Source of the DNA: Escherichia phage LH2 | Sequence record: OQ378934.1 | Reading direction: 5' to 3' (one strand) | Length of the DNA stretch: 64,000 nucleotides | In this document: positions 1-64,000 of the stretch, one piece after another | Numbering within the stretch: position 1 is the stretch's first letter | Layout of the letters: every line of letters begins with the position of its first letter | Notes under the pieces: generated by a model | Seen by the model: the letters and a program-made list of their open reading frames with translations, nothing else | Database searches by the model: none | Told to the model about the DNA's origin: nothing | Made by a program: the position numbers and the translations under genes

Positions 1-153
1 GAGATGTTTAGAAATTGCCATTGCGAGTCTTATTTTGAAAATAAAGATGGTGTTATGATTCCAGAGATGGATGCTTTTGCTCTTATTCCTCGTACTCAGT
101 GGCAATATGTGATGGGTCCTTCACTTTACCGAATAATGAACAGCCTCTTTTAA
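1..153 (+). CDS. 3' end of an upstream gene (partial at window edge), product unknown
   Basis: Frame open from position 1 to TAA at 151-153; lies directly upstream of e where T4 carries e.1-type genes. Confidence 0.4.
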   Translation, partial: EMFRNCHCESYFENKDGVMIPEMDAFALIPRTQWQYVMGPSLYRIMNSLF

Positions 154-684
<531 letters not shown>

Positions 685-743
685 AGTGGTTTACTTTCTC
701 CTAGAATTGTGATAGTATATTCACAGTTACTTGGAGGGATAAA

Positions 744-1160
744 ATGACTCGTATTAATTTGACTTTAGTATCTGAACTTGCTGATCAACATTTAATCGCA
801 GAATACCGTGAATTGCCACGCGTTTTTGGTATAGTTCGTAAACACGTGGCAAATGGTAAGCGGGTTAAAGATTTTAAAATATCTTCCGAGTTTATTTTAG
901 GTTCTGGTCATGTTACGTTCTTTTACGATAAGTTAGAATTTTTGCGAAAGCGTCAATCAGACATTATAACGGAATGCTTAAAACGCGGGTTTAGTATAAA
1001 AGATACTGAAGTTCCTGACATCAGTGATATTCCAGTAGAATGGAAAAATGATTATAATCCATGCAAATCAGCTATTAGGTTGAGTCAACAACGACTCGAT
1101 GAAAAAATTTTAATGAAGCCACACTGGTACAAGTATTACGGCAAAAATATTTACATTTAA
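744..1160 (+). CDS. denV: Endonuclease V (pyrimidine-dimer DNA glycosylase)
   Basis: 138 aa; [17 protein letters not shown]...[11 protein letters not shown]...WYKYYGK matches T4 DenV closely. Confidence 0.92.
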
Positions 1161-1305
1161 ATAACATGGGAATAACCTGGACCTCATGATTCTATGAGGG
1201 ATTCCCGCCAACCTGTAATAAGGTCGAGCCCAAGTGCGGTAATGGGTAAATACAGAAATGGACAATTCATGCGCCACGGAATGACCCAAATTTAGAGATA
1301 ACAAA

Positions 1306-1845
1306 ATGAGAACATTTTTAACTGGTCCTTATCTATCCCTGATGAATGCTTTTACACACCATTCTGATGCTAGAGTAGAAGAAATTTGTAAAAACGAATA
1401 TATCCTGCCATTTGAAGACTTACTTAAGCAGTATTGCACACTTCGACTAGATGGTGGACGTCAATCCGGTAAATCAATTGCAGTAACTAATTTTGCCGCT
1501 AATTGGTTGTATGACGGTGGAACAGTTATTGTTCTTTCTAATAGTTCAGCTTATGCTAAAATTTCTGCAGATAACATCAAAAAGGAATTTTCGCGTTATT
1601 CTAATGATGATATACGTTTTCGTTTATTTACTGATTCTGTGTGTAGTTTTATTGGTAATAAAGGAAGCAAGTTCAGAGGTTTATCTCTTTCGCGAATTTT
1701 ATATATAATTGATGAGCCTGTCAAATCTCCTGATATGGATAAGATTTATGATGCTCATATTGACACTGTACAGTACTGCTGCAATAGTAAATGTTGCATT
1801 GGTGGTATTACTCGTCCTCAATTTTTTGTGATTGGAATGCAATGA
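1306..1845 (+). CDS. Hypothetical protein with Walker A-like motif (GGRQSGKS) and hhhhDE motif (LYIIDEP)
   Basis: 179-aa ORF with ATG start; P-loop-like motif visible in translation. Confidence 0.5.
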   Translation: MRTFLTGPYLSLMNAFTHHSDARVEEICKNEYILPFEDLLKQYCTLRLDGGRQSGKSIAVTNFAANWLYDGGTVIVLSNSSAYAKISADNIKKEFSRYSNDDIRFRLFTDSVCSFIGNKGSKFRGLSLSRILYIIDEPVKSPDMDKIYDAHIDTVQYCCNSKCCIGGITRPQFFVIGMQ

Positions 1846-2171
1846 TGACAGACACGCAACTTTTCGAGTATCTTTATTTTTCGCCAAAAACTATTAAAAA
1901 TAAATTGGTGAATCATTTTGAAATTTTGGCAAATAACAACGTCTTGAGTGAATTTTATCCTAAGCAATACAAATTGCAAAAAGGCGTATTCAAAGGATGC
2001 AGAGTTTTATGTACTGCTCCTAATGCAAAGTTAATGAATAAAATTCCATATTTTACCATGGAATTTATTGATGGGCCTTTTAAAGGACTAATTACCCAAA
2101 GTTTAATGGCATATGATTCTGAGCCATTTTTAATTAAAGAGCAATCTTGGATAAATTTATTTTCTAATTGA
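1842..2171 (+). CDS. Hypothetical protein
   Basis: ATG overlaps upstream stop (ATGA); 109 aa. Confidence 0.45.
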
Positions 2172-2179
2172 GAGGTTAT

Positions 2180-2542
2180 ATGAAAGCATATCAAATTCTT
2201 GAAGGCACGCATAAAGGTACTATTTATTTTGAAGACGGTATTCAAGCACGAATTATTGTCTCTAAAACCTTTAAAGAGGACTCTTTTGTAGACCCAGAAA
2301 TTTTCTATGGTTTGCATGCCCGTGAAATTGAAATTGAGCAACAGCCTACAGTTAAAATTGAAGGTGGTCAACACCTGAACGTTAACGTTCTGCGTCGTGA
2401 AACTCTGGAAGATGCAGTTAAGCATCCGGAAAAATATCCGCAGCTGACCATCCGTGTATCCGGTTATGCAGTTCGCTTTAACTCTCTGACTCCGGAACAG
2501 CAGCGCGACGTTATCGCTCGTACCTTCACCGAGAGTTTGTAA
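2180..2542 (+). CDS. Autonomous glycyl radical cofactor (GrcA/YfiD-like; equivalent of T4 Y06I)
   Basis: C-terminal ...[59 protein letters not shown] carries the glycyl radical motif RVSGYAVRF; SD GAGG before ATG 2180. Confidence 0.85.
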
Positions 2543-2763
2543 TGGCAAAGATAATTATTGAAGGTTCTGAAGATGTGCTAAATGCTTTCGCCGAATGGTT
2601 TAGTAATTCAGGCGAACAGCAATTTAATGAAGCGTGGACCATGGGTGATATTGATGGAATTTATCCTACGACAGAAATTTCTGTTCAAGGATATGGCATT
2701 CATGAACCTATTCGTTTAGTTGAATATGATTTGGGAACGGGTGAGGAAGTAGAATATGATTGA
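2542..2763 (+). CDS. Hypothetical protein
   Basis: 73-aa ORF, start overlaps upstream stop. Confidence 0.5.
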   Translation: MAKIIIEGSEDVLNAFAEWFSNSGEQQFNEAWTMGDIDGIYPTTEISVQGYGIHEPIRLVEYDLGTGEEVEYD

Positions 2764-3022
2764 AGATATTAAGGGTTATAAGCCACATACTGAAGAGAAA
2801 ATCGGTAAAGTGAATGCTATCAAAGACGCTGAAGTTCGTTTAGGACTTATCTTTGATGCTTTATACGATGAATTCTGGGAAGCACTAGATAATTGTGAAG
2901 ACTGTGAATTCGCGAAGAATTATGCTGAAAGCCTCGATCAGTTAACTATTGCTAAAACGAAACTCAAAGAAGCTAGTATGTGGGCTTGTCGTGCTGTGTT
3001 CCAACCAGAGGAAAAATATTAA
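2756..3022 (+). CDS. Hypothetical protein
   Basis: 88-aa ORF, overlaps neighbours by a few nt. Confidence 0.5.
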
Positions 3023-3300
3023 TGGCTCAATTAAGCGCAGGGTTTGGTTATGAGTATTATACTGCCCCTCGTCGTGTATCTGTTGTTCCTAAGAAAATTC
3101 AAAGTCTTGATGACTTCCAGGAAGTAGTCCGTAAAGCTTTCCAGGACTACGCACGTTATCTTAAAGAAGATTCACAGGACTGTCTCGAAGAAGATGAAAT
3201 TGCTTACTATGAGCAGCGTCTTGAACAGCTTAAAAACTTACATGAGGTTCGTGCAGAAGTTACAAAGTCTATGAATAAATTGATTAGATTTAAAGAATAA
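3022..3300 (+). CDS. Hypothetical protein
   Basis: Internal ATG at 3022 overlapping upstream TAA; 92 aa ([13 protein letters not shown]...). Confidence 0.5.
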
Positions 3301-3302
3301 CT

Positions 3303-3332
3303 GTTTACTTTTCCTCTTGACTGTGGTATAAT
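3303..3332 (+). promoter_or_regulatory. T4-type early promoter (GTTTAC -35, TGGTATAAT -10)
   Basis: gtttac at 3303-3308, tataat at 3327-3332, upstream of regB. Confidence 0.55.
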
Positions 3333-3359
3333 TTTTCTATCAGTTAAGAGGAGAATAAC

Positions 3360-3821
3360 ATGACTATCAACACAGAAGTTTTTATCCGTCGAAATAAGCT
3401 TCGTCGTCACTTTGAGTCGGAGTTTCGTCAAATTAACAATGAGATTCGTGAGGCATCAAAAGCAGCAGGGGTCTCATCGTTTCATCTAAAATATTCTCAG
3501 CATCTTCTTGATCGTGCAATTCAACGGGAGATTGATGAGACATATGTTTTTGAATTATTCCATAAAATAAAAGACCATGTTTTAGAAGTTAATGAATTCC
3601 TGAGTATGCCTCCACGCCCTGATATTGACGAAGATTTTATTGATGGGGTTGAATATCGTCCTGGGCGTTTAGAAATCACAGATGGAAATCTTTGGCTTGG
3701 ATTTACAGTTTGTAAACCTAATGCGAAGTTCAAAGACCCGTCACTTCAGTGCAGGATGGCAATTATCAATAGTCGTCGTTTACCAGGAAAGGCTTCTAAA
3801 GCAGTAATTAAAACTCAATGA
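3360..3821 (+). CDS. regB: Sequence-specific endoribonuclease RegB
   Basis: 153 aa, same length as T4 RegB; MTINTEVFIRRNKLRRHFESEF...; position between denV and tk. Confidence 0.85.
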   Translation: MTINTEVFIRRNKLRRHFESEFRQINNEIREASKAAGVSSFHLKYSQHLLDRAIQREIDETYVFELFHKIKDHVLEVNEFLSMPPRPDIDEDFIDGVEYRPGRLEITDGNLWLGFTVCKPNAKFKDPSLQCRMAIINSRRLPGKASKAVIKTQ

Positions 3822-3828
3822 GGTAAGC

Positions 3829-4374
3829 ATGAGAAAAGCACTACTCGCTGGTCTATTGGCCATTTCTATGATGGCACATAGCTCCGAGCATACTTTCAGT
3901 AATGTCCAACTCGATAACATGCGTTACGCGTATCAATTCGGGGAACAATTTTCTAAGGATGGAAAATATAAAACACATAAAAATATCCACAAAAGCGGAT
4001 TAGGTCATATAATGGCTGCTATTTTATGGCAAGAAAGCTCTGCCGGAGTTAATTTAAAATCTAAACCAAAGCATCATGCCTACGGAATGTTCCAAAATTA
4101 TTTGCCGACAATGCGAGCGAGAGTCAAGGAACTTGGTTATAATATGACTGATGCTGAAATAAAAAGAATGTTGAATAAACGGTCCAATTCAGCTTCCTGG
4201 GCGTACATTGAACTTTCTTATTGGTTAAATATACATAAGGGCGATATAAGAAAGGCTATATCCTCTTATAATTCGGGATGGAATGTTAAAGCAGGTTCTA
4301 AATATGCTTCTGAAGTCCTAGAAAAGGCTAACTACCTTAAAAATAATAAACTTTTGGAAATAGTAAATGACTAA
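3829..4374 (+). CDS. Secreted lytic-transglycosylase-like protein (SLT-domain motifs)
   Basis: Signal peptide MRKALLAGLLAISMMAHS; SLT-like motifs QESSAG, YGMFQN, SYNSGWN. Confidence 0.55.
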   Translation: MRKALLAGLLAISMMAHSSEHTFSNVQLDNMRYAYQFGEQFSKDGKYKTHKNIHKSGLGHIMAAILWQESSAGVNLKSKPKHHAYGMFQNYLPTMRARVKELGYNMTDAEIKRMLNKRSNSASWAYIELSYWLNIHKGDIRKAISSYNSGWNVKAGSKYASEVLEKANYLKNNKLLEIVND

Positions 4375-4708
4375 AATTTTGGTTTTATGTATAGGATTAA
4401 TTTCATTTTCTGCGTTAGCAAATACATCATATACTGAAATTAGAGAGTATGTAAACCGTACTGCCGCGGATTATTGTGGGAAAAATAAAGCATGCCAAGC
4501 TGAATTTGCGCAGAAATTAATATATGCATATAAAGACGGAGAAAGAGATAAATCAAGCAGATACAAGAACGATACTTTATTAAAACGATATGCTAAAAAG
4601 TGGAATACCTTAGAATGTTCAGTTGCGGAGGAGAAAGATAAAGCCGCTTGTCATTCAATGGTTGACCGTTTGGTAGATTCTTATAATCGAGGATTGAGTA
4701 CTAGATGA
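4367..4708 (+). CDS. Secreted protein, function unknown
   Basis: N-terminal signal peptide MTKILVLCIGLISFSALA; several Cys. Confidence 0.5.
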   Translation: MTKILVLCIGLISFSALANTSYTEIREYVNRTAADYCGKNKACQAEFAQKLIYAYKDGERDKSSRYKNDTLLKRYAKKWNTLECSVAEEKDKAACHSMVDRLVDSYNRGLSTR

Positions 4709-5172
4709 TTGTAAAATATATCAAGGGCGATATTGTCGCCCTTTTCACTGAAGGTAAAAATATTGCGCATGGATGCAATTGTTTTCATACGATGAAAGCT
4801 GGAGTCGCAGGTCAATTAACCAAAGCTTTCCCTAAAATTTTGGAAGCTGATAAATTACAGACTGAATGGGGTGATGTAACTAAACTTGGTTCTTATTCAG
4901 TCTATGAAAAATACTTTATGACTCATAAAGCGTATTGCTTCAACCTTTATACTCAATTTCAACCAGGGCCAAATTTTGAGTATTCCGCTTTAATGAATTG
5001 TATGTTAGAATTAAATGAGTTTGGTGAAAATAAACTGATTAAACCTACAATCTATATGCCTAGGATTGGTGCAGGCATAGGTAAAGGGAACTGGGATATT
5101 ATTGAGGGGATTTTAGATACATATTCCTCTAAATTAGAAATTGTGATTGTTGATTGGGAACCATTATTATGA
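4705..5172 (+). CDS. Macro-domain-like protein (possible ADP-ribose binding/hydrolase)
   Basis: Motifs resembling macro domain: N..G.N...AGVAGQL and PRIGAGIGKG; weak, by eye only. Confidence 0.4.
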   Translation: MIVKYIKGDIVALFTEGKNIAHGCNCFHTMKAGVAGQLTKAFPKILEADKLQTEWGDVTKLGSYSVYEKYFMTHKAYCFNLYTQFQPGPNFEYSALMNCMLELNEFGENKLIKPTIYMPRIGAGIGKGNWDIIEGILDTYSSKLEIVIVDWEPLL

Positions 5173-5381
5173 ATATACATTATCCACATCCATATGACCC
5201 AAAGAATAAGGCAGTAATTATTCGTCAATGGGAACGCATTTGCCGTACTAAATGTCCAATTAATAGTCCACACGATGTAGATAAAGACTACATTGGAACA
5301 TTCGTTGAATATACCTTTATTGATAGGAAAGGTCGTAAACAACATGTAGAAGAATATTGCTTAAAGGTTACATGGTTATGA
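5169..5381 (+). CDS. Hypothetical protein
   Basis: ATG overlaps upstream stop (ATGA); 70 aa. Confidence 0.45.
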   Translation: MNIHYPHPYDPKNKAVIIRQWERICRTKCPINSPHDVDKDYIGTFVEYTFIDRKGRKQHVEEYCLKVTWL

Positions 5382-5563
5382 GTCTGAGTAAAGAACAAAA
5401 AGATAAATTGTTTGAGCTTATCCATGAACTTCTAGATGAGCATACAGAAGCAAACACCTTTTATGATGAATACGGCCCGCTATCTCCCGAACAGCAAGAA
5501 GAATTTGCTGACCGGTTTGATAAGAAAGAAAACGAATTAATAGCTTATGTGAATACGCTTTAA
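5378..5563 (+). CDS. Hypothetical acidic protein
   Basis: ATG overlaps upstream stop; 61 aa. Confidence 0.45.
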   Translation: MSLSKEQKDKLFELIHELLDEHTEANTFYDEYGPLSPEQQEEFADRFDKKENELIAYVNTL

Positions 5564-5572
5564 GAAGGTGAT

Positions 5573-6154
5573 ATGGCGAGTTTAATTTTTACTTATGCAG
5601 CAATGAATGCTGGAAAATCTGCTTCTCTTTTGACTGCTGCGCATAATTATAAAGAACGCGGAATGGGTGTATTAGTTCTTAAACCTGTTATTGATACTCG
5701 CGATTCTGTCTGTGAAGTCGTTTCTCGCATTGGAATTAAACAGGAAGCGAATATTATTACGGATGATATGGATATTTTTGAGTTCTATAAATGGGCTGAA
5801 GCACAAAAAGATATTCATTGCGTATTTGTAGATGAAGCTCAGTTTTTAAAAACTGAACAGGTGCATCAATTAAGCCGAATTGTCGATACATACAATGTTC
5901 CTGTTATGGCTTATGGACTAAGGACTGATTTCGCTGGAAAATTATTTGAAGGTTCTAAAGAACTTTTGGCGATTGCAGATAAACTTATTGAACTAAAAGC
6001 AGTTTGTCATTGTGGTAAAAAAGCGATTATGACAGCTCGATTAATGGAAGATGGAACACCAGTTAAAGAAGGTAATCAAATCTGTATTGGTGATGAAATT
6101 TATGTTTCTTTGTGCAGAAAACATTGGAATGAATTAACTAAAAAGCTCGGTTAG
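5573..6154 (+). CDS. tk: Thymidine kinase
   Basis: 193 aa; P-loop AAMNAGKS; Zn-binding Cys pairs near C-terminus; same length as T4 Tk. Confidence 0.9.
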   Translation: MASLIFTYAAMNAGKSASLLTAAHNYKERGMGVLVLKPVIDTRDSVCEVVSRIGIKQEANIITDDMDIFEFYKWAEAQKDIHCVFVDEAQFLKTEQVHQLSRIVDTYNVPVMAYGLRTDFAGKLFEGSKELLAIADKLIELKAVCHCGKKAIMTARLMEDGTPVKEGNQICIGDEIYVSLCRKHWNELTKKLG

Positions 6155-6163
6155 TGCAAAAGT

Positions 6164-6171
6164 TATAAATA
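6164..6171 (+). promoter_or_regulatory. Late promoter-like motif TATAAATA
   Basis: Exact octamer about 25 nt upstream of the ATG at 6197. Confidence 0.4.
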
Positions 6172-6196
6172 GGTTTATCTAACTAAAGGGGTATAT

Positions 6197-6409
6197 ATGC
6201 TACAATTAACTGAAAAGCAACTTCGCAATCTTACTGTTCTTCAATTAGATGAAATTCGTAGGGAAGTTGGAAATATCATTTCAGCTTTGCGTCGAGAAGT
6301 ATCACTCAACCAATCTCCGGCAGACTATACTAGATTGCGAAATTTTGAAAAATACCTTGATAAAGTTAAGGCCGTGCATCGGCACAAAGTAAATACAGGA
6401 CAAAAATGA
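6197..6409 (+). CDS. Hypothetical protein
   Basis: 70-aa ORF with SD AAGGGG. Confidence 0.5.
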
Positions 6410-6421
6410 TAGGAGGCCTTT

Positions 6422-6715
6422 ATGGCCTTAAAAGCAACGGCACTATTTGCCATGCTAGGATTAGCGTTTGCTTTATCTCCACCGATTGAAGCAAATGTCG
6501 ATCCTCATTTTGATAAATTTATGGAATCTGGCATTAGACATGTTTATATGCTTTTTGAAAATAAAAGCGTAGAATCATCTGAACAGTTCTATAGTTTTAT
6601 GCGAACGACTTATAAAAATGACCCGTGCTCTTCCGATTTTGAATGTATAGAGCGAGGCGCGGAGATGGCACAATCATACGCTAGAATTATGAACATTAAA
6701 TTGGAGACTGAATGA
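6422..6715 (+). CDS. Hypothetical secreted protein
   Basis: 97 aa; hydrophobic N-terminal signal-like segment ALFAMLGLAFALS. Confidence 0.5.
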   Translation: MALKATALFAMLGLAFALSPPIEANVDPHFDKFMESGIRHVYMLFENKSVESSEQFYSFMRTTYKNDPCSSDFECIERGAEMAQSYARIMNIKLETE

Positions 6716-7098
6716 AATTCAGCGACTTTTCACAAAGTGGAAAACCTTCAAAGGCAGATGAATACTTAGGTTTATTAATGGCTGCACAAGCTTATTTTCA
6801 TTCTGCGCATTTTGAAACTAAAAGTTATGCTAGACACAAGGCATACGATTTTATTTTCTCTGAGTTGCCAGATTTGATTGATAAATTTGGTGAGCAATAT
6901 TTAGGGTATTCTGGTAGAAAATACACACCTTCAATTCCAGATGCTAGTAAACTTCCTACCGACACAATTAAAATGATTGATCGCATACTAGACCAATCTA
7001 ACAGCATTTATAAAGAAATGCCTCCAGCCATTCAAAGCACGATAGATGATATTACTGGGATGTTTTATCAAAGTAAATATCTTCTTTCCCTCGAATAA
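6712..7098 (+). CDS. Hypothetical protein
   Basis: 128 aa; start overlaps upstream stop. Confidence 0.5.
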
Positions 7099-7102
7099 CA
7101 TT

Positions 7103-7125
7103 AGTCTCCTTCGGGAGACTTTTTT
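7103..7125 (+). terminator. Intrinsic terminator (UUCG-loop hairpin plus T-run)
   Basis: agtctcc-ttcg-ggagact followed by ttttt. Confidence 0.6.
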
Positions 7126-7135
7126 CATTTTACCG

Positions 7136-7165
7136 GTTTACTTTCCATTTGAGCTGTGATACTAT
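7136..7165 (+). promoter_or_regulatory. T4-type early promoter
   Basis: gtttac at 7136-7141; -10-like tactat about 18 nt downstream. Confidence 0.5.
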
Positions 7166-7193
7166 ACAACTATCGGATAAAGAGGAGAACATC

Positions 7194-7382
7194 ATGAAAA
7201 TTGAAGCACTTAATCAAGAAGGAAATATCTACGTCATCATTAATGGTGATTTTTTCGTCGACATGGATGAAGTTACCAGTGAAGAACTTGAAAAACTTCT
7301 TAAGAAACGTTATGATATGTGTGATGAAGCTGCAACTCATATGGCGTGTGCAATATTCTCTCTTTCATATGTGGTGGAATAA
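7194..7382 (+). CDS. Hypothetical protein
   Basis: SD GAGGAG then ATG 7194; 62 aa. Confidence 0.5.
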
Positions 7383-7585
7383 TGATTAGTATCGAACAAG
7401 CAGATAAAATTAAAGAATTGGTAGCTTTAATTCGCAAAGCAGACGAGGAACTTAGTGACTTTGCTTGGTTTTCGGCAGGCATTGCAAATAAAGGCGCTGA
7501 AGAACTTGAAGCTAAAGTTGATAATGCTGTAGAAGCTTTAGATATGTTTCTTGATGAAATTATCGATCATAATACGAGAGTTTAA
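7382..7585 (+). CDS. Hypothetical protein
   Basis: ATG overlapping upstream TAA; 67 aa. Confidence 0.5.
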   Translation: MISIEQADKIKELVALIRKADEELSDFAWFSAGIANKGAEELEAKVDNAVEALDMFLDEIIDHNTRV

Positions 7586-7587
7586 GT

Positions 7588-7782
7588 ATGCTAACACGTG
7601 AACAGTTTGAAAAAATCATTAAATTAGCACGTGATATTGAAATAGATTCATACCAATTGGCAGTTGAGCATTGTGAAGGATATTCATACGATGGTATAGA
7701 AGCAGCTAAAAAGGATTTGGATAAATCTAAAGCTAAGTTAGTTCAATATCTTGAAATGATTAGGTGGAATAATGAAAACTGA
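7588..7782 (+). CDS. Hypothetical protein
   Basis: 64-aa ORF. Confidence 0.5.
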   Translation: MLTREQFEKIIKLARDIEIDSYQLAVEHCEGYSYDGIEAAKKDLDKSKAKLVQYLEMIRWNNEN

Positions 7783-7945
7783 AAAGCAGATGTTTTTAAT
7801 GAAGCTAATTGAAGAATATGCTAATGCAGTTTCTGACTATGAGTATTCTTCTCGTGAAAGAGGTACAGCTTTCGCAAAGGAAGAAATGAAAATCATGGTT
7901 GATGCTCACACAAAGCTTCAGAATTTTATTGAAAACGTCATTTAA
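7772..7945 (+). CDS. Hypothetical small protein (57 aa, below ORF-track cutoff)
   Basis: ATG overlaps upstream gene end; MKTEKQMFLMKLIEEYANAV... Confidence 0.35.
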   Translation: MKTEKQMFLMKLIEEYANAVSDYEYSSRERGTAFAKEEMKIMVDAHTKLQNFIENVI

Positions 7946-7947
7946 TG

Positions 7948-7977
7948 GTTTACAAGCTGGCAAGGTTATGGTATAGT
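7948..7977 (+). promoter_or_regulatory. T4-type early promoter
   Basis: gtttac 7948-7953; tatagt 7972-7977. Confidence 0.5.
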
Positions 7978-8112
7978 AATCTTGTCAACTGCCAAGGAGA
8001 AGAGAATGAAAATTTTGTTTGTTGTGTATGTGATGATTCAATATAATTACCCAATGTTTACTTATAATCTAGTGAACAACATTATTGATATTATTCAAAG
8101 GAGTATGTAATT

Positions 8113-8670
8113 GTGAGTGAGTCAAAGAGAATCAATGTGAAACGATTAGTATTAGAAGTTAGTTCACTTTTTGGTGAATTGGCTATAGAAAAAGTAAATA
8201 ATATGTATCGTTTGACGCAAGAAGACGATATGTTGTATTTTACGCCTAGCGAAATCATTCATTTAACCCAAATTGAAAATCCTTATACTGATAAAATTGT
8301 AAGCATTAATGATGAGCATAAAATTCATTTTTATTCTTCATGCCCAGGATTTAATATTGAAAGCGAGTCAATGTGTTTATCAGTTATCCATTGGGATAGT
8401 TTTATAGATAAGATTAAATATTTTTATTATTCTAATGAAAGAAAACATAGTTTAAAATGGTTAAAAAATTGCAATGCTATTATTACTAACGATTGCAATC
8501 AGAATGATGAAACTCTTTTAAATGTATCAAAATGTTATGAAGAGGGAGATGTCTTAACTATTCGTCAAATTGACGATTTTCGATCACATATTGTCACATT
8601 TACCAAAGACGAAGCCATTGCGCTAAAGACTTATCTTGATTCTGTCATTCCAACTATGATTTCAAAGTGA
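8113..8670 (+). CDS. Hypothetical protein (tandem paralog A)
   Basis: GTG start after SD AAAGGAG; 185 aa. Confidence 0.5.
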   Translation: MSESKRINVKRLVLEVSSLFGELAIEKVNNMYRLTQEDDMLYFTPSEIIHLTQIENPYTDKIVSINDEHKIHFYSSCPGFNIESESMCLSVIHWDSFIDKIKYFYYSNERKHSLKWLKNCNAIITNDCNQNDETLLNVSKCYEEGDVLTIRQIDDFRSHIVTFTKDEAIALKTYLDSVIPTMISK

Positions 8671-8676
8671 GGAAAT

Positions 8677-9198
8677 ATGTTTATTTCAAGTGGAAGTGGT
8701 TTAATTCGCGTTAAATTTAAAAATGACATCTTCCTTATTCAAGGAGATGATATTATTAAAATGAGTTATGACGAAATCAAGAAAATTTGTCATATTCTTG
8801 AAAGTCGTGGAAAAGGAAATGCTGTTATTGACATCGGTGATTTATGGGTGACACTTTATGAAGTATCCGAAGGATTTAACATTGAAGATGAAAACAACAT
8901 CTTAGCTATTGATAAAAGAAGTGATTTGTTTGATGTGTTAAAAGTTTATGAACAGTCAAACGGTGGAAGAAAAGCTGCATTGATTTATCAAAAACCACAT
9001 TCATGCGGAACTGCTTCAATCATTTCAGATATTGAAGATGAAACTGATACTTATATGTGTATTTTAAAAGCTGGTGGTGACCGTCATCCGGATTTTATTT
9101 CTATTCGTCAAAACAATGGAGAAATTTCATTATCAAAATCAGAAGCTGAAGCTATGATTAAGTATTTAACAACTGTTACACCTTCAATGAAAGGATAA
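8677..9198 (+). CDS. Hypothetical protein (tandem paralog B)
   Basis: 173 aa; shares EGFNIE and C-terminal ...KYLTTVTPSM with upstream ORF. Confidence 0.5.
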   Translation: MFISSGSGLIRVKFKNDIFLIQGDDIIKMSYDEIKKICHILESRGKGNAVIDIGDLWVTLYEVSEGFNIEDENNILAIDKRSDLFDVLKVYEQSNGGRKAALIYQKPHSCGTASIISDIEDETDTYMCILKAGGDRHPDFISIRQNNGEISLSKSEAEAMIKYLTTVTPSMKG

Positions 9199-9200
9199 TT

Positions 9201-9662
9201 ATGATTATTAATGAAAGCTCTTGGCACTATAAATTATTCAAAATGTTTAACGACGAATGGAAACGACCTAAGACACTGTGTGCATATTTTTGGTCTATTG
9301 TTATCCCTACATTTTTCGTTTCTTTTTTCGGATGTACTATACTCGCAGGTCTAACTATCATCTGCGCAGAAATCATGCAGAAATGGCTTATTTTTGGTAG
9401 TTTATGGACTCTTATTCCATCAGCATTTATACTTGCTATTTTGCTTGTTTTACTTATTATTGGTTCATTTGTTATTCCTGCACAATTGCATGAAAAATAT
9501 AAAGATTATAAATGGAAAAAGGATTATGCTTTACATGTAGAAAATATTGATAGAGCGTATAAAGGTTTACCTCCTATTCAACCAAAGAAATCTATTATCG
9601 TCGAATTTTTAAAAGCGCGTAAAGCTAAAGTATGTCCTGTTATTGAATATAAGGCTGAATGA
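9201..9662 (+). CDS. Integral membrane protein
   Basis: 153 aa with two long hydrophobic segments. Confidence 0.5.
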   Translation: MIINESSWHYKLFKMFNDEWKRPKTLCAYFWSIVIPTFFVSFFGCTILAGLTIICAEIMQKWLIFGSLWTLIPSAFILAILLVLLIIGSFVIPAQLHEKYKDYKWKKDYALHVENIDRAYKGLPPIQPKKSIIVEFLKARKAKVCPVIEYKAE

Positions 9663-10672
9663 TGAAAACAGTAATGAAAAGCTATTTTGGTAGTCATCTT
9701 TATGGAACTTCTACTCCAGAATCTGATGTAGATTTTAAAGAAATCTTTGTTCCTCCTGCTCGTGATATTCTTATCGGAAATGTTAAAGAGCATATGAGTA
9801 AAAACACTAACAACACATCATCTAAAAACACTAAAGATGATATTGACCATGAACTATACAGTCTTAAGTATTTCTTTAAATTAGCAGCAGATGGTGAAAC
9901 CGTAGCATTAGATATGCTTCACACTCCACCTGAACTAGTGGTTAAATCTGATTTACCTGATGTGTGGAAGTTTATTCAAGACAATCGTTCTCGTTTTTAT
10001 ACAACTAACATGAAATCTTATTTAGGATATGTCCGCAAGCAAGCTTCTAAATATGGTGTCAAGGGTTCTCGTTTGGCCGCATTGCGTGATGTATTGAAAG
10101 TAGTTAATCAAATCCCTGAGCAATGGGTTGATTACCAAGAAGACGGTTCCATTAAGCAGCGTCGAACTAAAGTTGAAGATATTAAGCATCGTCTTCCAGA
10201 GAACGAATTCTGTGAATGGGTATTCCATAATCATGAGAAAACAGGCCCACAAACGTTCTACACTGTGTTGGGCCGTAAATATCAGACAACGCTTTCTCTT
10301 ATCGAGCTTAAGCAGTCACTGAACAAATTAGATGCTGAATACGGCGAACGCGCTCGTAAGGCTGAAGCGAATGAGGGCATTGACTGGAAAGCTCTAAGTC
10401 ATGCTTGTCGTGGCGGACTCCAACTATTGGAAATTTACAAAACTGGTGACTTAGTCTATCCACTTCAAGACGCTCCATTTATTCTCGACGTGAAGTTGGG
10501 TAAACATCCATTTAAAACTGTTCAAGAGTTTTTGGAAGATGTGGTCGATCAAGTAGAAGCAGCATCTATTGAAGCTTCTAAGAACGGTATGCAGCAAAAA
10601 GTAGACATGGGTTTCTGGGATGACTTCCTTGAGAGGGTTTATCTTGAAAACCATCGAAGTTATTATAAATGA
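9659..10672 (+). CDS. Nucleotidyltransferase-like protein (Pol-beta superfamily motif)
   Basis: N-terminal GSHLYGTSTPESDVDF matches the GS...DxD nucleotidyltransferase signature; 337 aa. Confidence 0.6.
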   Translation: MMKTVMKSYFGSHLYGTSTPESDVDFKEIFVPPARDILIGNVKEHMSKNTNNTSSKNTKDDIDHELYSLKYFFKLAADGETVALDMLHTPPELVVKSDLPDVWKFIQDNRSRFYTTNMKSYLGYVRKQASKYGVKGSRLAALRDVLKVVNQIPEQWVDYQEDGSIKQRRTKVEDIKHRLPENEFCEWVFHNHEKTGPQTFYTVLGRKYQTTLSLIELKQSLNKLDAEYGERARKAEANEGIDWKALSHACRGGLQLLEIYKTGDLVYPLQDAPFILDVKLGKHPFKTVQEFLEDVVDQVEAASIEASKNGMQQKVDMGFWDDFLERVYLENHRSYYK

Positions 10673-10674
10673 TA

Positions 10675-10699
10675 GGGAGCCTTCGGGCTCCCTTTTTTT
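10675..10699 (+). terminator. Intrinsic terminator
   Basis: gggagc-cttcgg-gctccc followed by ttttttt. Confidence 0.65.
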
Positions 10700-10704
10700 A
10701 TTTC

Positions 10705-10787
10705 AAAAAATTTTCACAAAACAGTTTACAAGCATAAAGCTTTATGGTACTATACAACTATCAACTGATACGGATTTGGAGAATAAA
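10705..10787 (+). repeat. Promoter-leader cassette (PeSL-like), copy A
   Basis: gtttac at 10724-10729 ... tggtactatacaactatcaac ... ttggagaataaaATG; same core as copies at 12163, 37471, 56551. Confidence 0.6.
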
Positions 10788-11756
10788 ATGAAAACTGTAA
10801 CTATCAATAAGGGTATCTACTTCGGTAAAGAAATCTCTGGAACTTTTGAGCTCTTAGGCGAATGGTTCCCAGATAATGCTCCGGTAGATGCACAAGGAGA
10901 TGGTAAAGTTTTTGTTGAAATTGACGGTAAACGTCGCGGTGTTTGGGTTTACAAATCAGATATTTCATATGATGGTGTAAAAGTTGAAGAAGTTAAAGAA
11001 TCGTATGAAGATATGAAAACCCGCATTAACAAAAGATTTAATGTTATGGGAATGATGACGAATGGTATTATTAACGGAAATATTCGTTCATTGATTATCT
11101 CTGGCGCAGCAGGTATTGGTAAAACGTATTCTTTAGATAAAGCTTTAAATAAAGCAAATGATATTGGATACATTGAATATAAAAGCATTAATGGTAAAAT
11201 CTCTGGTATTGGTCTTTATGAACAGCTTTGGAATAATCGTGAAGAGAATTCTGTCCTTTTGATTGATGATGTGGATGTTTTCTCTGATATGGACATTCTT
11301 AATCTTCTAAAAGCCGCTCTGGACACCGGAGAGACCCGTAAAGTCTGCTGGAGCACTGCATCTTCTTACTTAGAAGAAAAAGGCATTGACCGTGAGTTTG
11401 AATTTAAAGGAACGATTGTTTTTATCACAAACGTTGACATTGACCGCGAATTAGACCGTGGTACTAAACTTGCTCCACATTTACAAGCATTAGTGTCCCG
11501 CTCGGTTTATTTAGATTTGGGTGTTCACACTAATGAAGAAATTATGGTCAGGGTTGAAGATGTTATTCTTTCAACTGACATGATGCAAAAGCGTGGTCTT
11601 TCTGATGAAGAAACTTATAAAGCATTATCATGGATGAAAGTTAATGTTAACCGTTTACGCAATGTTTCACTGCGTACTGCTCTTTATCTTGCTGACTTTA
11701 TTATGACCGACAAAAACGGTTGGGAAGAAATTGCTGAGGTTACTCTTCTGAAATAA
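10788..11756 (+). CDS. P-loop ATPase (AAA-like)
   Basis: Walker A GAAGIGKT and Walker B VLLIDDVD; start placed at ATG supplied by the cassette, not the longer track ORF. Confidence 0.65.
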   Translation: MKTVTINKGIYFGKEISGTFELLGEWFPDNAPVDAQGDGKVFVEIDGKRRGVWVYKSDISYDGVKVEEVKESYEDMKTRINKRFNVMGMMTNGIINGNIRSLIISGAAGIGKTYSLDKALNKANDIGYIEYKSINGKISGIGLYEQLWNNREENSVLLIDDVDVFSDMDILNLLKAALDTGETRKVCWSTASSYLEEKGIDREFEFKGTIVFITNVDIDRELDRGTKLAPHLQALVSRSVYLDLGVHTNEEIMVRVEDVILSTDMMQKRGLSDEETYKALSWMKVNVNRLRNVSLRTALYLADFIMTDKNGWEEIAEVTLLK

Positions 11757-11854
11757 TTCATAAGAGGACTTCTATGACAAAAAGGCAGTTCAGAAATAGA
11801 TTATATGGACTGCCATCAAAAAGATGACTAGAATTAAACTGGTGAATGGAGGTA

Positions 11855-12160
11855 ATGATGTTATACTCAAAGGCTCGTGAAATTTACGAAACTAAAATTA
11901 AAGAAGCAGTATTTCAGTTCGCAACGACAATGCGATGGACAAATGACTGGGAGTATTCAAAAAATCATAAGAAGCCCATGGTGACAAGAAAGGCTCATAT
12001 GTTAGTGTTAATAGACCGTGAGCAGATTAAAGCCCGAGAAGCCCTCCAGAATCATAAAAAGGCTGCCTTTGAATGGTTTATGGATAACACTGCTCCTGAG
12101 ACTAAGAAAGCAGTGAGCGCATGGTTCAGTGGAAAAAATTGTGAAAGAAGTTTCTTTTAG
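11855..12160 (+). CDS. Hypothetical protein
   Basis: SD GGAGG then clustered ATGs at 11855/11858; exact start uncertain. Confidence 0.45.
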   Translation: MMLYSKAREIYETKIKEAVFQFATTMRWTNDWEYSKNHKKPMVTRKAHMLVLIDREQIKAREALQNHKKAAFEWFMDNTAPETKKAVSAWFSGKNCERSFF

Positions 12161-12162
12161 TG

Positions 12163-12220
12163 GTTTACAAGACTGTTCCTCTGTGGTACTATACAACTAT
12201 CAACTACGGAGGAACAGAAA
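12163..12220 (+). repeat. Promoter-leader cassette (PeSL-like), copy B
   Basis: 42 nt (gtttacaagactgttcctctgtggtactatacaactatcaac) identical to 37487-37528. Confidence 0.6.
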
Positions 12221-12748
12221 ATGAACGCTAAAGATATTTTCAACTTGGTAAATTACAACGATGGTAAATTTAAATCTGAAGCACAAAGCAAGTTCTTTAA
12301 CGACATCTCAATCGGAGGTGAAATCACGGTTGATGGAGGACAAATTTACAAATCCCGTTGGAATTGGATCGTTATTATCGATGAGATTGGTATTGTAGAA
12401 ATTTACAAAAATACGAATAAAAATCGTACATTACACTGGTCTCGTGATACTAACGAACAGTACAAAAAGGATAAAGCATCTAAATTATCTCGTGTAACTC
12501 AAGAAGATATTGAGTTCATCAAGAAAGATATTTTAATGTATGATAACTTAATTGCTGAAGAGCAAGCTGTTATTGATAAATTTGACGAGATTAAAGCTTC
12601 TCGTGAAATTCCTGATTTTATGAAAGAATCAGTAAATGAACGATACACTCTCATTTCAGAGCGTATTGAAACTTACAAAAAGCAAAGAGCTGAACGCCAA
12701 AATACTCTTCGGAAGTTTGAAGAACGGTTAAAGACGGTACTCGCATAA
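12221..12748 (+). CDS. Hypothetical protein with C-terminal coiled-coil-like region
   Basis: 175-aa ORF following the cassette SD GGAGGA. Confidence 0.55.
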   Translation: MNAKDIFNLVNYNDGKFKSEAQSKFFNDISIGGEITVDGGQIYKSRWNWIVIIDEIGIVEIYKNTNKNRTLHWSRDTNEQYKKDKASKLSRVTQEDIEFIKKDILMYDNLIAEEQAVIDKFDEIKASREIPDFMKESVNERYTLISERIETYKKQRAERQNTLRKFEERLKTVLA

Positions 12749-12749
12749 C

Positions 12750-12774
12750 TGCTTTATACCAAGGATGGTATAAT
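12750..12774 (+). promoter_or_regulatory. Candidate MotA-dependent middle promoter
   Basis: MotA-box-like tgcttta at 12750-12756 and tataat at 12769-12774. Confidence 0.4.
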
Positions 12775-12803
12775 GGTTCTAAGCCCTTTTAATTGAGATT
12801 ATT

Positions 12804-13043
12804 ATGAAACAGTTGATAATTAAAAGATTGAATTTATTGATATGTTGTTTATGTGTAGTAGTTGCATATGGTTATTACGCAATTAATGATTATATGCATT
12901 ATAAAGATTATGATGTTACTGTAGTTAATACCATTACAGGAACACAAGGAAAAGGGTCTAGTTTATCGTTTATTGCCGTATATGAACTCAAAGACGGTTA
13001 TAGATTTAGGAATATATTTCCCCAGAGATGTATTCTTCAATAG
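12804..13043 (+). CDS. Small membrane protein (possibly the 5' part of a frameshifted gene)
   Basis: 79-aa ORF with hydrophobic N-terminus; overlaps next ORF in a different frame. Confidence 0.4.
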   Translation: MKQLIIKRLNLLICCLCVVVAYGYYAINDYMHYKDYDVTVVNTITGTQGKGSSLSFIAVYELKDGYRFRNIFPQRCILQ

Positions 13044-13210
13044 AAAAAGGTGATAATATTACTGTAAGTTTACGTCCTTTCGACGTAAAACAGACACTGT
13101 TTGATAATATTGTTTGGTTCTTTGGGATGGTATTAGTTCAATCTGTGTGCGGTGCTTATGTAGTCTGTTCAATCATATTCTGTGTATTTAGTAAAATTGA
13201 AATTGAGTGA
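13028..13210 (+). CDS. Small membrane protein (possibly the 3' part of a frameshifted gene)
   Basis: 60-aa ORF; hydrophobic C-terminal segment. Confidence 0.35.
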   Translation: MYSSIEKGDNITVSLRPFDVKQTLFDNIVWFFGMVLVQSVCGAYVVCSIIFCVFSKIEIE

Positions 13211-13217
13211 GGAAAAT

Positions 13218-14105
13218 ATGTCAGTAGTAATTAATAATGTCAATGCAGTAATTAAATCTTTAGTTAATAAAAAATCAAATGAATGGACTGTACTTCGCCG
13301 TGGAGAGCCAGATAAATTTTTTCATAGATTTAACCCAACTTTGGATTTGAATGTTATCGACAAAGATGTTCATGCTGAAATTTTAGATAAATTTAAAGTT
13401 GATATTGGATTTGGATTAGAAAAACATTTACAGCGACCAAACGGGTCTGGAATGCTTTTATCTAAACGCATTATGAAAGCCCTTAATAAAATTGGAGCGT
13501 TGTCTCGTATTAATGCGAGCGAAATCCTTCGTAATTATAATAAAGGATATGACCTTTACGGTCGACTAATGCCAAAATTATCATTCGACCAAATGATTGC
13601 GGATTTGTGGGAAAATCAACGACGATTATTAGCATTAGGCGCTCGATTAGCTAAAGGTCTAGATAAACAAATGATTTTTAAGACCAATAATACAGAAGAC
13701 CTTAAATGCTTTAAATTTAGTACTCGTGGAGATGATTATTACATCAGAGCTCACTCTACAGATTATGCCAATATGGGTCATCATCTCTGTTTAGCTTTTG
13801 AAGTTTTAAAAGAAGCCGGAACATTAGAATATGTGTCTGGTGCTAAATGTCCGATTGGTTCAAGTTGTATTTTAATTTATCGCCCAGATGAATCCAGTTC
13901 AACTAAATTGCCTACAAAACCTGTACCAGTTCGTAGTAACGAAAAACATTCTGAACAAATTGATTATTTTAATAAGCAAATTGAAGAGCTAAATATTTCT
14001 ATTCAGCAATATGATGATGAAATTTTCAGACTATCTGGATTGAGTAGTAAAGCTAAATCTGAGCGTGAAAAGTTAATTAAAATTGTTGATTTACTTAAAT
14101 CTTAA
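13218..14105 (+). CDS. Hypothetical protein with C-terminal coiled-coil tail
   Basis: Start at internal ATG after SD GAGGAAAA; heptad-like C-terminus ...QIEELNISIQQYDDEIFRL... Confidence 0.55.
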   Translation: MSVVINNVNAVIKSLVNKKSNEWTVLRRGEPDKFFHRFNPTLDLNVIDKDVHAEILDKFKVDIGFGLEKHLQRPNGSGMLLSKRIMKALNKIGALSRINASEILRNYNKGYDLYGRLMPKLSFDQMIADLWENQRRLLALGARLAKGLDKQMIFKTNNTEDLKCFKFSTRGDDYYIRAHSTDYANMGHHLCLAFEVLKEAGTLEYVSGAKCPIGSSCILIYRPDESSSTKLPTKPVPVRSNEKHSEQIDYFNKQIEELNISIQQYDDEIFRLSGLSSKAKSEREKLIKIVDLLKS

Positions 14106-14113
14106 GGAACACT

Positions 14114-15121
14114 ATGAAAACTCGTTCTCAAATTGAAGATATGGTTCGTAATGCCAGCTATACCCGTGATGTTATGACATTTTTGTGTGAAAATAATTTA
14201 GACCCCGATAAAGTTAATCGTGTTATTCATCACTTTAAGTATACGAATAGCAGTGAATGGGTGCGTAATTTTAGCGAAGCAGGGTATATTACGCAAATGA
14301 CGGCTCGTGAGCATCTCACCGATTTCTGTAAAACTATTGATTATAAAAATCCTCTATTTGTTCAAGGCGTCGGTCAAAGTAAGGTCGATTTATCATCTGG
14401 ATTTTTCAATCCAAATCATTATCGTATTGAATGGAGATTTATTGCTCTATTCCGTAAACAATTAAAACAAATTTTATCAACTGCGAGTCGATTAAAAGGT
14501 TCTGATATTAACTTAAAGAATCTGAAATTTGATGGTTATACTCTTCAGATGGAAGTAAGACCATTAAAAGAAAATAATAGAACTGCACGAATTAGCTTTA
14601 AACCTAATACAAAAAATTCTCTTTCAATTTGTGAATGCCTTAAATCGCAGTTAACAGAAGCATTTAAGTATATGGATGTTGTTGCTGTTGTTCAATCTAA
14701 GATTTTACCTCGTTTTGAGCGAAATTGGGAACATACAACAACATATGAACTTGATATGATCGTTTCATTTAAATACGATTTTTTGAGAAAGGACGAAGTC
14801 CCGCAAGAGAAAAAACCTGAACCCCAAACTAATTACTCATCAAACGATCCTAAATTTTGGATGTATAGCTCAAGCAATATAGATGCATGTAAACTTAATA
14901 AAGTGAGTTTTCTTCCTACTGAAAATTCAAATTTTAAACCTGTAGAAAAATGGCACGCTGACGCGATTGAGAAGTCTCTTAAGGCAGTAGATGATGAACT
15001 CGTTAAAGCGACCAATGAAGTGCTAGAAGCTGAAAAGGCGTTAGAACAAGCTCAGTCAAGGGTTCAAAATCTGACAAAGCAACGTTCTAAACTGAACAAT
15101 GCACTAAATGCACTGAACTAG
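14114..15121 (+). CDS. Hypothetical protein with C-terminal coiled-coil tail
   Basis: 335 aa; C-terminus ...LEAEKALEQAQSRVQNLTKQRSKLNNALNALN. Confidence 0.55.
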   Translation: MKTRSQIEDMVRNASYTRDVMTFLCENNLDPDKVNRVIHHFKYTNSSEWVRNFSEAGYITQMTAREHLTDFCKTIDYKNPLFVQGVGQSKVDLSSGFFNPNHYRIEWRFIALFRKQLKQILSTASRLKGSDINLKNLKFDGYTLQMEVRPLKENNRTARISFKPNTKNSLSICECLKSQLTEAFKYMDVVAVVQSKILPRFERNWEHTTTYELDMIVSFKYDFLRKDEVPQEKKPEPQTNYSSNDPKFWMYSSSNIDACKLNKVSFLPTENSNFKPVEKWHADAIEKSLKAVDDELVKATNEVLEAEKALEQAQSRVQNLTKQRSKLNNALNALN

Positions 15122-15150
15122 TTTACTTTGCCACAAGGATGTGGTATAAT
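15121..15150 (+). promoter_or_regulatory. T4-type early promoter
   Basis: gtttac 15121-15126; tggtataat ending at 15150; near-identical copy at 61069. Confidence 0.55.
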
Positions 15151-15178
15151 GTTCTTACTTTCTACTGAGGAGATTAAT

Positions 15179-16105
15179 ATGACTCGTAAACACTATATTG
15201 ATTATTTTGACAGTCTTATTACTAAACACCGTAATTATCAGATAGGACACAGAGCAGCAATCAATAATATTCTTCGTGATTTCCTTCAATATGTTGGACA
15301 GGAAAATCATATCTGTAAAGATACTCAAAACGCTTATTCTCATTCGTTAGGCAATTTGCTTGAATGGTTTAAACGTTCTCGTATGTTATCTTCTACTGTA
15401 GCTCGTGATAACATTGAAAACTTTATGAAGCCGAGCTTCATTAAATCTGAGACATCTATAACTGATTTGGTTGAATTTACTATTGTTAACGATGTTAAAA
15501 AGACCCATTTGGCTGATTGGTTATCTACCATTCCTGAAACTAAATTTGCTGATAAATTTGCTTGTCAATTCAATGACCAAGTGAATATGCTTTTTAAGCA
15601 TGCTCGTAAACTATTTACCGCGGGCGATGACCGTACAAATACAGTTCATGTTAAGGACTGGGTTATTGCTGATGAAGTAACACACAAGCCAGGTGGTTCA
15701 TCGGTATTAATTAATATCCAGGTTCCTTATTATTACTCACGTAATCTCGGCACCATGACAGCTAGAGAAATTAATAAGCACAACAAAACTATTCGTTCGT
15801 TGTCTTATAAACTCCGCATGATGCTAAAAATTATGGACGTAGTGGAAATGTATGATGAAACCGAAGATAATGGTTCAATGTTATACAGCTCACGCATTCT
15901 AATTAAACTGAAGAATCCTAATACATATAAGCCAGTTGTAAAAGAACCTAAAGTAGAAAAGGTTGATAACCTGAGCGAAGAACGCGAATATCTCAATGCT
16001 CGTTTGATTGAAGTTGAAGCCCAGATTGCCGAACACACCAAATTGTTAAAAGCTCTTAATGCAAAAGCAAATGGTTTACGTAATGCTATTGAGGTATTGA
16101 AATGA
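15179..16105 (+). CDS. Hypothetical protein with C-terminal coiled-coil tail
   Basis: Start at ATG downstream of the promoter with SD GAGGAG; C-terminus ...[33 protein letters not shown]. Confidence 0.55.
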   Translation: MTRKHYIDYFDSLITKHRNYQIGHRAAINNILRDFLQYVGQENHICKDTQNAYSHSLGNLLEWFKRSRMLSSTVARDNIENFMKPSFIKSETSITDLVEFTIVNDVKKTHLADWLSTIPETKFADKFACQFNDQVNMLFKHARKLFTAGDDRTNTVHVKDWVIADEVTHKPGGSSVLINIQVPYYYSRNLGTMTAREINKHNKTIRSLSYKLRMMLKIMDVVEMYDETEDNGSMLYSSRILIKLKNPNTYKPVVKEPKVEKVDNLSEEREYLNARLIEVEAQIAEHTKLLKALNAKANGLRNAIEVLK

Positions 16106-16419
16106 AAAAGCGTCTATTAGAAGATATTGCAGCTTCAAGTAATTCCAGTCTAATTAAAATTATTATGGCTGGTGAAGAAGACGATCTGGAAATGCGTGGA
16201 AAGATTCATGGTTGCGATGATTTAGACTTTAAACCTCCAGCTTGGGATGCCATTATGGCTATGGTTGAACGTCGCGAAAGGGCTTCTAAAAACGTTCCTA
16301 ATTGTCCTGAATGCGGTACTGAACAGGTTCAATTAGTCCATTGGCAGACTAGTAATCTTCGTTATAAATGCCGTCATTGCAAACACCGATTTAACCGAGA
16401 AGAAAATGACAAAGCGTAA
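16102..16419 (+). CDS. Zinc-ribbon protein
   Basis: CPECG...CRHCKH four-Cys arrangement; 105 aa. Confidence 0.55.
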
Positions 16420-16648
16420 AGAATATATGGAGACTGCTGAAAAGGCAGTCCGTGAATTAGCAATAGCTTATTATAATGAACATGGTAAATTTCCTGATAG
16501 ATATAGCGTGCTTAAATCTGCTTTAACTCGTTCATATAAAAATATGCTATCAGAAGTAAGTGATATTATATACAAACATAAAGAACAAACGGGCCAAAGT
16601 CTTGATTACGACGAGACTTTTAAACAAGTACTAGGAATTAAGGAATAA
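16406..16648 (+). CDS. Hypothetical protein
   Basis: 80-aa ORF. Confidence 0.5.
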
Positions 16649-16649
16649 T

Positions 16650-16913
16650 ATGTTTAAAGTATATGGTTATGATAGCAACATCCACAAATGTGTGTATTGC
16701 GATAATGCAAAACGTCTCTTGACTGTGAAGAAACAGCCGTTTGAATTTATCAACATTATGCCGGAAAAAGGTGTTTTTGATGATGAGAAAATCGCTGAGC
16801 TTCTGACGAAACTAGGTCGTGATACTCAAATTGGACTGACGATGCCACAAGTATTTGCTCCTGATGGAAGTCATATTGGTGGATTTGACCAATTGCGGGA
16901 ATACTTTAAATGA
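16650..16913 (+). CDS. nrdC: Thioredoxin/glutaredoxin NrdC
   Basis: 87 aa; redox motif CVYC; matches T4 NrdC length and N-terminus MFKVYGYDSNIHKCVYC. Confidence 0.85.
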   Translation: MFKVYGYDSNIHKCVYCDNAKRLLTVKKQPFEFINIMPEKGVFDDEKIAELLTKLGRDTQIGLTMPQVFAPDGSHIGGFDQLREYFK

Positions 16914-17125
16914 TGCTCGAAGGAACTGATTATATCCATGACTACCGCGGAAGCGCGGTATATGTAGGTGATGAAGTTGCAGTTTACTATGGGTATGGAA
17001 CTTTGATGACAGCCAAGGTTATTCAAATTAAAAATAATCGTGCTAAACTTGAAGTTTATTATTCTAATGGTGAAAAGTCTATTTCTAAGTGGAAATACGG
17101 CGATTGTATGGTCAAACTGGGGTAA
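16910..17125 (+). CDS. Hypothetical protein
   Basis: ATGA overlap with nrdC stop; 71 aa. Confidence 0.5.
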   Translation: MMLEGTDYIHDYRGSAVYVGDEVAVYYGYGTLMTAKVIQIKNNRAKLEVYYSNGEKSISKWKYGDCMVKLG

Positions 17126-17127
17126 AT

Positions 17128-17298
17128 ATGATTTACGATATTAATGTAGCAAGAACTCCGTCAATGGTTACTATTCCTGCTAAAGAACTAGATCGTCTTC
17201 ATAAAATTGAAGAACTTCTTTGGGAAATTGAATCTGATTTGCCATCAGGATTAGAATCCTGGATTGATTATGAAGAACTTAATAAGCTTCGGGGTTAA
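17128..17298 (+). CDS. Hypothetical acidic protein
   Basis: Internal ATG just after upstream TAA; 56 aa. Confidence 0.45.
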   Translation: MIYDINVARTPSMVTIPAKELDRLHKIEELLWEIESDLPSGLESWIDYEELNKLRG

Positions 17299-17420
17299 AC
17301 CTTGGTGGGCGGTTAGATGGGAAACAGTAGAGCCAGAACCGGAAGAACCGGTTTACACTGATGAAGAAACAGTATATAATGAACCTACAATAAATGACAT
17401 AATTGATATGGAGATGGGAC

Positions 17421-17867
17421 ATGATTACAGTAGATAAGTGGTTTAGAATTAATCGTGCTGATAAAGGGCTGTGTAATTACTGGCCGGAACTTAGTGCAGG
17501 TACTGTCTTTAAAGTTCGTGAACTTGCAAAAGAATGTGAAGATGATATAGAACCTGATACTGGAATTATTGAAATTGAACTTTCTGACGGAAAGGTTATT
17601 AACATCTATGATAAGCCAATTACATATTGGTGCCTATGGAATACTGAATCAGTAGAAAACGGCGAAATTGAAGAAGTTGTAGAACGAGTTGATCAAGCTA
17701 TTCATAAACCTAAAGCCGCTTTTCAAGGTGAACGCATTTCATATGCATTAGCTAAATTAGCTGCGCAAGAAAACAATGATGGCTATGAAGGAAATTTGAT
17801 GCAAGCTGCGGCAGAATATATTGAATGGCTTGAAACTCAAATTTCTTTTTCTGACCGAGCGTTTTAA
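17421..17867 (+). CDS. Hypothetical protein (sits where T4 carries pin; not confirmed by sequence)
   Basis: Track ORF begins at TTG; first ATG is 17421; 148 aa. Confidence 0.45.
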   Translation: MITVDKWFRINRADKGLCNYWPELSAGTVFKVRELAKECEDDIEPDTGIIEIELSDGKVINIYDKPITYWCLWNTESVENGEIEEVVERVDQAIHKPKAAFQGERISYALAKLAAQENNDGYEGNLMQAAAEYIEWLETQISFSDRAF

Positions 17868-17884
17868 TACTTGAAAATAATAAA

Positions 17885-17914
17885 TACCCTTATCTATTCA
17901 AGGTAAGGGTTTTA
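17885..17914 (+). terminator. Hairpin plus T-run immediately upstream of gene 49 (terminator and/or translational regulator)
   Basis: accctta...taagggt inverted repeat followed by tttta. Confidence 0.45.
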
Positions 17915-17916
17915 TT

Positions 17917-18390
17917 ATGTTATTGACTGGCAAATTATACAAAGAAGAAAAACAGAAATTTTATGATGCACAAAACGGTAAATGCTTAATTTGCCAACGA
18001 GAACTAAATCCTGATGTTCAAGCTAATCATCTTGACCATGACCATGAATTAAATGGACCGAAAGCTGGAAAGGTACGTGGATTGCTCTGTAATCTCTGCA
18101 ATGCTGCAGAAGGTCAAATGAAGCATAAATTTAATCGTTCTGGCTTAAAGGGACAAGGTGTTGATTATCTTGAATGGTTAGAAAATTTACTTGCTTATTT
18201 AAAATCCGATTACACCCAAAATAATATTCACCCTAACTTTGTTGGAGATAAATCAAAGGAATTTTCTCGTTTAGGAAAAGAGGAAATGATGGCTGAGATG
18301 CTTCAAAGAGGATTTGAATATAATGAATCTGACACTAAAACACAATTAATAGCTTCATTCAAGAAGCAGCTTAGAAAGAGTTTAAAATGA
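17917..18390 (+). CDS. 49: Endonuclease VII (Holliday-junction resolvase)
   Basis: 157 aa; MLLTGKLYKEEKQKFYDAQNGKCLICQRELNPDVQANHLDHDHELNG... matches T4 gp49; Zn-binding Cys and HNH-like core. Confidence 0.92.
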   Translation: MLLTGKLYKEEKQKFYDAQNGKCLICQRELNPDVQANHLDHDHELNGPKAGKVRGLLCNLCNAAEGQMKHKFNRSGLKGQGVDYLEWLENLLAYLKSDYTQNNIHPNFVGDKSKEFSRLGKEEMMAEMLQRGFEYNESDTKTQLIASFKKQLRKSLK

Positions 18391-18924
18391 CAATTGAAAA
18401 AGAAATTGAAGGATTGATTCATAAAACTAATAAAGACCTTTTGAACGAGAATGCTAATAAAGATTCTCGTGTTTTTCCAACTCAACGGGACCTTATGGCT
18501 GGTATTGTGTCTAAACACATTGCCAAAAATATGGTTCCGTCTTTTATTATGAAAGCGCATGAAAGCGGAATTATTCACGTGCACGATATTGATTATTCCC
18601 CTGCTCTTCCATTTACTAATTGCTGTTTAGTCGATTTAAAGGGGATGCTTGAGAATGGATTTAAATTAGGCAATGCTCAAATTGAAACGCCTAAATCGAT
18701 CGGTGTTGCTACTGCAATTATGGCACAAATTACTGCACAGGTTGCTTCACATCAGTACGGCGGAACGACTTTTGCTAATGTAGATAAAGTACTTTCTCCT
18801 TATGTTAAACGCACCTATGCAAAACATATTGATGATGCAGAAAAATGGCAAATCGCTGATGCGTTGAATTATGCTCAATCTAAAACAGAAAAAGATGTCT
18901 ATGACGCGTTCCAGGCGTATGAGT
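18387..18924 (+). CDS. nrdD: Anaerobic ribonucleotide reductase NrdD, exon 1
   Basis: Class III RNR N-terminal region; ORF runs into a stop inside the intron; exon ends with U at 18924. Confidence 0.85.
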
Positions 18925-19135
18925 TAATTTAATTCAGGCTCATGTAAAACCGGTCTAAACGGGGAACCTCTCTAGTAGACAATCCCGTGCTAAATGTTCT
19001 TTTGAACTAAATGCCTAACGACTAACCGTGATGAATGTAGCGGTGTAGAATAGAAGCTAATGCTATTCGAAACGGCCGGCATCGAAAGATGAAGATATAG
19101 TCTAATCTGCATGGCGACATGCAGCAGTCATCTTG

Positions 19136-19143
19136 TATAAATA
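19136..19143 (+). promoter_or_regulatory. Late promoter-like TATAAATA inside the intron, upstream of the intron ORF
   Basis: Exact octamer about 30 nt upstream of ATG 19173. Confidence 0.45.
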
Positions 19144-19172
19144 AGATTATCTTATGAATACGAGGTGAAACA

Positions 19173-19943
19173 ATGAAATGGATAAAAAGACGTTGTACTA
19201 AAATAAAAGATAAAGACGCATTTACATACTTAGTTAAGTTTTCTAATGGTGACATTTATATCGGTTATAAAAAATTTAGAACAATTAAAAACAAGCCCAC
19301 AAACTGGAAAACTTACACAACGTCATCTAAGTATATAAATGAACGCTTAAAAACTGATACACCTACTAAATGGATAATTTTAAAAACATTTGATAGTTAT
19401 AAAGATGCATTAAAACATGAAGAAGAGGTCATACGTAAATATTTTTATAGCAAAAAATGTTTAAATAAATCCATAGGCGGTAAAAAGTTTTATAAGCATC
19501 CGGATACTGAAGAACATATTCAAAAATTAAGAGATGCTCATAAGGGTAAAGTGTTATCCGAATCTCATAAAAACAATATAAAATCTTCTGTAGCTGAATA
19601 TTATGCTAAAAACGGAAGATCTAAGGAACATGTGCAAAATAATATCAATAGTCGAAAAAGTAAAAAACAAGTATCGATAAAGCTTAAAAATAAAACTTTT
19701 AGAAGTTTTAAAAAAGCAGCGGAATATTTAAATTGCACTGAAAGTGAAGTCGAAACTCATCCTCTTGTTTTGAGTATTAAGACTACTATTCATAAAGTTC
19801 CTGAATATGTGGTTGTTGACGGTATTAAGTATACGTCTTATATAGAAGCAGCTAAAGCGCTAAATTTTCATCCTAGCACTATAAAAGAACGTTGCATATC
19901 TATGGACTATCCAAATTTTGTTGTTTCATATAAACGGGCATGA
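19173..19943 (+). CDS. Intron-encoded homing-endonuclease-like protein
   Basis: 256 aa, entirely within the intron; degenerate GIY-YIG-like N-terminus (YLVKFSNGDIYIGY) and NUMOD3-like repeats (EEHIQKLRDAHKGK, SESHKNNIKSS). Confidence 0.7.
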   Translation: MKWIKRRCTKIKDKDAFTYLVKFSNGDIYIGYKKFRTIKNKPTNWKTYTTSSKYINERLKTDTPTKWIILKTFDSYKDALKHEEEVIRKYFYSKKCLNKSIGGKKFYKHPDTEEHIQKLRDAHKGKVLSESHKNNIKSSVAEYYAKNGRSKEHVQNNINSRKSKKQVSIKLKNKTFRSFKKAAEYLNCTESEVETHPLVLSIKTTIHKVPEYVVVDGIKYTSYIEAAKALNFHPSTIKERCISMDYPNFVVSYKRA

Positions 19944-19969
19944 ATTTGCGACTCATGCTGAATATAATG

Positions 19970-21249
19970 ATGAAGTAAATACACTTTTCAGCTCTAATGG
20001 ACAAACGCCTTTTGTAACAATTACGTTTGGCACGGGAACTGACTGGACTGAACGAATGATTCAGAAAGCAATTCTGAAAAATCGTATTAAAGGTCTTGGT
20101 CTTGACGGGATAACTCCTATTTTCCCTAAACTTGTTATGTTCGTTGAAGAGGGTGTTAATCTTTATAAAGACGATCCGAACTATGATATTAAGCAGCTTG
20201 CTCTAGAGTGTGCAAGCAAAAGAATGTATCCTGATATTATTTCAGCTAAGAACAATAAAGCTATCACCGGTTCATCTATTCCTGTTTCTCCAATGGGTTG
20301 CCGCAGTTTCTTGAGCGTATGGAAAGATTCGACTGGTAATGAAATTCTTGATGGACGTAATAATCTTGGCGTTGTAACACTGAATCTTCCTCGCATTGCG
20401 CTAGATTCTTATATTGGAACACAGTTCAATGAACAGAAATTTGCCGAATTGTTCAATGAGAGAATGGATTTATGTTTTGAAGCATTGATGTGTAGAATTA
20501 GTTCCTTAAAAGGAGTTAAAGCTACTGTTGCTCCTATTCTTTACCAAGAAGGTGCATTCGGGGTTCGTCTTAAACCTGATGACGATATAATTGAGTTATT
20601 TAAAAACGGTAGAAGTTCAGTGTCCCTAGGATACATTGGTATTCACGAATTGAATATTCTTGTCGGTCGTGATATTGGACAGGAAATTTTAACTAAAATG
20701 AATGCTCGTCTTAAGCAGTGGACCGAAAGAACTGGTTTTGCTTTTAGCTTGTATTCTACTCCTGCTGAAAACCTTTGTTATCGCTTCTGTAAACTTGATA
20801 CCGAAAAATATGGAAGTGTAAAAGATGTTACCGATAAAGGCTGGTACACTAACAGTTTCCATGTTTCAGTAGAAGAAAATATCACTCCGTTTGAAAAGAT
20901 TTCTCGCGAAGCCCCATATCATTTCATTGCGACAGGCGGTCACATTTCTTATGTTGAACTTCCTGATATGAAAAATAACCTAAAAGGTCTTGAGGCTGTA
21001 TGGGATTATGCTGCACAACATTTAGATTATTTTGGTGTTAACATGCCAGTAGATAAATGTTTTACATGCGGAAGTACCCATGAAATGACTCCTACTGAAA
21101 ACGGGTTTGTTTGTTCTATTTGTGGAGAAACTGATCCTAAAAAGATGAACACAATAAGAAGAACATGCGGATATCTTGGAACTCCTAGCGTTGTTCCTTG
21201 GAATTTAGGTAAAATGAAAGAAATGGTAAAACGAGTAAAACATGCATAG
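19970..21249 (+). CDS. nrdD: Anaerobic ribonucleotide reductase NrdD, exon 2
   Basis: Contains the C-terminal glycyl radical motif RRTCGYLG and Cys-rich Zn site CFTCGS...CSICG. Confidence 0.85.
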
Positions 21250-22072
21250 GTATTATATAATTTATAAAATAACAAATATAATTAATTCAAAGGAATATAT
21301 CGGTGCTCATAGCACCGATAATATAAATGATGGTTATATGGGATCAGGAAAATTGATTCATGCTGCTTTATTGAAATATGGCAGAAAAAATTTTTATAAA
21401 GAAATTTTACATGTTTTTGATAATGAAAAACAGATGTATGATAAAGAAGCTGAACTTGTAACTGAAGAGTATTGTCTAAAAGAAAACACATATAATATTA
21501 AACCTGGTGGCAAAGGTGGAACTGCCTATGAACAAACACTTGAACATCGCCGCAAAAATAGTTTAGCAAATAAAGGTAAAAAGAGAACAGCAGAAACTAA
21601 AATAGCTATTTCAAATGCTTTAAAGAACTATAAACGCACACCAGAACATCAAGCAAACATAAATAAAGCTGTAAGAACAGCCATGAAGCGAAAGGATGTT
21701 AGAAGTAAATTAACCGGAGAGCGTTCTGAGAAAGATAAATTATCTATATCAAACGGTGTTAAAAAATATTACAGTTCTTTGAGCGAAGAAGAACGTGAAC
21801 TTCATCGCAAGCGAATTATTGAAGGTAAAAAGAATTCTCCCATGACATTGGAATCCAGACAAAAACTTTCAAAATCTTTAAAAGGACTTCAAGTTGGTTC
21901 AAAAAATCCAATGTATGGAAAAATTTCTCCAACTAGCAAAACCGTTTCAGTTGACGGTATTAAATATGATTCAATTAAAAAATGCTCAAACGCCATAAAA
22001 GTTTCTAGACATCTTATATTAAAACGCTGTAATTCTACTGACGAAGCTTGGAAAAATTGGATATTATTATGA
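21242..22072 (+). CDS. Freestanding GIY-YIG homing endonuclease (Seg-like)
   Basis: YIIYKITNIINSKEYIGAHS...YMGSGKL GIY-YIG module plus NUMOD3 repeats; between nrdD and nrdG. Confidence 0.8.
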   Translation: MHRYYIIYKITNIINSKEYIGAHSTDNINDGYMGSGKLIHAALLKYGRKNFYKEILHVFDNEKQMYDKEAELVTEEYCLKENTYNIKPGGKGGTAYEQTLEHRRKNSLANKGKKRTAETKIAISNALKNYKRTPEHQANINKAVRTAMKRKDVRSKLTGERSEKDKLSISNGVKKYYSSLSEEERELHRKRIIEGKKNSPMTLESRQKLSKSLKGLQVGSKNPMYGKISPTSKTVSVDGIKYDSIKKCSNAIKVSRHLILKRCNSTDEAWKNWILL

Positions 22073-22539
22073 ATTATGACAGAATATACCCGTGTTGCTT
22101 TGTTAACGGTCCTGGGTGCCGAACTGTTCTTTTCGTTACAGGTTGTTTGCATAAATGTGAAGGGTGTTATAATAAATCAACATGGAACGCTAGAAACGGT
22201 GTTCCATTCACTGGTGAAACACTAGAACAATTAATTGAATGTTTGAATAATGATTATATAGAAGGATTAACTATAACTGGAGGAGACCCTCTCTATCCTG
22301 ATAACCGAGATGTTGTTCATTGCATTGTTCAAACAGTAAAAAATCTTTATCCCAATAAAAGCATTTGGTTGTGGACAGGATATAAGTTTGAAGATATTAA
22401 ACAACTAGAAATGCTTAAATATGTTGATGTTATTATTGATGGGAAGTATGAGAAAAATCTTCCGACCAAAAAGCTGTGGCGAGGTTCAGATAATCAGCGA
22501 CTTTGGTCAAATACCGATGGGGTGTGGAAACATGATTAA
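22069..22539 (+). CDS. nrdG: Anaerobic RNR activating protein NrdG (radical SAM)
   Basis: Cys-rich motifs CCFVNGPGC and CLHKCEGCYN; 156 aa. Confidence 0.88.
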   Translation: MNYDRIYPCCFVNGPGCRTVLFVTGCLHKCEGCYNKSTWNARNGVPFTGETLEQLIECLNNDYIEGLTITGGDPLYPDNRDVVHCIVQTVKNLYPNKSIWLWTGYKFEDIKQLEMLKYVDVIIDGKYEKNLPTKKLWRGSDNQRLWSNTDGVWKHD

Positions 22540-22653
22540 ACTGAATTATATTATTGATACTATAAATGATATGATTTTTCATTTTGGTCCAGAATTTTAT
22601 TCGCAGTATAGTTTAGTACTTATCAATGCTTGGTTAATCAATTAAGGGTAAAT

Positions 22654-22869
22654 ATGTATAAATTTCGTAAAGGTTTAGCTGATTTTCTTACAACTGTAAC
22701 GTTCTTTTTGTTTATGGCAGTTGGTGCTATTTTTCTTATTCCTTTTATTGCTATATTTTTCGTGATTAGTTTGATTTCTCCAGAAAAAGGACTATCTTCT
22801 AGCGAGTTCAATGAGCGTCTGGATAAAATTACTAACAAACTGAATGCTGTTCTTGATAAAAAGGCTTAA
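22654..22869 (+). CDS. Small membrane protein
   Basis: Hydrophobic segment FLFMAVGAIFLIPFIAIFFVISLI; start chosen at internal ATG after AAGGG. Confidence 0.45.
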   Translation: MYKFRKGLADFLTTVTFFLFMAVGAIFLIPFIAIFFVISLISPEKGLSSSEFNERLDKITNKLNAVLDKKA

Positions 22870-22871
22870 TT

Positions 22872-23183
22872 ATGATTAGTTTTGAGCGGTATGTGGTAGA
22901 GAGTTGGAAGGGTTTTGATATGTTCGGTAATGACTATTATTTCTATGAATGTAGTCTAAATCCTAGTTTTTGGGCTGGACGAGAACGAGAACTCGAAGAA
23001 ATTAATAACCGTGCTGAATTGTTAGGTGAATTACCTACAGTTTATTTTACTTTTGATGCATCTGGATTTGTTATCCAGGTTTATTTTCCTGAAGAAAATT
23101 CTGGCGATGATTCTGTTAACCCGCCATACTGGGCTTATCAAGGAATTATTTCTCGTGGAACAAAACTCGAACTTAAAGAATAA
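22872..23183 (+). CDS. Hypothetical protein
   Basis: 103-aa ORF. Confidence 0.5.
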   Translation: MISFERYVVESWKGFDMFGNDYYFYECSLNPSFWAGRERELEEINNRAELLGELPTVYFTFDASGFVIQVYFPEENSGDDSVNPPYWAYQGIISRGTKLELKE

Positions 23184-23184
23184 G

Positions 23185-23478
23185 ATTGAAGTCTATGGAA
23201 TTCCAGATGAAGTAGGTCGTTGTCCTGGATGTCAATCAGTTACAAAACTTCTAAAGGAGCTCAATGCTCCTTTTACTTTCTATAAAGTTCTTACAAATAA
23301 TGGTAAGATTGAGTATGATCGCCCACTGATTGTATCTCTTGCTAAACGAGCTGGATTCACATCTCTTAACATTCGTTATCCAGTCATTTTCATCAATGAT
23401 TCTAGACAAAAGAACATTAAACACTTCAAAGAAACTCTCATTTCACTTGGATATGATAGAGATATCATAGAAGACTAA
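23185..23478 (+). CDS. nrdH: Glutaredoxin-like protein (NrdH-like); start codon uncertain (no in-frame ATG/GTG/TTG nearby)
   Basis: KIEVYG...CPGC glutaredoxin N-terminus begins immediately after upstream stop; the only in-frame ATG is 158 nt upstream inside the previous gene. Confidence 0.5.
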   Translation: MEVYGIPDEVGRCPGCQSVTKLLKELNAPFTFYKVLTNNGKIEYDRPLIVSLAKRAGFTSLNIRYPVIFINDSRQKNIKHFKETLISLGYDRDIIED

Positions 23479-23481
23479 GAC

Positions 23482-23505
23482 GGGCCCTCTGGGCCTTTCT
23501 TTTTC
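23482..23505 (+). terminator. Hairpin plus T-rich tract
   Basis: ggccc-tct-gggcc then tttcttttt. Confidence 0.5.
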
Positions 23506-23575
23506 ACATTCTGTATAAGCTATCGTTCCCTTCTTATCATTCCCTAAAATAATTTTCACAAAGTTGTTTACAAGA

Positions 23576-23595
23576 AGTTCAAACTGTGGTATTAT
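23576..23595 (+). promoter_or_regulatory. T4-type early promoter
   Basis: gtttac 23576-23581; tattat 23590-23595. Confidence 0.5.
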
Positions 23596-23625
23596 TAACA
23601 TATGAATTGCCTTTGAGGATTTGAT

Positions 23626-23808
23626 ATGGTTGTGGTTGATAAAGAAATTAAAAAGGGACAATATTATTTTATTAATGGTAATGTTGTTCGTGTTACTTAT
23701 GTAAACGGTTTTGAAGTTTATTATCTTATACTCAAGTTACATAAACAGATGATTTGTGACCGTGCTGTATTTAGTTCAGTTGCTAAGGAAATTAAACTCC
23801 ATGGGTAA
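23626..23808 (+). CDS. Hypothetical protein
   Basis: 60-aa ORF downstream of the promoter. Confidence 0.45.
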   Translation: MVVVDKEIKKGQYYFINGNVVRVTYVNGFEVYYLILKLHKQMICDRAVFSSVAKEIKLHG

Positions 23809-24094
23809 AACGTATCGTCGTAAAGATTTAAAAGTACGTGATTATGACTATTTCGGAAAGCGTAAAGCTCCTGATGGTGTAAGTCATAAAGATATGGTTG
23901 AAAACATTTTTCGCTCAGATAAATGGCGTAGAATGAAAGGCATTGATTCAGAAGTTAAAGATGAGCTAAACCGTCAATTGCGTAGTGAAGTAAGAAAGTT
24001 GAAAAAATCAGTTTACATTGACGATGATTTTGATTACAATACTTCTCAACGAGTTGCTAAGCGTAAATCAAACGAGTGCTATCGTTACAGCTGA
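23801..24094 (+). CDS. Hypothetical basic protein
   Basis: ATG overlapping upstream end; 97 aa, Lys/Arg-rich. Confidence 0.5.
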   Translation: MGKTYRRKDLKVRDYDYFGKRKAPDGVSHKDMVENIFRSDKWRRMKGIDSEVKDELNRQLRSEVRKLKKSVYIDDDFDYNTSQRVAKRKSNECYRYS

Positions 24095-24101
24095 GGAAAA
24101 T

Positions 24102-24302
24102 ATGAATCCTGAATCTAAATTATCGCAACGAATTGCTGAAGCTCGTCGTCAGTTCTTTGAAAATATGATAGCCCAAGGTATTGATGACGAAGTTTTTCTG
24201 AACTGGTTTTGGAATCACAAATATTCAAAATGCGCAGGAGCAATATCAATATCAGCTGCAATGATGTACGAAGGCTGGAAGGGTGCCAAACAGTTTAGCT
24301 AA
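24102..24302 (+). CDS. Hypothetical protein
   Basis: SD GAGGAAAA then ATG 24102; 66 aa. Confidence 0.45.
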   Translation: MNPESKLSQRIAEARRQFFENMIAQGIDDEVFLNWFWNHKYSKCAGAISISAAMMYEGWKGAKQFS

Positions 24303-24320
24303 GGGCTTCGGCCCTTTTTT
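24303..24320 (+). terminator. Intrinsic terminator
   Basis: gggc-ttcg-gccc followed by tttttt. Confidence 0.65.
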
Positions 24321-24355
24321 GGATAATAAAATTTTAACGCAATTGAGGATAATGT

Positions 24356-24682
24356 ATGACTATTCAAATTAAAAACGCCATCAATTCTTATGCATATGAT
24401 AAAGTAGTTTCTCTGCTAGAAAAAGGCGATATTGTAACTCCTCAAATTTTGGATAAATGGGAAAAAGAGCTTCATCAGACGATGAAACAGAATGATCAGA
24501 AGATTGGACGAAATACTGTCCGTGAATTGATGGTTCAATATATCTTGTCAGAATTTGATGTTAAAGCTTTTGGTGTAGAATCTAAAGCTTATCAAAAGCA
24601 TGAAATTTCTGATAAAACTATTCGTCGTATGAAAAATCAACGCAAGAAAAAATTTGCTGACCTGAAAATTACTAAGGCATAA
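24356..24682 (+). CDS. Hypothetical protein
   Basis: 108-aa ORF. Confidence 0.5.
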   Translation: MTIQIKNAINSYAYDKVVSLLEKGDIVTPQILDKWEKELHQTMKQNDQKIGRNTVRELMVQYILSEFDVKAFGVESKAYQKHEISDKTIRRMKNQRKKKFADLKITKA

Positions 24683-24684
24683 TT

Positions 24685-24900
24685 ATGAACGAAGCTCTTA
24701 TTAACGATTTACGTCTTGCCGGATATGAAGTAAATACAAACGGCATTGGTTTAACTCAAATTGAAGGAAACGGATTCATCCTTGAGTATGAATTTAGCCA
24801 ATGGTGGTTATACGCTAATTATGGCGAATTGATTGAATACGTTGACCAATTTGATTCACTAGATGCAGCTCTTGAAGCGGCTAAGTTGATGAATGTATGA
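24685..24900 (+). CDS. Hypothetical protein
   Basis: 71-aa ORF. Confidence 0.5.
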   Translation: MNEALINDLRLAGYEVNTNGIGLTQIEGNGFILEYEFSQWWLYANYGELIEYVDQFDSLDAALEAAKLMNV

Positions 24901-25166
24901 AATTTATTAATATTTCTATTACTATTGAAAATTATGGAATTTTCTATGTTGACCAATACATGAAAATTTCATTTTTCCCAAATAAAACTGGTGTTGGATA
25001 TTGGGAAAGCCATGTTTCTGAATTAACTGGAAGTAAATATTTTAATACCCATAAAAAGTTTTTAGACTTTTTATATCGCGCTGATATTAATGATCATTAC
25101 ATAGATATTCATGAATTTAAAAAGATGATGGAGAAAGTGTTCCAAGCATACTGCTTACTTAGATAA
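24897..25166 (+). CDS. Hypothetical protein
   Basis: 89-aa ORF, ATGA overlap. Confidence 0.45.
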   Translation: MKFINISITIENYGIFYVDQYMKISFFPNKTGVGYWESHVSELTGSKYFNTHKKFLDFLYRADINDHYIDIHEFKKMMEKVFQAYCLLR

Positions 25167-25189
25167 CTGATATCCTCTATGCTTTAAGA

Positions 25190-25215
25190 TAGATCTTCAA
25201 ATATTATGATATAAT
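25190..25215 (+). promoter_or_regulatory. Candidate MotA-dependent middle promoter for gene 55
   Basis: tgcttta at 25190-25196; tataat at 25210-25215. Confidence 0.45.
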
Positions 25216-25244
25216 AGATCTATGAATTGAGCTAAGAGGTGAAA

Positions 25245-25802
25245 ATGTCAGAAACTAAGCCTAAATATAATTACGTAAACAATAAAGAGCTTTTACAAGC
25301 TATTATTGATTGGAAAACAGAATTAGCAAATAATAAAGACCCAAATAAAGTAGTTCGTCAGAATGATACTATCGGATTAGCCATTATGCTTATTGCAGAA
25401 GGCTTATCTAAACGTTTCAACTTTTCAGGATACACCCAATCTTGGAAACAAGAAATGATTGCAGATGGTATAGAAGCTTCTATTAAAGGGCTTCATAATT
25501 TTGATGAAACGAAATATAAAAACCCACATGCATATATAACTCAAGCTTGTTTTAATGCATTCGTCCAACGTATTAAAAAAGAACGTAAGGAAGTTGCAAA
25601 GAAATATAGTTACTTCGTTCACAATGTCTATGACAGTCGTGACGACGATATGGTTGCGTTAGTAGATGAAACTTTTATTCAAGACATCTACGATAAAATG
25701 ACGCATTACGAAGAATCAACCTATAGAACACCGGGGGCTGAAAAGAAAAGTGTTGTAGACGATTCTCCTAGTTTGGATTTTTTATATGAGGCTAACGATT
25801 AA
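25245..25802 (+). CDS. 55: Late-transcription sigma factor gp55
   Basis: 185 aa starting [32 protein letters not shown] as in T4 gp55. Confidence 0.9.
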
Positions 25803-26004
25803 CCTCTCCGGATTCTTGGAAGAAATACCTGAAGTTGAAGCTATTCCCTATTTACTTAAAATGTATCTCAGGGAAGTTTTAGCTCTTGACATTGATATTG
25901 ATCCAGAAAATCCGTATGATACCGCTTTTAAATCTAATGGTGTAGAATTAAACTATCGGTATCATTTAACAGATGATGATTTTTATTTTATATTAGAGAA
26001 ATAA
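25786..26004 (+). CDS. Hypothetical protein
   Basis: 72-aa ORF overlapping the end of 55. Confidence 0.4.
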
Positions 26005-26005
26005 T

Positions 26006-26323
26006 ATGACTGATAAACCCGAAATTAATGATGAAGTGGAAAAGCTTATTTCTTCTATTGAAGAAAAGAACCGTCTTGAAGCAGAAAGAAAAGCAAATAA
26101 GTTATTGTCTAAAAATAAACGCGAACTGAACCGTCTTTATAAACACGCTCAAATTGCAGCTGAAAACAATAATTTTGCTCAATACGAATATGCTATCAAG
26201 AAAAGTCGGGATATTCTAAAACAGCCATATAACGATGAACTCATTAGTATTCTTTGGAAGACTACTAGATCGCAGATTGAGGATATGATTGATGCTTACA
26301 CACGTAAAATTCAAGCGTCTTAA
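26006..26323 (+). CDS. Hypothetical coiled-coil protein
   Basis: 105-aa ORF. Confidence 0.5.
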   Translation: MTDKPEINDEVEKLISSIEEKNRLEAERKANKLLSKNKRELNRLYKHAQIAAENNNFAQYEYAIKKSRDILKQPYNDELISILWKTTRSQIEDMIDAYTRKIQAS

Positions 26324-26495
26324 AATTAATGCAGGATTTACTGAATCTTTGAATGGTCATCTTTGCGTGAAAATTTCTGAAAAAGAATACCACGATAGTT
26401 CAATTAAAGAAGTTAATCCTCCTATTGTAAGAGCAGACCCTAATATGAAAGTGTGGGTTGATTCCTATCAAGTCAAAAAATGGTGGCAACTGTGA
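26292..26495 (+). CDS. Hypothetical protein
   Basis: ATG 26292; overlaps upstream gene by 32 nt. Confidence 0.35.
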   Translation: MLTHVKFKRLKINAGFTESLNGHLCVKISEKEYHDSSIKEVNPPIVRADPNMKVWVDSYQVKKWWQL

Positions 26496-26498
26496 AAG

Positions 26499-26672
26499 AT
26501 GAACACCCAGACTTCTGAAATAGATTATAATAAAATTCGTTCCTCTAAAGTAGAAATGATGAGACGCTTTAAAGAGGCTCACGATAAAGCTAAAGCAGAA
26601 GGAACTATAACGTATAAGCGCATAAAATTTAGAAGCTCTAACGAGCCTTTGTATGGCGTATTATGCGGATAG
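26499..26672 (+). CDS. Hypothetical small protein (57 aa, below ORF-track cutoff)
   Basis: ATG 26499; ends TAG at 26670-26672 inside a hairpin. Confidence 0.4.
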   Translation: MNTQTSEIDYNKIRSSKVEMMRRFKEAHDKAKAEGTITYKRIKFRSSNEPLYGVLCG

Positions 26673-26690
26673 GAGCTTCGGCTCCTATAT

Positions 26691-26714
26691 TGCTTTATAA
26701 ATTTTTGGTAAAAT
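26691..26714 (+). promoter_or_regulatory. Candidate middle promoter upstream of alpha-gt
   Basis: tgcttta 26691-26697; taaaat 26709-26714. Confidence 0.35.
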
Positions 26715-26738
26715 AAACCAAAACAATGAGGATATTAA

Positions 26739-27941
26739 ATGAAAGTATGTATTTTTATGGCTCGAGGTCTTGAAGGTTGCGGTGTAACTAAATTTTCTCT
26801 TGAGCAGCGTGATTGGTTTATTAAAAATGGTCATGAAGTAACTTTGGTTTATGCTAAAGATAAATCATTTACTCGTAATTGCGCGCATGATTATAAATCA
26901 TTTTCAATTCCGGTTTTATTGGCAAAAGAATACGATAAAACACTTAAGCTGGTAAATGATTGTGATATTCTAATTATCAATTCAGTTCCTGCTACTTCAG
27001 TAGAAGAAGACACAATTAATAACTATAAAAAAATTATTGATAATATTAAACCTTCGGTTCGTGTTGTAGTTTATCAGCATGACCATTCTTCTCTTTCTTT
27101 ACGCCGAAATTTGGGATTAGAAGAAACTGTTCGTCGAGCTGATGTTATTTTTAGCCATTCTGATAATGGTGATTTTAATAAAGTTTTAATGAAAGAATGG
27201 TATCCGGAAACTGTTTCTTTGTTTGATGATATTGAAGAAGCACCGACCGTATATAACTTTCAGCCTCCTATGGATATTGCGAAGGTTCGATCAACCTACT
27301 GGAAAGATGTTTCTGAAATTAACATGAATATCAACCGTTGGATTGGTCGTACTACTACATGGAAAGGCTTTTATCAGATGTTTGATTTCCACGAAAAACA
27401 TCTTAAACCTGCAGGACTAAGTACTATTATGGAAGGTCTGGAACGTTCTCCAGCATTCATTCCTATTAAAGAAAAAGGAATTCCATACGAGTATTATCGT
27501 CTTCATCAAGTAGACCAAATTAAAATTGCTCCTAATTTGCCGACGCAAATTCTCGACCGTTATGTAAATAGCGAAATGCTTGAACGCATGAGTAAATCCG
27601 GATTTGGTTATCAGCTGAGTAAGTTGGACAAAAAATATCTACAGCGTTCTTTAGAATACACTCATCTCGAGCTTGGTGCATGTGGAACAATTCCAGTATT
27701 TTGGAAATCTACTGGTGAAAATTTAAAATTCCGTGTTGATAATACTCCGTTAATTTCTCATGATAGCGGTATCGTTTGGTTTGATGAAAATGACATGGAA
27801 TCAACATTTGAGCGTATTAAAGAACTGTCATCTGACCGAGCTCTTTATGACCGTGAACGTGAAAAAGCTTATGAATTTTTGTATCAGCATCAAGATTCAA
27901 GCTTCTGTTTTAAAGAACAGTTTGACATTATTACAAAATAA
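26739..27941 (+). CDS. agt: DNA alpha-glucosyltransferase
   Basis: 400 aa; N-terminus M..CIFMARGLEGCGVTKFSLEQRDWFIKNGHEV as recalled for T4 alpha-gt; between 55 and 47. Confidence 0.88.
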   Translation: MKVCIFMARGLEGCGVTKFSLEQRDWFIKNGHEVTLVYAKDKSFTRNCAHDYKSFSIPVLLAKEYDKTLKLVNDCDILIINSVPATSVEEDTINNYKKIIDNIKPSVRVVVYQHDHSSLSLRRNLGLEETVRRADVIFSHSDNGDFNKVLMKEWYPETVSLFDDIEEAPTVYNFQPPMDIAKVRSTYWKDVSEINMNINRWIGRTTTWKGFYQMFDFHEKHLKPAGLSTIMEGLERSPAFIPIKEKGIPYEYYRLHQVDQIKIAPNLPTQILDRYVNSEMLERMSKSGFGYQLSKLDKKYLQRSLEYTHLELGACGTIPVFWKSTGENLKFRVDNTPLISHDSGIVWFDENDMESTFERIKELSSDRALYDREREKAYEFLYQHQDSSFCFKEQFDIITK

Positions 27942-27942
27942 A

Positions 27943-27954
27943 GGGCTTCGGCCC
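27943..27954 (+). terminator. UUCG-loop hairpin (weak terminator or RNA stability element)
   Basis: gggc-ttcg-gccc directly after agt stop; T-tract is poor. Confidence 0.4.
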
Positions 27955-28117
27955 TTTAGCTTTATACGGAGTTTGATATAATGATATTTCTTGGATATGT
28001 GATACTTTTTCTAGCGTTTTATCTATTCACTAGAGCATGTTGGATTGGGTTCTTTAGCACTCCAGATGGATTTATTTCAATAATTTTATTTTGCATTTCA
28101 ATGACGGTTCTTGATAT

Positions 28118-29137
28118 ATGAAAATTTTAAATTTAGGCGATTGGCATTTAGGCGTTAAAGCTGATGATGAATGGATTCGCGGTATTCAACTTGACGGAAT
28201 TAAGCAGGCGATAGAGTATTCTAAGAAAAATGGAATTACTACATGGATTCAATACGGTGATATTTTTGATGTACGAAAAGCAATCACACATAAAACTATG
28301 GAGTTCGCTCGTGAAATAGTTCAAATGCTTGATGATGCTGGAATCACATTACATACTATTGTAGGAAATCACGATCTCCACTATAAAAATGTAATGCATC
28401 CAAATGCTTCTACTGAGCTTTTGGCTAAATATCCTAATGTTAAAGTATATGATAAGCCTACTACAGTAGATTTTGACGGATGTTTGATTGATTTAATTCC
28501 TTGGATGTGCGAAGAAAATACTGGTGAAATTCTTGAACACATCAAAACTTCATCTGCTTCTTTTTGTGTTGGTCACTGGGAACTGAATGGATTTTATTTT
28601 TATAAAGGAATGAAATCTCACGGTCTTGAACCTGATTTCCTTAAGACTTATAAAGAGGTGTGGTCTGGTCACTTCCATACTATCTCTGAGGCTGCTAACG
28701 TCAGATATATTGGGACACCATGGACACTAACTGCAGGTGACGAGAATGACCCTCGCGGGTTCTGGATGTTTGATACAGAAACAGAACGAATGGAATTTAT
28801 TCCAAACAACACTACCTGGCATCGTCGAATTCAGTATCCATTTAAGGGAAAAATTGACTATAAAGATTTTACAAATCTATCAGTACGTGTTATAGTAACT
28901 GAGGTAGACAAAAATCTGACGAAGTTCGAATCTGAACTAGAAAAAGTTGTGCATTCATTACGAGTTGTGTCAAAGATTGATAACTCTGTCGAGTCAGATG
29001 ATAGTGAAGAAGTTGAAGTTCAATCTCTTCAGACATTGATGGAAGAATACATTAATGCAATTCCAGACATCACTGATTCTGATCGCGAAGCACTTATTCA
29101 ATATGCAAATCAGTTATATGTAGAGGCAACACAATGA
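28118..29137 (+). CDS. 47: Recombination endonuclease subunit gp47 (Mre11-like)
   Basis: 339 aa; phosphoesterase motifs DWHLG, GDIFD, GNHD. Confidence 0.9.
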   Translation: MKILNLGDWHLGVKADDEWIRGIQLDGIKQAIEYSKKNGITTWIQYGDIFDVRKAITHKTMEFAREIVQMLDDAGITLHTIVGNHDLHYKNVMHPNASTELLAKYPNVKVYDKPTTVDFDGCLIDLIPWMCEENTGEILEHIKTSSASFCVGHWELNGFYFYKGMKSHGLEPDFLKTYKEVWSGHFHTISEAANVRYIGTPWTLTAGDENDPRGFWMFDTETERMEFIPNNTTWHRRIQYPFKGKIDYKDFTNLSVRVIVTEVDKNLTKFESELEKVVHSLRVVSKIDNSVESDDSEEVEVQSLQTLMEEYINAIPDITDSDREALIQYANQLYVEATQ

Positions 29138-29397
29138 CTTTTGATGAATTTAAAAATGTTATGATGAGTCAGCATTTTGAATGCGAAGTAAAAGATGATA
29201 TTGGGCATAAAGAAATTATTGAATATTGGTTTGAACCACTAGAGGTTGAAGATAATTGTATTAAAAAGGTCACGGTCTGCACTGACTGGGCTGTATCTTT
29301 TAACTTCAACATTTTAGATAATGACACACCTAAATCATTACAAGATATGGCTGTATCTTGTATTAAGGATGCATACTGTGAAGTTTTCGACATTTGA
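29134..29397 (+). CDS. Hypothetical protein
   Basis: 87-aa ORF, ATGA overlap. Confidence 0.5.
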   Translation: MTFDEFKNVMMSQHFECEVKDDIGHKEIIEYWFEPLEVEDNCIKKVTVCTDWAVSFNFNILDNDTPKSLQDMAVSCIKDAYCEVFDI

Positions 29398-29584
29398 CAT
29401 TAACGATGAATTCATAGCAAATATTGATTACACCGAAGAAGATTCTAGATATGTTGGAATAATTTATATCACATCAAAAGCAGCACAAGGTGTTGTTTGC
29501 ATGGCTGAATTTGATGAATACTTTTTAGATTATGATGATATGATAGAATGGTCTAAAAGATACATTAAAAGGAATCTTTTGTGA
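29369..29584 (+). CDS. Hypothetical protein
   Basis: Internal ATG 29369; 71 aa. Confidence 0.4.
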   Translation: MHTVKFSTFDINDEFIANIDYTEEDSRYVGIIYITSKAAQGVVCMAEFDEYFLDYDDMIEWSKRYIKRNLL

Positions 29585-31263
29585 AGAATTTTAAACTTAA
29601 TAGAGTAAAATATAAAAATATAATGTCAGTTGGTCAAAATGGGATTGACATTCAACTAGATAAGGTTCAAAAAACTCTTATTACTGGACGAAATGGCGGT
29701 GGTAAGTCTACTATGCTAGAAGCCATCACATTTGGGCTTTTTGGCAAGCCATTTCGTGATGTAAAGAAAGGTCAATTAATAAACAGCACAAATAAAAAAG
29801 AACTTTTAGTTGAACTGTGGATGGAATATGATGAGAAAAAGTACTATATCAAAAGAGGACAAAAACCAAACGTTTTCGAAATCACCGTTAACGGTACACG
29901 TCTTAATGAATCTGCCAGCAGTAAAGATTTCCAAGCAGAATTTGAACAGCTTATCGGAATGTCATATGCCAGTTTCAAGCAGATTGTTGTCCTTGGTACA
30001 GCAGGGTATACCCCTTTCATGGGTTTGTCGACCCCTGCGCGAAGAAAGCTTGTGGAAGACCTGCTTGAGGTAGGAACATTAGCTGAAATGGATAAGCTTA
30101 ATAAAGCACTAATACGTGAATTAAATTCACAAAACCAAGTGCTTGATGTTAAAAAAGATAGTATTATCCAACAAATTAAAATATATAATGATAACGTTGA
30201 ACGCCAGAAAAAATTAACTGGTGATAACCTTACTCGTCTGCAGAATATGTATGATGATTTGGCAAAAGAAGCTAGAACGCTAAAATCGGAAATAGAAGAA
30301 GCTAATGAAAGATTAGTTAATATTGTTTTGGATGAAGACCCGACTGATGCATTTAATAAAATCGGTCAAGAAGCATTTTTAATTAAATCAAAAATTGACT
30401 CGTATAATAAAGTCATTAATATGTATCACGAAGGTGGATTATGTCCAACCTGTTTGTCACAATTAAGTTCTGGTGATAAAGTTGTTTCTAAAATTAAAGA
30501 TAAAGTTTCTGAATGTACGCATTCATTTGAACAGCTTTCAACGCATCGTGATAATTTAAAAGTTCTTGTTGACGAATACCGAGATAATATTAAAACCCAG
30601 CAGACGTTGGCGAATGATATTCGCAATAAAAAGCAATCTCTAATCACGACGGTAGATAAAGCTAAAAAGGTTAAAGCGGCTATAGAAAAAGCATCATCTG
30701 AGTTTATTGACCATGCTGATGAAATAGCACTGCTTCAAGAAGAACTTGATAAAATTGTTAAGACAAAAACTAATTTAGTAATGGAAAAATACCACAGAGG
30801 AATTTTGACTGACATGCTCAAAGATTCTGGTATTAAAGGTGCTATTATTAAAAAGTACATTCCATTATTTAATAAGCAGATTAACCATTATCTTAAAATA
30901 ATGGAAGCGGATTATGTGTTTACATTAGATGAAGAATTTAATGAGACAATTAAATCCCGTGGTCGTGAAGATTTTAGTTATGCTTCATTTAGTGAAGGTG
31001 AAAAAGCACGAATCGATATTGCTCTTTTATTTACTTGGCGTGATATTGCTTCTATCGTATCTGGTGTTAGTATTAGTACATTAATTCTTGATGAAGTGTT
31101 TGATGGGTCATTTGATGCCGAAGGTATTAAAGGCGTAGCTAATATTATAAATTCAATGAAAAATACTAATGTTTTTATAATTTCGCATAAAGACCATGAC
31201 CCGCAAGAATATGGTCAGCATCTTCAAATGAAGAAAGTTGGTCGGTTTACTGTAATGGTTTAA
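29581..31263 (+). CDS. 46: Recombination endonuclease subunit gp46 (Rad50/SbcC-like ATPase)
   Basis: 560 aa; GTG start; Walker A GRNGGGKST, Cys hook CPTC, signature and D-loop region near C-terminus. Confidence 0.9.
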   Translation: MKNFKLNRVKYKNIMSVGQNGIDIQLDKVQKTLITGRNGGGKSTMLEAITFGLFGKPFRDVKKGQLINSTNKKELLVELWMEYDEKKYYIKRGQKPNVFEITVNGTRLNESASSKDFQAEFEQLIGMSYASFKQIVVLGTAGYTPFMGLSTPARRKLVEDLLEVGTLAEMDKLNKALIRELNSQNQVLDVKKDSIIQQIKIYNDNVERQKKLTGDNLTRLQNMYDDLAKEARTLKSEIEEANERLVNIVLDEDPTDAFNKIGQEAFLIKSKIDSYNKVINMYHEGGLCPTCLSQLSSGDKVVSKIKDKVSECTHSFEQLSTHRDNLKVLVDEYRDNIKTQQTLANDIRNKKQSLITTVDKAKKVKAAIEKASSEFIDHADEIALLQEELDKIVKTKTNLVMEKYHRGILTDMLKDSGIKGAIIKKYIPLFNKQINHYLKIMEADYVFTLDEEFNETIKSRGREDFSYASFSEGEKARIDIALLFTWRDIASIVSGVSISTLILDEVFDGSFDAEGIKGVANIINSMKNTNVFIISHKDHDPQEYGQHLQMKKVGRFTVMV

Positions 31264-31277
31264 TTTATAAGAGATTA

Positions 31278-31301
31278 TGCTTTAATTTATTAGAGTATAA
31301 T
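31278..31301 (+). promoter_or_regulatory. Candidate MotA-dependent middle promoter
   Basis: tgcttta 31278-31284; tataat 31296-31301. Confidence 0.4.
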
Positions 31302-31318
31302 CTCTATGGAGGAAAAAC

Positions 31319-31507
31319 ATGGAATATTCAACTGGACAGCATCTATTAACTATTCCTGAAATAAAACGATATATTCTGAGAAATAATTTTTCTAATGAAG
31401 AGCATATAGTTACTGAATCTATGCTTAAGAATGCATTTAAATCAGAATATACGAAAATAATGTCCAACAGAAATGAAGCTTGGACTGTTACTGATTATTA
31501 TGACTAA
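31319..31507 (+). CDS. Hypothetical protein
   Basis: 62 aa; SD GGAGG. Confidence 0.5.
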   Translation: MEYSTGQHLLTIPEIKRYILRNNFSNEEHIVTESMLKNAFKSEYTKIMSNRNEAWTVTDYYD

Positions 31508-31516
31508 AGGTGTATT

Positions 31517-31906
31517 ATGACTAAAATTACTGTGAATTATACTGTTGATGTAAAAGATATTCAGCCAAAACACGTGCGTTCTGAATCAAATCCACAAAAC
31601 CAAAATAAAATTCGTCGAGCATGGGTTTTGTCTCTTTCTGATAACGCAATGGAAGTTATTCAGAACAAAATTAAATCTGCACCTGCTCGTCATGCGTATT
31701 ATGAAGCTATCGATCGTGAAGTGAGTGATAAATGGATTGAACTGATGCGCAAACATACTGCAGAATCTCTAAATGCTGGTGCTAAATTTATTATGACTTC
31801 ATGCGGTGAACGCCTTGAAGATGGTTATTGCGGTAATGCAGATGAACGTCTAATTGTTGCTGCTCAAATTGTTGCGGAAACAATTGCTGCTGAGTTTAAT
31901 CGTTAA
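31517..31906 (+). CDS. rpbA: RNA polymerase-binding protein RpbA
   Basis: 129 aa; between 46 and 45 as in T4; assignment by position and length. Confidence 0.6.
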
Positions 31907-31961
31907 TTGCTTTATTAAATTAGTTATAAAATTAAATCTCATTTGAATTGAAGGAAATTAC

Positions 31962-32648
31962 ATGAAATTATCTAAAGACACGCTGAATATTTTGAAAAAT
32001 TTCGCTACTATTAACTCTGGTATTATGCTTAAATCTGGTCAATTTATTATGACTCGCGCGGTTAATGGTACAACTTATGCAGAAGCAAATATTTCTGACA
32101 CTATTGATTTTGATGTAGCAATTTACGATTTGAACGGTTTTCTCGGTATTCTGTCTCTAGTTAATGATGATGCAGAAATTTCCCAGTCAGAAGATGGAAA
32201 TATTAAAATTGCTGATGCTCGTTCAACAATTTTTTGGCCAGCAGCCGATCCGAGTACAGTAGTTGCTCCTAATAAACCAATTCCATTCCCGGTAGCATCT
32301 GTTGTTACTGAAATTAAAGCGGAAGACCTTCAACAGCTGTTGCGTGTATCTCGCGGTCTGCAGATTGATACAATTGCTATCACAGTAAAAGAAGGTAAAA
32401 TCGTAATTAACGGTTTTAATAAAGTGGAAGATTCTGCTTTGACCCGTGTTAAATATTCTTTGACTCTTGGTGATTATGATGGTGAAAATACATTTAATTT
32501 CATTATCAATATGGCAAATATGAAAATGCAACCAGGAAATTATAAACTTCTGCTCTGGGCAAAAGGTAAACAAGGCGCTGCTAAATTTGAAGGTGAACAC
32601 GCGAATTATGTAGTAGCTCTTGAAGCTGATTCTACCCACGATTTTTAA
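31962..32648 (+). CDS. 45: Sliding clamp gp45
   Basis: 228 aa; MKLSKDTLNILKNFATINSGIMLKSGQFIMTRAVNGTTYAEANISD... Confidence 0.92.
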   Translation: MKLSKDTLNILKNFATINSGIMLKSGQFIMTRAVNGTTYAEANISDTIDFDVAIYDLNGFLGILSLVNDDAEISQSEDGNIKIADARSTIFWPAADPSTVVAPNKPIPFPVASVVTEIKAEDLQQLLRVSRGLQIDTIAITVKEGKIVINGFNKVEDSALTRVKYSLTLGDYDGENTFNFIINMANMKMQPGNYKLLLWAKGKQGAAKFEGEHANYVVALEADSTHDF

Positions 32649-32652
32649 TAGA

Positions 32653-32664
32653 GGGCTTCGGCCC
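32653..32664 (+). terminator. UUCG-loop hairpin after gene 45
   Basis: gggc-ttcg-gccc. Confidence 0.45.
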
Positions 32665-32699
32665 TTTATAATTTACATTAAAACTTGAATGAGGAAATT

Positions 32700-33659
32700 A
32701 TGATTACTGTAAATGAAAAAGAACACATTCTTGAACAGAAATATCGTCCATCTACTATCGATGAATGTATTCTTCCCGCCTTTGATAAAGAAACCTTTAA
32801 ATCTATTACAAGTAAAGGTAAGATTCCACATATTATTCTTCATTCTCCTTCTCCAGGAACAGGTAAAACAACTGTAGCAAAAGCGTTGTGTCATGATGTA
32901 AATGCTGATATGATGTTTGTGAATGGGTCAGATTGTAAAATTGATTTCGTTCGCGGTCCTTTGACTAATTTTGCTAGTGCAGCTTCATTTGATGGTCGTC
33001 AAAAAGTAATCGTTATTGATGAATTTGACCGTTCAGGGTTAGCAGAGTCTCAGCGACATCTTCGTTCCTTTATGGAAGCTTATAGTTCAAACTGTAGTAT
33101 TATTATTACTGCTAACAATATTGATGGTATTATTAAACCGCTTCAGTCACGCTGCCGAGTTATTACGTTCGGTCAACCGACCGATGAAGATAAAATTGAA
33201 ATGATGAAGCAGATGATTCGTCGATTGACTGAAATCTGTAAGCATGAAGGAATTGCTATAGCTGATATGAAAGTTGTAGCAGCTTTGGTTAAAAAGAATT
33301 TTCCTGATTTTCGTAAAACTATTGGCGAGCTCGATAGTTATTCGTCTAAAGGTGTTTTGGATGCTGGTATTTTATCACTGGTTACTAACGATCGTGGTGC
33401 TATTGATGATGTTCTTGAGTCTCTCAAAAATAAAGATGTTAAACAACTCAGAGCTTTAGCACCAAAATATGCGGCTGATTATTCGTGGTTCGTTGGTAAA
33501 CTTGCCGAAGAAATCTATACACGCGTAACTCCACAAAGTATTATTCGTATGTATGAAATTGTTGGTGAAAATAACCAGTATCACGGAATTGCGGCTAATA
33601 CGGAATTACATTTAGCATATCTTTTCATTCAATTGGCATGCGAAATGCAGTGGAAGTGA
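32700..33659 (+). CDS. 44: Clamp-loader ATPase subunit gp44
   Basis: 319 aa from ATG 32700; Walker [11 protein letters not shown]; Walker B VIVIDEFD. Confidence 0.9.
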
Positions 33660-33660
33660 T

Positions 33661-34224
33661 ATGAGCTTATTTGAAGATGATATTCAATTAAACGAGCATC
33701 AAGTTGCTTGGTATTCAAAAGATTGGACAGCTGTCCAATCTGTTGCTGATTCTTTTAAAGAAAAAGCTGAAAATGAGTTTTTTGAAATAATTGGAGCTAT
33801 TAATAATAAAACTAAATGCTCTATTGCTCAAAAAGATTATTCAAAATACATGGTTGAGAATGCATTATCACAATTTCCTGAGTGCATGCCAGCTGTATAT
33901 GCTATGAATTTAATTGGATCAGGTTTAAGCGATGAAGCCCATTTTAATTATCTAATGGCTGCTGTTCCTCGGGGTAAAAGATACGGTAAATGGGCAAAAC
34001 TGGTTGAAGATTCTACCGAAGTATTGATTATTAAGTTACTTGCTAAGCGGTATCAAGTTAATACAAATGATGCAATTAACTATAAATCAATTCTTACTAA
34101 AAATGGAAAACTTCCTTTAGTATTAAAAGAACTAAAAGGTTTAGTCACGGATGATTTTTTGAAAGAAGTGACTAAGAACGTAAAAGAACAGAAACAACTC
34201 AAAAAACTAGCATTGGAATGGTAA
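33661..34224 (+). CDS. 62: Clamp-loader subunit gp62
   Basis: 187 aa, directly after 44. Confidence 0.85.
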
Positions 34225-34225
34225 A

Positions 34226-34594
34226 ATGATTGAAATTACTCTTAAAAAACCTGAAGATTTTCTGAAAGTAAAAGAAACTTTGACTCGTATGGGAATTGCT
34301 AATAATAAAGATAAAGTTCTGTATCAGTCCTGTCATATTCTTCAGAAAAAAGGACTATACTATATCGTTCATTTTAAAGAAATGCTTCGTATGGATGGTC
34401 GTCAAGTTGAAATGACAGAAGAAGATGAAGTTCGTCGTGATTCAATCGCATGGCTGTTAGAAGATTGGGGACTGATTGAAATCGCTCCCGGTCAAAGAAC
34501 TTTTATGAAAGATTTAACTAATAACTTCCGAGTTATTTCTTTTAAACAAAAACATGAATGGAAACTCGTTCCTAAATATACGATTGGAAATTAA
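34226..34594 (+). CDS. regA: Translational repressor RegA
   Basis: 122 aa; MIEITLKKPEDFLKVKETLTRMGIANNKDKVLYQSCHILQKKGLYYIVHFKEM... Confidence 0.88.
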   Translation: MIEITLKKPEDFLKVKETLTRMGIANNKDKVLYQSCHILQKKGLYYIVHFKEMLRMDGRQVEMTEEDEVRRDSIAWLLEDWGLIEIAPGQRTFMKDLTNNFRVISFKQKHEWKLVPKYTIGN

Positions 34595-34597
34595 GCA

Positions 34598-34614
34598 AGG
34601 GGCTTCGGCCCCTT
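34598..34614 (+). terminator. UUCG-loop hairpin after regA
   Basis: aggggc-ttcg-gcccctt. Confidence 0.5.
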
Positions 34615-34672
34615 ATTTGGAGTATAATATATCAAGAGCCTAATAACTCGGGCTATAAACTAAGGAATATCT

Positions 34673-37369
34673 ATGAAAGAATTTTATATCTCTATTGAAA
34701 CAGTCGGAAATAGCATTGTTGAACGTTATATTGATGAAAATGGAAAGGAACGTACTCGCGAAGTAGAATATCTTCCGACTATGTTTAGACACTGTAAGGA
34801 AGAATCAAAATACAAAGACATTTACGGTAAAAATTGCGCTCCTCAAAAATTTCCATCAATGAAAGATGCCCGAGATTGGATGAAACGAATGGAAGACATC
34901 GGTCTCGAAGCTCTTGGTATGAACGATTTTAAACTCGCTTATATCAGTGATACATATGGTTCAGAAATTGTTTATGATCGAAAATTTGTTCGTGTAGCTA
35001 ACTGCGACATTGAGGTTACTGGTGATAAATTTCCTGACCCAATGAAAGCAGAATATGAAATTGATGCTATCACTCATTATGATTCAATTGACGACCGTTT
35101 TTACGTCTTTGATTTGTTGAATTCAATGTACGGTTCAGTATCAAAATGGGATGCAAAGTTAGCTGCTAAGCTTGACTGTGAAGGTGGTGATGAAGTTCCT
35201 CAAGAAATTCTTGACCGAGTAATTTATATGCCATTCGATAATGAGCGTGATATGCTCATGGAATATATTAATCTCTGGGAACAGAAACGACCTGCTATTT
35301 TTACTGGTTGGAATATTGAGGGATTTGACGTTCCGTATATCATGAATCGTGTTAAAATGGTTCTCGGTGAACGTAGTATGAAACGTTTCTCTCCAATCGG
35401 TCGAGTAAAATCTAAACTAATTCAAAATATGTACGGTAGCAAAGAAATTTATTCTATTGATGGCGTATCTATTCTTGATTATTTAGATTTGTACAAGAAA
35501 TTCGCATTTACTAATTTGCCATCATTCTCTTTGGAATCAGTTGCTCAACATGAAACCAAAAAAGGTAAATTACCATATGATGGTCCTATTAATAAACTTC
35601 GTGAGACTAATCATCAACGATACATTAGTTATAACATCATTGACGTAGAATCAGTTCAAGCAATTGATAAAATTCGCGGGTTTATTGATCTAGTTTTAAG
35701 TATGTCTTATTACGCTAAAATGCCTTTTTCTGGTGTAATGAGTCCTATTAAAACTTGGGATGCTATTATTTTTAACTCATTGAAAGGTGAACATAAGGTT
35801 ATTCCTCAACAAGGTTCGCACGTTAAACAAAGTTTTCCAGGTGCATTTGTGTTTGAACCTAAACCGATTGCTCGTCGATACATTATGAGTTTTGACTTGA
35901 CGTCTCTGTATCCTAGCATTATTCGTCAGGTTAACATTAGTCCTGAAACTATTCGTGGACAGTTTAAAGTTCATCCAATTCATGAATATATCGCAGGAAC
36001 AGCTCCTAAGCCAAGTGATGAATATTCTTGTTCTCCGAATGGATGGATGTATGATAAGCATCAAGAAGGTATCATTCCAAAGGAAATCGCTAAAGTATTT
36101 TTCCAGCGTAAAGATTGGAAAAAGAAAATGTTCGCTGAAGAAATGAATGCCGAAGCTATTAAAAAGATTATTATGAAAGGTGCAGGGTCTTGTTCAACTA
36201 AACCAGAAGTTGAACGATATGTTAAGTTCAATGATGATTTCTTAAACGAATTATCGAATTACACTGAATCTGTTCTTAATAGTCTGATCGAAGAATGTGA
36301 AAAAGCAGCTACACTTGCTAACACAAATCAGCTGAACCGTAAAATTCTTATTAACAGTCTTTATGGTGCTCTTGGTAATATTCATTTCCGTTACTATGAT
36401 TTGCGAAATGCTACTGCTATCACAATTTTCGGTCAAGTTGGTATTCAGTGGATTGCTCGTAAAATTAATGAATATCTGAATAAAGTATGTGGAACTGATG
36501 GTGAAGATTTCATCGCGGCGGGTGATACTGATTCGGTATATGTTTGTGTAGATAAAGTTATTGAAAAAGTAGGTCTTGACCGCTTTAAAGAACAAAATGA
36601 TTTAGTTGAATTCATGAATCAGTTCGGTAAGAAAAAGATGGAACCTATGATTGATGTTGCATATCGTGAGTTATGTGATTATATGAATAACCGCGAGCAT
36701 CTGATGCATATGGACCGTGAAGCTATTTCTTGCCCTCCACTTGGTTCAAAGGGTGTTGGTGGATTTTGGAAAGCGAAAAAACGTTATGCTCTGAACGTTT
36801 ATGATATGGAAGATAAGCGATTTGCTGAACCACATCTAAAAATCATGGGTATGGAAACTCAGCAGAGTTCAACACCAAAAGCAGTACAAGAAGCTCTCGA
36901 AGAAAGTATTCGTCGTATTCTTCAGGAAGGCGAAGAGTCTGTCCAAGAATACTATAAGAACTTTGAGAAAGAATACCGTCAACTTGACTATAAAGTTATT
37001 GCTGAAGTAAAAACCGCGAACGATATAGCGAAATATGACGATAAAGGTTGGCCAGGGTTTAAATGCCCGTTCCATATTCGTGGTGTACTAACTTATCGTC
37101 GAGCTGTTAGTGGTTTAGGTGTAGCTCCAATTTTGGATGGAAATAAGGTAATGGTTCTTCCATTACGTGAGGGAAATCCATTTGGTGACAAGTGTATTGC
37201 TTGGCCGTCGGGTACGGAACTTCCAAAAGAAATTCGTTCTGATGTACTGTCTTGGATTGACTACTCAACTTTGTTCCAAAAATCGTTTGTTAAACCGCTT
37301 GCGGGCATGTGTGAATCGGCAGGTATGGACTATGAGGAAAAAGCTTCGTTAGACTTCCTGTTTGGCTGA
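34673..37369 (+). CDS. 43: DNA polymerase gp43 (family B)
   Basis: 898 aa; exonuclease motifs (DIEV, YNIIDV) and polymerase motifs (DLTSLYPSI, YGDTDS, KKRY). Confidence 0.95.
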   Translation: MKEFYISIETVGNSIVERYIDENGKERTREVEYLPTMFRHCKEESKYKDIYGKNCAPQKFPSMKDARDWMKRMEDIGLEALGMNDFKLAYISDTYGSEIVYDRKFVRVANCDIEVTGDKFPDPMKAEYEIDAITHYDSIDDRFYVFDLLNSMYGSVSKWDAKLAAKLDCEGGDEVPQEILDRVIYMPFDNERDMLMEYINLWEQKRPAIFTGWNIEGFDVPYIMNRVKMVLGERSMKRFSPIGRVKSKLIQNMYGSKEIYSIDGVSILDYLDLYKKFAFTNLPSFSLESVAQHETKKGKLPYDGPINKLRETNHQRYISYNIIDVESVQAIDKIRGFIDLVLSMSYYAKMPFSGVMSPIKTWDAIIFNSLKGEHKVIPQQGSHVKQSFPGAFVFEPKPIARRYIMSFDLTSLYPSIIRQVNISPETIRGQFKVHPIHEYIAGTAPKPSDEYSCSPNGWMYDKHQEGIIPKEIAKVFFQRKDWKKKMFAEEMNAEAIKKIIMKGAGSCSTKPEVERYVKFNDDFLNELSNYTESVLNSLIEECEKAATLANTNQLNRKILINSLYGALGNIHFRYYDLRNATAITIFGQVGIQWIARKINEYLNKVCGTDGEDFIAAGDTDSVYVCVDKVIEKVGLDRFKEQNDLVEFMNQFGKKKMEPMIDVAYRELCDYMNNREHLMHMDREAISCPPLGSKGVGGFWKAKKRYALNVYDMEDKRFAEPHLKIMGMETQQSSTPKAVQEALEESIRRILQEGEESVQEYYKNFEKEYRQLDYKVIAEVKTANDIAKYDDKGWPGFKCPFHIRGVLTYRRAVSGLGVAPILDGNKVMVLPLREGNPFGDKCIAWPSGTELPKEIRSDVLSWIDYSTLFQKSFVKPLAGMCESAGMDYEEKASLDFLFG

Positions 37370-37382
37370 TAGAATAAATCTA

Positions 37383-37404
37383 GGGACCTCCGGGTCCCCT
37401 TTTC
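37383..37404 (+). terminator. Intrinsic terminator after gene 43
   Basis: gggacc-tccg-ggtccc then cttttc. Confidence 0.55.
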
Positions 37405-37470
37405 ATACAAGTAATATAAATCTATACTTAAGAAAAATAGATGATTCTAGGACCTTTGAATTCATTAAAA

Positions 37471-37550
37471 AATTTTTCACAAAGCTGTTTACAAGACTGT
37501 TCCTCTGTGGTACTATACAACTATCAACCAATACAAATTTGGAGAATGAA
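37471..37550 (+). repeat. Promoter-leader cassette (PeSL-like), copy C
   Basis: Contains the 42-nt block identical to 12163-12204 and the ttggagaatgaaATG leader. Confidence 0.6.
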
Positions 37551-37931
37551 ATGAAAATCGCTATTTTGGTTATTGCATTGGGTCTTACTGGTTGTGTAGC
37601 TCAAGGACCGGTAGTAAATCAGTCTGATGTAGGAAAAATTGTAAACTGTTCAAGCAAATTTTATAATCCTAACGTCAAGTGTTATAAAGAAGTTCCAAAA
37701 CAGACAGTAGAACAAATGCAGGCGAATTTTGACGAAGCTATTCGTCCAGATGAATCTGCACAAGCATATCGTAATTCAGATGTGATTACGCGTGAAGAAA
37801 AAATTGAAAACTACTGTGCTGAACTTTGGGCAAATTGGGCTAATAATTACCAATGGCGTACTGGTAAAAATGCTCCGATGGAGTATGTAGTAAATTCTTA
37901 TAATTCATGTGTAAAAAATTTGACTAAGTGA
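37551..37931 (+). CDS. Lipoprotein
   Basis: MKIAILVIALGLTGC lipobox; start supplied by the cassette. Confidence 0.6.
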   Translation: MKIAILVIALGLTGCVAQGPVVNQSDVGKIVNCSSKFYNPNVKCYKEVPKQTVEQMQANFDEAIRPDESAQAYRNSDVITREEKIENYCAELWANWANNYQWRTGKNAPMEYVVNSYNSCVKNLTK

Positions 37932-37938
37932 GGAAAAC

Positions 37939-38190
37939 ATGGAAACTTTAGTAGCAGGTTCAATTTTTATGGTTTTAGTTTCAGGCGTGTTGGCTATTAT
38001 TATATACATGCTTCCATGGTTTATCGCCTTGATGCGCGGGTCAAAATCGACAGTAGGAATCTTTTTCACATCTTTACTGTTTAACTGGTCAATTATTGGT
38101 TGGTTTATTACATTTATTTGGTCAATTGCGGGTGAAACTAAAAAATCCGCACAACCAAATCAAGTAATTATCATCAGAGAGAAGGAATGA
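37939..38190 (+). CDS. imm: Immunity (superinfection exclusion) membrane protein Imm
   Basis: 83 aa, two TM segments; between 43 and 42 as in T4. Confidence 0.8.
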   Translation: METLVAGSIFMVLVSGVLAIIIYMLPWFIALMRGSKSTVGIFFTSLLFNWSIIGWFITFIWSIAGETKKSAQPNQVIIIREKE

Positions 38191-38336
38191 AAAGCAAAAT
38201 TTTAGCAGTATTGCTTTTAATCTTGATGATTATAATAAGTATATACTATAGCGTAGCAGTTCCTTGTATGATTCCAACGCTTATTATAGGGTGGAGTTTA
38301 TTACTGTTACAAGTTAAATATGAATGTATCAATTGA
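38187..38336 (+). CDS. Small hydrophobic membrane peptide (49 aa, below ORF-track cutoff)
   Basis: ATGA overlap with imm stop; MKSKILAVLLLILMIIISIYYSVAVPCMIPTLIIGWSLLLLQVKYECIN. Confidence 0.4.
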   Translation: MKSKILAVLLLILMIIISIYYSVAVPCMIPTLIIGWSLLLLQVKYECIN

Positions 38337-38343
38337 GGTTTAA

Positions 38344-39084
38344 ATGATTAATGACTCTATGACAGTTGAAGAAATCCGTCTTCATTTGGGAATTGCATTA
38401 AAGGAAAAAGATTTCGTAGTTGATAAAACTGGTGTTAAAACTATTGAAATTATTGGTGCATCATTTGTAGCAGATGAACCTTTTATTTTTGGCGCTCTTA
38501 ATGACGAATACATTCAGCGTGAACTTGAATGGTATAAATCTAAAAGTTTGTTTGTTAAAGATATTCCGGGTGAAACACCGAAGATTTGGCAGCAGGTAGC
38601 ATCTTCTAAAGGCGAAATTAACTCGAATTATGGTTGGGCCATCTGGTCGGAAGATAACTATGCTCAGTATGACATGTGTTTAGCTGAACTTGGTCAAAAT
38701 CCTGATTCTCGACGTGGTATCATGATTTATACTCGTCCATCCATGCAGTTTGACTACAATAAAGATGGCATGTCAGATTTCATGTGTACGAATACAGTGC
38801 AGTACCTGATTCGTGATAAGAAAGTCAATGCAGTGGTTAACATGAGAAGCAATGATTGCTGGGCAGGCTATCGTAATGATTATGCATGGCAAAAATACGT
38901 ATTAGATAAATTAGTATCTGATTTGAATGCAGGCGATTCAACTCGTCAGTATAAAGCAGGTTCTATTATATGGAATGTTGGAAGTCTTCATGTATATTCT
39001 CGTCATTTTTACTTGGTTGATCATTGGTGGAATACTGGCGAAACTCATATTATGAAAAAAGATTATAACGGTGAGTGGAAATGA
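38344..39084 (+). CDS. 42: dCMP hydroxymethylase gp42
   Basis: 246 aa; thymidylate-synthase-like fold motifs; close match to T4 gp42 as recalled. Confidence 0.92.
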   Translation: MINDSMTVEEIRLHLGIALKEKDFVVDKTGVKTIEIIGASFVADEPFIFGALNDEYIQRELEWYKSKSLFVKDIPGETPKIWQQVASSKGEINSNYGWAIWSEDNYAQYDMCLAELGQNPDSRRGIMIYTRPSMQFDYNKDGMSDFMCTNTVQYLIRDKKVNAVVNMRSNDCWAGYRNDYAWQKYVLDKLVSDLNAGDSTRQYKAGSIIWNVGSLHVYSRHFYLVDHWWNTGETHIMKKDYNGEWK

Positions 39085-39923
39085 TTCAATTTGTAATTCC
39101 AAGTTATCAACGTGTAGGGGCAGTTTCTGCCCTTGATATGTTTCCGACTGATTATGAACCTCATATTGTAGTACGTGAACACGAAGAAAAAGCTTATTAT
39201 GATGCTTATGGGTCTAGAGCTAAAATTATAACTATTCCTGATGATGTTAATGGAATTGCTGGTACTCGTAAAGCAATTACTAATATGTATGCAGGTCAAC
39301 GAATCTGGATGATTGATGATGATACTACTATTCGTATGAGTTCAATGCGAAAGAAAGATGATCGTCGCTGCGTAGATAAAATTAATCAATTAACTCGTGA
39401 ACAGTTCTATGAATTGATTCAATACGTTGAAGATGCCATGGATTGTGGGTATTATCACGGTCATGCTCGTCTACCTATTTTTAAAATTACTTCATCTTGG
39501 GGTAATTATCGTGAAAATTCATATGGATTCACGAATACCTGGTATGACCTCGGAAAACTTACAACAGAACAAATTGGGTATGGAAAAATTGATTTATGCG
39601 AAGATATGTATGCATTTCTCAATTTAATTAATCAAGGTTATCCGCATTTGGCCTTGTTCAAATATCTGGTTGTATCTGGAAAAGCACAAGCTCCAGGCGG
39701 ATGTAGTTCAATTCGTAGTAATTCAAAACATAATAGAGCTCTTGAGCAAATCAATAGAGAGTTTCCGGAGCAAGCTCGTTGGAAAACTTCTAATATTGAA
39801 AAACGAAAATCATTAGGTGAAGAAGACGAGCCATTAAAGGTTCTTCGCATGTGTGTTTCACGCAAAGAAAAATCAGAAGCGTTTCATAAGTTTAATGCTA
39901 TTCATCCAATAGCGGTTGATTAA
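39081..39923 (+). CDS. Glycosyltransferase, GT-A-like (DxD motif), at the beta-gt locus
   Basis: FVIPSYQR N-terminus and IDDDTTIR DxD motif; does not resemble T4 beta-glucosyltransferase as I recall it. Confidence 0.6.
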   Translation: MIQFVIPSYQRVGAVSALDMFPTDYEPHIVVREHEEKAYYDAYGSRAKIITIPDDVNGIAGTRKAITNMYAGQRIWMIDDDTTIRMSSMRKKDDRRCVDKINQLTREQFYELIQYVEDAMDCGYYHGHARLPIFKITSSWGNYRENSYGFTNTWYDLGKLTTEQIGYGKIDLCEDMYAFLNLINQGYPHLALFKYLVVSGKAQAPGGCSSIRSNSKHNRALEQINREFPEQARWKTSNIEKRKSLGEEDEPLKVLRMCVSRKEKSEAFHKFNAIHPIAVD

Positions 39924-39927
39924 TGAC

Positions 39928-40593
39928 ATGAAAAGACATAAAGAAAAGAAATATAATTATACTTATGTTATAACTAATTTAGTTAATAATAAAATTTACT
40001 ATGGAACTCATTCAACCGATGATTTAAATGATGGTTATATGGGATCAGGAACTTTATTAGCACAAGCCAAGAAAAAGTATGGTAAGAAAAATTTTAATTT
40101 AAGCATTCTTGGGTTTTATAAAGATTTTAAATCAGCCCGTGATGCTGAAAGAGAATTAGTAACAATAGATGTGGTAAATGATCCTATGACTTATAATTTA
40201 AAAATTGGTGGAGAGGGTGGTAGAAGAATTGGTTATAGAGTTTCATCAGAAACCAAAGAAAAAATTTCAAAAGCTCAAAAAGGAAAACCAAAACATCTTG
40301 GATTTAGTGATGTTTGCCGGAAAGCCCAGCTAGGCAAAAAGCAGTCAGAAGAAACTAAAGCAAAACGAAAAGAAGCTTTGCTTAATAATCCATATGGTTA
40401 TAATAGAAATAAACCATCACATAAACGTGACCCAATAATGTGGGATAACATTGAAAAGATTAAAGAAATATGGGAAAACTCTGGAAAACCCGGTGCTATT
40501 AAGCTTAAAAAATTAGCAATTGAAGCTGGATTTCCAAATAAATCTTATGCAAGAATGCTCGAAGTATTTCGTGGAACAAGAACACTACTATAA
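39928..40593 (+). CDS. Freestanding GIY-YIG homing endonuclease (Seg-like)
   Basis: YVITNLVNNKIYYGTHS...YMGSGTLL; paralog of the 21242 ORF; NUMOD3-like repeats. Confidence 0.75.
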   Translation: MKRHKEKKYNYTYVITNLVNNKIYYGTHSTDDLNDGYMGSGTLLAQAKKKYGKKNFNLSILGFYKDFKSARDAERELVTIDVVNDPMTYNLKIGGEGGRRIGYRVSSETKEKISKAQKGKPKHLGFSDVCRKAQLGKKQSEETKAKRKEALLNNPYGYNRNKPSHKRDPIMWDNIEKIKEIWENSGKPGAIKLKKLAIEAGFPNKSYARMLEVFRGTRTLL

Positions 40594-40601
40594 GGTATTA
40601 T

Positions 40602-41777
40602 ATGTCTGATTTAAAATCTCGTTTGATTAAAGCTTCTACTTCTAAATTGACTGCAGAATTAACAGCATCTAAATTCTTTAATGAAAAAGATGTAGTTCGA
40701 ACAAAAATTCCTATGATGAATATTGCACTTTCTGGTGAAATTACTGGTGGTATGCAATCTGGTCTGTTAATTTTGGCAGGTCCATCAAAATCATTTAAAT
40801 CAAACTTTGGATTAACAATGGTGTCATCTTACATGCGTCAATATCCTGATGCAGTATGTTTGTTTTATGATAGTGAATTTGGTATTACTCCTGCTTATTT
40901 GCGGTCTATGGGAGTCGATCCAGAACGAGTAATTCATACTCCGGTTCAATCACTTGAGCAATTACGTATTGACATGGTTAATCAATTGGATGCAATTGAA
41001 CGCGGCGAAAAGGTAGTCGTTTTTATCGATTCACTTGGTAACTTAGCTTCTAAGAAAGAAACTGAAGATGCTTTAAATGAAAAAGTTGTTAGTGATATGA
41101 CTAGAGCTAAAACAATGAAAAGCTTATTTCGTATCGTAACTCCCTATTTTAGTACTAAAAATATTCCATGTATTGCTATTAACCATACATACGAAACACA
41201 AGAAATGTTTAGTAAAACAGTTATGGGAGGTGGTACTGGACCGATGTATTCGGCTGATACTGTATTCATTATCGGTAAGCGCCAGATTAAAGATGGTTCT
41301 GATCTTCAGGGGTATCAATTTGTTCTAAATGTAGAAAAATCTCGTACCGTCAAAGAAAAAAGTAAATTCTTTATTGATGTTAAATTTGACGGTGGTATCG
41401 ATCCTTATTCTGGATTGTTAGATATGGCTCTTGAATTAGGATTTGTAGTAAAACCTAAAAATGGCTGGTATGCTCGTGAATTTCTTGATGAAGAAACCGG
41501 CGAGATGATTCGCGAAGAAAAATCTTGGCGTGCAAAAGATACCAACTGTACTACATTCTGGGGTCCTTTATTTAAGCATCAACCATTCCGAGATGCTATT
41601 AAACGCGCTTATCAGTTAGGTGCTATTGATAGTAATGAAATTGTTGAAGCTGAAGTTGATGAATTGATTAACTCAAAGGTTGAAAAATTTAAATCTCCAG
41701 AAAGTAAAAGTAAATCAGCAGCTGATTTAGAAACTGACCTAGATCAGTTAAGTGATATGGAAGAATTTAATGAATAA
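40602..41777 (+). CDS. uvsX: Recombinase UvsX (RecA-like)
   Basis: 391 aa; Walker A GPSKSFKS; matches T4 UvsX. Confidence 0.92.
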   Translation: MSDLKSRLIKASTSKLTAELTASKFFNEKDVVRTKIPMMNIALSGEITGGMQSGLLILAGPSKSFKSNFGLTMVSSYMRQYPDAVCLFYDSEFGITPAYLRSMGVDPERVIHTPVQSLEQLRIDMVNQLDAIERGEKVVVFIDSLGNLASKKETEDALNEKVVSDMTRAKTMKSLFRIVTPYFSTKNIPCIAINHTYETQEMFSKTVMGGGTGPMYSADTVFIIGKRQIKDGSDLQGYQFVLNVEKSRTVKEKSKFFIDVKFDGGIDPYSGLLDMALELGFVVKPKNGWYAREFLDEETGEMIREEKSWRAKDTNCTTFWGPLFKHQPFRDAIKRAYQLGAIDSNEIVEAEVDELINSKVEKFKSPESKSKSAADLETDLDQLSDMEEFNE

Positions 41778-42114
41778 AGATGATTTAGATTTAGATCTAG
41801 AAATTATCGATGAATCCCCCTCTTCGGAGGGGGAAGAAGAAAGAAAAGAACGTCTTTTTAATGAATCTCTTAAGATAATTAAATCTGCTATGGAAAATGT
41901 TATCCAGGAGATTGTCATTAAACTAGAAGACGGTTCTACACACATTGTGTATGTGACAAAATTAGATTGGGTTGATGGAAAAGTCGTAATGGACTTTGCT
42001 GTTCTTGACCAAGAAAGAAAAGCTGAGTTAGCTCCTCATGTAGAAAAATGTATTACAATGCAACTACAAGATGCATTTAATAAAAGGTCAAAGAAAAAAT
42101 TTAAATTCTTTTAA
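41770..42114 (+). CDS. 40: gp40-like protein (head assembly factor)
   Basis: ATG overlapping uvsX stop; 114 aa; position between uvsX and 41. Confidence 0.6.
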   Translation: MNKDDLDLDLEIIDESPSSEGEEERKERLFNESLKIIKSAMENVIQEIVIKLEDGSTHIVYVTKLDWVDGKVVMDFAVLDQERKAELAPHVEKCITMQLQDAFNKRSKKKFKFF

Positions 42115-42123
42115 GGAGTAAGT

Positions 42124-43551
42124 GTGGTAGAAATTATTCTTTCTCATCTCATATTTGATCAAGCTTATTTTTCAAAAGTTTGGCCATATATGGATTCAGA
42201 ATATTTTGAAAGTGGTCCAGCTAAAAATACATTCAAATTAATTAAATCTCATGTCAATGAGTACCATAGCGTTCCATCTATTAATGCGTTAAATGTTGCG
42301 TTAGAAAATAGTTCATTTACTGAAACAGAATATTCTGGTGTAAAAACACTTATTTCGAAACTAACCGATTCTCCAGAAGACCACAGCTGGTTAGTAAAAG
42401 AAACAGAAAAATATGTTCAGCAAAGGGCGATGTTTAATGCTACGTCTAAAATAATTGAAATTCAAACTAATGCTGAGCTTCCTCCGGAAAAACGAAATAA
42501 GAAAATGCCAGATGTAGGTGCTATTCCTGACATCATGCGCCAAGCATTATCAATTTCATTTGATAGTTACGTTGGTCATGATTGGATGGATGACTACGAA
42601 GCACGTTGGCTATCTTATATGAATAAAGCTCGTAAGGTTCCATTTAAACTCAAAATTCTAAATAAAATTACTAAAGGCGGAGCTGAAACTGGAACACTGA
42701 ACGTTTTAATGGCTGGTGTTAACGTCGGTAAGTCATTAGGTCTGTGTTCATTGGCAGCAGATTATTTGCAGCTCGGACATAATGTTCTTTACATTTCCAT
42801 GGAAATGGCTGAAGAAGTTTGTGCTAAACGTATTGACGCTAATATGCTTGATGTTTCTCTTGATGACATTGATGATGGGCATATTTCTTACGCTGAATAT
42901 AAAGGAAAAATGGAAAAATGGCGTGAGAAATCTACTCTTGGTCGTTTAATCGTTAAACAGTATCCTACTGGTGGAGCAGATGCTAACACATTCAGGTCTC
43001 TCTTGAATGAATTGAAGCTCAAGAAGAATTTTGTTCCAACAATCATTATTGTCGACTATCTAGGTATTTGTAAATCTTGCCGCATTAGAGTTTATTCAGA
43101 AAATAGTTACACAACTGTTAAAGCTATTGCAGAAGAATTGCGTGCTCTGGCTGTTGAAACCGAAACTGTTCTTTGGACTGCAGCACAGGTTGGTAAACAA
43201 GCTTGGGATTCTTCTGATGTTAACATGAGTGATATCGCAGAATCTGCCGGTCTTCCAGCAACAGCTGATTTTATGCTTGCGGTCATTGAAACCGAGGAGC
43301 TAGCAGCTGCTGAACAACAACTCATTAAGCAAATCAAATCACGATATGGTGATAAGAATAAATGGAATAAGTTTTTGATGGGTGTTCAAAAAGGAAATCA
43401 GAAATGGGTAGAAATTGAACAAGATTCTACTCCAACTGAAGTGAACGAAGTAGCAGGTTCACAACAGATTCAGGCTGAACAGAATCGCTATCAAAGAAAT
43501 GAATCTACTCGAGCCCAGTTAGATGCTTTGGCAAATGAATTAAAATTTTAG
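42124..43551 (+). CDS. 41: Replicative DNA helicase gp41 (DnaB-like)
   Basis: 475 aa; GTG start after SD AAGGAG; Walker A GVNVGKS. Confidence 0.92.
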   Translation: MVEIILSHLIFDQAYFSKVWPYMDSEYFESGPAKNTFKLIKSHVNEYHSVPSINALNVALENSSFTETEYSGVKTLISKLTDSPEDHSWLVKETEKYVQQRAMFNATSKIIEIQTNAELPPEKRNKKMPDVGAIPDIMRQALSISFDSYVGHDWMDDYEARWLSYMNKARKVPFKLKILNKITKGGAETGTLNVLMAGVNVGKSLGLCSLAADYLQLGHNVLYISMEMAEEVCAKRIDANMLDVSLDDIDDGHISYAEYKGKMEKWREKSTLGRLIVKQYPTGGADANTFRSLLNELKLKKNFVPTIIIVDYLGICKSCRIRVYSENSYTTVKAIAEELRALAVETETVLWTAAQVGKQAWDSSDVNMSDIAESAGLPATADFMLAVIETEELAAAEQQLIKQIKSRYGDKNKWNKFLMGVQKGNQKWVEIEQDSTPTEVNEVAGSQQIQAEQNRYQRNESTRAQLDALANELKF

Positions 43552-43580
43552 TTTACAAGCTGACAAGACTATGGTATAGT
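43551..43580 (+). promoter_or_regulatory. T4-type early promoter with palindromic -10 region
   Basis: gtttac 43551-43556; tatagt 43575-43580 inside acaagact...agtcttgt inverted repeat. Confidence 0.5.
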
Positions 43581-43609
43581 AGTCTTGTTGGTTAAATGAG
43601 GAGATCGTT

Positions 43610-43792
43610 ATGGAATTGGTAAAGGTAGTTTTTATGGGGTGGTTTAAGAATGAAAGCATGTTTACTAAAGAAATCACAATGATGAAAGATGACGTTCAAT
43701 GGGCTACTACTCAATATGCTGAAGTTAATAAAGCATTAGTTAAAGCTTTCATTGATGACAAGAAAGTATGTGAAGTGGATTGCCGAGGATAA
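43610..43792 (+). CDS. dmd: Dmd-like antitoxin (inhibitor of host RnlA/LsoA RNase toxins)
   Basis: 60 aa; MELVKVVFMGWFKNESMFTKEITMMKDDVQW... as recalled for T4 Dmd; immediately downstream of 41. Confidence 0.6.
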   Translation: MELVKVVFMGWFKNESMFTKEITMMKDDVQWATTQYAEVNKALVKAFIDDKKVCEVDCRG

Positions 43793-43793
43793 T

Positions 43794-44051
43794 ATGCATA
43801 TTGTTTTATTTAAACCTACTCCGTATAACGTCAGGAAAAATACTCAATTCAAAGCACTTATTGCAGATACGTGGGAATTGGTGCTAGATATTCCAGCAGA
43901 AGAAAGTCCTCCATTTGGTCGAGTGGAATTTATTAAGTTTGCTGTGCGCCCTACGAAGCGACAGATTCGTCAATGCAAAAGATACTTTCGTAAAATCGTC
44001 AAGTTAGAGAAACAGTTTGTAACATGTGATTATGCAGAAGTTTTAAAATAA
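43794..44051 (+). CDS. Hypothetical protein
   Basis: ATG 43794; 85 aa. Confidence 0.45.
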   Translation: MHIVLFKPTPYNVRKNTQFKALIADTWELVLDIPAEESPPFGRVEFIKFAVRPTKRQIRQCKRYFRKIVKLEKQFVTCDYAEVLK

Positions 44052-44053
44052 GT

Positions 44054-44086
44054 GTTTACTTTTGTTGAAAATTGAGATACTATAAA
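44054..44086 (+). promoter_or_regulatory. T4-type early promoter
   Basis: gtttac 44054-44059; tactataaa -10 region. Confidence 0.45.
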
Positions 44087-44109
44087 CATAAACTACTGAG
44101 GAGATTATC

Positions 44110-44403
44110 ATGAAAAAATTTGTTTTTGCTGCAATTTTTGCTTTGACTTCTTGTGCTGCTCAGCCTGCTATGGCAGGTTATGATAAAGATTTGTGTGAAT
44201 GGTCTATGACAGCAGATCAGACTGAGGTTGAAACTCAGATTGAAGCAGATATTATGAATATCGTTGAGCGTGATCGCCCTGAAATGAAAGCTGAAGTACA
44301 AAAACAGCTTAAGTCTGGTGGTGTAATGCAGTATAATTACGTTCTGTATTGTGATAAAAACTTCAATAATAAAAATATCATCGCTGAAGTGGTAGGTGAA
44401 TAA
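44110..44403 (+). CDS. sp: Periplasmic protein, Spackle-like
   Basis: 97 aa with signal peptide MKKFVFAAIFALTSCAAQPAMA; position 41 to 61 as in T4; assignment by position and size. Confidence 0.55.
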   Translation: MKKFVFAAIFALTSCAAQPAMAGYDKDLCEWSMTADQTEVETQIEADIMNIVERDRPEMKAEVQKQLKSGGVMQYNYVLYCDKNFNNKNIIAEVVGE

Positions 44404-44415
44404 TTAGAGGTTAAT

Positions 44416-44772
44416 ATGTATAGTTCTGAATTTCCATATTTAAAAATGGAAAAAATTTCATACGATTTTATAGATGAAAAGGTTTATTACAGTTTTCATG
44501 AGCCGCGTTTTAACAGTGAAGTCGGTTTTATTGTAGTAAAAGACAATTTCATTTTAAAGATATATTCGGCATTAAAGGATTTTCACTACGAAAATATTAA
44601 CCTAAAATTTGATAAAGAAAACGTTCGTAATTGCGCAGTAACAATTACAGGAAATAAAGGTACATGCGTTATGCTATCTGATGAAATTAATGATTTGCTA
44701 AATGATGCCGAAAAGGTTGTTATTCCATCGATTGATGACCAAATTTTTAATGCTTTTATGAATAGAGGTTAA
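44416..44772 (+). CDS. Hypothetical protein
   Basis: 118-aa ORF. Confidence 0.5.
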   Translation: MYSSEFPYLKMEKISYDFIDEKVYYSFHEPRFNSEVGFIVVKDNFILKIYSALKDFHYENINLKFDKENVRNCAVTITGNKGTCVMLSDEINDLLNDAEKVVIPSIDDQIFNAFMNRG

Positions 44773-44773
44773 T

Positions 44774-44938
44774 ATGAAAACATATAAAGAATTTATCAAA
44801 GAAGATATGGTCGCTGGAGATTCAGGTGGTAGTCCTGAAAATATCTCTACTGGAACAACATCAGGCGCTGTAGTAAATAAAGGCCCTGAACAGATTCCTA
44901 AAAAGAAAAAAGAGGAATCTAAAGAAAAAGAAGAGTAA
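44774..44938 (+). CDS. Small hydrophilic protein with capsid-targeting-sequence-like N-terminus (54 aa, below ORF-track cutoff)
   Basis: MKTYKEFIKE resembles the T4 internal-protein CTS; SD GAGG upstream; ends 2 nt before primase ATG. Confidence 0.45.
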   Translation: MKTYKEFIKEDMVAGDSGGSPENISTGTTSGAVVNKGPEQIPKKKKEESKEKEE

Positions 44939-44940
44939 AA

Positions 44941-45969
44941 ATGTCATCAATACCTTGGATTGATAATGAGTTTGCATACCGTGCATTAGCTCATTTACCT
45001 AAATTCACACAAGTAAATAATAGTTCAACTTTTAAATTGCGGTTTAGATGTCCTGTTTGTGGAGATTCAAAAACCGACCAAAATAAAGCCCGTGGATGGT
45101 ATTATGGTGATAATAATGAAGGAAATATTCATTGTTATAACTGTAACTATCATGCACCAATCGGAATATATCTAAAGGAGTTTGAACCTGATTTATATCG
45201 TGAGTATATCTTTGAAATAAGAAAAGAAAAAGGTAAAAGTCGTCCAGTAGAAAAACCTAAAGAACTTCCTAAACAACCTGAGAAGAAAATAATTAAATCT
45301 CTTCCGTCATGTGTTAGATTAGATAAACTGGCGGAAGGCCATCCAATTATAAAATATGTAAAAGCTCGCTGTATTCCAAAGGATAAATGGAAATATCTTT
45401 GGTTTACAACCGAATGGCCTAAATTAGTTAATAGCATAGCACCAGGAACATATAAAAAGGAAATACCTGAGCCTCGTCTTGTTATTCCAATTTATAATGC
45501 TAATGGAAAAGCTGAGTCTTTTCAAGGACGCGCATTAAAGAAAGATGCTCCTCAAAAATATATTACCATCAAAGCTTATCCTGAGGCAACAAAAATCTAT
45601 GGTGTTGAACGGGTTAAAGATGGTGATGTATATGTTCTAGAAGGACCTATAGATTCACTTTTTATTGAAAATGGTATAGCTATTACAGGTGGTCAATTAG
45701 ACCTAGAAATTGTTCCATTTAAAGATAGACGTGTATGGGTTTTAGATAATGAACCTCGTCATCCTGACACTATTAAACGAATGACTAAATTAGTTGATGC
45801 AGGAGAAAGGGTTATGTTTTGGGACAAATCTCCCTGGAAATCAAAAGATGTTAATGATATGATTAGAAAGGAAGGTGCAACCCCTGAGCAAATTATGGAA
45901 TATATGAAAAATAATATTGCGCAGGGGTTGATGGCTAAAATGCGGCTATCTAAATATGCTAAGATTTAA
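44941..45969 (+). CDS. 61: DNA primase gp61
   Basis: 342 aa; Zn-ribbon CPVCGDS...CYNC; TOPRIM-like core. Confidence 0.92.
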   Translation: MSSIPWIDNEFAYRALAHLPKFTQVNNSSTFKLRFRCPVCGDSKTDQNKARGWYYGDNNEGNIHCYNCNYHAPIGIYLKEFEPDLYREYIFEIRKEKGKSRPVEKPKELPKQPEKKIIKSLPSCVRLDKLAEGHPIIKYVKARCIPKDKWKYLWFTTEWPKLVNSIAPGTYKKEIPEPRLVIPIYNANGKAESFQGRALKKDAPQKYITIKAYPEATKIYGVERVKDGDVYVLEGPIDSLFIENGIAITGGQLDLEIVPFKDRRVWVLDNEPRHPDTIKRMTKLVDAGERVMFWDKSPWKSKDVNDMIRKEGATPEQIMEYMKNNIAQGLMAKMRLSKYAKI

Positions 45970-46166
45970 ATTAACCCAACTAAAGCAAATGCTAAATCTA
46001 CGAATGTATCAAGAGTAATTACTGGAATACTAACGCCATGAGCAATAGCAACTGGCGATAAAACAAAATTCCAAAGTAAAATTCCTATCATAGCAGAAAT
46101 AGTAAAAGCTATACGTTTTTTATTACCTTTGATGGCATTAACAAGTGCCATTAATTTTTGTACCAT
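45966..46166 (-). CDS. Small membrane protein encoded on the opposite strand
   Basis: 66 aa, two hydrophobic segments; strong SD (AAGGAGG) 6 nt before ATG on the minus strand; convergent with 61. Confidence 0.55.
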   Translation of the reverse strand: MVQKLMALVNAIKGNKKRIAFTISAMIGILLWNFVLSPVAIAHGVSIPVITLDTFVDLAFALVGLI

Positions 46167-46179
46167 ATGTCCTCCTTAT

Positions 46180-46203
46180 TGCTTTATATATTTATTGTAT
46201 AAT
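46180..46203 (+). promoter_or_regulatory. Candidate MotA-dependent middle promoter upstream of the HNH gene
   Basis: tgcttta 46180-46186; tataat 46198-46203. Confidence 0.4.
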
Positions 46204-46236
46204 TAATCTACTAACCAATGAATTGAAAGGATATAT

Positions 46237-46887
46237 GTGAATTACCAAAAAATTTACTCGGCTTTAATTACAAAAGCTAAATGCCGGCATCTTGGCGGAT
46301 ATAAAGAACGCCATCATATAATTCCTAGATGTATAGGAGGAGCAGATGACAAAAACAATCTTGTTGAGTTAACTGCGCGTGAGCATTTTATAGCTCATAG
46401 ATTATTAACTAAAATATATCCAGATGTGAGAGGATTGCATTATGCTGTAAATTTAATGCGATATAATAAAGGTGTTAAATTAACAAGTAGATTAATAGAA
46501 ACTCTTAAAATCCAAAACTCTGTTCTTTTCTCGGGTGAAAATAATCCTAGATATGGCAAGCCGTCATGGATTAAAGGCAAAAAGACCCCAGAAGAAACTA
46601 AAGCCAAAATGCGTCTAGCTCATAAAGGTAAAATTATATCCGATGAAGCCAAGGCTAATATGAGTAAAGCCCGAAAAGGAAGATTTAGCGGTAAAAATTC
46701 GCCTCGATACGGTTTACCAAATCCTAGGCGAGGAGAAATATGGAATAGTTATGATGCGCTTTATGAATTATGGGTTTATAATAATAGACCTAAGCGCACA
46801 AAATTTAATAAAATAGCTGTCAAGGCAGGTTATCCTAATATCTGCTATAGACATATGATAGAAAACTTCATAAGAAAGGAAAAATAA
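46237..46887 (+). CDS. Freestanding HNH homing endonuclease (Mob-like)
   Basis: GTG start; HNH motif ERHHIIPRCIGGADDKNNLVELTAREH; NUMOD3-like repeats; between 61 and 56. Confidence 0.75.
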   Translation: MNYQKIYSALITKAKCRHLGGYKERHHIIPRCIGGADDKNNLVELTAREHFIAHRLLTKIYPDVRGLHYAVNLMRYNKGVKLTSRLIETLKIQNSVLFSGENNPRYGKPSWIKGKKTPEETKAKMRLAHKGKIISDEAKANMSKARKGRFSGKNSPRYGLPNPRRGEIWNSYDALYELWVYNNRPKRTKFNKIAVKAGYPNICYRHMIENFIRKEK

Positions 46888-46888
46888 C

Positions 46889-47407
46889 ATGCCACATTTC
46901 AACGAATGTAGTCATCTGATCGAAGGCGCTGATAAAGCTCAAAATGAATACTGGGATATTCTCGGTGATGAAAAAGACCCGCTGCAGGTTATGCTTGATA
47001 TGCAGAAATCTTTGCAGGTTCGTTTAGCTAAAGATAAACCTGAATATAACCGTCATCCTGATGATTTGGCTACTGCAGGTGAAGTTGTTGATTGGCTGCG
47101 TAATCAGAAAGATTATATTGACGATGAATTCCGTGAACTTCTAACTTCTCTTGGCGGTATGAGCAATGGCGAAAAAGATGCATCTGCTGTATGGAAGCCT
47201 TGGAAGTCACAGCATGGTGAACGCCGTGAAACTCTAATTACTGATTTGTCTCCACAAGACCAGTTGGAAATTAAATTCGAAATGATTGATATTCTTCATT
47301 TCGTTCTGAACATGTTCCAAGGTCTCGGCCTTACTGCTGAAGAAATCTTTAAACTTTATTATCTGAAGAATGCTGAAAACTTCGCTCGTCAAGACCGAGG
47401 TTATTAA
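46889..47407 (+). CDS. 56: dCTP pyrophosphatase gp56
   Basis: 172 aa; MPHFNECSHLIEGADKAQNEYWDILGDEKDPLQVMLDMQ... matches T4 gp56 as recalled. Confidence 0.88.
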   Translation: MPHFNECSHLIEGADKAQNEYWDILGDEKDPLQVMLDMQKSLQVRLAKDKPEYNRHPDDLATAGEVVDWLRNQKDYIDDEFRELLTSLGGMSNGEKDASAVWKPWKSQHGERRETLITDLSPQDQLEIKFEMIDILHFVLNMFQGLGLTAEEIFKLYYLKNAENFARQDRGY

Positions 47408-47451
47408 TAGCTCGTTTATTTAAACGACGACTTAAAAGCCGCGAGAATTAT

Positions 47452-47459
47452 TATAAATA
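47452..47459 (+). promoter_or_regulatory. Late promoter TATAAATA for soc
   Basis: Exact octamer about 30 nt upstream of soc ATG. Confidence 0.6.
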
Positions 47460-47489
47460 ATCATGTAATTTAAATAAAAGGAGAATTAC

Positions 47490-47735
47490 ATGGCTAGTAC
47501 TCGCGGTTATGTTAACATCAAAACATTTGAGCAGAAATTAGATGGAAATAAGAAAATTGAAGGAAAGGAAATTTCTGTAGCTTTCCCTCTTTATTCTGAC
47601 GTTCACAAAATTTCTGGCGCTCATTACCAGACATTCCCTTCAGAAAAAGCAGCATATACTACTGTATATGAAGAAAATCAACGTGATGCATGGATTGCTG
47701 CAAACGAAGATTTGTGGAAAGTAACTGGTGAATAA
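47490..47735 (+). CDS. soc: Small outer capsid protein Soc
   Basis: 81-aa ORF; MASTRGYVNIKTFEQKLDGNKKIEGKEISVAFPLYSDVHKISGAHYQTF... matches T4 Soc. Confidence 0.88.
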   Translation: MASTRGYVNIKTFEQKLDGNKKIEGKEISVAFPLYSDVHKISGAHYQTFPSEKAAYTTVYEENQRDAWIAANEDLWKVTGE

Positions 47736-47740
47736 ATTCA

Positions 47741-47765
47741 AGGACTCCTTCGGGAGTCCTTTTTT
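47741..47765 (+). terminator. Intrinsic terminator after soc
   Basis: aggactcc-ttcg-ggagtcct followed by ttttt; part of a module repeated at 7103. Confidence 0.65.
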
Positions 47766-47775
47766 CATTTTACCG

Positions 47776-47805
47776 GTTTACTTTCCAAAATGAGTATGGT
47801 ATAAT
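47776..47805 (+). promoter_or_regulatory. T4-type early promoter
   Basis: gtttac 47776-47781; tataat 47800-47805. Confidence 0.55.
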
Positions 47806-47831
47806 AGAATTATCTTATAGAGGAGAACACT

Positions 47832-48044
47832 ATGTTAAATCGTTGGATTAAACCAAATGAAGACCTCCAGAAGGTTCTTGATAAAGCTATCTCTGATAAA
47901 TGGGGTATGAAAAGCTGGGATTGTGATATCGTCACGCATTCATTCATGATGCATGCAGATGGTTCAGTCGAGTTCAATGCTGAAATGCGATATACTGACT
48001 GGGGTGGATTTCAAAGAGTCGAATTTCAAAGAGGATTTTTGTGA
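47832..48044 (+). CDS. Hypothetical protein
   Basis: 70 aa; SD GAGGAG. Confidence 0.5.
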   Translation: MLNRWIKPNEDLQKVLDKAISDKWGMKSWDCDIVTHSFMMHADGSVEFNAEMRYTDWGGFQRVEFQRGFL

Positions 48045-48385
48045 TGTTTATCTTTAATTGGTTTAAAAATTTCTTTACGGATTTTTTCTTTACAGCTCCT
48101 GGAGAAGGTGTAGTTCCTATTTCAAATGACTACCTTCCTTTAACTGTAGTTGAATATGTTTATATGGGAGATGGAACAGTAGAAGCGGTTACTATGACTT
48201 ATGAAGAAGCCCAGGAATATTATAAAAATCCTTGGCGCTGGTCAACACCTACTGCATCATCTAATACGCAGAATACACAATCTAGTTCTGATTCATATGA
48301 CACTAATGTTCCTGTTCATGTATGGACGGGCGATTCGTGTGGAAGTTCTTGTGATTCTAGTTGTTCATCTACATCTTGTGATTGA
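48041..48385 (+). CDS. Hypothetical protein with Cys/Ser/Asp-rich C-terminal tail
   Basis: C-terminus [19 protein letters not shown]. Confidence 0.5.
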
Positions 48386-48393
48386 GGAAAATT

Positions 48394-48879
48394 ATGGAAG
48401 CGATTTTGTTTGAAATGTATATTAATAGCGATAGCATGTCGTTTGCTAAAGATGTTCCAATTACAGTAGCAGTAATGATTGATAAGGGTTATTGTGACCC
48501 AATGTATCTCGTAGAAAATTTCGTTTCAATGCCAGTTCCAGAAGATGCTGAAATAAAACTTAAAAAGATTGGTATTATTGAAACTGTACCAAATATTCCG
48601 TTTAGAGCAATTGAAGCATTTACTAAATCCGAATACATTAATGTTAGCGCAGAACAATATAATGATAAGCCTTTATCTTTCTATTCATATGATTCAATAT
48701 ATGACTGGAAAGTAGATAAGGGAAATAAATTTATAATTGTGAGTGAAGATGCTTTATCATACTTTATTTCTTCTGTATGGAATAGTTTACATCCAAATTT
48801 GCTAAAAATTCATGAATTTGATGATGCTCCTACTGTTGTTTTAGGTAAAACAAATGAAAGTTCTGAAGAAAATGTTTGA
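48394..48879 (+). CDS. Hypothetical protein
   Basis: ATG 48394 after SD GAGGAAAA; 161 aa. Confidence 0.5.
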
Positions 48880-49057
48880 ATGGTTCAATAGACCAAACTC
48901 AATGTACATTGATGATGGTTGGGTTGAACAGGCAAATAAAGAAATGCAGAACGAATCAGAAGAATGGATGAAATCAATGATTAGCATTGAGAAAGAAAAG
49001 AAATTAGAACGCTCAGCGCTTAAATTGATGAGAGACATCTATGGGGATAAATCATGA
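48854..49057 (+). CDS. Hypothetical protein
   Basis: 67-aa ORF; start ambiguous (48854 or 48872). Confidence 0.4.
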
Positions 49058-49218
49058 ACAGAGATATGACGTTAGAAGAGGCTAAAGCTAAAGCAAATGA
49101 AGCACTGGATTTGCTTCTTAAAATTGGCAGTAAAATGATGGAAGAAAATGAGAAACATATCCAGGAAAACAAAATTCCTGACGGCCCATTAGTAGGCAAG
49201 AGGAAATCGCATGATTGA
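49054..49218 (+). CDS. Hypothetical small protein (54 aa, below ORF-track cutoff)
   Basis: ATGA overlap with upstream stop; [25 protein letters not shown]... Confidence 0.35.
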
Positions 49219-49681
49219 AGTAGCAAAACTATATTCAATAGAATTTATGTCTAAAGAAGGTAAATCAGTAAATACACTTGATAAAGAGTGCTCATTAATT
49301 ATTCCTTTAGCAGAAAATCCGGATATTTTAATTAAAGATATAAAAGAAAGAAAATATCCAGAAAATGTTATTCTAATTATAAAGCATACTGAAGATATTT
49401 TGCAGAATACTGATTCACCATTTTCTTCTTCTGAAGCTTTAACTATTAAAGGCTATAAAAGAGCTCATGAATATGGTCTTTTTGACCTGTTTGAAGACGA
49501 TAAAGTTAAATTAGCGAGTCAACCTTCTAAAAGTAAAACATTCATTATTGAAGATATTAAAGATATAAATGCATTTGTTAAGATGGTCTGGGCTCATTTT
49601 GATGTTGGACTGCGCTGGAGAATGTCCGAAGAAGAAAGAAAAATTATTGAAGCTAATCGTTATTTTGGTTTTTATCGCTAG
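49211..49681 (+). CDS. Hypothetical protein
   Basis: 156-aa ORF. Confidence 0.5.
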
Positions 49682-49689
49682 GAATTAAT

Positions 49690-49872
49690 ATGGATTTATT
49701 TGAGATGTTAGAAGATAATCATTCTACGAATATCCAGAATGATTCTAGTGATTATAAGAAAGAGTACCGTATAGTATTACAGAATTATGGAATTGAAGCC
49801 CCAGATGCTCTTCTAGAAGAACTAGCTTCATACCATCTTGACCCTCCGCCCTGGGCTCCCTGGGCAAAATAA
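49690..49872 (+). CDS. Hypothetical protein
   Basis: 60-aa ORF. Confidence 0.45.
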   Translation: MDLFEMLEDNHSTNIQNDSSDYKKEYRIVLQNYGIEAPDALLEELASYHLDPPPWAPWAK

Positions 49873-49883
49873 TTCAAAAAGTT

Positions 49884-49913
49884 GTTTACTTTCCTTTCTA
49901 ACGATGATATGAT
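49884..49913 (+). promoter_or_regulatory. T4-type early promoter
   Basis: gtttac 49884-49889; tatgat 49908-49913. Confidence 0.45.
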
Positions 49914-49939
49914 AGCTTCTGAAGTATATGGAGGCTATC

Positions 49940-50563
49940 ATGATTATTAATCCTGCAGATGTTGAACAGTTATCTATAAAAGCTGAAAGTGTCGATTTTC
50001 AATATGATATGTATAAAAAGGTCTGTGAAAAATTTACTGACTTTGAACAGTCAGTTCTTTGGCAATGTATGGAAGCCAAAAAGAATGAAGCTCTTCATCA
50101 GCAGTTGAATAAAATCGTTAAAAAGCATTTAACTGAATCACCTTATCAGTTATATCGTGGTATATCAAAATCGACAAAAGAACTCATTAAAGATTTACAA
50201 GTCGGAGAAGTGTTTTCAACGAACAGAGTAGATTCATTTACTACTAGTTTGCACACAGCATGTGGTTTTTCTTATGTTGAATATTCCACTGAAATAGTAC
50301 TTCGCTTAAAAACTGATAAAGCTTTTAATTACTCTGACCATATCAGCGATATTATACTTTCTTCTCCTAATACTGAATTTAAGTATACATATGAAGATAC
50401 TGATGGATTAGATTCAGAACGTACTGATAACTTAATGATGATTGTACGTGAACAAGAATGGATGATTCCAATTGGAAAGTATAAAATAACTTCTATTTCA
50501 AAAGAAAAATTACACGATTCATTTGGAACATTTAAAGTGTATGATATTGAGGTAGTTGAATGA
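49940..50563 (+). CDS. modB: ADP-ribosyltransferase ModB-like
   Basis: 207 aa from ATG after SD GGAGG; R...STS...E arrangement (YRG, FSTN, EQEWMIP); assignment by length and position. Confidence 0.55.
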   Translation: MIINPADVEQLSIKAESVDFQYDMYKKVCEKFTDFEQSVLWQCMEAKKNEALHQQLNKIVKKHLTESPYQLYRGISKSTKELIKDLQVGEVFSTNRVDSFTTSLHTACGFSYVEYSTEIVLRLKTDKAFNYSDHISDIILSSPNTEFKYTYEDTDGLDSERTDNLMMIVREQEWMIPIGKYKITSISKEKLHDSFGTFKVYDIEVVE

Positions 50564-51162
50564 AATATTCAGCAATGCAATTAAAAGATTTTAAAATCAA
50601 ATCAATGGATGCATCGGTGCGTGCTTCTATTCGTGAAGAATTACTTTCTGAAGGATTTAATTTATCCGAAATTGAACTTTTAATTCATTGTATTACTAAT
50701 AAGCCAGACGATCATTCTTGGTTAAATGAAATAATCAAATCTCGTTTGGTTCCAAACGATAAACCTCTTTGGAGAGGTGTTCCAGTTGAGACTAAGCAGG
50801 TGTTAAATCAAGGAATTGATATTATTACATTTGATAAAGTAGTATCAGCTTCATATGATAAAAATATAGCTCTACATTTTGCTTCTGGTTTAGAGTATAA
50901 CACACAAGTTATTTTTGAATTCAAAGCTCCTATGGTATTTAATTTTCAGGAGTATGCTATAAAAGCTCTACGTTGTAAAGAATATAGTCCAAGTTTTAAA
51001 TTTCCAGATAGCCATCGCTATCGTAATATGGAATTAGTTTCAGATGAACAGGAAGTAATGATACCAGCTGGAAGTGTATTTAGAATTGCGGATAGATATG
51101 AATATAAAAAGTATTCAACATACACTATCTATACTCTTGATTTTGAAGGATTTAATCTATAA
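50560..51162 (+). CDS. modA: ADP-ribosyltransferase ModA-like
   Basis: 200 aa; paralog of the upstream ORF (WRG, SAS, EQEVMIP); ATGA overlap. Confidence 0.55.
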   Translation: MKYSAMQLKDFKIKSMDASVRASIREELLSEGFNLSEIELLIHCITNKPDDHSWLNEIIKSRLVPNDKPLWRGVPVETKQVLNQGIDIITFDKVVSASYDKNIALHFASGLEYNTQVIFEFKAPMVFNFQEYAIKALRCKEYSPSFKFPDSHRYRNMELVSDEQEVMIPAGSVFRIADRYEYKKYSTYTIYTLDFEGFNL

Positions 51163-51218
51163 TGGAAGGACTTAGATTCATTATACCATGAAAGTTTTAA
51201 AGCATTTTTCATAAAGTT

Positions 51219-51249
51219 GTTTACAAGCTGAAGTAAAAATGTTATAGTA
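51219..51249 (+). promoter_or_regulatory. T4-type early promoter
   Basis: gtttac 51219-51224; tatagt 51244-51249. Confidence 0.5.
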
Positions 51250-51278
51250 TAAGTAGTTAACCCGTCCGTGAGAAAAAT

Positions 51279-52028
51279 ATGAAACTGTCTAAAAATCAAA
51301 TTCGTAAAATTACACGTCGCTTAGAGCATACTCAGGCATCTGCCAAAAGACGTTCTAAGGATTTTAACTTAGACTTTAATTACATTAAGAACATTTTAGA
51401 TCAGAAAGTTTGCGCTTACTCGGGAGAACCTTTTGATAATCGTATTGAAGGAGAGAAATTATCATTAGAACGTTTTAATAACGATATAGGCTACATTAAA
51501 GGTAATGTTATCCCAGTTAAGAAAAAATATAACACAGCTCGTTCTGATTTAACATTAGAAGAACTTATTGAAAAACGTGATGCCATTGCAAGACGTATCG
51601 CTAATCCTTCTGCCCGTAAAGTAGAGAAACTTAATCTCGACGAGAAGAAATGGGCCCAAATTAAAAAGGTTTATGGCACTATTTTAAAAATCCGAGCAAA
51701 ACGTGAAAATCGTGTTAAGCATATGGCGAACATGATGAAAAATCAGCCTTTATCTAACGAATCTAAACTTAAAATTGCTGCTTTGAAAGCACGCATTAAT
51801 GGCTCACATCAAGCAGAAGGCCATGAACTTACTAAACTCAACGTTCTTCTTAAAGGCTCTGACTGGAAAACTAAAACTAAATTAACTGACGCTGAATCGC
51901 TTTTCGATACATATGATAAAGTTATCCAAGGTCTGCAACGTTTTGAAAAGATTGGTTTCATTGGTAAATTAAAATTGAAACGTGGCTTACCACTTAGCGC
52001 ATCATTATTCCAACTGATTAAAGGTTAA
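51279..52028 (+). CDS. srd: Srd-like protein
   Basis: 249 aa; upstream of dda as in T4; assignment by position and length only. Confidence 0.45.
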   Translation: MKLSKNQIRKITRRLEHTQASAKRRSKDFNLDFNYIKNILDQKVCAYSGEPFDNRIEGEKLSLERFNNDIGYIKGNVIPVKKKYNTARSDLTLEELIEKRDAIARRIANPSARKVEKLNLDEKKWAQIKKVYGTILKIRAKRENRVKHMANMMKNQPLSNESKLKIAALKARINGSHQAEGHELTKLNVLLKGSDWKTKTKLTDAESLFDTYDKVIQGLQRFEKIGFIGKLKLKRGLPLSASLFQLIKG

Positions 52029-52030
52029 TT

Positions 52031-52342
52031 ATGGTTTATGTATATGCAATAGTTTATCGAGATATGGAAGGATTTACTGTCCCGGTTCCACTTGATGAGC
52101 ATCGTCCTGCAGTATTTTTTAGAAAGGATATTGCAGATAAAGTTTTCGATACTTTGAAAACACAGTATAAAACAGATTTAAAAATGGGAGTTCTAAGAAT
52201 GGTCGAAACTCCGCGTAAGTTCTGGTTTAATAAGCTTGAAATGAAACACGTTAAACTAGATGCGGAGACGCAAAGATTATATCGGCGAATTTTAGATACT
52301 GGGCGTATTGTTAGTATACCAATTGCAGGGAATTTACGATGA
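52031..52342 (+). CDS. Hypothetical protein
   Basis: 103-aa ORF immediately before dda. Confidence 0.5.
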   Translation: MVYVYAIVYRDMEGFTVPVPLDEHRPAVFFRKDIADKVFDTLKTQYKTDLKMGVLRMVETPRKFWFNKLEMKHVKLDAETQRLYRRILDTGRIVSIPIAGNLR

Positions 52343-53658
52343 CATTTGATGATTTGACCGAAGGTCAGAAAAATGCCTTTAACATCGTTATGAGGGCTAT
52401 TAAAGAAAAGAAACATCATGTAACTATTAATGGACCTGCCGGTACTGGTAAGACTACTCTTACTAAGTTCATCATTGAAGCCTTAATATCTACGGGCGAA
52501 ACTGGCATTATTTTAGCAGCTCCTACTCATGCAGCTAAAAAGATTCTTTCAAAACTATCAGGGAAAGAAGCGAGTACTATTCACAGTATTCTCAAAATTA
52601 ACCCAGTAACATACGAAGAAAACGTTCTTTTTGAACAAAAAGAAGTACCGGATTTAGCCAAATGTAGAGTATTAATCTGCGACGAAGTATCAATGTATGA
52701 TAGAAAGCTATTTAAAATTTTGCTTTCAACTATTCCACCTTGGTGTACTATAATTGGAATAGGTGATAATAAGCAAATTAGACCCGTTGACCCAGGAGAA
52801 AACACTGCTTATATCAGTCCATTCTTTACACATAAAGATTTTTATCAGTGTGAACTCACTGAAGTTAAACGCAGTAATGCTCCTATTATTGATGTAGCTA
52901 CTGATGTTCGCAACGGTAAGTGGATTTATGATAAAGTTGTTGACGGGCATGGAGTACGTGGATTTACTGGTGATACCGCTTTACGCGATTTTATGGTAAA
53001 TTATTTTTCAATCGTCAAATCACTAGATGATTTGTTTGAAAATCGCGTAATGGCATTTACGAATAAATCTGTTGATAAGTTAAATAGCATTATTCGTAAA
53101 AAGATTTTTGAAACTGATAAAGATTTTATTGTCGGTGAAATTATTGTAATGCAGGAACCATTAATTAAAACATATAAAATTGATGGAAAGCCTGTGTCAG
53201 AAATTATTTTTAATAACGGACAATTAGTTCGTATTATAGAAGCAGAGTATACATCAACATTTGTTAAAGCTCGTGGTGTTCCTGGAGAATATCTAATTCG
53301 TCATTGGGATTTAACAGTAGAAACTTACGGCGATGATGAATATTATCGTGAAAAGATTAAAATAATTTCATCTGATGAAGAGCTGTATAAGTTTAACTTA
53401 TTTTTAGGTAAAACGGCAGAAACTTATAAAAATTGGAATAAAGGTGGAAAAGCTCCGTGGAGTGATTTTTGGGATGCTAAATCACAGTTTAGTAAAGTGA
53501 AAGCACTTCCTGCGTCAACATTCCATAAAGCTCAGGGCATGTCTGTAGATCGTGCTTTCATCTATACACCTTGTATTCATTATGCAGATGCTGAACTAGC
53601 ACAGCAGCTTCTTTATGTTGGTGTCACTCGTGGTCGTTATGATGTGTTTTACGTATGA
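52339..53658 (+). CDS. dda: DNA helicase Dda (SF1)
   Basis: 439 aa; Walker A GPAGTGKTT; Walker B ICDEVSM; matches T4 Dda. Confidence 0.92.
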   Translation: MTFDDLTEGQKNAFNIVMRAIKEKKHHVTINGPAGTGKTTLTKFIIEALISTGETGIILAAPTHAAKKILSKLSGKEASTIHSILKINPVTYEENVLFEQKEVPDLAKCRVLICDEVSMYDRKLFKILLSTIPPWCTIIGIGDNKQIRPVDPGENTAYISPFFTHKDFYQCELTEVKRSNAPIIDVATDVRNGKWIYDKVVDGHGVRGFTGDTALRDFMVNYFSIVKSLDDLFENRVMAFTNKSVDKLNSIIRKKIFETDKDFIVGEIIVMQEPLIKTYKIDGKPVSEIIFNNGQLVRIIEAEYTSTFVKARGVPGEYLIRHWDLTVETYGDDEYYREKIKIISSDEELYKFNLFLGKTAETYKNWNKGGKAPWSDFWDAKSQFSKVKALPASTFHKAQGMSVDRAFIYTPCIHYADAELAQQLLYVGVTRGRYDVFYV

Positions 53659-53664
53659 TTAAAT

Positions 53665-53925
53665 TTGAGGAAGCTATTCGTGGAAATAACTAAAGACCAG
53701 TTTTATCTACTTCAAGATAAAGTGAGCGAAATTTATGAAATAGCTTATAGTAAAAATCGCAAAAACGTGAAAATTGAATCAGGCAAGTTAATGCTTCAAT
53801 TGGAAGAAATTGAACGAGATTTGATTGCATTAGAATTCTTTTGCGGTGAAGTGAAAACTGTTACAATCAGTGATTATGTTTTAGGTGAAATTAGCCATCT
53901 TTATAAGGCGGTTATTAATGATTGA
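53665..53925 (+). CDS. Hypothetical protein
   Basis: 86-aa ORF. Confidence 0.5.
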   Translation: MRKLFVEITKDQFYLLQDKVSEIYEIAYSKNRKNVKIESGKLMLQLEEIERDLIALEFFCGEVKTVTISDYVLGEISHLYKAVIND

Positions 53926-54160
53926 ATTAAGTTTGCATCAGTTTAAATCTCTTGTGGCAAATGTTAAAGCTGTCATTCAAGAAAATTCAGGACCTGATAA
54001 TGTTACTATTCGCGAAAAAGCTTTAAAGATAGTATACAGTCTTGAAGAGATACAAAAAGATATTGAATCTATGGCAAAATTTATTGATGAGCCCATTAAT
54101 AAAGTTTATATCCAAGATTATACTGTAGGTCAAATTCGCGATTTAGCGAGGAAAATTTAA
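53918..54160 (+). CDS. Hypothetical protein
   Basis: Internal ATG 53918; 80 aa; similar in pattern to the upstream ORF. Confidence 0.45.
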   Translation: MIELSLHQFKSLVANVKAVIQENSGPDNVTIREKALKIVYSLEEIQKDIESMAKFIDEPINKVYIQDYTVGQIRDLARKI

Positions 54161-54843
54161 TGTTTGATTTTATTATAGATTTTGAAACAATGGGAAGCGG
54201 TGAAAAGGCAGCTGTTATTGATTTGGCTGTTATTGCCTTTGACCCTAATCCAGAAGTAGTTGAAACATTTGATGAATTAGTTTCACGTGGCATTAAAATC
54301 AAATTTGATTTAAAAAGTCAAAAAGGACATCGTCTTTTTACTAAAAGCACTATCGAATGGTGGAAAAATCAGTCTCCTGAAGCTCGAAAAAATATTGCAC
54401 CATCAGATGAAGATGTAAGCACTATCGATGGTATTGTAAAATTTAATGATTACATCAATGCACATAATATCGATCCTTGGAAATCTCAAGGCTGGTGCCG
54501 TGGAATGTCGTTTGATTTTCCAATTTTAGTCGATCTCATTCGCGATATTCAACGTCTTAATGGCGTTTCTGAGAATGAACTTGACACATTTAAGTTAGAA
54601 CCATGTAAATTCTGGAATCAGCGTGATATTCGTACCAGAATTGAAGCACTTCTGCTTGTTCGTGATATGACCACATGTCCTCTTCCAAAGGGAACTTTAG
54701 ATGGATTCGTTGCACATGATTCTATTCATGACTGTGCGAAAGACATCCTGATGATGAAGTATGCTTTGCGATATGCTATGGGTCTTGAAGATGCTCCATC
54801 AGAGGAAGAGTGCGATCCTCTTTCTCTTCCAACAAAACGATAA
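54160..54843 (+). CDS. dexA: Exonuclease A (DexA)
   Basis: 227 aa; MFDFIIDFETMGSGEKAAVIDLAVIAF... DEDDh-type motifs; matches T4 DexA. Confidence 0.88.
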   Translation: MFDFIIDFETMGSGEKAAVIDLAVIAFDPNPEVVETFDELVSRGIKIKFDLKSQKGHRLFTKSTIEWWKNQSPEARKNIAPSDEDVSTIDGIVKFNDYINAHNIDPWKSQGWCRGMSFDFPILVDLIRDIQRLNGVSENELDTFKLEPCKFWNQRDIRTRIEALLLVRDMTTCPLPKGTLDGFVAHDSIHDCAKDILMMKYALRYAMGLEDAPSEEECDPLSLPTKR

Positions 54844-54849
54844 AAAGTT

Positions 54850-54879
54850 GTTTACTTCCTCGGTTAGTTGTGGTATTAT
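54850..54879 (+). promoter_or_regulatory. T4-type early promoter
   Basis: gtttac 54850-54855; tattat 54874-54879. Confidence 0.5.
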
Positions 54880-54906
54880 AACACCATAGCTACTGAGGAT
54901 AATAAA

Positions 54907-55407
54907 ATGAAAATTTATCGTGTTGAATCATCTTTTAGTATTCTTAATTATGAAGATGCTATAACAATACGTCGAAATCTTTGTGTTCAAATAACGCCGT
55001 ACAGGAGTATAATAGATTCATGGAGCGAAGAGTGGCTATTACACGTAGGTTATGACAGACCTAATTTTATGCATCATAGTGATAATAATAAAAGAATTCC
55101 TTTACCACACGAAGATAAACTATTAGTTAAAAACGCTAATATAGTAATTAATACTAAGTTCAAGAAAGATTATGTTGGAGTAGAATATCATATTCCAGGA
55201 TGGTTTATAGCTCTTTATCATTTTGCTTTCGCTAGTGAATATGATATGATGAGATGGTTCACACGAGAAGAGCGGGAAGAATTATCTTCTAAAGGATTTT
55301 ATCTCGCTGTATACGAAGTTCCTGAAGATGAAGTTATCATTGGCGGGCACCAAGTAATGTTCCGCAAATCGCATGCTGAACTCGTAGATTTTATTGAAAT
55401 GAGATAA
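54907..55407 (+). CDS. Hypothetical protein (MotB-region gene)
   Basis: ATG 54907 downstream of the promoter; 166 aa. Confidence 0.5.
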   Translation: MKIYRVESSFSILNYEDAITIRRNLCVQITPYRSIIDSWSEEWLLHVGYDRPNFMHHSDNNKRIPLPHEDKLLVKNANIVINTKFKKDYVGVEYHIPGWFIALYHFAFASEYDMMRWFTREEREELSSKGFYLAVYEVPEDEVIIGGHQVMFRKSHAELVDFIEMR

Positions 55408-55409
55408 TT

Positions 55410-55952
55410 ATGAAATTTAATTATAATCCTGAATACATACCAAATCCGGTAGCTAAACTGATTGATTTTGATGTTGTAAGCACTTATGTATGCCCTGTTA
55501 AACCACTGGAAATTAAGGAACCTACTATGACTACCGCTATTGAAATCGGCAAAACCTACAAACTAGTTGAACCTGAAATTAAAACTAATGCCTTGATTTC
55601 CGGCCATAAAACTTTGACTGATGTTTTTGGCGAAGGCGAATTTACCGTTGAAGACTTTGAAAAAAGTAAATGGTTTACTAAATCTTATATTGTCCACGGT
55701 CGTCGTTTAGACAACAACAAAATAGAGAAAATCCTAGTTTATGAAGCAGAGTTCATCCTGTTCCAAGAAGTTGAAGAACAAGACCCTACCGACCTTCTAA
55801 CTCGTGCAGTAGCTATTAAGACCCCATTTATTTCGGTCTGTGGTTGGGTAACAGACCAGTGGATTGAAGATGGTGTTGAACTTCTGAACGTTGTTCATGC
55901 AGGTGATTTTAGCGTAGTACCTCGTAGTGCAGTGGTAGCTATTTTGAATTAA
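55410..55952 (+). CDS. Hypothetical protein (tandem paralog 1)
   Basis: 180 aa; C-terminal block ...CGWVTDQWIEDGVELLNVV... Confidence 0.5.
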   Translation: MKFNYNPEYIPNPVAKLIDFDVVSTYVCPVKPLEIKEPTMTTAIEIGKTYKLVEPEIKTNALISGHKTLTDVFGEGEFTVEDFEKSKWFTKSYIVHGRRLDNNKIEKILVYEAEFILFQEVEEQDPTDLLTRAVAIKTPFISVCGWVTDQWIEDGVELLNVVHAGDFSVVPRSAVVAILN

Positions 55953-55954
55953 TA

Positions 55955-55984
55955 GTTTACAAACTCTTGGGACCAGAGTATAAT
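55955..55984 (+). promoter_or_regulatory. T4-type early promoter
   Basis: gtttac 55955-55960; tataat 55979-55984. Confidence 0.5.
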
Positions 55985-56028
55985 GGTCCCGTGGAGTATA
56001 AAATCTTTTTAACAAGTGAGAGATAACT

Positions 56029-56517
56029 ATGATTATTAATATTGGTGAAATTGCTCGTGTATCTGATAAATCCCGTTCTAAAGCAGCAGGAAAATTGGTC
56101 GAAATTGTAAGCATTCAGCTTAAACACGGTGTTAAAGATGAAGATTCTGAAGTAAAAGTTCGTATCATTCCTAAAGATGGAAAGTCTAAACCTCAGTTTG
56201 GTTATGTTCGCGCGAAATTTCTTGAATCTGCGTTTTTGAAAGCTGTTCCTGCTAAAGGAATTGAAACGATTGATACTTCGCATGTAGGTGTAGACTTTAA
56301 GTGGAAACTCGGTCAAGCTATTAAGTTCGTTGCTCCTTATGAATTTAACTTTATCAAAGACGATGGAAGGGTTGTTTATACTCGTGCTATGTGTGGATAC
56401 ATTACCGATCAATGGGTAGAAGATGGTGTTAAGCTGTACAATGTGGTATTTTTAGGAACATACAAAGTCATTCCTGAAAGTTGGATTAAACACTATAGCA
56501 ATGCTCTCTATGCATAA
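56029..56517 (+). CDS. Hypothetical protein (tandem paralog 2)
   Basis: 162 aa; C-terminal block ...CGYITDQWVEDGVKLYNVV... shared with the 55410 ORF. Confidence 0.5.
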   Translation: MIINIGEIARVSDKSRSKAAGKLVEIVSIQLKHGVKDEDSEVKVRIIPKDGKSKPQFGYVRAKFLESAFLKAVPAKGIETIDTSHVGVDFKWKLGQAIKFVAPYEFNFIKDDGRVVYTRAMCGYITDQWVEDGVKLYNVVFLGTYKVIPESWIKHYSNALYA

Positions 56518-56550
56518 AGTTTAAATTTTTTCATAAAACTATATACATCA

Positions 56551-56628
56551 GTAGTTGATTATGGTACTATATCAATATCAACTACTGATACAGAAAACAA
56601 CTTGGAGAATAAAATGGAAATTCGCTAA
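56551..56628 (+). repeat. Promoter-leader cassette (PeSL-like), copy D, carrying a 4-codon micro-ORF
   Basis: tggtactatatcaatatcaac ... ttggagaataaaATGGAAATTCGCTAA; leader conserved with copies A and C but ORF stops after MEIR. Confidence 0.5.
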
Positions 56629-56687
56629 AGGTGCTGATACTCTTCTGAAACGCATCGCTCCAATGTTCAATTAATGAGGAAATTGTA

Positions 56688-56903
56688 ATGAAACGTAAAA
56701 TTGTTCAGAATTGCACTAATGATGAATTTGAAGATGTATTATTCGATCCAGATTTGGTAGTAGTTCAAAAGGAACATACTAGCAAGTTTACTCACTTGAC
56801 TTCGGTTTATGTGTATGAGAAAGTCGGTGATAAACAGCCAATTTATGGTGTATTTCGTGAAATTACTGAAGATGGCACAACTTACTGGAAGGAAATTTAT
56901 TAA
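56688..56903 (+). CDS. Hypothetical protein
   Basis: 71 aa; SD GAGGAAA. Confidence 0.5.
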
Positions 56904-57322
56904 TGGCTATTAAATTTGAAGTTAATAAATGGTATCAATTTAAAAATAAACAAGCTCAAGAAAATTTTATTAAAGACCATACTGATAACGGAATCTATGC
57001 ACGACGTTTAGGTATGGAGCCTTTTAAAATTTTAGATGCTGATTATCTTGGGCGTCCTACTAAAATTATGACATCCATAGGTGTGCTCAAACGTTGTGCC
57101 GGCGGTGATATCCTTGATGAAAACTTTATCTGGCTCTCTACTAACGAAGCTGGGTTCTTTGATGAAGTTGAAAATCCATATCAGGCTGCTGAAGAACAAG
57201 AGCAGGAAGAGCAAGAACAAATAGAAGATTTCACAGAATTCCCGGTAATGAAAGTTACTATTGAAAATAATGAACAAGCATGGTCTTTGTATCAGATGTT
57301 GAAAGCTCACTTTAAGGAATAA
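56903..57322 (+). CDS. Hypothetical protein with acidic Gln/Glu stretch
   Basis: 139 aa; [16 protein letters not shown]. Confidence 0.5.
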
Positions 57323-57324
57323 TT

Positions 57325-57501
57325 ATGCCTCTTTATGATTATAAATGTCAATCCAAAGACTGCGCAAAAGAATACGAAAAAATCAAGAAAATTTCTGAAA
57401 GGGATACTGATGTATGTCCTGATTGTCATCGGATTGCTATTCGGTTAGTTTCCGCTCCTAAGCATGTGAATGGTGGATTTTACGACTTACTTAAAGGGTG
57501 A
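57325..57501 (+). CDS. FmdB-family-like zinc-ribbon protein (58 aa, below ORF-track cutoff)
   Basis: MPLYDYKC..C...CPDC pattern typical of FmdB-type zinc ribbons. Confidence 0.5.
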   Translation: MPLYDYKCQSKDCAKEYEKIKKISERDTDVCPDCHRIAIRLVSAPKHVNGGFYDLLKG

Positions 57502-57503
57502 TT

Positions 57504-57875
57504 ATGTTTAAAATCGGTAAGAAATATCGTGTTCGCGAAGGTGAAGAAAAGAAATATCTACTTTCTTCTATTTATAGGAATGGTTCTATTAATGCCGTAA
57601 TATCTACAAGTGAATTTATCGTTGAAGATATGAAAGGTAATAATGTTACAATGATTAGTACATCATCTGGAAATGATGGAAAAATTCTTCACAGTTTTCA
57701 GAGTAATGTTCTAATTTATGATGAAGAATTTGACTTCTTCGAAGAAGTTCCTGAAGATTTTGATTTTGGATGCACCATCACTATGAAATCTGGCGACCCT
57801 CTTTCTTTTACAGTTAAAGATGAAAGAAGTCGCTTGAGAATTATTAGTCTCCTTCAAGCCATTAAATTTGAGTGA
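57504..57875 (+). CDS. Hypothetical protein
   Basis: ATG 57504; 123 aa. Confidence 0.5.
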   Translation: MFKIGKKYRVREGEEKKYLLSSIYRNGSINAVISTSEFIVEDMKGNNVTMISTSSGNDGKILHSFQSNVLIYDEEFDFFEEVPEDFDFGCTITMKSGDPLSFTVKDERSRLRIISLLQAIKFE

Positions 57876-57879
57876 AATT

Positions 57880-58140
57880 ATGAAATATGTTAATCGTTCT
57901 ATCGCGGCATTAGTATTAGCAGTATCTTTAGTAGGATGTACTGATGCTGATAACGCAACCAAAGTTTTGTCTTCAAGCGGTTTTACTAATATTGAAATCA
58001 CTGGATACAATTGGTTCGGTTGCTCTGAAAATGATTTCCAGCATACTGGATTTCGTGCTATTGGACCTACTGGGCAGAAAGTAGAAGGAACAGTATGTTC
58101 TGGGCTGTTCTTTAAGGATTCGACTATCCGTTTTAAATAA
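57880..58140 (+). CDS. Lipoprotein
   Basis: MKYVNRSIAALVLAVSLVGC lipobox. Confidence 0.55.
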   Translation: MKYVNRSIAALVLAVSLVGCTDADNATKVLSSSGFTNIEITGYNWFGCSENDFQHTGFRAIGPTGQKVEGTVCSGLFFKDSTIRFK

Positions 58141-58142
58141 AA

Positions 58143-58154
58143 GGCCTTCGGGCC
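58143..58154 (+). terminator. UUCG-loop hairpin after the lipoprotein gene
   Basis: ggcc-ttcg-ggcc. Confidence 0.45.
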
Positions 58155-58209
58155 TTTAGCTTTATGATTACCGGAGTATAATATTCCCGAAACCAAACGA
58201 GGATAAGTG

Positions 58210-59760
58210 ATGATTAAGAATGAAATTAAAATTCTGAGCGATATTGAACATATCAAAAAGCGTAGCGGCATGTACATTGGTTCTTCTGCTAATGAAATGC
58301 ATGAGCGCTTTCTGTTTGGTAAATGGGAAAGTGTTCAGTATGTACCTGGTCTTGTTAAGCTTATTGATGAAATTATCGATAACTCAGTAGATGAAGGTAT
58401 TCGTACTAAGTTTAAATTCGCAAATAAAATTAATGTTACCATTAAAAATAATCAGGTAACAGTTGAAGATAACGGTCGTGGTATTCCACAAGCGATGGTT
58501 AAAACACCTACCGGTGAAGAAATTCCTGGTCCAGTTGCTGCATGGACTATTCCAAAAGCAGGTGGTAACTTTGGTGATGATAAAGAACGCGTCACTGGCG
58601 GTATGAACGGTGTTGGTTCTAGTTTAACTAACATTTTTTCTGTGATGTTTGTCGGCGAAACTGGCGATGGTCAAAATAATATTGTAGTTCGTTGTTCAAA
58701 TGGCATGGAAAATAAATCGTGGGAAACTATTCCTGGAAAATGGAAAGGAACTCGTGTTACTTTCATTCCTGATTTTATGTCATTTGAAACTAATGAGCTA
58801 TCTCAGGTTTATCTTGACATTACATTAGATCGTCTCCAGACACTTGCAGTAGTTTATCCTGATATTCAATTTACCTTTAATGGTAAAAAGGTTCAGGGTA
58901 ATTTTAAGAAATACGCACGCCAATATGATGAGCATGCTATCGTTCAAGAACAAGAAAATTGTTCTATTGCGGTTGGTCGTTCACCGGATGGTTTTCGTCA
59001 ATTAACATACGTCAATAACATTCATACTAAGAATGGTGGCCATCACATTGACTGTGTTATGGATGATATTTGTGAAGACCTTATTCCACAAATCAAACGT
59101 AAATTTAAAATTGACGTAACTAAAGCACGTGTTAAAGAATGTTTGACTATCGTTATGTTTGTTCGTGATATGAAAAACATGCGATTTGATTCTCAAACTA
59201 AAGAGCGTTTGACTTCTCCATTTGGTGAAATTCGTAGTCATATTCAGCTTGATGCTAAAAAGATTTCACGTGCTATTTTAAATAATGAAGCAATTTTAAT
59301 GCCAATTATTGAAGCTGCCTTAGCTCGTAAATTGGCGGCAGAAAAAGCAGCAGAAACTAAAGCAGCTAAAAAGGCCTCTAAAGCTAAGGTTCATAAACAT
59401 ATCAAAGCGAATCTTTGTGGTAAAGATGCTGACACGACTCTTTTCTTGACTGAGGGTGATTCTGCTATCGGATATCTTATTGATGTTCGTGATAAAGAAC
59501 TTCATGGTGGTTATCCATTGCGTGGTAAAGTTCTTAACAGTTGGGGTATGTCATATGCTGATATGCTTAAAAACAAAGAACTGTTTGATATTTGCGCAAT
59601 CACTGGATTAGTTCTTGGTGAAAAGGCATTTGAAGAAAAAGAAGATGGCGAGTGGTTTACTTTCGAACTAAATGGCGATACAATTATCGTAAATGAAAAT
59701 GATGAAGTACAGATTAATGGTAAATGGATAACAGTAGGTGAATTACGAAAAAATCTATAA
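58210..59760 (+). CDS. 39: DNA topoisomerase II large subunit gp39 (GyrB-like ATPase and TOPRIM start)
   Basis: 516 aa from ATG 58210; GHKL ATPase motifs (DNSVDEG, GRGIP, GGMNGVGSS). Confidence 0.9.
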   Translation: MIKNEIKILSDIEHIKKRSGMYIGSSANEMHERFLFGKWESVQYVPGLVKLIDEIIDNSVDEGIRTKFKFANKINVTIKNNQVTVEDNGRGIPQAMVKTPTGEEIPGPVAAWTIPKAGGNFGDDKERVTGGMNGVGSSLTNIFSVMFVGETGDGQNNIVVRCSNGMENKSWETIPGKWKGTRVTFIPDFMSFETNELSQVYLDITLDRLQTLAVVYPDIQFTFNGKKVQGNFKKYARQYDEHAIVQEQENCSIAVGRSPDGFRQLTYVNNIHTKNGGHHIDCVMDDICEDLIPQIKRKFKIDVTKARVKECLTIVMFVRDMKNMRFDSQTKERLTSPFGEIRSHIQLDAKKISRAILNNEAILMPIIEAALARKLAAEKAAETKAAKKASKAKVHKHIKANLCGKDADTTLFLTEGDSAIGYLIDVRDKELHGGYPLRGKVLNSWGMSYADMLKNKELFDICAITGLVLGEKAFEEKEDGEWFTFELNGDTIIVNENDEVQINGKWITVGELRKNL

Positions 59761-60556
59761 TGACTTAATAGTGCGGGGTAAAACCCGCGTTTCTAAATTT
59801 AAGGGTGAAATTCATCATATCCTTCCAAGATCAATGGGAGGTTCTGATGATAAAGAAAATTTGGTGAAACTGACTTTTCGTGAACACTTTTTAGCACATT
59901 TTCTACTATATAAAATTCATCGTAATCGTGAAATGGCATATGCGATGAATAGAATGTTAAACACTGAAAAATATTTACGTTCTAGTAAATTATATGAAAT
60001 TGCTAGAATTTACCATCAAAGAGCAGTATCTGAATGGTCAAAAAACTTTATGAAAGATAAAGTTTTAATGAGAAGTATTAAATCGGGTAAATGCGCCTTA
60101 TTAATTAAAGGATCATTTAACCCAAAGGAATGGTGCGGTGTTAATAAAGGTGTTAAGCTTCCTGGAATTAAAGGCATGACATGCTTTAAAAATGAAAAGG
60201 GCGAAGTTTTTCGTCTTCATGTTAATGATCCACGCATTAAAGCTGAAAAATTAGTTGGTATTGGAAATACTGTTGCTGCTACTGCAAAAGCAGCTGAACT
60301 TGAAAAAGCGAAACCATGGTATAATAAATCAGCGACAAATCCAGAGGCTGTAAAATTAATACCAAATTTATATGAATGGTACGTCACGAAATATGACCCC
60401 GATCATTATAAACGAACAGGAGTTGCTAAATGGAAATCAGTTAATAATATAACTGTGAATTCAAAATTATTCGGCCGAGCATTTAATGAATTTAAACGCG
60501 GTTGGATTCCTGATGAAAAGTTCTATGAGGTGTATAATGAAATTTGTAAAAATTGA
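59738..60556 (+). CDS. mobA: HNH homing endonuclease (MobA-like) inserted between 39 and 60
   Basis: GTG start overlapping the 3' end of 39; HNH motif GEIHHILPRSMGGSDDKENLVKLTFREH; paralog of the 46237 ORF. Confidence 0.75.
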   Translation: MNYEKIYNDLIVRGKTRVSKFKGEIHHILPRSMGGSDDKENLVKLTFREHFLAHFLLYKIHRNREMAYAMNRMLNTEKYLRSSKLYEIARIYHQRAVSEWSKNFMKDKVLMRSIKSGKCALLIKGSFNPKEWCGVNKGVKLPGIKGMTCFKNEKGEVFRLHVNDPRIKAEKLVGIGNTVAATAKAAELEKAKPWYNKSATNPEAVKLIPNLYEWYVTKYDPDHYKRTGVAKWKSVNNITVNSKLFGRAFNEFKRGWIPDEKFYEVYNEICKN

Positions 60557-60674
60557 TTCTTCTAGCGTTGATATGAAAAAATATAAATTGCAGAACAATG
60601 TTCGTCGTTCTATTAAATCCTCTTCAATGAACTATGCGAATGTCGCTATTATGACAGACGCAGATCACGATGGA
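60537..60674 (+). CDS. 60: Topoisomerase II subunit gp60, codons 1-46 (before the bypass)
   Basis: MKFVKIDSSSVDMKKYKLQNNVRRSIKSSSMNYANVAIMTDADHDG ending at take-off GGA 60672-60674. Confidence 0.85.
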
Positions 60675-60724
60675 TAGCCTTCGGGCTATCCATAGAAATA
60701 CCTCATAATTAAGAGATTATTGGA
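60675..60724 (+). other. 60: 50-nt translational bypass (coding gap) of gene 60
   Basis: UAG stop directly after take-off GGA; stem-loop tagc-cttcgg-gcta; landing GGA at 60722-60724; frame resumes at TTA 60725. Confidence 0.85.
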
Positions 60725-61069
60725 TTAGGTTCTATTTATCCTTCTTTGCTCGGATTTTTTAGTAATTGGCCAGAACTGTTTGAACAAGGAAGAATTCGCT
60801 TTGTCAAAACTCCTGTAATCATCGCTCAGGTCGGTAAAAAACAAGAATGGTTTTATACAGTCGCTGAATACGAGAGTGCTAAAGATGCTCTACCTAAACA
60901 TAGCATCCGTTATATTAAGGGACTTGGCTCTTTGGAAAAATCTGAATATCGTGAGATGATTCAAAACCCAGTATATGATGTTGTTAAACTTCCTGAGAAC
61001 TGGAAAGAGCTTTTTGAAATGCTCATGGGAGATAATGCTGACCTTCGTAAAGAATGGATGAGCCAATAG
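60725..61069 (+). CDS. 60: Topoisomerase II subunit gp60, codons 47-160 (after the bypass)
   Basis: LGSIYPSLLGFFSNWPELFEQGRIRFVKTPVII...; combined length 160 aa. Confidence 0.85.
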   Translation, partial: LGSIYPSLLGFFSNWPELFEQGRIRFVKTPVIIAQVGKKQEWFYTVAEYESAKDALPKHSIRYIKGLGSLEKSEYREMIQNPVYDVVKLPENWKELFEMLMGDNADLRKEWMSQ

Positions 61070-61098
61070 TTTACTTTACCACAAGGATGTGGTATAAT
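61069..61098 (+). promoter_or_regulatory. T4-type early promoter (near-identical to 15121-15150)
   Basis: gtttac 61069-61074; tataat 61093-61098. Confidence 0.55.
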
Positions 61099-61123
61099 TA
61101 ATTGGGCAAATGAGGATATTGAA

Positions 61124-61327
61124 ATGAAATCATATAAAGTAAATTTAGAACTATTTGATAAAGCAGTTCATCGAGAATATAGAATCATTCAACGCTTTTT
61201 CGATATGGGAGAAGCCGAAGAGTTTAAAAACCGCTTTAAGGATATTAGAGATAAAATTCAATCCGACACTGCAACTAAAGATGAACTACTAGAAGTTGCT
61301 GAAGTTATTAAACGCAATATGAATTAA
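61124..61327 (+). CDS. Hypothetical protein (rIIA.1 position)
   Basis: 67-aa ORF immediately upstream of rIIA. Confidence 0.5.
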
Positions 61328-61337
61328 TGAGGAAATT

Positions 61338-63515
61338 ATGATTATCACCACTGAAAAAGAAACAATTCTTGGTAATGGTTCTAAATCAAAAGCATTTAGC
61401 ATCACAGCGTCTCCTAAAGTATTTAAAATTCTGTCATCTGATTTGTATACAAACAAGATTCGCGCAGTGGTTCGTGAATTGATTACCAACATGATTGATG
61501 CCCATGCTCTTAATGGAAATCCTGAAAAATTTATCATTCAAGTTCCAGGACGATTAGATCCGCGATTTGTTTGCCGAGATTTTGGTCCGGGTATGAGCGA
61601 TTTTGATATTCAGGGTGATGATAATTCTCCTGGGTTGTATAATTCATACTTTAGTTCATCTAAGGCTGAATCTAATGATTTCATTGGTGGATTTGGTTTA
61701 GGTTCTAAATCTCCGTTTAGTTATACTGATACATTTAGTATTACTTCGTACCATAAAGGCGAAATTCGTGGTTATGTAGCTTACATGGATGGTGATGGTC
61801 CGCAGATTAAACCTACATTCGTAAAAGAAATGGGTCCAAATGATAAAACTGGTATTGAAATCGTAGTTCCAGTTGAAGAAAAAGATTTTAGAAACTTTGC
61901 TTATGAAGTTTCTTATATCATGCGACCGTTCAAAGATTTGGCTATCATTAATGGTCTTGACCGCGAAATTGATTATTTTCCGGATTTTGATGACTATTAC
62001 GGTGTAAATCCAGAAAGATATTGGCCAGATCGTGGTGGATTGTATGCTATCTATGGTGGTATTGTTTATCCTATCGATGGTGTTATTAGAGACCGTAACT
62101 GGTTAAGCATCCGCAATGAAGTGAATTACATTAAGTTTCCAATGGGTTCACTTGATATTGCTCCATCGCGTGAGGCTCTTTCATTAGATGATCGTACTCG
62201 TAAAAATATTATTGAGCGTGTTAAAGAGCTCAGTGAGCAGGCATTTAATGAAGATGTAAAACGATTTAAAGAATCTACATCTCCTCGTCATACATACCGT
62301 GAATTGATGAAGATGGGATATTCTGCTCGAGATTATATGATTAGCAATTCAGTCAAATTTACGACTAAAAATCTGTCATATAAAAAGATGCAGAGCATGT
62401 TTGAACCTGACAGTAAGTTATGCAATGCAGGGGTTGTGTATGAAGTAAATCTTGACCCTCGACTGAAACGCATTAAGCAAAGCCATGAAACTTCAGCCGT
62501 TGCGTCAAGCTATCGTCTGTTTGGTATTAATACGACAAAAATTAATATTGTTATTGATAATATTAAAAATCGTGTTAATATTGTCCGTGGATTAGCACGT
62601 GCATTAGATGATAGTGAATTTAATAACACTTTAAATATTCATCACAATGAGCGTCTTCTGTTTATTAATCCGGAAGTAGAATCGCAGATTGATTTGCTTC
62701 CTGATATTATGGCAATGTTTGAAAGTGATGAAGTTAACATTCATTATTTGTCAGAAATTGAAGCTTTAGTTAAAAGTTATATTCCAAAGGCAGTAAAAAG
62801 TACAGCTCCTCGTCCTAAAACTGCCACTGCGTTTAAGTTTGAAATTAAAGACGGGCGCTGGGAAAAAGAGGAACTGTTTACGCTCACATCAGAAGCAGAT
62901 GAAATTACTGGTTATGTAGCATATATGCATCGTTCTGATATTTTCTCTATGGATGGTACTACATCGCTTTGTAATCCATCTACGAGTATTTTGACCCGTA
63001 TGGCTAATCTTATTGGCATTAATGAATTTTATGTTATTCGTCCACTTTTGCAGAAAAAGGTAAAAGAACTTGGTCAGTGCCAATGTATTTTTGAAACTCT
63101 GCGTGATTTATATGTAGATGCTTTTGATGCTGTAGATTATGATAAGTATGTAGGTTATTCGAGTTCAGCTAAACGATATATTGATAAAATTATCAAGTAT
63201 CCTGAACTAGATTTTATGATGAAGTACTTCAGTGTAGATGAAGTTTCCGAAGAATATACTCGCCTTGGTAATATGGTTAGTTCATTGCAGGGTATATATT
63301 TCAACGGTGGAAAAGATACCATCGGTCATGACATCTGGACAGTAACTAATCTTTTTGAAACACTATCATATAATGCTTCAAAAAACAGTGATAAAATGGT
63401 TGCTGAGTTTACCAAGAAATTCCGTATTGTTTCCGATTTCATCGGTTATCGCAACTCTTTAAGTGATGATGAAGTTTCCCAAATCGCTAAAACTATGAAG
63501 GCCCTTGCGGCCTAA
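61338..63515 (+). CDS. rIIA: Rapid-lysis protein rIIA
   Basis: 725 aa; ATPase-like N-terminal domain; length and position match T4 rIIA. Confidence 0.92.
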
Positions 63516-63526
63516 TAAGGAAAATT

Positions 63527-64000
63527 ATGTACAATATTAAATGCCTGACCAAAAACGAACAAGCTGAAATTGTCAAACTGTATTCAAGTGGTAATTACAC
63601 CCAACAGGAATTGGCTGATTGGCAAGGTGTATCGGTTGACACAATCCGTCGTGTTTTGAAAAATGCTGAAGAAGCTGAACGCTCTAAAGTTACCATTAGC
63701 GGTGACATTACAGTTACAGTTAATAGCGATGCAGTTATTGCTCCAGTTGCTAAATCTGACATTATTTGGAATGCATCTAAAAAATTCATTTCAATTACTG
63801 TTGACGGCGTAACTTATAACGCAACTCCTAATACTCATTCAAACTTCCAGGAAATTCTTAATCTGCTTGTAGCGGATAAGTTGGAAGAAGCGGCACAAAA
63901 AATTAACGTTCGTCGCGCTGTTGAAAAATATATTTCCGGTGATGTTCGAATTGAAGGTGGAAGCTTGTTCTATCAAAATATTGAATTACGGTCTGGTTTA
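63527..64000 (+). CDS. rIIB: Rapid-lysis protein rIIB (5' partial, runs off window)
   Basis: MYNIKCLTKNEQAEIVKLYSSGNYTQQELADWQGVSVDTIRRVL...; open to the window end. Confidence 0.85.
   Translation, partial: MYNIKCLTKNEQAEIVKLYSSGNYTQQELADWQGVSVDTIRRVLKNAEEAERSKVTISGDITVTVNSDAVIAPVAKSDIIWNASKKFISITVDGVTYNATPNTHSNFQEILNLLVADKLEEAAQKINVRRAVEKYISGDVRIEGGSLFYQNIELRSGL

Follow-up and report, generated by a model that had tools for sequence, protein, structure and literature searches.

Overwriting of the radical-domain DNA of phage gene vs.6 by Escherichia coli grcA: probable host-to-phage gene conversion in T-even phages

Results and Discussion

We analyzed 64,000 nt of DNA from Escherichia phage LH2 (sequence record OQ378934.1; this whole stretch is referred to below as the window) and found that vs.6, which encodes a small glycyl-radical cofactor protein, contains an internal tract that is identical over 169 consecutive bases to the commonest E. 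coli grcA allele. The best explanation, to which we assign a probability of roughly 0.88, is that homologous recombination with host chromosomal grcA overwrote the radical-domain DNA of an old, AT-rich phage homologue of this gene. Recombination with the host gene had been proposed in an initial annotation of this DNA, and the proposal agrees with both the 169/169 identity of the tract and the non-uniform codon usage of the gene.

Gene context of vs.6

The first 6 kb of the window carry e, denV, vs.8, vs.7, vs.6, vs.5, vs.4, vs.3, and regB, and continue to tk, in the order found in T4. All are on the plus strand, with e (lysozyme) at 190–684, denV at 744–1160, regB at 3360–3821, and tk at 5573–6154. 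The vs.6 (Y06I) gene, encoding a 120-aa GrcA-like stand-alone glycyl-radical cofactor, occupies 2180–2542 on the plus strand, including the stop codon, as supported by its open reading frame, Pfam and PDB 6OWR matches, and synteny with T4. Its ATG start codon at 2180 is preceded by a GAGG ribosome-binding site at 2171–2174, and its stop codon shares its final A with the ATG of vs.5 at 2542. The upstream and downstream neighbors, vs.7 (1842–2171, plus strand; phrog_2049) and vs.5 (2542–2763, plus strand; phrog_1986), are open reading frames in ordinary phage DNA. The closest records are from Tequatrovirus phages, such as Pinarejo and CM8 (99.4% identity over the vs.6 gene), and the orthologue in the T4 reference NC_000866 is vs.6, labelled "autonomous glycyl radical cofactor GrcA".

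A scan of 1200–3400 for promoters and terminators returned no signal exceeding chance. An antisense open reading frame of 197 aa (1955–2548, minus strand), which runs across vs.7 and vs.6, is almost certainly spurious. In the window, denV directly follows e (684–744), an arrangement also present in phage Pinarejo; in T4 (L166), denV adjoins ipII, and we take ipII and ipIII to lie between denV and e in that phage.

vs.6 encodes a GrcA homologue along its length

The 120-aa vs.6 product is a small (~14 kDa) stand-alone protein that consists essentially of a glycyl-radical domain. Residues 60–101 match profile positions 65–106 of 106, the C-terminal part of Pfam family Gly_radical (PF01228; E = 2.5e-18), and the best solved structure is that of E. 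coli GrcA/YfiD (PDB 6OWR; E = 9e-42), in an alignment that extends back into the N-terminal half of vs.6 as far as residue 22. Residues 92–98 read RVSGYAV and include the conserved radical glycine. According to the sequence and the alignment to 6OWR, this residue, Gly95, encoded by the GGT codon at 2462–2464 (plus strand) in the RVSGY motif, is the equivalent of G102 of GrcA and G734 of PflB.

PMC8683613, citing Wagner et al. (2001), gives YfiD and T4 Y06I as the two validated "spare part" proteins for PFL. As described there, the PFL-activating enzyme PflA installs a glycyl radical on the spare part, which then docks on PflB that has been cut by oxygen at Gly734 and makes it active again. Gly95 of vs.6 is the predicted radical glycine, with its role taken from the same source.

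The N-terminal half of vs.6 is also related to GrcA. Compared on their own, the N-terminal halves of vs.6 and GrcA (GrcA residues 28–66) are 36% identical over 39 aa (E = 1e-5), and the NCBIfam GrcA equivalog model TIGR04365 aligns with vs.6 residues 20–120. The window protein, which differs from the T4 protein at two residues, scores 154.9 bits against this model and thus falls under the 170-bit cut-off because its N-terminal half has diverged, compared with 233.9 bits for E. coli GrcA. Despite this sub-cut-off score of the window protein, the RefSeq name for T4 vs.6 is "GrcA". The whole vs.6 gene is thus an old, diverged homologue of grcA. The gene had been described initially as a chimera of a phage N-terminal domain and a host radical domain; the host radical domain stands, but the N-terminal half is a distant GrcA homologue instead of an unrelated phage domain. 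This homology rules out fusion of an unrelated phage domain to a host domain.

A 169-nt tract in vs.6 is identical to E. coli grcA

The first half of vs.6 had been called AT-rich and phage-like, and this description is accurate: positions 2180–2356 have a GC content of 0.350, near the 34.5% of the phage overall, and a GC3 of 0.237, equal to the mean GC3 of the window's genes (0.238). By contrast, GC rises to 0.497 and GC3 to 0.439 (z = 3.1) at 2357–2527. The tract GC3 is in the top 0.5% of 12,117 57-codon windows taken from the window's own genes, where the codon and GC3 comparison was restricted to plus-strand genes. The tract encodes all five of its Leu residues by CTG and all three of its Pro residues by CCG, codons that account for 7.8% of Leu codons and 12.8% of Pro codons in the phage; the joint probability of this combination is 6e-9. 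Thus, the second half of the gene is GC-richer and uses E. coli codons, as had been claimed, and codon usage along vs.6 is not uniform (GC3 of 0.237 versus 0.439).

BLASTN searches of 5,426 complete E. coli genomes matched vs.6 gene positions 179–363 to grcA in every genome (97.3%), and the tract is at least 99% identical in 5,156 of the 5,426 genomes. In pairwise alignment with the commonest E. coli grcA allele, the tract, which encodes the glycyl-radical domain, extends over 2358–2526 (plus strand) with 169/169 consecutive bases identical. Its identity is 98.8% to a non-coli Escherichia, 91.7% to Citrobacter, 87.0% to Klebsiella, and 82.8% to Salmonella. The phage-type 5' half at 2180–2357 (plus strand), a diverged homologue of the GrcA N-terminal half, gives no DNA-level alignment to E. 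coli grcA, and the left limit of the tract is the start of phage-host similarity, TTGAAGGTGG, at the EGGQHLN motif. On the right, the tract is bounded by a phage-type 3' end at 2527–2542 (plus strand), which comprises the C of TTC, then ACC GAG AGT TTG, plus the TAA stop codon. The last five sense codons are TTC ACC GAG AGT TTG in the window versus TTT ACT GAA AGC CTG in E. coli. All five mismatches to E. coli are synonymous and are confined to these codons, and the probability that five differing codons of 61 are exactly the terminal five is 1.7e-7.

Alignment, which had been suggested as the way to locate the breakpoint, therefore fixed the host-identical limits at 2358 and 2526. The initial annotation had placed the copied stretch at 2364–2542. 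Its host-like 3' half was borne out, and the C-terminal peptide of 59 residues that it quoted is exactly encoded by the 2180–2542 open reading frame; however, Gly62 begins at 2363, one base from the proposed start, and the tract really covers 2358–2526. Nor does the copied stretch run to the end of the gene, since the host tract ends ~16 nt before the end of the stop codon and 2527–2542 is phage-type. The GAG AGT of this 3' end also occurs in RB43-type and KP15-type phages. The phage state of the last 16 nt and the phage-type DNA upstream of 2358 together argue that host DNA replaced the interior of a pre-existing homologue, such that the tract is an internal gene-conversion patch in an older phage grcA homologue, not a captured 3' end. 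Megablast searches of 2600–27000, 27001–52000, and 52001–64000 against the 5,426 E. coli genomes gave no match. With these 61 kb (2600–64000) searched, the vs.6 tract is the only near-host-identical DNA.

The tract is widespread in Tequatrovirus and Mosigvirus and is younger than their split

The chimeric vs.6 gene is not private to phage LH2. About 645 phage records from Tequatrovirus and Mosigvirus, T4 included, carry the tract at ≥ 95% identity; divided by band, 387 records are at ≥ 99%, 255 at 95–99%, and 3 at 90–95%. The 5' half is present at ≥ 80% identity in about 648 records, of which 3 are at ≥ 99%, 437 at 95–99%, 71 at 90–95%, and 137 at 80–90%. Three records were fetched from this last band, and all three were Mosigvirus. 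Across the two genera, the 5' half is 87.6–100% identical.

We determined synonymous divergence (Nei-Gojobori dS) between the window and three Mosigvirus phages. Values were 0.66–0.75 for vs.8, about 0.88–1.1 for vs.7, and about 1.9 to saturated for vs.5, vs.4, vs.3, and regB (about 1.9–2.5 for vs.5), compared to 0.43–0.58 for the vs.6 5' half and 0.07–0.13 for the tract (3–5 differences over 43 synonymous sites). Recombination statistics consisted of Fisher and combinatorial tests on 12 phage copies. By Fisher's exact test, the tract differed from the 5' half with p = 4e-4 to 8e-3 and from the pooled flanks (pS about 0.62) with p ≤ 1.6e-10. Between the window and a Mosigvirus contig (L088), the tract shows 0/169 differences, against 18/178 for the 5' half and 57/200 for the downstream DNA in vs.5. 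The low tract dS and the unbroken identity in this contig imply that the tract postdates the split of Tequatrovirus and Mosigvirus by a wide margin, having been acquired by the two genera independently or passed from one to the other. The 3' half of the gene had been described as recently copied, which holds in the relative sense that the tract is younger than this split and indistinguishable from living E. coli alleles.

Variants within the phage tracts are mostly GC-to-AT changes (9 versus 4). Three Mosigvirus-specific tract variants occurred in none of the 5,426 E. coli genomes, and therefore they are read as post-transfer mutations that give no evidence of separate donors. We considered an origin of these variants from rare E. 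coli alleles, which would indicate separate donors, and rejected it, as the best E. coli match was the major allele (96.8%). The phage-tract variants look like decay following transfer.

Several records stood apart in this survey. The three phage records in the 90–95% band may represent T-even phages whose tract came from a different donor, for example Citrobacter (91.7% to E. coli). A 142,418-bp record labelled as a P. aeruginosa phage ("Pseudomonas phage vB_PSGBLB0006", PV654520.1; H92) has a vs.6 tract that is 100% identical to E. coli, which suggests a mislabelled or contaminated T4-like genome or else an unusual host claim. In Escherichia phage vB_Eco_Some (OZ034686.1, locus 493–650; L175), a 79-nt tandem duplication inside the tract repeats gene positions ~271–349 and frameshifts the end of vs.6, giving a 126-aa product. 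This duplication may be genuine, produced by slippage or recombination inside the tract, or it may be an artifact of assembly.

Host-specific conversion in phages of other hosts

A parallel arrangement is present in Jiaodavirus phages of Klebsiella (KPV15, Wolf_ER13, and AM_K2), in which the 5' half has a GC3 of 0.20–0.27 and the radical domain a GC3 of 0.58–0.60. The Jiaodavirus tract is 94–97% identical to the K. pneumoniae-complex grcA alleles that were fetched and 88% identical to E. coli. In KPV15, the tract matches K. pneumoniae-complex grcA at 96.4% (159/165), and the last 21 nt are phage-type (13/21 matching). In all, 140 Klebsiella and Raoultella phage records match the Klebsiella tract at 90–97%, in alignments that end 10–15 nt before the stop codon. 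Either the Jiaodavirus event is older or its donor is unsampled. E. coli-type and Klebsiella-type phage tracts differ about as much as the hosts do, which implies that the acquisitions were independent and host-specific. A set of contigs (L089–L093) considered as an unconverted sibling of the Klebsiella phages was rejected, as it represents a different lineage that is about 70% identical to L108 throughout, so that the contrast is not a presence/absence polymorphism inside a single genus.

Seven uncultured IMG/VR phage contigs of roughly 30–155 kb (L101–L106 and L113), at least one of which (L101) is from Human Microbiome Project data, encode a full-length GrcA-like protein with a radical domain like that of Pasteurellaceae (NPDKYPQ variant). 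In one of these, the oral phage contig L103, a run of at least 56 nt is identical to Haemophilus grcA, and the corresponding region has about eight differing sites in five sibling contigs. This patch points to a Haemophilus host for L103.

Conversion is not general. Karamvirus, RB43-like, Slopekvirus, Krischvirus, and T5-like phages have domains that are only 70–84% identical to any bacterial grcA. The domains of Krischvirus, whose host is E. coli, and of T5-like phages are unconverted (about 75% identity). Likewise, we found no Salmonella-like or Enterobacter-like tracts in phages, for which the best matches were E. coli-type tracts at 84–86%.

Three further groups of records were noted. The KP15-type Slopekvirus phages of Klebsiella L099 and L100 encode a protein variant (RRETLLDAVEH) of Klebsiella/Salmonella type in DNA that is ~83% identical to any host, and could represent an old, largely ameliorated conversion or convergence. 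An IMG/VR contig (L111) carries a bacterial-type grcA that is 91% identical to that of Yersinia, and IMG/VR contigs L152–L162 carry the C-terminus of a full-length pflB. Both are probably bacterial or prophage-flanking DNA and not phage spare-part genes.

Variable right ends and recurrence of the exchange

We compared five informative sites near the vs.6 3' end (gene positions 348, 351, 354, 357, and 358), which read T T A C C in E. coli and C C G T T in the window. The other phage haplotypes are T C G T T (L083), T T G T T (L085), T T A T T (T4), T T G T C (L084 and Mosigvirus), and T T G C T (L086). Variants at these sites are always of the E. coli state or the phage state; the 348/351/354 series is nested, and 357/358 is mosaic. 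Four phages with no more than 2/178 differences upstream and 0/169 in the tract have three different end haplotypes. This pattern is what varying conversion end-points would produce, and it is compatible with either host or other phage partners, between which it does not tell. All 12 E. coli T-even copies that were examined share one left junction, which would be expected if homology starts there and also fits a single origin.

The mechanism that we envisage is homologous (homeologous) recombination of the phage genome, during its replication, with pieces of host DNA, a natural form of "marker rescue" that would proceed by UvsX-type recombination. Pieces of the degraded chromosome that contain grcA would convert the phage copy where the radical domain is similar enough for strand invasion, and after conversion, the 170 bp of perfect homology would ease further exchange. 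T4 recombination proteins readily incorporate homologous DNA that contains cytosine into phage genomes, and this uptake is the basis of plasmid marker rescue and of insertion/substitution vectors. The conserved domain would be kept host-matched through its recognition by host PflA and its fit to the host's cleaved PflB, and selection may thereby favor a radical domain that exactly matches both host proteins. Active PFL in micro-aerobic infection may supply acetyl-CoA/ATP as well as formate for the phage anaerobic ribonucleotide reductase. Class III ribonucleotide reductase uses formate as its reductant, and NrdD of T4 is such an enzyme.

If exchange recurs within E. coli phages, as we suppose, the radical-domain DNA of vs.6 would be in continuing concerted evolution with host grcA, with chromosomal fragments repeatedly overwriting the phage copy and keeping the spare part matched to the PflA and PflB of the local host. 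We propose this extension tentatively, at somewhat below even odds. A single host-to-phage transfer into one E. coli T-even phage, followed by phage-phage spread in co-infections and no continuing host exchange, is likewise a serious possibility that falls short of an even chance. It is consistent with the shared left junction (12/12 copies), with the origin of all tracts from the same major E. coli allele, and with lineage variants that are mostly GC-to-AT decay absent in E. coli. Moreover, the dS of the 5' half (0.43–0.58) is below that of most flanking genes, a hint of phage-phage exchange around the locus. However, the nested and mosaic right ends need several events with a partner of the other state, and unconverted alleles number 0 among the about 645 records. 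The host-specific Jiaodavirus and L103 events further argue against a single transfer, as they show that host-to-phage conversion of the radical domain is recurrent.

Age and direction of the exchange

An ancient acquisition of grcA by the T-even ancestor, with near-identity kept by nucleotide or codon selection, is very improbable. The fully conserved (100%) protein domain has to be compatible with host PflA and PflB, as this explanation would require, but protein selection leaves synonymous sites unfixed. In addition, other T4-like genera that infect the same hosts or related ones encode nearly the same domain at 70–84% nucleotide identity and a GC3 of about 0.2–0.47, so that the 100% identity of the vs.6 tract to E. 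coli grcA exceeds that of T4-like homologues, as the initial annotation required. Furthermore, the tract follows the host species, resembling E. coli in coliphages and Klebsiella in Jiaodavirus.

Sequence identity by itself is silent on direction, and the 3' half of E. coli grcA could in principle have come from a T-even phage, although we consider this reverse transfer more improbable still. In base composition and codon usage, the tract is of host type and stands out from the rest of the phage. E. coli grcA adjoins ung, with the same ung-grcA synteny in Klebsiella as in other enterobacteria, and the two halves of E. coli grcA are equally diverged from those of Salmonella (0.843 and 0.844) and Klebsiella (0.869 and 0.876). 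Together, these properties argue that the transfer ran from host to phage. No evidence of phage-to-host transfer was found at vs.6/grcA. Last, although host DNA is present in phage stocks, mis-assembly of host reads into phage genomes has a negligible chance of being correct, as the same junctions recur in hundreds of independent assemblies, the T4 reference, and metagenomic contigs, with an unbroken reading frame and phage-specific tract ends.

Implications and comparison with known systems

T4 is the textbook virulent phage, which shuts off its host and degrades host DNA, and to our knowledge, it has rarely been found to bear signs of recent DNA exchange with E. coli. The presence of a bounded, host-identical tract in two genera with saturated flanks, together with its Klebsiella counterpart, implies that host chromosomal DNA enters T-even genomes by homologous recombination, at least where phage and host copies stay similar. 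Overwriting of vs.6 by host grcA is of note as a mosaic in a model virulent phage that shows 100% identity, is repeated and host-specific, and is experimentally easy to test; the locus thus provides a simple experimental handle on host-to-phage gene conversion. It also suggests that a spare-part protein must closely match host PflA and PflB. The tract may mark a phage's recent host, and if concerted evolution is true, a ~170-nt host "barcode" could identify the recent hosts of uncultured phages.

The vs.6 protein, its biochemical role, and this kind of event (in psbA/psbD) are already known. Nolan et al. (2006) reported a Pfam match only for vs.6 and suggested a role in nucleotide metabolism. 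We found no description of the vs.6 nucleotide mosaic in the literature on T4 and glycyl-radical enzymes that was searched, and the mosaic is apparently undescribed; an earlier remark is possible in the T4 review of Miller et al. (2003), which was outside this search.

Among the known systems, T4 vs.6 (Y06I_BPT4) is the orthologue of the window gene, with the same position in the order vs.8-vs.7-vs.6-vs.5-vs.4-vs.3-regB, a 5' half that is 97.8% identical, and a tract that differs at 1/169 positions. Unlike the window gene, T4 vs.6 has the tract change G218A (Arg to His), and its tract extends one informative site further 3' (TTT ACT GAA). E. coli GrcA (YfiD, 6OWR) matches vs.6 at 100% between GrcA residues 68–127 and vs.6 residues 61–120, with DNA identical over 169 nt and the same RVSGY site, whereas the N-terminal half of vs.6 is about 36% identical over 39 aa and 7 residues shorter. 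The Jiaodavirus grcA-like gene resembles vs.6 in its AT-rich 5' half, host-like GC-rich radical domain, and phage-type last codons, but its donor was Klebsiella (94–97%) instead of E. coli.

The nearest precedent for the event is the host-phage intragenic recombination of cyanophage psbA/psbD, to which patchy G+C first pointed (Zeidner, 2005; Sullivan, 2006, PMC1484495). Like these genes, vs.6 is a phage-borne counterpart of a host metabolic gene with segments of host ancestry and recombination within the gene. It has full-length homology to the host gene and patchy G+C and codon usage inside the gene, and its tract groups with the host and the rest of vs.6 with phages, as judged by the identity matrix, dS, and clustered mismatches. 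Unlike the cyanophage genes, vs.6 is carried by T-even phages of enterobacteria, which modify their DNA and break down that of the host, and its mosaic is a single, sharply bounded ~170-nt tract of 100% identity that always covers the same functional domain.

Follow-up and report, generated by a model that had tools for sequence, protein, structure and literature searches.

Two genes of the T4-like phages, vs.1 and tk.4, are both non-essential in T4, and the domain families of their products were named well before either was studied here. The SLT assignment of vs.1 and the A1pp assignment of tk.4 were already published in 2006 (PMC1524935), in a paper that describes T4 Vs.1 as a conserved hypothetical protein that is SLT-like by Pfam (Virol J 2006). 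For tk.4, a transposon screen of T4 on a host carrying DarTG2 returned this gene as the sole significant match, and a clean knockout was sensitised to DarTG2; the gene has been renamed adfM, for anti-DarT factor Macrodomain (bioRxiv 10.1101/2025.11.20.689424). Enzymatic removal by T4 AdfM 'seems likely' according to the same preprint, which goes no further and is the one source of the anti-DarTG2 evidence for T4 tk.4.

The name AdfM is now attached to two phage proteins that belong to different macrodomain subfamilies, T4 Tk.4 and PhiKZ gp104 (Cell Rep 2026, PMC13309987). The catalytic lysine is retained in the DarG-like PhiKZ gp104, whereas T4 Tk.4 has an invariant glutamine in its place, which turns the chemistry of the T4 type into a testable question. 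The described counterparts of Vs.1 are the family 1 lytic transglycosylases (E. coli Slt70, MltE and MltC; P. aeruginosa Slt, MltF and MltD) and the GH23 goose-type lysozymes, with which it shares only 13-20% identity.

We have examined the corresponding locus of Escherichia phage LH2. With a probability of roughly 0.8, it contains two independent, non-essential accessory genes, one for a periplasmic GH23/SLT protein, Vs.1, and the other for a macrodomain protein that counters DarT2, Tk.4. Both are catalogued T4 genes with domain assignments dating to 2003-2006 and carry little weight as a discovery, and the anti-defence role proposed for the macro protein was genetically shown in 2025 for T4. 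The additions made here are modest: the Tk.4 family has an invariant glutamine at the position of the DarG and TARG1 lysine, and the phage carries a minority allele, G31K/S32A.

The regB-tk interval

The window, i.e., the whole stretch of 64,000 nucleotides that was analysed (record OQ378934.1), is 98% identical to Tequatrovirus genomes at the DNA level. Its gene block regB-vs.1-vs-tk.4-tk.3-tk.1-tk is that of a T4-like phage and agrees in order with the T4 annotation; protein identity to T4 is 99% for Vs.1, 97% for Vs and 97% for Tk.4. The original prediction had placed a secreted SLT-like enzyme and a macro-domain-like protein between regB and tk, and the two open reading frames are indeed present on the + strand where it put them, at 3829-4374 (181 aa) and 4705-5172 (155 aa). 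The flanking genes were also named correctly, with the regB endoribonuclease gene on the left (3360..3821, +; Pfam REGB_T4, E 1.4e-68; phrog_1323) and the thymidine kinase gene tk on the right (5573..6154, +; Pfam TK, E 2.6e-60).

As had been noted, the macro gene is the second one downstream of the SLT-like gene; between them lies the orthologue of vs, which codes for the valyl-tRNA synthetase modifier (4367..4708, +; phrog_1256, E 6.5e-40). The gene junction sequences show that vs shares 8 nt with vs.1 and 4 nt (ATGA) with tk.4. The stop codon of tk.4 overlaps in turn, again as ATGA, with the start of the tk.3 orthologue (5169..5381, +; Pfam DUF7202, E 8.6e-38), which is 98.6% identical to the matching ORF of ECML-123-2. 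In T4, vs.1 likewise follows directly after regB, and tk.4 also has vs and tk.3 as its neighbours, with start and stop codons overlapping as ATGA in the same way. Upstream of regB, a sigma70-like promoter match (3304..3332, +; TTTACT, a 17-nt spacer, TATAAT and an extended -10 TG) could drive early transcription of regB-vs.1-vs-tk.4, in a region where promoter-like consensus matches are no commoner than in shuffled sequence.

Vs.1 and the lytic transglycosylases

The vs.1 orthologue (3829..4374, +) encodes a protein of 181 aa with a GH23/SLT-like lytic transglycosylase domain and a predicted export signal. By simple rules, its first 18 residues (3829..3882, +) have the signal-peptide character that had been ascribed to them: they begin with a basic n-region, continue with a hydrophobic h-region within the usual 7-15 residues, and end in small residues at positions -3 and -1. 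The order is MRK, ALLAGLLAISMMA and AHS, with cleavage predicted at AHS|SEH. This call comes from hydropathy and the -3/-1 rule of thumb rather than from a trained predictor; the n/h/c layout is kept in 58/58 aligned homologues, and the structural model has a helix at the N-terminus, with low confidence. A lipoprotein is ruled out, since Vs.1 contains zero cysteines and thus no lipobox cysteine. A cleavable Sec signal peptide would release the protein into the periplasm.

The motifs from which a lytic transglycosylase had been proposed, QESSAG (aa 68), YGMFQN (aa 85) and SYNSG (aa 146), are all found in the protein, and a profile search recovers the domain: Pfam SLT (PF01464) scores 23.4 bits against a gathering score of 21.3, a marginal excess of 2 bits (E 4.8e-5; aa 61-154, profile positions 16-101 of 117). 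The homologue search gave 77 clusters, of which all the named ones are T4-like phage proteins, and 15 of the 77 have a precomputed PF01464 match. In the QESSAG motif (aa 68-73; 4030..4047, +), E69 (codon 4033-4035) is the predicted catalytic glutamate and belongs to the E-S motif that family 1 lytic transglycosylases have at the end of a helix, and E69-S70 is invariant among 58 homologues. An hhalign alignment pairs E69 with the glutamate of RQES in E. coli Slt70 (residue 505 of the precursor, E478 of the mature enzyme); this alignment of the Vs.1 profile with the Slt70 catalytic domain has an E of 0.15, not significant alone, and served for motif registration only. YGMFQN (aa 85-90; 4081..4098, +) is the counterpart of the SLT G-L-M-Q motif and aligns to GLMQ of Slt70, while SYNSG (aa 146-150; 4264..4278, +) corresponds to A-Y-N-x-G, which reads AAYNAG in Slt70. 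Their residues G86 and Q89, and Y147, N148 and G150, respectively, are invariant in the same 58 sequences. T4 Vs.1 is identical at 180/181 residues and the one difference, G72A, lies within QESS(G/A)G, where alanine is the family consensus.

Structure comparison gives Vs.1 the lysozyme-like, all-alpha GH23 fold. It is unlike the known enzymes in being just one small domain, to which a helical segment is added on the N-terminal side (aa 25-58), and in having neither a lipid anchor nor a superhelical or LysM domain. Searches against PDB chains yielded nothing useful, whether run with the single sequence or with the 58-sequence profile (best match a g-type lysozyme, E 0.6), there were no matches in NCBIfam or PADLOC, and the PHROG of Vs.1 is its own, phrog_600, labelled 'unknown function'. 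The informative sources for the assignment are thus Pfam and the fold comparisons. On the function of vs.1, a literature search returned the 2006 comparative-genomics paper alone and no 1,6-anhydroMurNAc study.

From the fold and the motifs, together with the N-terminus, we infer that Vs.1 would act during infection as an exported enzyme. In the periplasm it would take up the goose-lysozyme/SLT (GH23) fold and would most likely work as a family 1 lytic transglycosylase, with Glu69 as the single acid/base, cutting the MurNAc-GlcNAc bond of peptidoglycan to leave 1,6-anhydroMurNAc. In the best-studied phage, Vs.1 is a conserved protein, predicted to be exported and probably muralytic, that is still without a phenotype.

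Tk.4 and its active site

The tk.4/adfM orthologue (4705..5172, +) encodes a stand-alone macrodomain of 155 aa, lacking a signal peptide, which is identical to T4 Tk.4/AdfM at 151/155 residues and of equal length (bioRxiv 10.1101/2025.11.20.689424). The glycine motifs read by eye, AGVAGQL (aa 32) and IGAGIGKG (aa 121), are in place, and the macro domain is recovered by Pfam with 26.3 bits against a gathering score of 22 (PF01661; E 7.4e-6, aa 22-132, profile positions 2-113 of 118); phrog_335 matches with an E of 1.1e-64. Since both Vs.1 and Tk.4 pass the Pfam gathering scores and their motif residues show little or no variation among 58 and 98 homologues, respectively, the motifs go beyond chance. 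For structure prediction, the T4 row was left out of the input alignment. The AlphaFold2 model of Tk.4 (pLDDT 95.7) has the macro fold, with its three alpha/beta/alpha layers and two glycine-rich loops, and Foldseek aligns it to TARG1, Poa1p and DarG with TM 0.74-0.82 (E 4.8e-10), several of the matches having been solved with ADP-ribose bound. Sequence matches in the PDB are BT1257, Poa1p, TARG1 and DarG.

After HGCNC (aa 22-26) comes the first glycine-rich loop, M-K-A-G-V-A-G-Q-L (aa 30-38; both within 4768..4818, +). Across 98 sequences, conservation reaches 90% or more at H22, G23, C24, N25, C26 and M30, and G33 and A35 never vary. In loop 2, the diphosphate-binding loop IGAGIGKG (aa 121-128; 5065..5088, +), and its surroundings, P119, I121 and G124 are invariant, with G122, G128 and W130 at least 90% conserved. 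The loops of the family, which is found in 2,737 phage records of many genera, read MxxGVA and PRIGAGIxxG. Tk.4 would be a free-standing macrodomain protein of the cytoplasm, from the TARG1/Poa1p/DarG-like branch, and its two glycine-rich loops are predicted to bind ADP-ribose.

The active site departs from that of the best-known members of this branch. In NLYTQ (aa 80-84; 4942..4956, +), Gln84 is found at the place taken by the catalytic lysine in TARG1 (K84) and DarG (PTK), as seen both in a profile alignment to TARG1 and in MAFFT alignments with two DarT-adjacent DarGs, PhiKZ gp104 and TARG1, and this glutamine is present in 98/98 family sequences. Loop 2 aligns to TARG1 PRIGCGLDRLQW, with TARG1 D125 opposite G126. 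Tk.4 consequently has neither TARG1 catalytic residue, K84 being replaced by Q84 and D125 by G126 (Gly/Ala in the family). As the lysine is an invariant glutamine, the chemistry of the Tk.4 family is not of the Lys-dependent type of DarG and TARG1, and Tk.4 represents a macrodomain subfamily other than that of DarG and the PhiKZ "AdfM".

The best matches by fold and sequence are human TARG1/OARD1 (PDB 4J5R), yeast Poa1p (PDB 6LFR) and Bacteroides BT1257 (PDB 2FG1/2AFC). BT1257, whose function is unknown, has a glutamine at the Q84 position as well (NMIGQ). Poa1p, a phosphatase on a free metabolite, has a serine there and shares the H-x-C-N-C motif with Tk.4; H22 and T29 of Tk.4 align with H23 and S30, the residues mutated in Poa1p structures, at an overall identity of about 22%. 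H22 is kept in 93/98 family members, T29 in only 66/98.

The macro fold is also common to Tk.4 and the DarG2 antitoxin macrodomain (T. aquaticus and M. tuberculosis DarG; PDB 5M31/5M3E/5M3I; TM 0.75-0.78). Like Tk.4, DarG and PhiKZ gp104 (PMC13309987) have the glycine loops, the Asn of the first strand-loop and a Thr before the catalytic position, but identity is only about 21-25% and their PTK, with the catalytic lysine, is YTQ in Tk.4. The DarG models of PADLOC and NCBIfam match Tk.4 weakly and in the macro part only: NF048014 scores it at 27.6 bits where 250 are required, and the PADLOC model at 28.9 bits, compared with 132.9 for PhiKZ gp104 and 454 for a DarT-adjacent Meiothermus DarG used as control. 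Control DarG genes code for 346-356 aa and adjoin DUF4433 genes; the 155-aa Tk.4 is a single domain without the C-terminal DarT-binding domain, and its neighbours are vs and tk.3, with no adjacent darT (DUF4433). Among the candidates examined, no bacterial Tk.4 homologue was found beside darT. The two 'bacterial MAG' homologues examined sit on T4-like phage contigs without DarT, which carry Rnl1, PNKP, the T4 spanin and dCMP deaminase, and plasmid matches are either distant stand-alone macro proteins or true DarGs with the lysine.

The biological target of DarG2 is DarT2, and by T4 genetics the same holds for T4 Tk.4. The suggestion that the macro protein could oppose an ADP-ribosylating host defence is thus borne out for a 97%-identical protein, the deletion of which sensitises T4 to DarTG2. 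By analogy, Tk.4 would shield replicating phage DNA from DarT2, which ADP-ribosylates thymidines in single-stranded DNA, and would most likely do so by removing the ADP-ribose.

Alternative readings and the loop 1 allele

Vs.1 might not be an active lytic transglycosylase but a hydrolytic g-type lysozyme, a catalytically dead peptidoglycan binder or a decoy that draws off host inhibitors of lysozyme or transglycosylase. Alternatively, its N-terminus might be a membrane anchor or SAR-type signal. We consider this set of options rather unlikely. Neither the catalytic glutamate nor any of the three family 1 motifs varies among the 58 homologues, even at 41% identity, which speaks for catalysis having been kept. 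The hydrophobic core of just 13 residues followed by AHS is what a cleaved signal peptide typically looks like, and it would be short for spanning a membrane; nor is there a lipobox cysteine to anchor the protein. A single functional module made up of Vs.1 and Tk.4 is highly improbable and was rejected, even though the genes lie two apart both here and in T4, and a macro gene is again found two genes from a Vs.1-like SLT gene on a distant T4-like contig. On that contig the order is inverted and the intervening gene is unrelated to vs, and T4-like genomes are broadly syntenic anyway. Moreover, the predicted compartments differ (periplasm for Vs.1, cytoplasm for Tk.4), the many genera of the Tk.4 family stand against named Vs.1 clusters that are all T4-like, and tk.4 alone scored in the DarTG2 screen (bioRxiv 10.1101/2025.11.20.689424).

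For Tk.4, the question is what it does with ADP-ribose. Instead of erasing the mark, it could act as a reader or decoy that masks ADP-ribosylated single-stranded DNA, binds and inhibits DarT2 or consumes another ADP-ribose metabolite. This would fit the family-wide replacement of a lysine that is essential in DarG and TARG1, the Gly/Ala at the place of TARG1 D125, and the cautious wording of the preprint on enzymatic removal (bioRxiv 10.1101/2025.11.20.689424). We nevertheless hold it to be unlikely, as N25 (the active-site Asn), H22 and the two glycine loops show a degree of conservation like that of an enzyme, and the small protein has no extra domain for DarT binding. Macrodomains can also hydrolyse without the lysine, as those of the MacroD type do. 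In addition PhiKZ AdfM, although a different macrodomain, strips ADP-ribose from DarT2-modified DNA in vitro (PMC13309987). Still less likely is it that the main substrate of Tk.4 lies elsewhere, in ADP-ribose-1''-phosphate, O-acetyl-ADP-ribose or proteins and RNAs that the phage enzymes Alt, ModA or ModB have ADP-ribosylated, with the effect on DarT2 as a side activity. The close characterised relatives do include yeast Poa1p, an ADP-ribose 1''-phosphate phosphatase, to whose H23 and S30 the residues H22 and T29 are equivalent, and 'phosphatase' or 'Poa1p-like' is the label of Tk.4 in many GenBank records. Yet T29 is only moderately conserved, and sensitivity to DarTG2 is the sole T4 tk.4 phenotype found, the gene being otherwise dispensable. 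We know of no source of Appr-1''-p in T4 infection.

A more far-reaching interpretation can be put forward tentatively, with the odds leaning against it. The Tk.4 family (HGCNC...NLYTQ, invariant Gln84) may form a mechanistically distinct macrodomain class, characterised by Lys-free removal of thymidine-linked ADP-ribose, by non-hydrolytic binding or by a wider substrate range, which alleles like K31/A32 might tune. Independently of this, Vs.1 may genuinely be a lytic transglycosylase of the periplasm that is made early and plays a hitherto unseen part in T4 infection, e.g., in cell-wall remodelling, superinfection or lysis control.

The window's Tk.4 differs from that of T4 by four substitutions, A15T, G31K, S32A and R72M, two of which fall in glycine-rich loop 1 (G31K and S32A, codons 31-32, 4795-4800). 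Because of these two differences from T4, the function of this allele is assumed here rather than shown. That G31K inactivates the protein is not supported: DarG itself carries Lys/Arg one residue later, and a lysine stands at this position in several distant homologues and in natural phage isolates. Position 31 is G in 83/98 and K in 5/98 family sequences, and K31/A32 occurs in nature as a minority allele, with the identical 53-nt stretch present in 12 phage records.

Gene identity and layout between regB and tk

The 181-aa and 155-aa proteins encoded between regB and tk are the products of the annotated T4 genes vs.1 and tk.4 (adfM); as a finding, this is ordinary and already known. The DNA at 3300-6200 is ~98% identical to many Tequatrovirus genomes (e.g., HP3 and ECML-123-2), and the window proteins match their T4 counterparts at 180/181 residues for Vs.1, 97% for Vs and 151/155 residues for Tk.4. 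All motifs quoted in the original prediction are found where it had placed them in both proteins, and a Pfam scan recovers the SLT and Macro domains, each above its gathering score.

The ORF listing, compared with T4, describes a tight + strand run at 3360-6154: regB (3360-3821; Pfam RegB, E 1.4e-68), vs.1 (3829-4374), vs (4367-4708, 113 aa), tk.4 (4705-5172), two small ORFs, namely tk.3 (5169-5381) and a tk.1-like ORF (5378-5563), and the thymidine kinase gene tk (5573-6154; Pfam, E 2.6e-60). Start and stop codons overlap as ATGACTAA at the vs.1/vs junction and as ATGA at both the vs/tk.4 and tk.4/tk.3 junctions. Together with a sigma70-like promoter just upstream of regB, which is a consensus match only, these overlaps are consistent with co-transcription.

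At the tk.3/tk.1-like junction (5381/5378), ~370 bp present in the closest relatives, HP3 and ECML-123-2, are absent from the window, and with them two small ORFs encoding a Cys-rich 68-aa protein and a 57-aa protein. The tk.3 and tk.1-like ORFs are immediately adjacent, while the T4 interval comprises three ORFs (tk.3, tk.2 and tk.1). Further upstream, the ORF at 2168-2542 (+) ends with the glycyl-radical motif RVSGYAV and corresponds to T4 vs.6, whose counterparts in related records are annotated as GrcA-like autonomous glycyl radical cofactor, a function already known.

Vs.1 and Vs, two proteins with signal-peptide-like N-termini

Residues 61-154 of Vs.1 match Pfam SLT with 23.4 bits, a narrow margin over the gathering score of 21.3. 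The protein belongs to phrog_600 (‘unknown function’), with weak secondary PHROGs matches to lytic tail proteins and endolysins, and no match was obtained in NCBIfam or in PDB sequence searches. A homologue search recovered no more than 77 clusters, none below 40% identity, and those that are named all belong to T4-like phages. Family 1 lytic transglycosylases carry E-S, G-x-x-Q and Y-N-x-G signatures. In an alignment that took in 58 of the 77 clusters, the residues forming these signatures in Vs.1 (E69, G86, Q89, Y147, N148 and G150) are invariant. Alignment of the family profile with the Slt70 catalytic domain encoded in the E. coli K-12 genome puts E69 on the glutamate of the RQES motif at precursor residue 505, which is E478, the known catalytic residue, in mature Slt70. 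The N-terminus consists of MRK, a 13-residue hydrophobic core and AHS|SEH, a layout that is kept across the family and fits a cleaved Sec signal peptide; a lipoprotein is ruled out because Vs.1 contains no cysteine. The SLT match, the invariant motifs in register with Slt70 and the conserved signal-peptide-like N-terminus together support the proposal that Vs.1 is a secreted SLT-like enzyme. In the literature on vs.1, only a marginal SLT match of the T4 gene was found (Virol J 2006, PMC1524935). T4 transposon data classify vs.1 as non-essential, with insertions at 46/52 sites.

The neighbouring protein Vs (4367-4708, +) also has a strong signal-peptide-like N-terminus (MTK, ILVLCIGLISFSALA, |NTSY), which holds the most hydrophobic 15-aa window among Vs.1, Vs and Tk.4. 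Vs is the textbook ‘valyl-tRNA synthetase modifier’. Its predicted mature part also carries four cysteines (C37, C43, C84 and C95). These features would be in keeping with export and disulfide bonding, and an odd fit for a cytoplasmic target. In T4, vs is reported to be needed for good plaques in minimal medium (HIDEN-SEQ preprint, bioRxiv 10.1101/2025.11.20.689424).

Tk.4, a macrodomain protein with a probable role against DarTG2

Tk.4 (4705-5172) matches Pfam Macro over residues 22-132 (26.3 bits; gathering score 22), and its PHROGs family, phrog_335, is labelled ‘phosphatase’. PDB sequence matches are to BT1257, Poa1p, TARG1, SCO6735 and DarG macrodomains, and a very confident AlphaFold2 model (pLDDT 95.7) superposes on TARG1 (E 4.8e-10), Poa1p and DarG with TM 0.74-0.82. 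The macro-domain-like assignment is thereby supported; for T4 tk.4, an A1pp/macro assignment dates back to at least 2006 (Virol J 2006, PMC1524935). A signal peptide was looked for at the N-terminus and none was found.

The suggested action against ADP-ribosylating host defences is correct and already published. In a T4 transposon library grown on a host carrying the DNA-ADP-ribosylating system DarTG2, tk.4 was the single significant hit, and a clean T4 knockout was sensitised to DarTG2, whereupon the gene was renamed adfM (bioRxiv 10.1101/2025.11.20.689424). The literature thus settles the biology of the T4 orthologue as protection from DarTG2. The same authors regard it as ‘likely’ that the protein acts by enzymatically removing ADP-ribose from DNA.

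We compared position 84 by aligning a 97-sequence Tk.4 family profile with TARG1, and by MAFFT alignments with TARG1, PhiKZ gp104 and two DarT-adjacent DarG proteins from Meiothermus and Mycobacterium plasmids. Three independent alignments agree in placing Gln84 opposite the Lys that is catalytic in TARG1 (K84) and in DarG (P-T-K). This Gln lies within a conserved N-L-Y-T-Q motif and is present in 98/98 family members; BT1257 also has Gln at this position, and the Tk.4 family has Gly or Ala opposite TARG1 D125. PhiKZ gp104 (12518-13006 of its record), independently named AdfM, strips ADP-ribose from DarT2-modified ssDNA in vitro (Cell Rep 2026, PMC13309987). It is only 21% identical to Tk.4 and retains the P-T-K motif where Tk.4 has its invariant Gln. 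The PADLOC DarG model scores Tk.4 at 28.9 bits, gp104 at 132.9 and a true DarG at 454. Judged by sequence, the two phage proteins share a name yet belong to different macrodomain subfamilies, gp104 being the DarG-like one. Tk.4 is DarG-like genetically but lies outside the DarG clade, because it has no catalytic Lys, no C-terminal domain and no adjacent darT, and scores far below the family cut-off. On these alignments, Tk.4 must either use a chemistry other than the Lys-dependent one or confer protection by different means.

Two of the four positions at which the window protein differs from T4 Tk.4 (G31K and S32A) lie in glycine loop 1. At position 31, 83/98 homologues have Gly. The K31/A32 allele is probably functional, since Lys recurs among distant members, the exact 53-nt allele stretch is found in 12 natural phage isolates, and DarG carries Lys or Arg at the next residue.

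Positions 4723-4743, starting 19 nt into the coding sequence of tk.4, hold a GC-rich hairpin with a perfect 8-bp stem (AAGGGCGA-loop-TCGCCCTT). The equivalent site is annotated in one GenBank record as a rho-independent terminator on the coding strand, while the present scan detects one on the opposite strand only. The hairpin might act in the control of transcription or translation, or as a site of RNA processing. Distant Tk.4-like macro sequences (~26% identity) also occur on large plasmids of Bacillus thuringiensis and relatives, within genes annotated ‘SLOG family protein’, which points to macro and SLOG domains that are fused or adjacent, in a different setting of nucleotide signalling or conflict.

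Vs.1 and Tk.4 as neighbours

No evidence of a functional link between Vs.1 and Tk.4 was found in their compartments, the DarTG2 screen, their family distributions or a distant contig. The predicted compartments differ, and of the two genes tk.4 alone was hit in the screen (bioRxiv 10.1101/2025.11.20.689424). The distributions are also very different, Tk.4 relatives occurring in 2,737 phage records of many genera (tblastn) as against 77 homologue clusters for Vs.1. On the distant T4-like contig L008, a macro gene and an SLT gene resembling vs.1 (30% identity, E 7e-16) again sit two genes apart, in inverted order relative to the window and with an intervening gene unrelated to vs; general T4-like synteny accounts for this proximity.

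A further contig, L007 (GCA_051648945.1), and L008 (GCA_051660865.1) were deposited as bacterial MAGs (Bacilli bacterium and Culicoidibacterales bacterium) but are evidently T4-like phage DNA, with genes for Rnl1, PNKP, a T4 spanin, dCMP deaminase and a Dda-like helicase. The SLT gene of L008, which accompanies the Tk.4-like macro gene, encodes a signal peptide, and its SLT motifs are the more canonical ones compared with Vs.1.

Follow-up and report, generated by a model that had tools for sequence, protein, structure and literature searches.

The closest described systems are the PeSLs (promoter-early stem-loops), cassettes of T4-type phages known from the work of Arbiol et al. in 2010 (PMC2839356) and of Comeau et al. 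in 2014 (PMC4122927). In the latter, a PeSL consists of a stem-loop, an early promoter and a Shine–Dalgarno (SD) sequence with ATG, and is repeated in hyperplastic regions; the PeSLs of the PST/T4 pair are given a promoter of the form TTTACW-N17-TAYWAT and a stem of the form AGNA-loop-TCNT (PMC4122927). The former reports that promoter and terminator activity was shown by lacZ reporters in phi1/RB49, and describes subclasses according to whether the hairpin lies upstream, between the promoter boxes or over the -10 box (PMC2839356). It also discusses Repoila et al. 1994, for whom the T-even internal-protein (IP) loci are flanked by conserved promoter/terminator elements (PMC2839356). The early promoters of T4 possess a GTTTAC -35 consensus at positions -36 to -31 (PMC1524935), and their consensus as a whole is unusually long (Hinton 2010, PMC2988021).

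Here, "the window" refers to the whole 64,000-nt stretch of Escherichia phage LH2 (OQ378934.1) that was analysed. It belongs to a Tequatrovirus, shares 98-99% identity with such phages as vB_EcoM_SA20RB and KIT06, and carries its early genes on the + strand. We will distinguish between site A, located between rI.-1 (Pfam DUF5856) and mobD.5, and site B, located between soc and mrh.2. The ORF at 47490-47735 (stop codon 47733-47735) was identified as soc by a Pfam Soc match with an E value of 9e-53. On the opposite strand, the two sites are overlain by short ORFs (46 and 42 aa) that lack annotated counterparts.

An exact 28-mer, TTTTTTCATTTTACCGGTTTACTTTCCA, is found at 7120-7147 and again at 47760-47787, that is, two matches in the window where none is expected; a third copy with up to three mismatches was not found in the window, and 100 shuffles gave no matches. 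A sequence-only reading of this stretch had claimed that a terminator-promoter module occurs twice, the second time after soc, and both the 28-mer and the Pfam identification of Soc agree with this; the hairpins (Table 1) lie within a few bases of where that reading put them. It had proposed that the two regions be aligned and that identity in the hairpin stem alone would speak against a repeated unit. Local BLAST within the window aligned 7106-7147 with 47745-47787 at 95% identity over 43 columns with one indel (E ~8e-13), and the identity is not confined to the stem: it extends from the hairpin core CTCCTTCGGGAG through the T-tract and spacer to the -35 hexamer and the five nucleotides that follow. 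The outer bases of the stems are unlike (AGT...ACT at site A vs. AAGGA...TCCTT at site B), as are the 17-nt spacers that separate the -35 box from the -10 box and the -10 hexamers themselves (TACTAT vs. TATAAT). Likeness returns at the SD block AGAGGAGAACA, which precedes the ATG at both sites.

Table 1. Features of sites A and B and of the transcription units upstream of them in the window
Site	Feature	Position	Strand	Remark
A	Late promoter TATAAATA ahead of rI.1-rI-rI.-1	6164-6171	+	T4 late promoter annotated in SA20RB
A	rI.-1 ORF, 128 aa	6712-7098	+	Stop codon 7096-7098
A	Hairpin AGTCTCC-TTCG-GGAGACT	7103-7120	+	Begins 5 nt past the rI.-1 stop codon
A	T-tract T6 (7120-7125) and spacer CATTTTACCGG	7120-7136	+	Inside the exact 28-mer
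A	Early promoter: GTTTAC(T) 7136-7142, N17, TGa 7157-7159, -10 TACTAT 7160-7165	7136-7165	+
A	Predicted transcription start	~7172
A	SD block AAGAGGAGAACA and mobD.5 ATG	7180-7196	+	ATG 7194; gene 7194-7382
B	Late promoter TATAAATA ahead of soc	47452-47459	+
B	Hairpin AAGGACTCC-TTCG-GGAGTCCTT	47740-47761	+	Begins 4 nt past the soc stop codon
B	T-tract T6 (47760-47765) and spacer CATTTTACCGG	47760-47776	+	Identical to site A
B	Early promoter: GTTTAC(T) 47776-47782, N17, TGg 47797-47799, -10 TATAAT 47800-47805	47776-47805	+
B	Predicted transcription start	~47812
B	SD block TAGAGGAGAACA and mrh.2 ATG	47818-47834	+	ATG 47832; gene 47832-48044

The order of the parts is the same at the two sites. 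Site A runs from the rI.-1 stop codon through the hairpin, T6, CATTTTACCG, GTTTACT, an N17 ending in TGa, TACTAT and AAGAGGAGAACATC to the ATG of mobD.5, and site B from the soc stop codon through the hairpin, T6, CATTTTACCG, GTTTACT, an N17 ending in TGg, TATAAT and TAGAGGAGAACACT to the ATG of mrh.2. The hairpins fold with -10.8 kcal/mol (z -4.69) at site A and -15.1 kcal/mol (z -4.33) at site B, and in neither case were any of 200 shuffles as stable. As is typical of intrinsic terminators, stems of 7 and 9 bp, respectively, are followed by T6 on the transcribed strand; a T-tract on the opposite strand was not found at either hairpin. A generic terminator scan called 7103-7120 terminator-like. 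At site A the T-tract and spacer could act both as the U-tract of the terminator and as the region from about -52 to -36 (the UP zone), if positions are counted from the -10 box. Some records of relatives already annotate a terminator and a promoter; in the case of phages SA20RB and fPS-90, the equivalents of site A are labelled "rho-independent terminator" and "T4 early promoter." A search of the window against Rfam returned nothing at site A or B; the only match was a group I intron at 18893-19109 (+) (RF00028, 52.1 bits, E 2e-10).

Judged by these sequence features, sites A and B are very probably PeSL-type cassettes, a kind of element that is already known. Both are intergenic between ORFs of the same orientation and begin just past the upstream stop codon, and both have a stable stem-loop beside the promoter, which places them in the subclass with the hairpin upstream of the -35 box. 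The promoters read TTTACT-N17-TACTAT (A) and TTTACT-N17-TATAAT (B), each with a TGn, and are followed by the AGAGGAGAACA SD and the ATG of the downstream gene. Such cassettes are repeated in the genome, mainly in variable early (hyperplastic) regions, and several of those on the + strand of the window have hairpins in the published positions. Of the insertion, deletion or exchange of flanking genes that goes with such cassettes among close relatives, exchange is seen at site B, in the combinations of soc and mrh.2 allele types and in a different downstream gene in more distant relatives. Site A varies little in ~500 genomes; its flanks are conserved, and shuffling of them was not observed. What is observed, then, comprises a repeat, its fold, its motif architecture, conservation in ~500 genomes and a mosaic pattern among relatives.

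The repeat is neither peculiar to this phage nor of recent origin as a duplication; both sites are present in T4, T2 and ~500 relatives, and the class has been published as PeSL. Segmental duplication that included genes was ruled out, the upstream proteins being mutually unrelated and the downstream proteins likewise. Since the flanking proteins of A and B are unrelated, what is repeated is the cassette alone, an intergenic region of ~95 nt. An autonomous mobile element might be expected to have terminal inverted repeats, target-site duplications or a nuclease that is encoded by or associated with it and specific to the repeat (e.g., MITE-like or homing elements). The cassette does not fit this description: the hairpin is the sole inverted repeat and the flanks of A and B share nothing outside the cassette.

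The hairpin should be considered separately from the rest of the cassette. C(UUCG)G tetraloop terminators are reportedly frequent in the intercistronic regions of T4, an observation said to go back to Tuerk et al. in 1988. The + strand of the window has 16 CTTCGG motifs, and the 18-nt hairpin GGACTCCTTCGGGAGTCC was found in 107 instances in IMG/VR phage contigs, where it stands before early-like promoters, late-like promoters or none. These IMG/VR loci (L164-L265) include many large phage contigs, often with two or three copies of GGACTCCTTCGGGAGTCC per genome, nearly always followed by a run of T, sometimes past one extra paired C. With so many copies in unrelated phage contigs, the hairpin alone is weak evidence of relatedness. 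Genome searches with the cassette gave three matches per genome, the third of them not inside the window. In T4 (strain GT7, 130,280-130,380; L267 16280-16380) this third match is a further copy of the site B hairpin, the identical GGACTCCTTCGGGAGTCC with T6, after gene 30.9; it is fused to another early promoter, CACAAAGTTG-TTTACA, ahead of gene 30.8. Hairpin and promoter are thus separable parts. The hairpin alone is generic, and it is the T-tract, the spacer and the -35 block that define the A/B repeat.

Metagenomic scans added little to this picture. The loose pattern CTTCGGG-N-TTTTT-N-GTTTAC matched at least 120 loci, nearly all of them unrelated terminators; L066 was the sole T4-like locus among the matches listed, and new contexts of the cassette were not found among these. 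IMG/VR scans with relatives of Soc, relatives of rI.-1 and the exact spacer retrieved only a handful of Tequatrovirus contigs. The comparative work is therefore based on the GenBank phage collection.

On the + strand, a scan of the window for TTTAC-N-TAnnnT identified 17 early-promoter cassettes, all of them intergenic, and these provide the background against which the likeness of A and B can be assessed. The exact run shared by A and B (29 nt) is the second longest among the 136 cassette pairs, for which the median is 9 nt; the longest, 42 nt, belongs to the pair 12164/37488, and 15122/61070 and 7949/43552 are further near-identical pairs. Hairpins lie upstream of the promoter (A, B and 10725), within the -35/-10 spacer (15122 and 61070) or over the -10 box (7949, 43552 and 55956). 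The -10 and initial transcribed region of site A, TACTATACAACTATC, is common to the promoters at 10725, 12164 and 37488, and the cassettes are accordingly mosaics of a few interchangeable blocks.

Several of these cassettes deserve a description of their own. The exact 42-nt repeat GTTTACAAGACTGTTCCTCTGTGGTACTATACAACTATCAAC (12163-12204 and 37487-37528), longer than the A/B repeat, is a complete early promoter from the -35 box to the start site that precedes two different genes, and 10725 shares its -10/leader half. The near-identical early promoters at 15122-15150 and 61070-61098 have the hairpin CCACAAGGATGTGG within the -35/-10 spacer and correspond to the PeSL subclass with the stem-loop between the promoter boxes. 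In the early promoters at 7949-7985, 43552-43590 and 55956-55995, a long hairpin (-14.7, -18.9 and -19.7 kcal/mol, respectively) holds the -10 box in its loop or stem; the core of the first has 89% identity with that of the second. At 10674-10730, a C(UUCG)G terminator, AGGGAGCC-TTCG-GGCTCCCT with T7 (-16.2 kcal/mol), has an early promoter ~30 nt downstream, a looser spacing than at sites A and B.

One might ask whether A and B arrived independently at an optimal CUUCGG hairpin joined to an extended T4 early consensus, in the absence of common descent or exchange. The 107 copies of GGACTCCTTCGGGAGTCC before many different downstream signals in unrelated contigs and the 16 CTTCGG motifs of the window would be in keeping with this, as would the unusual length of the T4 early consensus (PMC2988021). 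Against it, A and B are 58% identical over the 45 nt upstream, vs. a median of 33% between cassettes, and identical over the 18 nt that adjoin the -35 box. Neither the 11-nt spacer CATTTTACCGG nor TTTCCA after the -35 box is found in any of the other 15 early promoters, several of which have TTTTCACAAAGTTG in place of CATTTTACCGG. The same two-base and one-base spacer variants also turn up at both loci in different phages, as described below, and we consider convergence very improbable. Some positions common to A and B are absent from all the remaining 15 early promoters in the window, and these mark the two as a repeated unit and not as two matches to a consensus, which is what the sequence-only reading had proposed. 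Its description of each copy as a UUCG hairpin terminator with a GTTTAC early promoter is supported by the folds, the T6, the agreement with GTTTAC-N17-TGn-TAYWAT and the annotation of relatives. The terminator-promoter repeat is thus confirmed as real, and that interpretation is supported as essentially right at the level of sequence.

The C(UUCG)G hairpin with U6 on the + strand would be an intrinsic terminator that ends the upstream unit, rI.1-rI-rI.-1 at site A and soc at site B, each of which has its own late promoter (Table 1). The transcription unit from the late promoter at 6164 may accordingly be taken to end at terminator A, and a soc unit of ~300 nt from the late promoter at 47452 to end at terminator B; a mapped 3' end is mentioned for the soc transcript of T4 (PMC3014915). 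The hairpin probably also shields the 3' ends of the upstream transcripts. The T-tract and the 11-nt spacer lie in the upstream zone, rich in A and T, of a strong early promoter of the T4 type, GTTTAC-N17-TGn-TAYWAT, from which the sigma-70 RNA polymerase of the host could restart transcription right after infection, ~20 nt before the strong SD and the ATG of mobD.5 or mrh.2. The terminator would keep late transcription and early read-through of rI and soc out of the early genes that follow, and mobD.5 and mrh.2 would have an immediate-early start of their own at the promoter. If the hairpin terminates and the promoter restarts, the cassette would insulate neighbouring genes from each other transcriptionally.

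A different view of the hairpin is that it serves chiefly as a stabiliser or processing signal of RNA 3' ends, or as a DNA target of a recombination protein or of another DNA-binding protein, and that the promoter is simply adjacent. Arbiol et al. speculate that a recombination protein might bind PeSL stem-loops (PMC2839356), and the soc hairpin is better conserved across genera than the Soc coding sequence: in distant T4-like phages the hairpin is kept where Soc is only 50-65% identical, and the promoter and gene that follow differ. However, a run of T5-T7 always comes directly next on the transcribed strand and is missing from the opposite strand, which is the signature of an intrinsic terminator and would be needless for a DNA-binding site. 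The site B stems found in 20 genomes, GGACTCC/GGAGTCC vs. GGAATCC/GGRTTCC, are partly compensatory, and the change from GGACTCC/GGAGTCC to GGAATCC/GGATTCC argues that selection acts on RNA pairing and not on a DNA sequence as such. Stabilisation is in any case compatible with termination, and we find it very unlikely that the hairpin acts mainly in one of these other ways; termination remains the preferred reading.

Further observations concern the neighbourhood of soc. At 47452-47492 an inverted repeat, GTAATT...AATTAC, comes after the late promoter TATAAATA and spans the SD of soc; it agrees with a report that long early transcripts have their soc translation masked (PMC3014915). Directly upstream of gene 56 (dCTPase, 46889-47407), at 46237-46887 (+), is a 216-aa ORF that has HNH and NUMOD3 motifs and is probably a homing endonuclease. 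T4 has the GIY-YIG endonuclease gene segF between 56 and soc; segF is absent from the LH2 window. In RB32 the soc terminator (site B; L270 2790-2830) has the loop UCCG, not UUCG, in an otherwise conserved stem.

The two sites vary to very different degrees among relatives. Site A is near-invariant, with at least 95% identity over 106 nt in 493 of 507 records. T4 differs from the window here by one extra T in the T-tract and by single bases in the -35/-10 spacer and downstream, and T2 is identical over the hairpin, T-tract, spacer and -35 block and differs by one base in the -35/-10 spacer. Site B, on the other hand, is polymorphic, and the exact window type accounts for 92 of ~503 full-length matches. 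T4 has CATTTAAATGG at site B where the window has CATTTTACCGG. Among 20 genomes, the final ~50 nt of site B (-10 box, leader and SD) are almost fixed, and variation falls in three small blocks: the stem, with the pairs given above; the spacer, which comes in seven variants; and the 6 nt past the -35 box, which read TTTCCA vs. ATATCA or ATGTCA. Spacer and post-35 types are found in all four combinations (window, SfPhi01, T4 and SHFML-11), and the three blocks fail the four-gamete test. On either side of the cassette, at least four allele types of soc and two of mrh.2 (~86% identical) occur in all combinations.

This pattern must be weighed against the possibility that a single recent event in the lineage of this phage, an ectopic gene conversion, placed the T-tract, spacer and -35 block of site A onto site B, which would then not be an old shared cassette. 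The near-invariance of A, with the T2 block equal to that of the window, and the polymorphism of site B would fit such an event. So would the distribution of differences between the site B sequences of T2 and the window, seven out of 28 in the shared block and only two in ~50 downstream; at all seven positions the window has the state of site A. T4 site B differs from A by three clustered bases. Yet the A-like spacer is present at site B on at least three soc allele backgrounds and both mrh.2 backgrounds, so that either it is old or ordinary recombination has spread it; there are intermediate haplotypes (T4, SfPhi01 and slur07); and even the most divergent site B alleles retain the hairpin-T-tract-GTTTAC layout, which makes the site B cassette old regardless. 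We would treat a recent conversion as a real possibility, although not the favoured one; it is a matter of history alone and does not conflict with the functional reading given above, a terminator-promoter cassette at both sites.

A chimeric query, in which the flanks of site A were combined with the T4 site B spacer, picked out RB32, RB33 and SYGD1. RB32 has the spacer CATTTAAACGG at its site A, a variant that slur07 and L004 carry at site B, and SYGD1 has at its site A the spacer CATTTTACTGG, which VIPECOOM02 and Shfl2 carry at site B. Homogenisation within a genome was ruled out as the rule, the site B spacer of RB32 itself being CATTTTATGG, unlike its site A. The simplest explanation of multi-base variants shared by two loci at a distance of 40 kb is that cassettes occasionally undergo ectopic exchange within the phage population, although parallel selection for an A-rich -40 to -44 region could partly account for them. 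We tentatively propose, as a possibility somewhat short of probable, that paralogous terminator-promoter cassettes of T-even phages exchange short patches by ectopic gene conversion across co-infecting genomes, and that promoter-strength variants (e.g., the A-rich spacer CATTTAAAC/T vs. CATTTTACC) would in this way spread between unrelated loci as a common stock of regulatory alleles. What the published PeSL work puts forward is the shuffling of genes at cassettes; it does not propose that the cassettes evolve in concert. The spacer variants common to two loci are a modest new element and the only point that goes beyond the literature consulted; if confirmed across the population, regulatory cassettes themselves would evolve in concert.

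The same ~30-45 nt are found at several sites and throughout the related phages, and for this reason the cassette could also act as a homology patch, by which the T4 recombination machinery would swap flanking genes and, occasionally, transfer sequence from one cassette copy to another. For A and B, the roles in termination, initiation and recombination put forward here draw on sequence and literature together, and the comparative data fit the idea of PeSLs as recombination linkers, with support mainly from site B. The main use of the result lies in correct annotation, in which A and B should be recorded as probable transcription-unit boundaries, which would end the rI and soc units and restart early transcription for mobD.5 and mrh.2. 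In addition, the ~20 genomes illustrate how a conserved regulatory linker of ~100 nt lets T-even phages reassort the alleles of neighbouring genes.

How do the two sites compare with the systems already described? Like PeSLs, they are intergenic composites in which a stem-loop terminator is followed by a stretch rich in A and T, then by an early promoter and by the SD and ATG of the next gene, are repeated in the genome and conserved among relatives, lie in variable early regions and are linked to the exchange of flanking genes. Site B fits the PST/T4 form exactly in promoter and stem, whereas site A fits in the promoter only, and its stem, AGTC...GACT, departs from the AGNA/TCNT description. 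The original PeSLs of RB49/phi1, with TTGACA-type promoters and polyG/polyC stems, are unlike A and B. The mini-circle excision published for PeSLs cannot apply to this pair, since the two sites are ~40.6 kb apart with essential genes between them.

The hairpins show no difference of substance from C(UUCG)G tetraloop intrinsic terminators: C(UUCG)G closes a G+C-rich stem of 7-9 bp, U6 follows, and the structure begins 4-5 nt past a stop codon. The promoters resemble T4 early promoters (GTTTAC -35, extended -10 and UP-like region, according to Miller et al. 2003 as cited by others) in GTTTAC, N17, TGn, TAnnnT and a T/A-rich upstream region, and also in their orientation and distance to the downstream early ORF. 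T4 early promoters are usually A-rich at -40 to -44, whereas the upstream region of A and B, which doubles as the terminator tail, is T-rich. Finally, the linkers of the Botstein-Campbell model and the elements at the IP loci are, like these cassettes, short conserved intergenic regulatory sequences that serve as crossover points, where divergent alleles or genes can be swapped with regulation left intact, a behaviour seen at site B as the full set of soc by mrh.2 allele combinations. Those models concern exchange at one locus, and to this sites A and B add the sharing of spacer variants between two distant loci.

Follow-up and report, generated by a model that had tools for sequence, protein, structure and literature searches.

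Early-promoter cassettes ahead of unrelated genes in a T4-like phage resemble published PeSL elements and are probable sites of gene gain, loss and exchange

Introduction

At four places in a 64,000-nucleotide stretch of DNA from Escherichia phage LH2 (sequence record OQ378934.1; the whole stretch is called the window hereafter), one early-promoter sequence precedes different genes, and at three of them it is followed by a common translation leader. Does this repetition reflect only what a gene needs in order to be expressed early, or are the repeats also places where genes are gained, lost and exchanged? A preliminary description of the window favoured the second possibility and likened the repeats to promoter-early stem-loops (PeSLs). 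These elements, defined in RB49/phi1, combine an A/T-rich region, an early promoter, a stem-loop, a Shine-Dalgarno (SD) sequence and an ATG, the stem-loop occurring in any of five positions, some of them between the promoter boxes or overlapping these; they are concentrated in hyperplastic regions, flanking indels, and their recombination between the -10 box and the ATG gives rise to mini-circles (Arbiol et al., 2010, PMC2839356). PeSLs were extended to T4/PST and KVP40/nt-1, with TTTACW-N17-TAYWAT as the T4/PST consensus, in a study that cites Repoila et al. (1994) for the ip loci (Comeau et al., 2014, PMC4122927).

A Family of Early-Promoter Cassettes in the Window

By Megablast, the window region belongs to Tequatrovirus, with 96-98% identity to KIT06, ime09, BW-1 and others. 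Alignment with T4 (NC_000866) identifies it as a T4-like early region that opens with gene e, crosses position 1 of the T4 record and ends at T4 coordinate 168431, the alignment being broken by 16 indels or replacements. Because the window reads in reverse complement to the T4 map, all early genes lie on its plus strand. The features of interest are the following.

10674 to 10700, plus strand: intrinsic-terminator hairpin of site 1, 3' of nrdC.11, from a terminator scan (GGGAGCC-TTCG-GGCTCCC and a run of seven T)
10701 to 10790, plus strand: site 1 cassette, between nrdC.11 and nrdC.10 and upstream of the latter (10788-11756); A/T-rich UP region, -35 GTTTAC (10724-10729), TG (10745-10746), -10 TACTAT (10748-10753), conserved block ACAACTATCAAC (10754-10765), GGAG (10778-10781), ATG (10788)
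12163 to 12223, plus strand: site 2 cassette, between nrdC.9 and nrdC.8 and upstream of the latter (12221-12748); -35 (12163-12168), -10 (12187-12192), core (12184-12204), GGAGG (12208-12212), ATG (12221)
12173 to 12217, plus strand: inverted repeat of site 2, in which CTGTTCCTCTGTGGT (12173-12187, in the spacer) pairs with ACTACGGAGGAACAG (12203-12217, containing the SD)
37383 to 37398, plus strand: terminator-like hairpin of site 3, 3' of gene 43 (stop 37367-37369); fold -12.8 kcal/mol
37465 to 37553, plus strand: site 3 cassette, between gene 43 and imm.1 and upstream of the latter (37551-37931); UP region, -35 (37487-37492), -10 (37511-37516), core (37508-37528), GGAG (37541-37544), ATG (37551)
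56520 to 56616, plus strand: site 4 cassette, between motB (ends 56517) and cef (56688-56903); UP region, -35-like TATACA (56542-56547), -10 (56565-56570), diverged core (56562-56582), GGAG (56604-56607), ATG (56614)
56547 to 56559 and 56575 to 56587, plus strand: perfect 13-bp inverted repeat of site 4, bracketing the -10 (hairpin -20.2 kcal/mol, z = -6.3)
56614 to 56674, plus strand: deletion scar of site 4, from a four-way alignment
7136 to 7177, plus strand: fifth, partial member, with core TGATACTATACAACTATCGGA (4 mismatches) and a terminator hairpin upstream

Each of the four sites consists of TTTACA or TATACA, 17 bp, TG-n-TACTAT, a GGAG Shine-Dalgarno and an ATG. The promoter is TTTACA-17-TACTAT with TG at -15/-14 at sites 1-3 and TATACA-17-TACTAT at site 4, and GGAG or GGAGG stands 6-9 nt 5' of the ATG at 4/4 sites. 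Sites 1, 3 and 4 have an A/T-rich tract of the AAAAAATTTTCACAAA type; that of site 2, where the upstream part overlaps the coding 3' end of nrdC.9 (stop 12158-12160), is less pronounced. A GC-rich terminator hairpin lies upstream of sites 1 (RNA fold -16.2 kcal/mol, z = -4.0) and 3 (~66 nt 5' of the UP region) only, sites 2 and 4 having instead an inverted repeat around the -10.

All the sequences on which the preliminary description had relied are in place. The 21-nt core TGGTACTATACAACTATCAAC is exact at 10745-10765, 12184-12204 and 37508-37528, with 0 matches expected by chance and none in 100 dinucleotide-preserving shuffles. The leader TTGGAGAATRAAATG, attributed to three of the four sites, is found at 10776, 37539 and 56602 (sites 1, 3 and 4), against 0.09 expected, and no shuffle reached 3 matches. 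The statement that all four sites share the core needs qualification, since it holds exactly for sites 1-3 whereas site 4, with 3 mismatches at 56562-56582, is a diverged member that lacks GTTTACAAG and has TATACA as its -35 (5/6 to TTTACA). The four sites were correctly recognized as a family, but the partial member at 7136-7177, whose promoter has as its T4 orthologue the one 5' of mobD.5, had been overlooked and brings the family in the window to n=5.

The resemblance extends beyond the -35 and -10 hexamers. When 16 early-promoter-like sites were collected on the plus strand of the window and compared position by position, the 12 nt 3' of the -10 proved to be 75-100% identical among the four sites, versus a mean of 34% (sd 13, maximum 67%) for the 66 pairs of other window early promoters. 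Over 42 nt, non-consensus spacer included (14/14), sites 2 and 3 have the same sequence; sites 1 and 3 show 82% identity across 93 nt (81% in the UP region) and have their leader in common.

Genes Downstream of the Cassettes

The cassettes are fused to different, unrelated ORFs, as originally proposed: comparison of the downstream proteins with each other gave no BLASTP match below E = 0.2. Gene duplication was considered as the origin of the repeats and is ruled out by this lack of mutual similarity. The lipoprotein predicted behind site 3 is corroborated by imm.1 being a DUF5481 protein with an LTGC lipobox, and nrdC.8, behind site 2, has no Pfam match. The nrdC.10 product behind site 1, presented earlier as an ATPase, does have P-loop/AAA matches, but these are weak and all fall below the Pfam cut-offs. 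Site 4 had been described as delivering its signals to nothing, and just a 4-codon ORF follows it (ATG, 3 codons, stop; 56614-56628); this is, however, the scar left by deletion of an 89-aa ORF (see below) and not an empty delivery.

The Family in T4 and Other T-Even Phages

The same family is found in T4, where 8 or more exact or near-exact cores stand before unrelated genes, without exception on the early strand. Exact 21-nt cores precede nrdC.10, nrdC.8, imm.1, e.8 and motA, and a further one, 5' of ndd.6, leads into an ORF of 8 codons (MKIAEIEL and a stop) that has its first four codons in common with imm.1; close variants precede frd.3, cef, mobD.5, ndd.4, trna.4 and denV. In IMG/VR, the exact core occurs 22 times, in a handful of T-even contigs and ahead of 8 different ORFs. 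Orthologous sites of the window and T4 are identical at 67-68 of 70 positions for sites 1 (67/70), 2 and 4, and at 60/70 for site 3.

Such similarity might stem only from selection for a strong early promoter and an efficient translation start, with no role in rearrangement; the copies would then be convergent or conserved, and would lie near indels because every early intergenic region has a promoter. Consistent with this, T4 early promoters have a consensus beyond the hexamers (Hinton, 2010), and T4 and the window have the same 21-nt core at every orthologous site, which means that part of the similarity is due to purifying selection on promoter function. As a full account it is nonetheless improbable: the spacers that are identical between paralogous sites are non-consensus ones, and the ACAACTATC block that follows the -10 is present in only ~9/38 T4 promoter-like sites, which makes it the mark of a sub-family and not a general early-promoter consensus.

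Gene Content at the Cassettes

If the cassettes took part in gene shuffling, as had been suggested, relatives should differ next to them. The comparison across related phages indeed revealed insertions and deletions with junctions inside the cassettes at sites 1, 3 and 4; at site 2, no polymorphism was found in the relatives compared. Site 1 exists in four states, namely without insert (window, T4 and ime09), with a modB-like module only (BW-1), with an orf93/DUF4031 module only (KIT06), or with both, in the order nrdC.11, modB-like module, orf93+DUF4031 module, nrdC.10 (ACG-C40). The modB-like module lies between perfect 37-nt direct repeats that comprise the terminator T-run, the UP region and the -35, and of which the window has a single copy; the site 1 hairpin and UP region also lie on either side of it in BW-1 and ACG-C40. 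The site 1 cassette of KIT06 is joined to orf93 via ATGAAAACT, which corresponds to the first three nrdC.10 codons, and nrdC.10 itself has a different promoter with the same TTGGAGAATAAAATGAAAACT; the junctions in this phage coincide with a 21-nt repeat.

At site 3, WL-3 carries a 78-aa membrane-type ORF exactly between two ATGAAAAT repeats, and imm.1 comes after it with a different ribosome site. At site 4, RB51 and N2 have an intact 89-aa ORF (RB51ncORF009c) behind the cassette, from which ~213 bp are gone in the window and T4 between the microhomologies ATGGAAAA and ATGTAAAA. What remains is its out-of-frame C-terminus, ending in KFAKGADTLLKRIAPMFN and a stop (KFAKG..LLKRIAP), and T4 has the same scar as the window plus one A. 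Three independent indels with junctions inside the repeat, together with a module flanked by a perfect 37-nt repeat, argue against selection for expression as the only cause of the similarity. In its favour, cassettes are not significantly enriched at the breakpoints between the window and T4: early-promoter cassettes adjoin 2/16 indels versus ~0.8 expected. These two are the loss of ipII/ipIII at 733-740 and that of nrdC.4 at 15182-15198, and many of the remaining indels concern mob/seg homing-endonuclease genes.

The same junctions can also be viewed as moron-type accretion, in which small genes move with their own promoter by generic illegitimate recombination over 6-10 bp, the cassettes being passengers that supply A/T-rich microhomology and not preferred sites of exchange. 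Only 7-8 nt of homology are available at the junctions of the site 4 deletion (ATGGAAAA/ATGTAAAA) and of the site 3 indel (ATGAAAAT), so that the cassettes may be just one source of microhomology; T4 recombines readily at microhomologies of 2-10 bp (Srikant et al., 2022), and the modB-like and orf93/DUF4031 modules each have their own promoter. On the other hand, the repeats around the modB-like module (37 nt) and at the junctions in KIT06 (21 nt) exceed microhomology, and the left junction falls at the cassette start codon in three cases. Such accretion is about as unlikely an explanation as selection for expression. Movement of the inserted modules between loci is unsupported: searched for elsewhere, they were found at no other locus, the modB-like module occupying the same one in all 44 records that contain it, and the orf93/DUF4031 module likewise in all of its 155, each in one place per genome.

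Probable Exchange Between Cassettes

Site 3 of the window is chimeric. Its UP region and leader are site-1-like, while its spacer is that of site 2 of the window (14/14) and matches the spacer of its T4 orthologue at 11/14 positions. In WL-3 and in two IMG/VR phages (L022 and L030), the site 3 locus has an e.8-type spacer, and in a further IMG/VR phage (L031) an ndd.4-like gene is preceded by the complete nrdC.8 cassette, from the -35 through the SD. Mosaic cassettes of this kind would be the expected outcome of gene conversion or of crossovers within the shared 21-nt core. Taken at face value, they imply homologous exchange between copies 25 kb apart, at variance with generic illegitimate recombination, and the presence of different spacer types at one orthologous locus in different phages is difficult to attribute to selection for expression.

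Proposed Mechanism

The reading that we favour, with a probability of roughly 0.8, is that the cassettes are portable early-expression units, through which genes are gained, lost or swapped by recombination between copies. Such a T-even unit would span ~90 nt per site. It would open, in some cases, with a terminator hairpin, and continue with an UP region rich in A/T, the -35 box (G)TTTACA, 17 bp of spacer and the extended -10 TGGTACTAT; next would come the conserved block ACAACTATCAAC at the beginning of the transcript, a short leader, the Shine-Dalgarno GGAG and lastly the ATG, which AAA usually follows. Judging from their sequence and from the fact that their T4 orthologues are catalogued early promoters, the cassette promoters would be fired by the host sigma-70 RNA polymerase directly after infection, and cleavage of the GGAG motif by the T4 RegB nuclease would probably limit expression to the first minutes.

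With about a dozen copies per genome in the same orientation and 20-60 nt of near-perfect identity, short homology would be enough for the T4 recombination machinery to use the cassettes. Gene-conversion patches between them would produce the chimeric site 3 and the differing spacer types at one orthologous locus, and unequal crossovers would lead to insertion, deletion or replacement of the ORF modules between or behind them. An ORF landing beside a cassette would gain a promoter, an SD and a start codon, and sometimes its first 2-4 codons. Promoter activity, the recombination pathway and any circular intermediates along it are what we infer from the sequence.

Inverted Repeats Joining Spacer and Leader

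A by-product of this analysis concerns the inverted repeats. At site 2, a stem of 15 bp joins the promoter spacer (12173-12187) with the leader, SD included (12203-12217), so that the hairpin loop holds the -10 and the predicted transcription start. The region 12130-12225 folds with -28.3 kcal/mol (z = -3.8), and the spacer/leader duplex (-18.5 kcal/mol; p < 0.004 versus shuffled spacers) is the best of 16 possible partners. In the window, complementarity between spacer and leader beyond that of shuffled spacers is found in 7/16 early promoters, including sites 2 and 4; site 3 has an orphan 5' arm. In T4, cognate spacer/leader duplexes have a mean of -10.0 kcal/mol versus -6.5 kcal/mol for non-cognate ones (Mann-Whitney p = 0.0015), and the own leader is the best of 31 possible partners for 10/31 cognate pairs.

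Conservation of such hairpins can be followed across genera. The regB promoter hairpin (3309-3323 / 3341-3355 in the window) is kept in Mosigvirus and Gelderlandvirus with differing loop-proximal sequences; with the arms placed in register manually, 39/39 scored cells are paired across three genera, and there are compensatory changes, three positions having three pair types each. Similarly, the nrdC.8 orthologues of Dhakavirus keep an SD-containing hairpin of different sequence. Within Tequatrovirus, the sequences vary too little for covariation of the site 2 hairpin to be assessed.

In a review of T4 translational control, promoter-embedded hairpins are listed only for late promoters, namely those of e, soc, 49 and I-TevI (Uzan and Miller, 2010). 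The site 2 hairpin resembles these in having its 5' arm upstream of the transcription start and its 3' arm over the SD; it differs in that the published cases are late promoters, whereas the 5' arm of site 2, predicted from sequence, is the spacer of an early one. No description of early-promoter spacer/leader hairpins was found in the literature searched, the older T4 literature being outside its scope, and this complementarity may be undescribed so far.

A tentative idea, which we regard as possible but rather doubtful, is that the T-even early spacer acts as an anti-leader arm, often an anti-Shine-Dalgarno one, and that the ORF is translated only from transcripts of its own promoter. Read-through transcripts would then fold the 5' arm onto the SD and be translationally silent, while own-promoter transcripts would be active. 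In that case, the spacer would be conserved within sub-families because it serves as an anti-leader arm, and cassette chimeras such as site 3 of the window would uncouple hairpin control. The principle known from the late-promoter hairpins of e, soc, 49 and I-TevI would extend to the early class and, if real, would be a general device by which translation is tied to the promoter from which a transcript originates. Of the leads from this analysis, the spacer/anti-SD hairpins most deserve to be followed up.

Relation to Known Systems

The cassettes share many features with PeSLs. Like them, they combine an A/T-rich region, an early promoter, a stem-loop, an SD and a start codon, occur in many copies in plastic early regions, and adjoin ORF insertions, deletions and replacements between close relatives. 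Their promoters conform to the T-even consensus TTTACW-N17-TAYWAT, a stable stem-loop is present at all four sites (abutting the UP region at site 1, ~66 nt upstream at site 3, around the -10 at sites 2 and 4), and crossovers between the -10 and the ATG are seen both in the published mini-circles and at site 1. They differ from PeSLs in that the sub-family is defined by a 21-nt block over the -10 and +1 regions and by a shared leader; moreover, the stem-loop lies upstream (sites 1 and 3) or around the -10 (sites 2 and 4), compared with just upstream of the promoter in those of T4/PST. Published PeSLs come with mini-circles, while the present cassettes are known from sequence alone. At sites 1, 3 and 4, the position of the indel junctions within the cassettes is the signature of PeSLs and supports the interpretation put forward initially. 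These comparisons support the view that the four sites are a re-identification of published PeSLs, within the phage group of the publication, and as such already known.

T4 early promoters likewise have an UP region, a GTTTAC -35 and a TGn-extended -10 (Liebig and Rüger, 1989; Wilkens and Rüger, 1994; Hinton, 2010); the present family differs in using TACTAT, not TATAAT, and in adding ACAACTATCAAC, which is absent from most T4 early promoters. At the ip loci, as reported at second hand, early-promoter repeats also flank interchangeable small genes, but they belong to another promoter sub-family and to other loci (Repoila et al., 1994, in Arbiol et al., 2010). In the window, an ipIII-type promoter (689-718) is directly joined to denV, ipII and ipIII being absent.

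Morons, a notion that reportedly goes back to Hendrix and colleagues in 2000, and integron cassettes offer a further parallel, as single genes with their own expression signals pile up at permissive sites. Site 1 behaves like a small array of 0, 1 or 2 modules. Unlike in integrons, there is no integrase or attC-type site, the junction repeats being the promoter and leader sequences themselves, and no integrase was found near site 1 among the annotated genes of relatives (nrdC.11 to nrdC.4, mobD.x). Morons are thought to insert by illegitimate recombination, whereas the exchange sequence is here the promoter and leader.

Biological Meaning

What the window adds is limited to well-resolved examples: a locus with four states, a start-codon fusion, a deletion scar and a chimeric cassette, the last of these pointing to exchange between copies 25 kb apart. 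An ORF placed behind a cassette would be expressed at once after infection, a principle already published. Several such accessory genes are anti-defence genes; nrdC.5, for instance, counters Dsr1. As portable early-expression units, the cassettes would account for the way in which T4-like phages exchange small accessory genes while leaving the adjacent transcription units undisturbed.

Sub-families of early-promoter cassettes

Some other early-promoter pairs in the window are far more similar than the consensus demands, among them the following:

7948-7985 and 43551-43588: early promoters, 89% identical over 38 nt
15119-15150 and 61067-61098: early promoters, 97% identical over 32 nt
7100-7165 and 47740-47805: early promoters with a terminator hairpin and the UP/-35 region in common (CTCCTTCGGGAG...TTTTTTCATTTTACCGGTTTACTTTCC)

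Because this likeness exceeds what the consensus requires, several sub-families of the cassette (early promoter, leader, SD and ATG) are present in the genome, as judged by sequence similarity.

Differences in gene content

At 689-746, the early promoter of T4 ipIII is joined straight to denV. The window lacks the 1,094-bp segment with ipIII and ipII, which in T4 is bordered by two early-promoter cassettes. It also lacks nrdC.4, which takes up about 1 kb in T4, at 15121-15198. Here the two BLAST segments have 17 nt in common, in the region of the SD, ATG and first codons (ATGACTCGTAA...); this overlap suggests that the sequence between short direct repeats at the starts of two genes was deleted. 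At site 4, the cassette between motB and cef whose ORF has been partly deleted, the scar (window 56614-56628, T4 6555-6545) differs by a single A, reading ATGGAAATTC in the window and ATGGAAAATTC in T4, and the frame of the C-terminal remnant is restored in neither.

The modB-like module inserted at site 1, between nrdC.11 and nrdC.10, in phages BW-1 and ACG-C40 carries the following ORF:

L005 (BW-1 locus) 2301-2785 and L009 (ACG-C40 locus) 877-1362: modB-like ORF

This ORF (161 aa) is annotated as an ADP-ribosylase and has no Pfam match. It is broken into two ORFs in BW-1, where the module therefore appears to be decaying.

Other differences involve accessory genes and probable homing-endonuclease-type genes. 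Two 45-nt stretches, at 21306-21350 and 40007-40051, form a direct repeat with 89% identity (…GATGGTTATATGGGATCAGGAA). They lie in two regions replacing T4 mobC and beta-gt/segA-region sequence, and probably represent a motif conserved in two related genes of the homing-endonuclease type. A 371-nt segment not found in T4 (57506-57878), corresponding to RB32ORF005c of RB51 and N2, is a further polymorphism in accessory genes; neither of its borders carries an early-promoter cassette.

Leaders and translation-initiation regions

A translation-initiation region (AATGAGGAAATTATGATTA...) is common to 32688-32733 and 61326-61371, upstream of ORFs mapping to gene 44 and rIIA, whose first codons are also similar (11 residues each compared). 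A similar sequence, AATGAGGAAATTGTAATG, occurs at cef (56676-56690). These sequences may represent a shared RegA-type operator or translation-initiation region.

In many early promoters, in the window and at other loci, the spacer is complementary to the promoter's own leader, often covering the SD:

3303-3362: regB promoter and leader
689-746, 7954-7991, 43557-43594 and 54856-54900: further early promoters
L034-L037 and L038-L042: comparison loci outside the window

At regB, TTTTCCTCTTGACTG pairs with CAGTTAAGAGGAGAA (-21.8 kcal/mol). In Mosigvirus and Gelderlandvirus this hairpin is kept and shows compensatory changes; Karamvirus and Jiaodavirus have nested variants of it.
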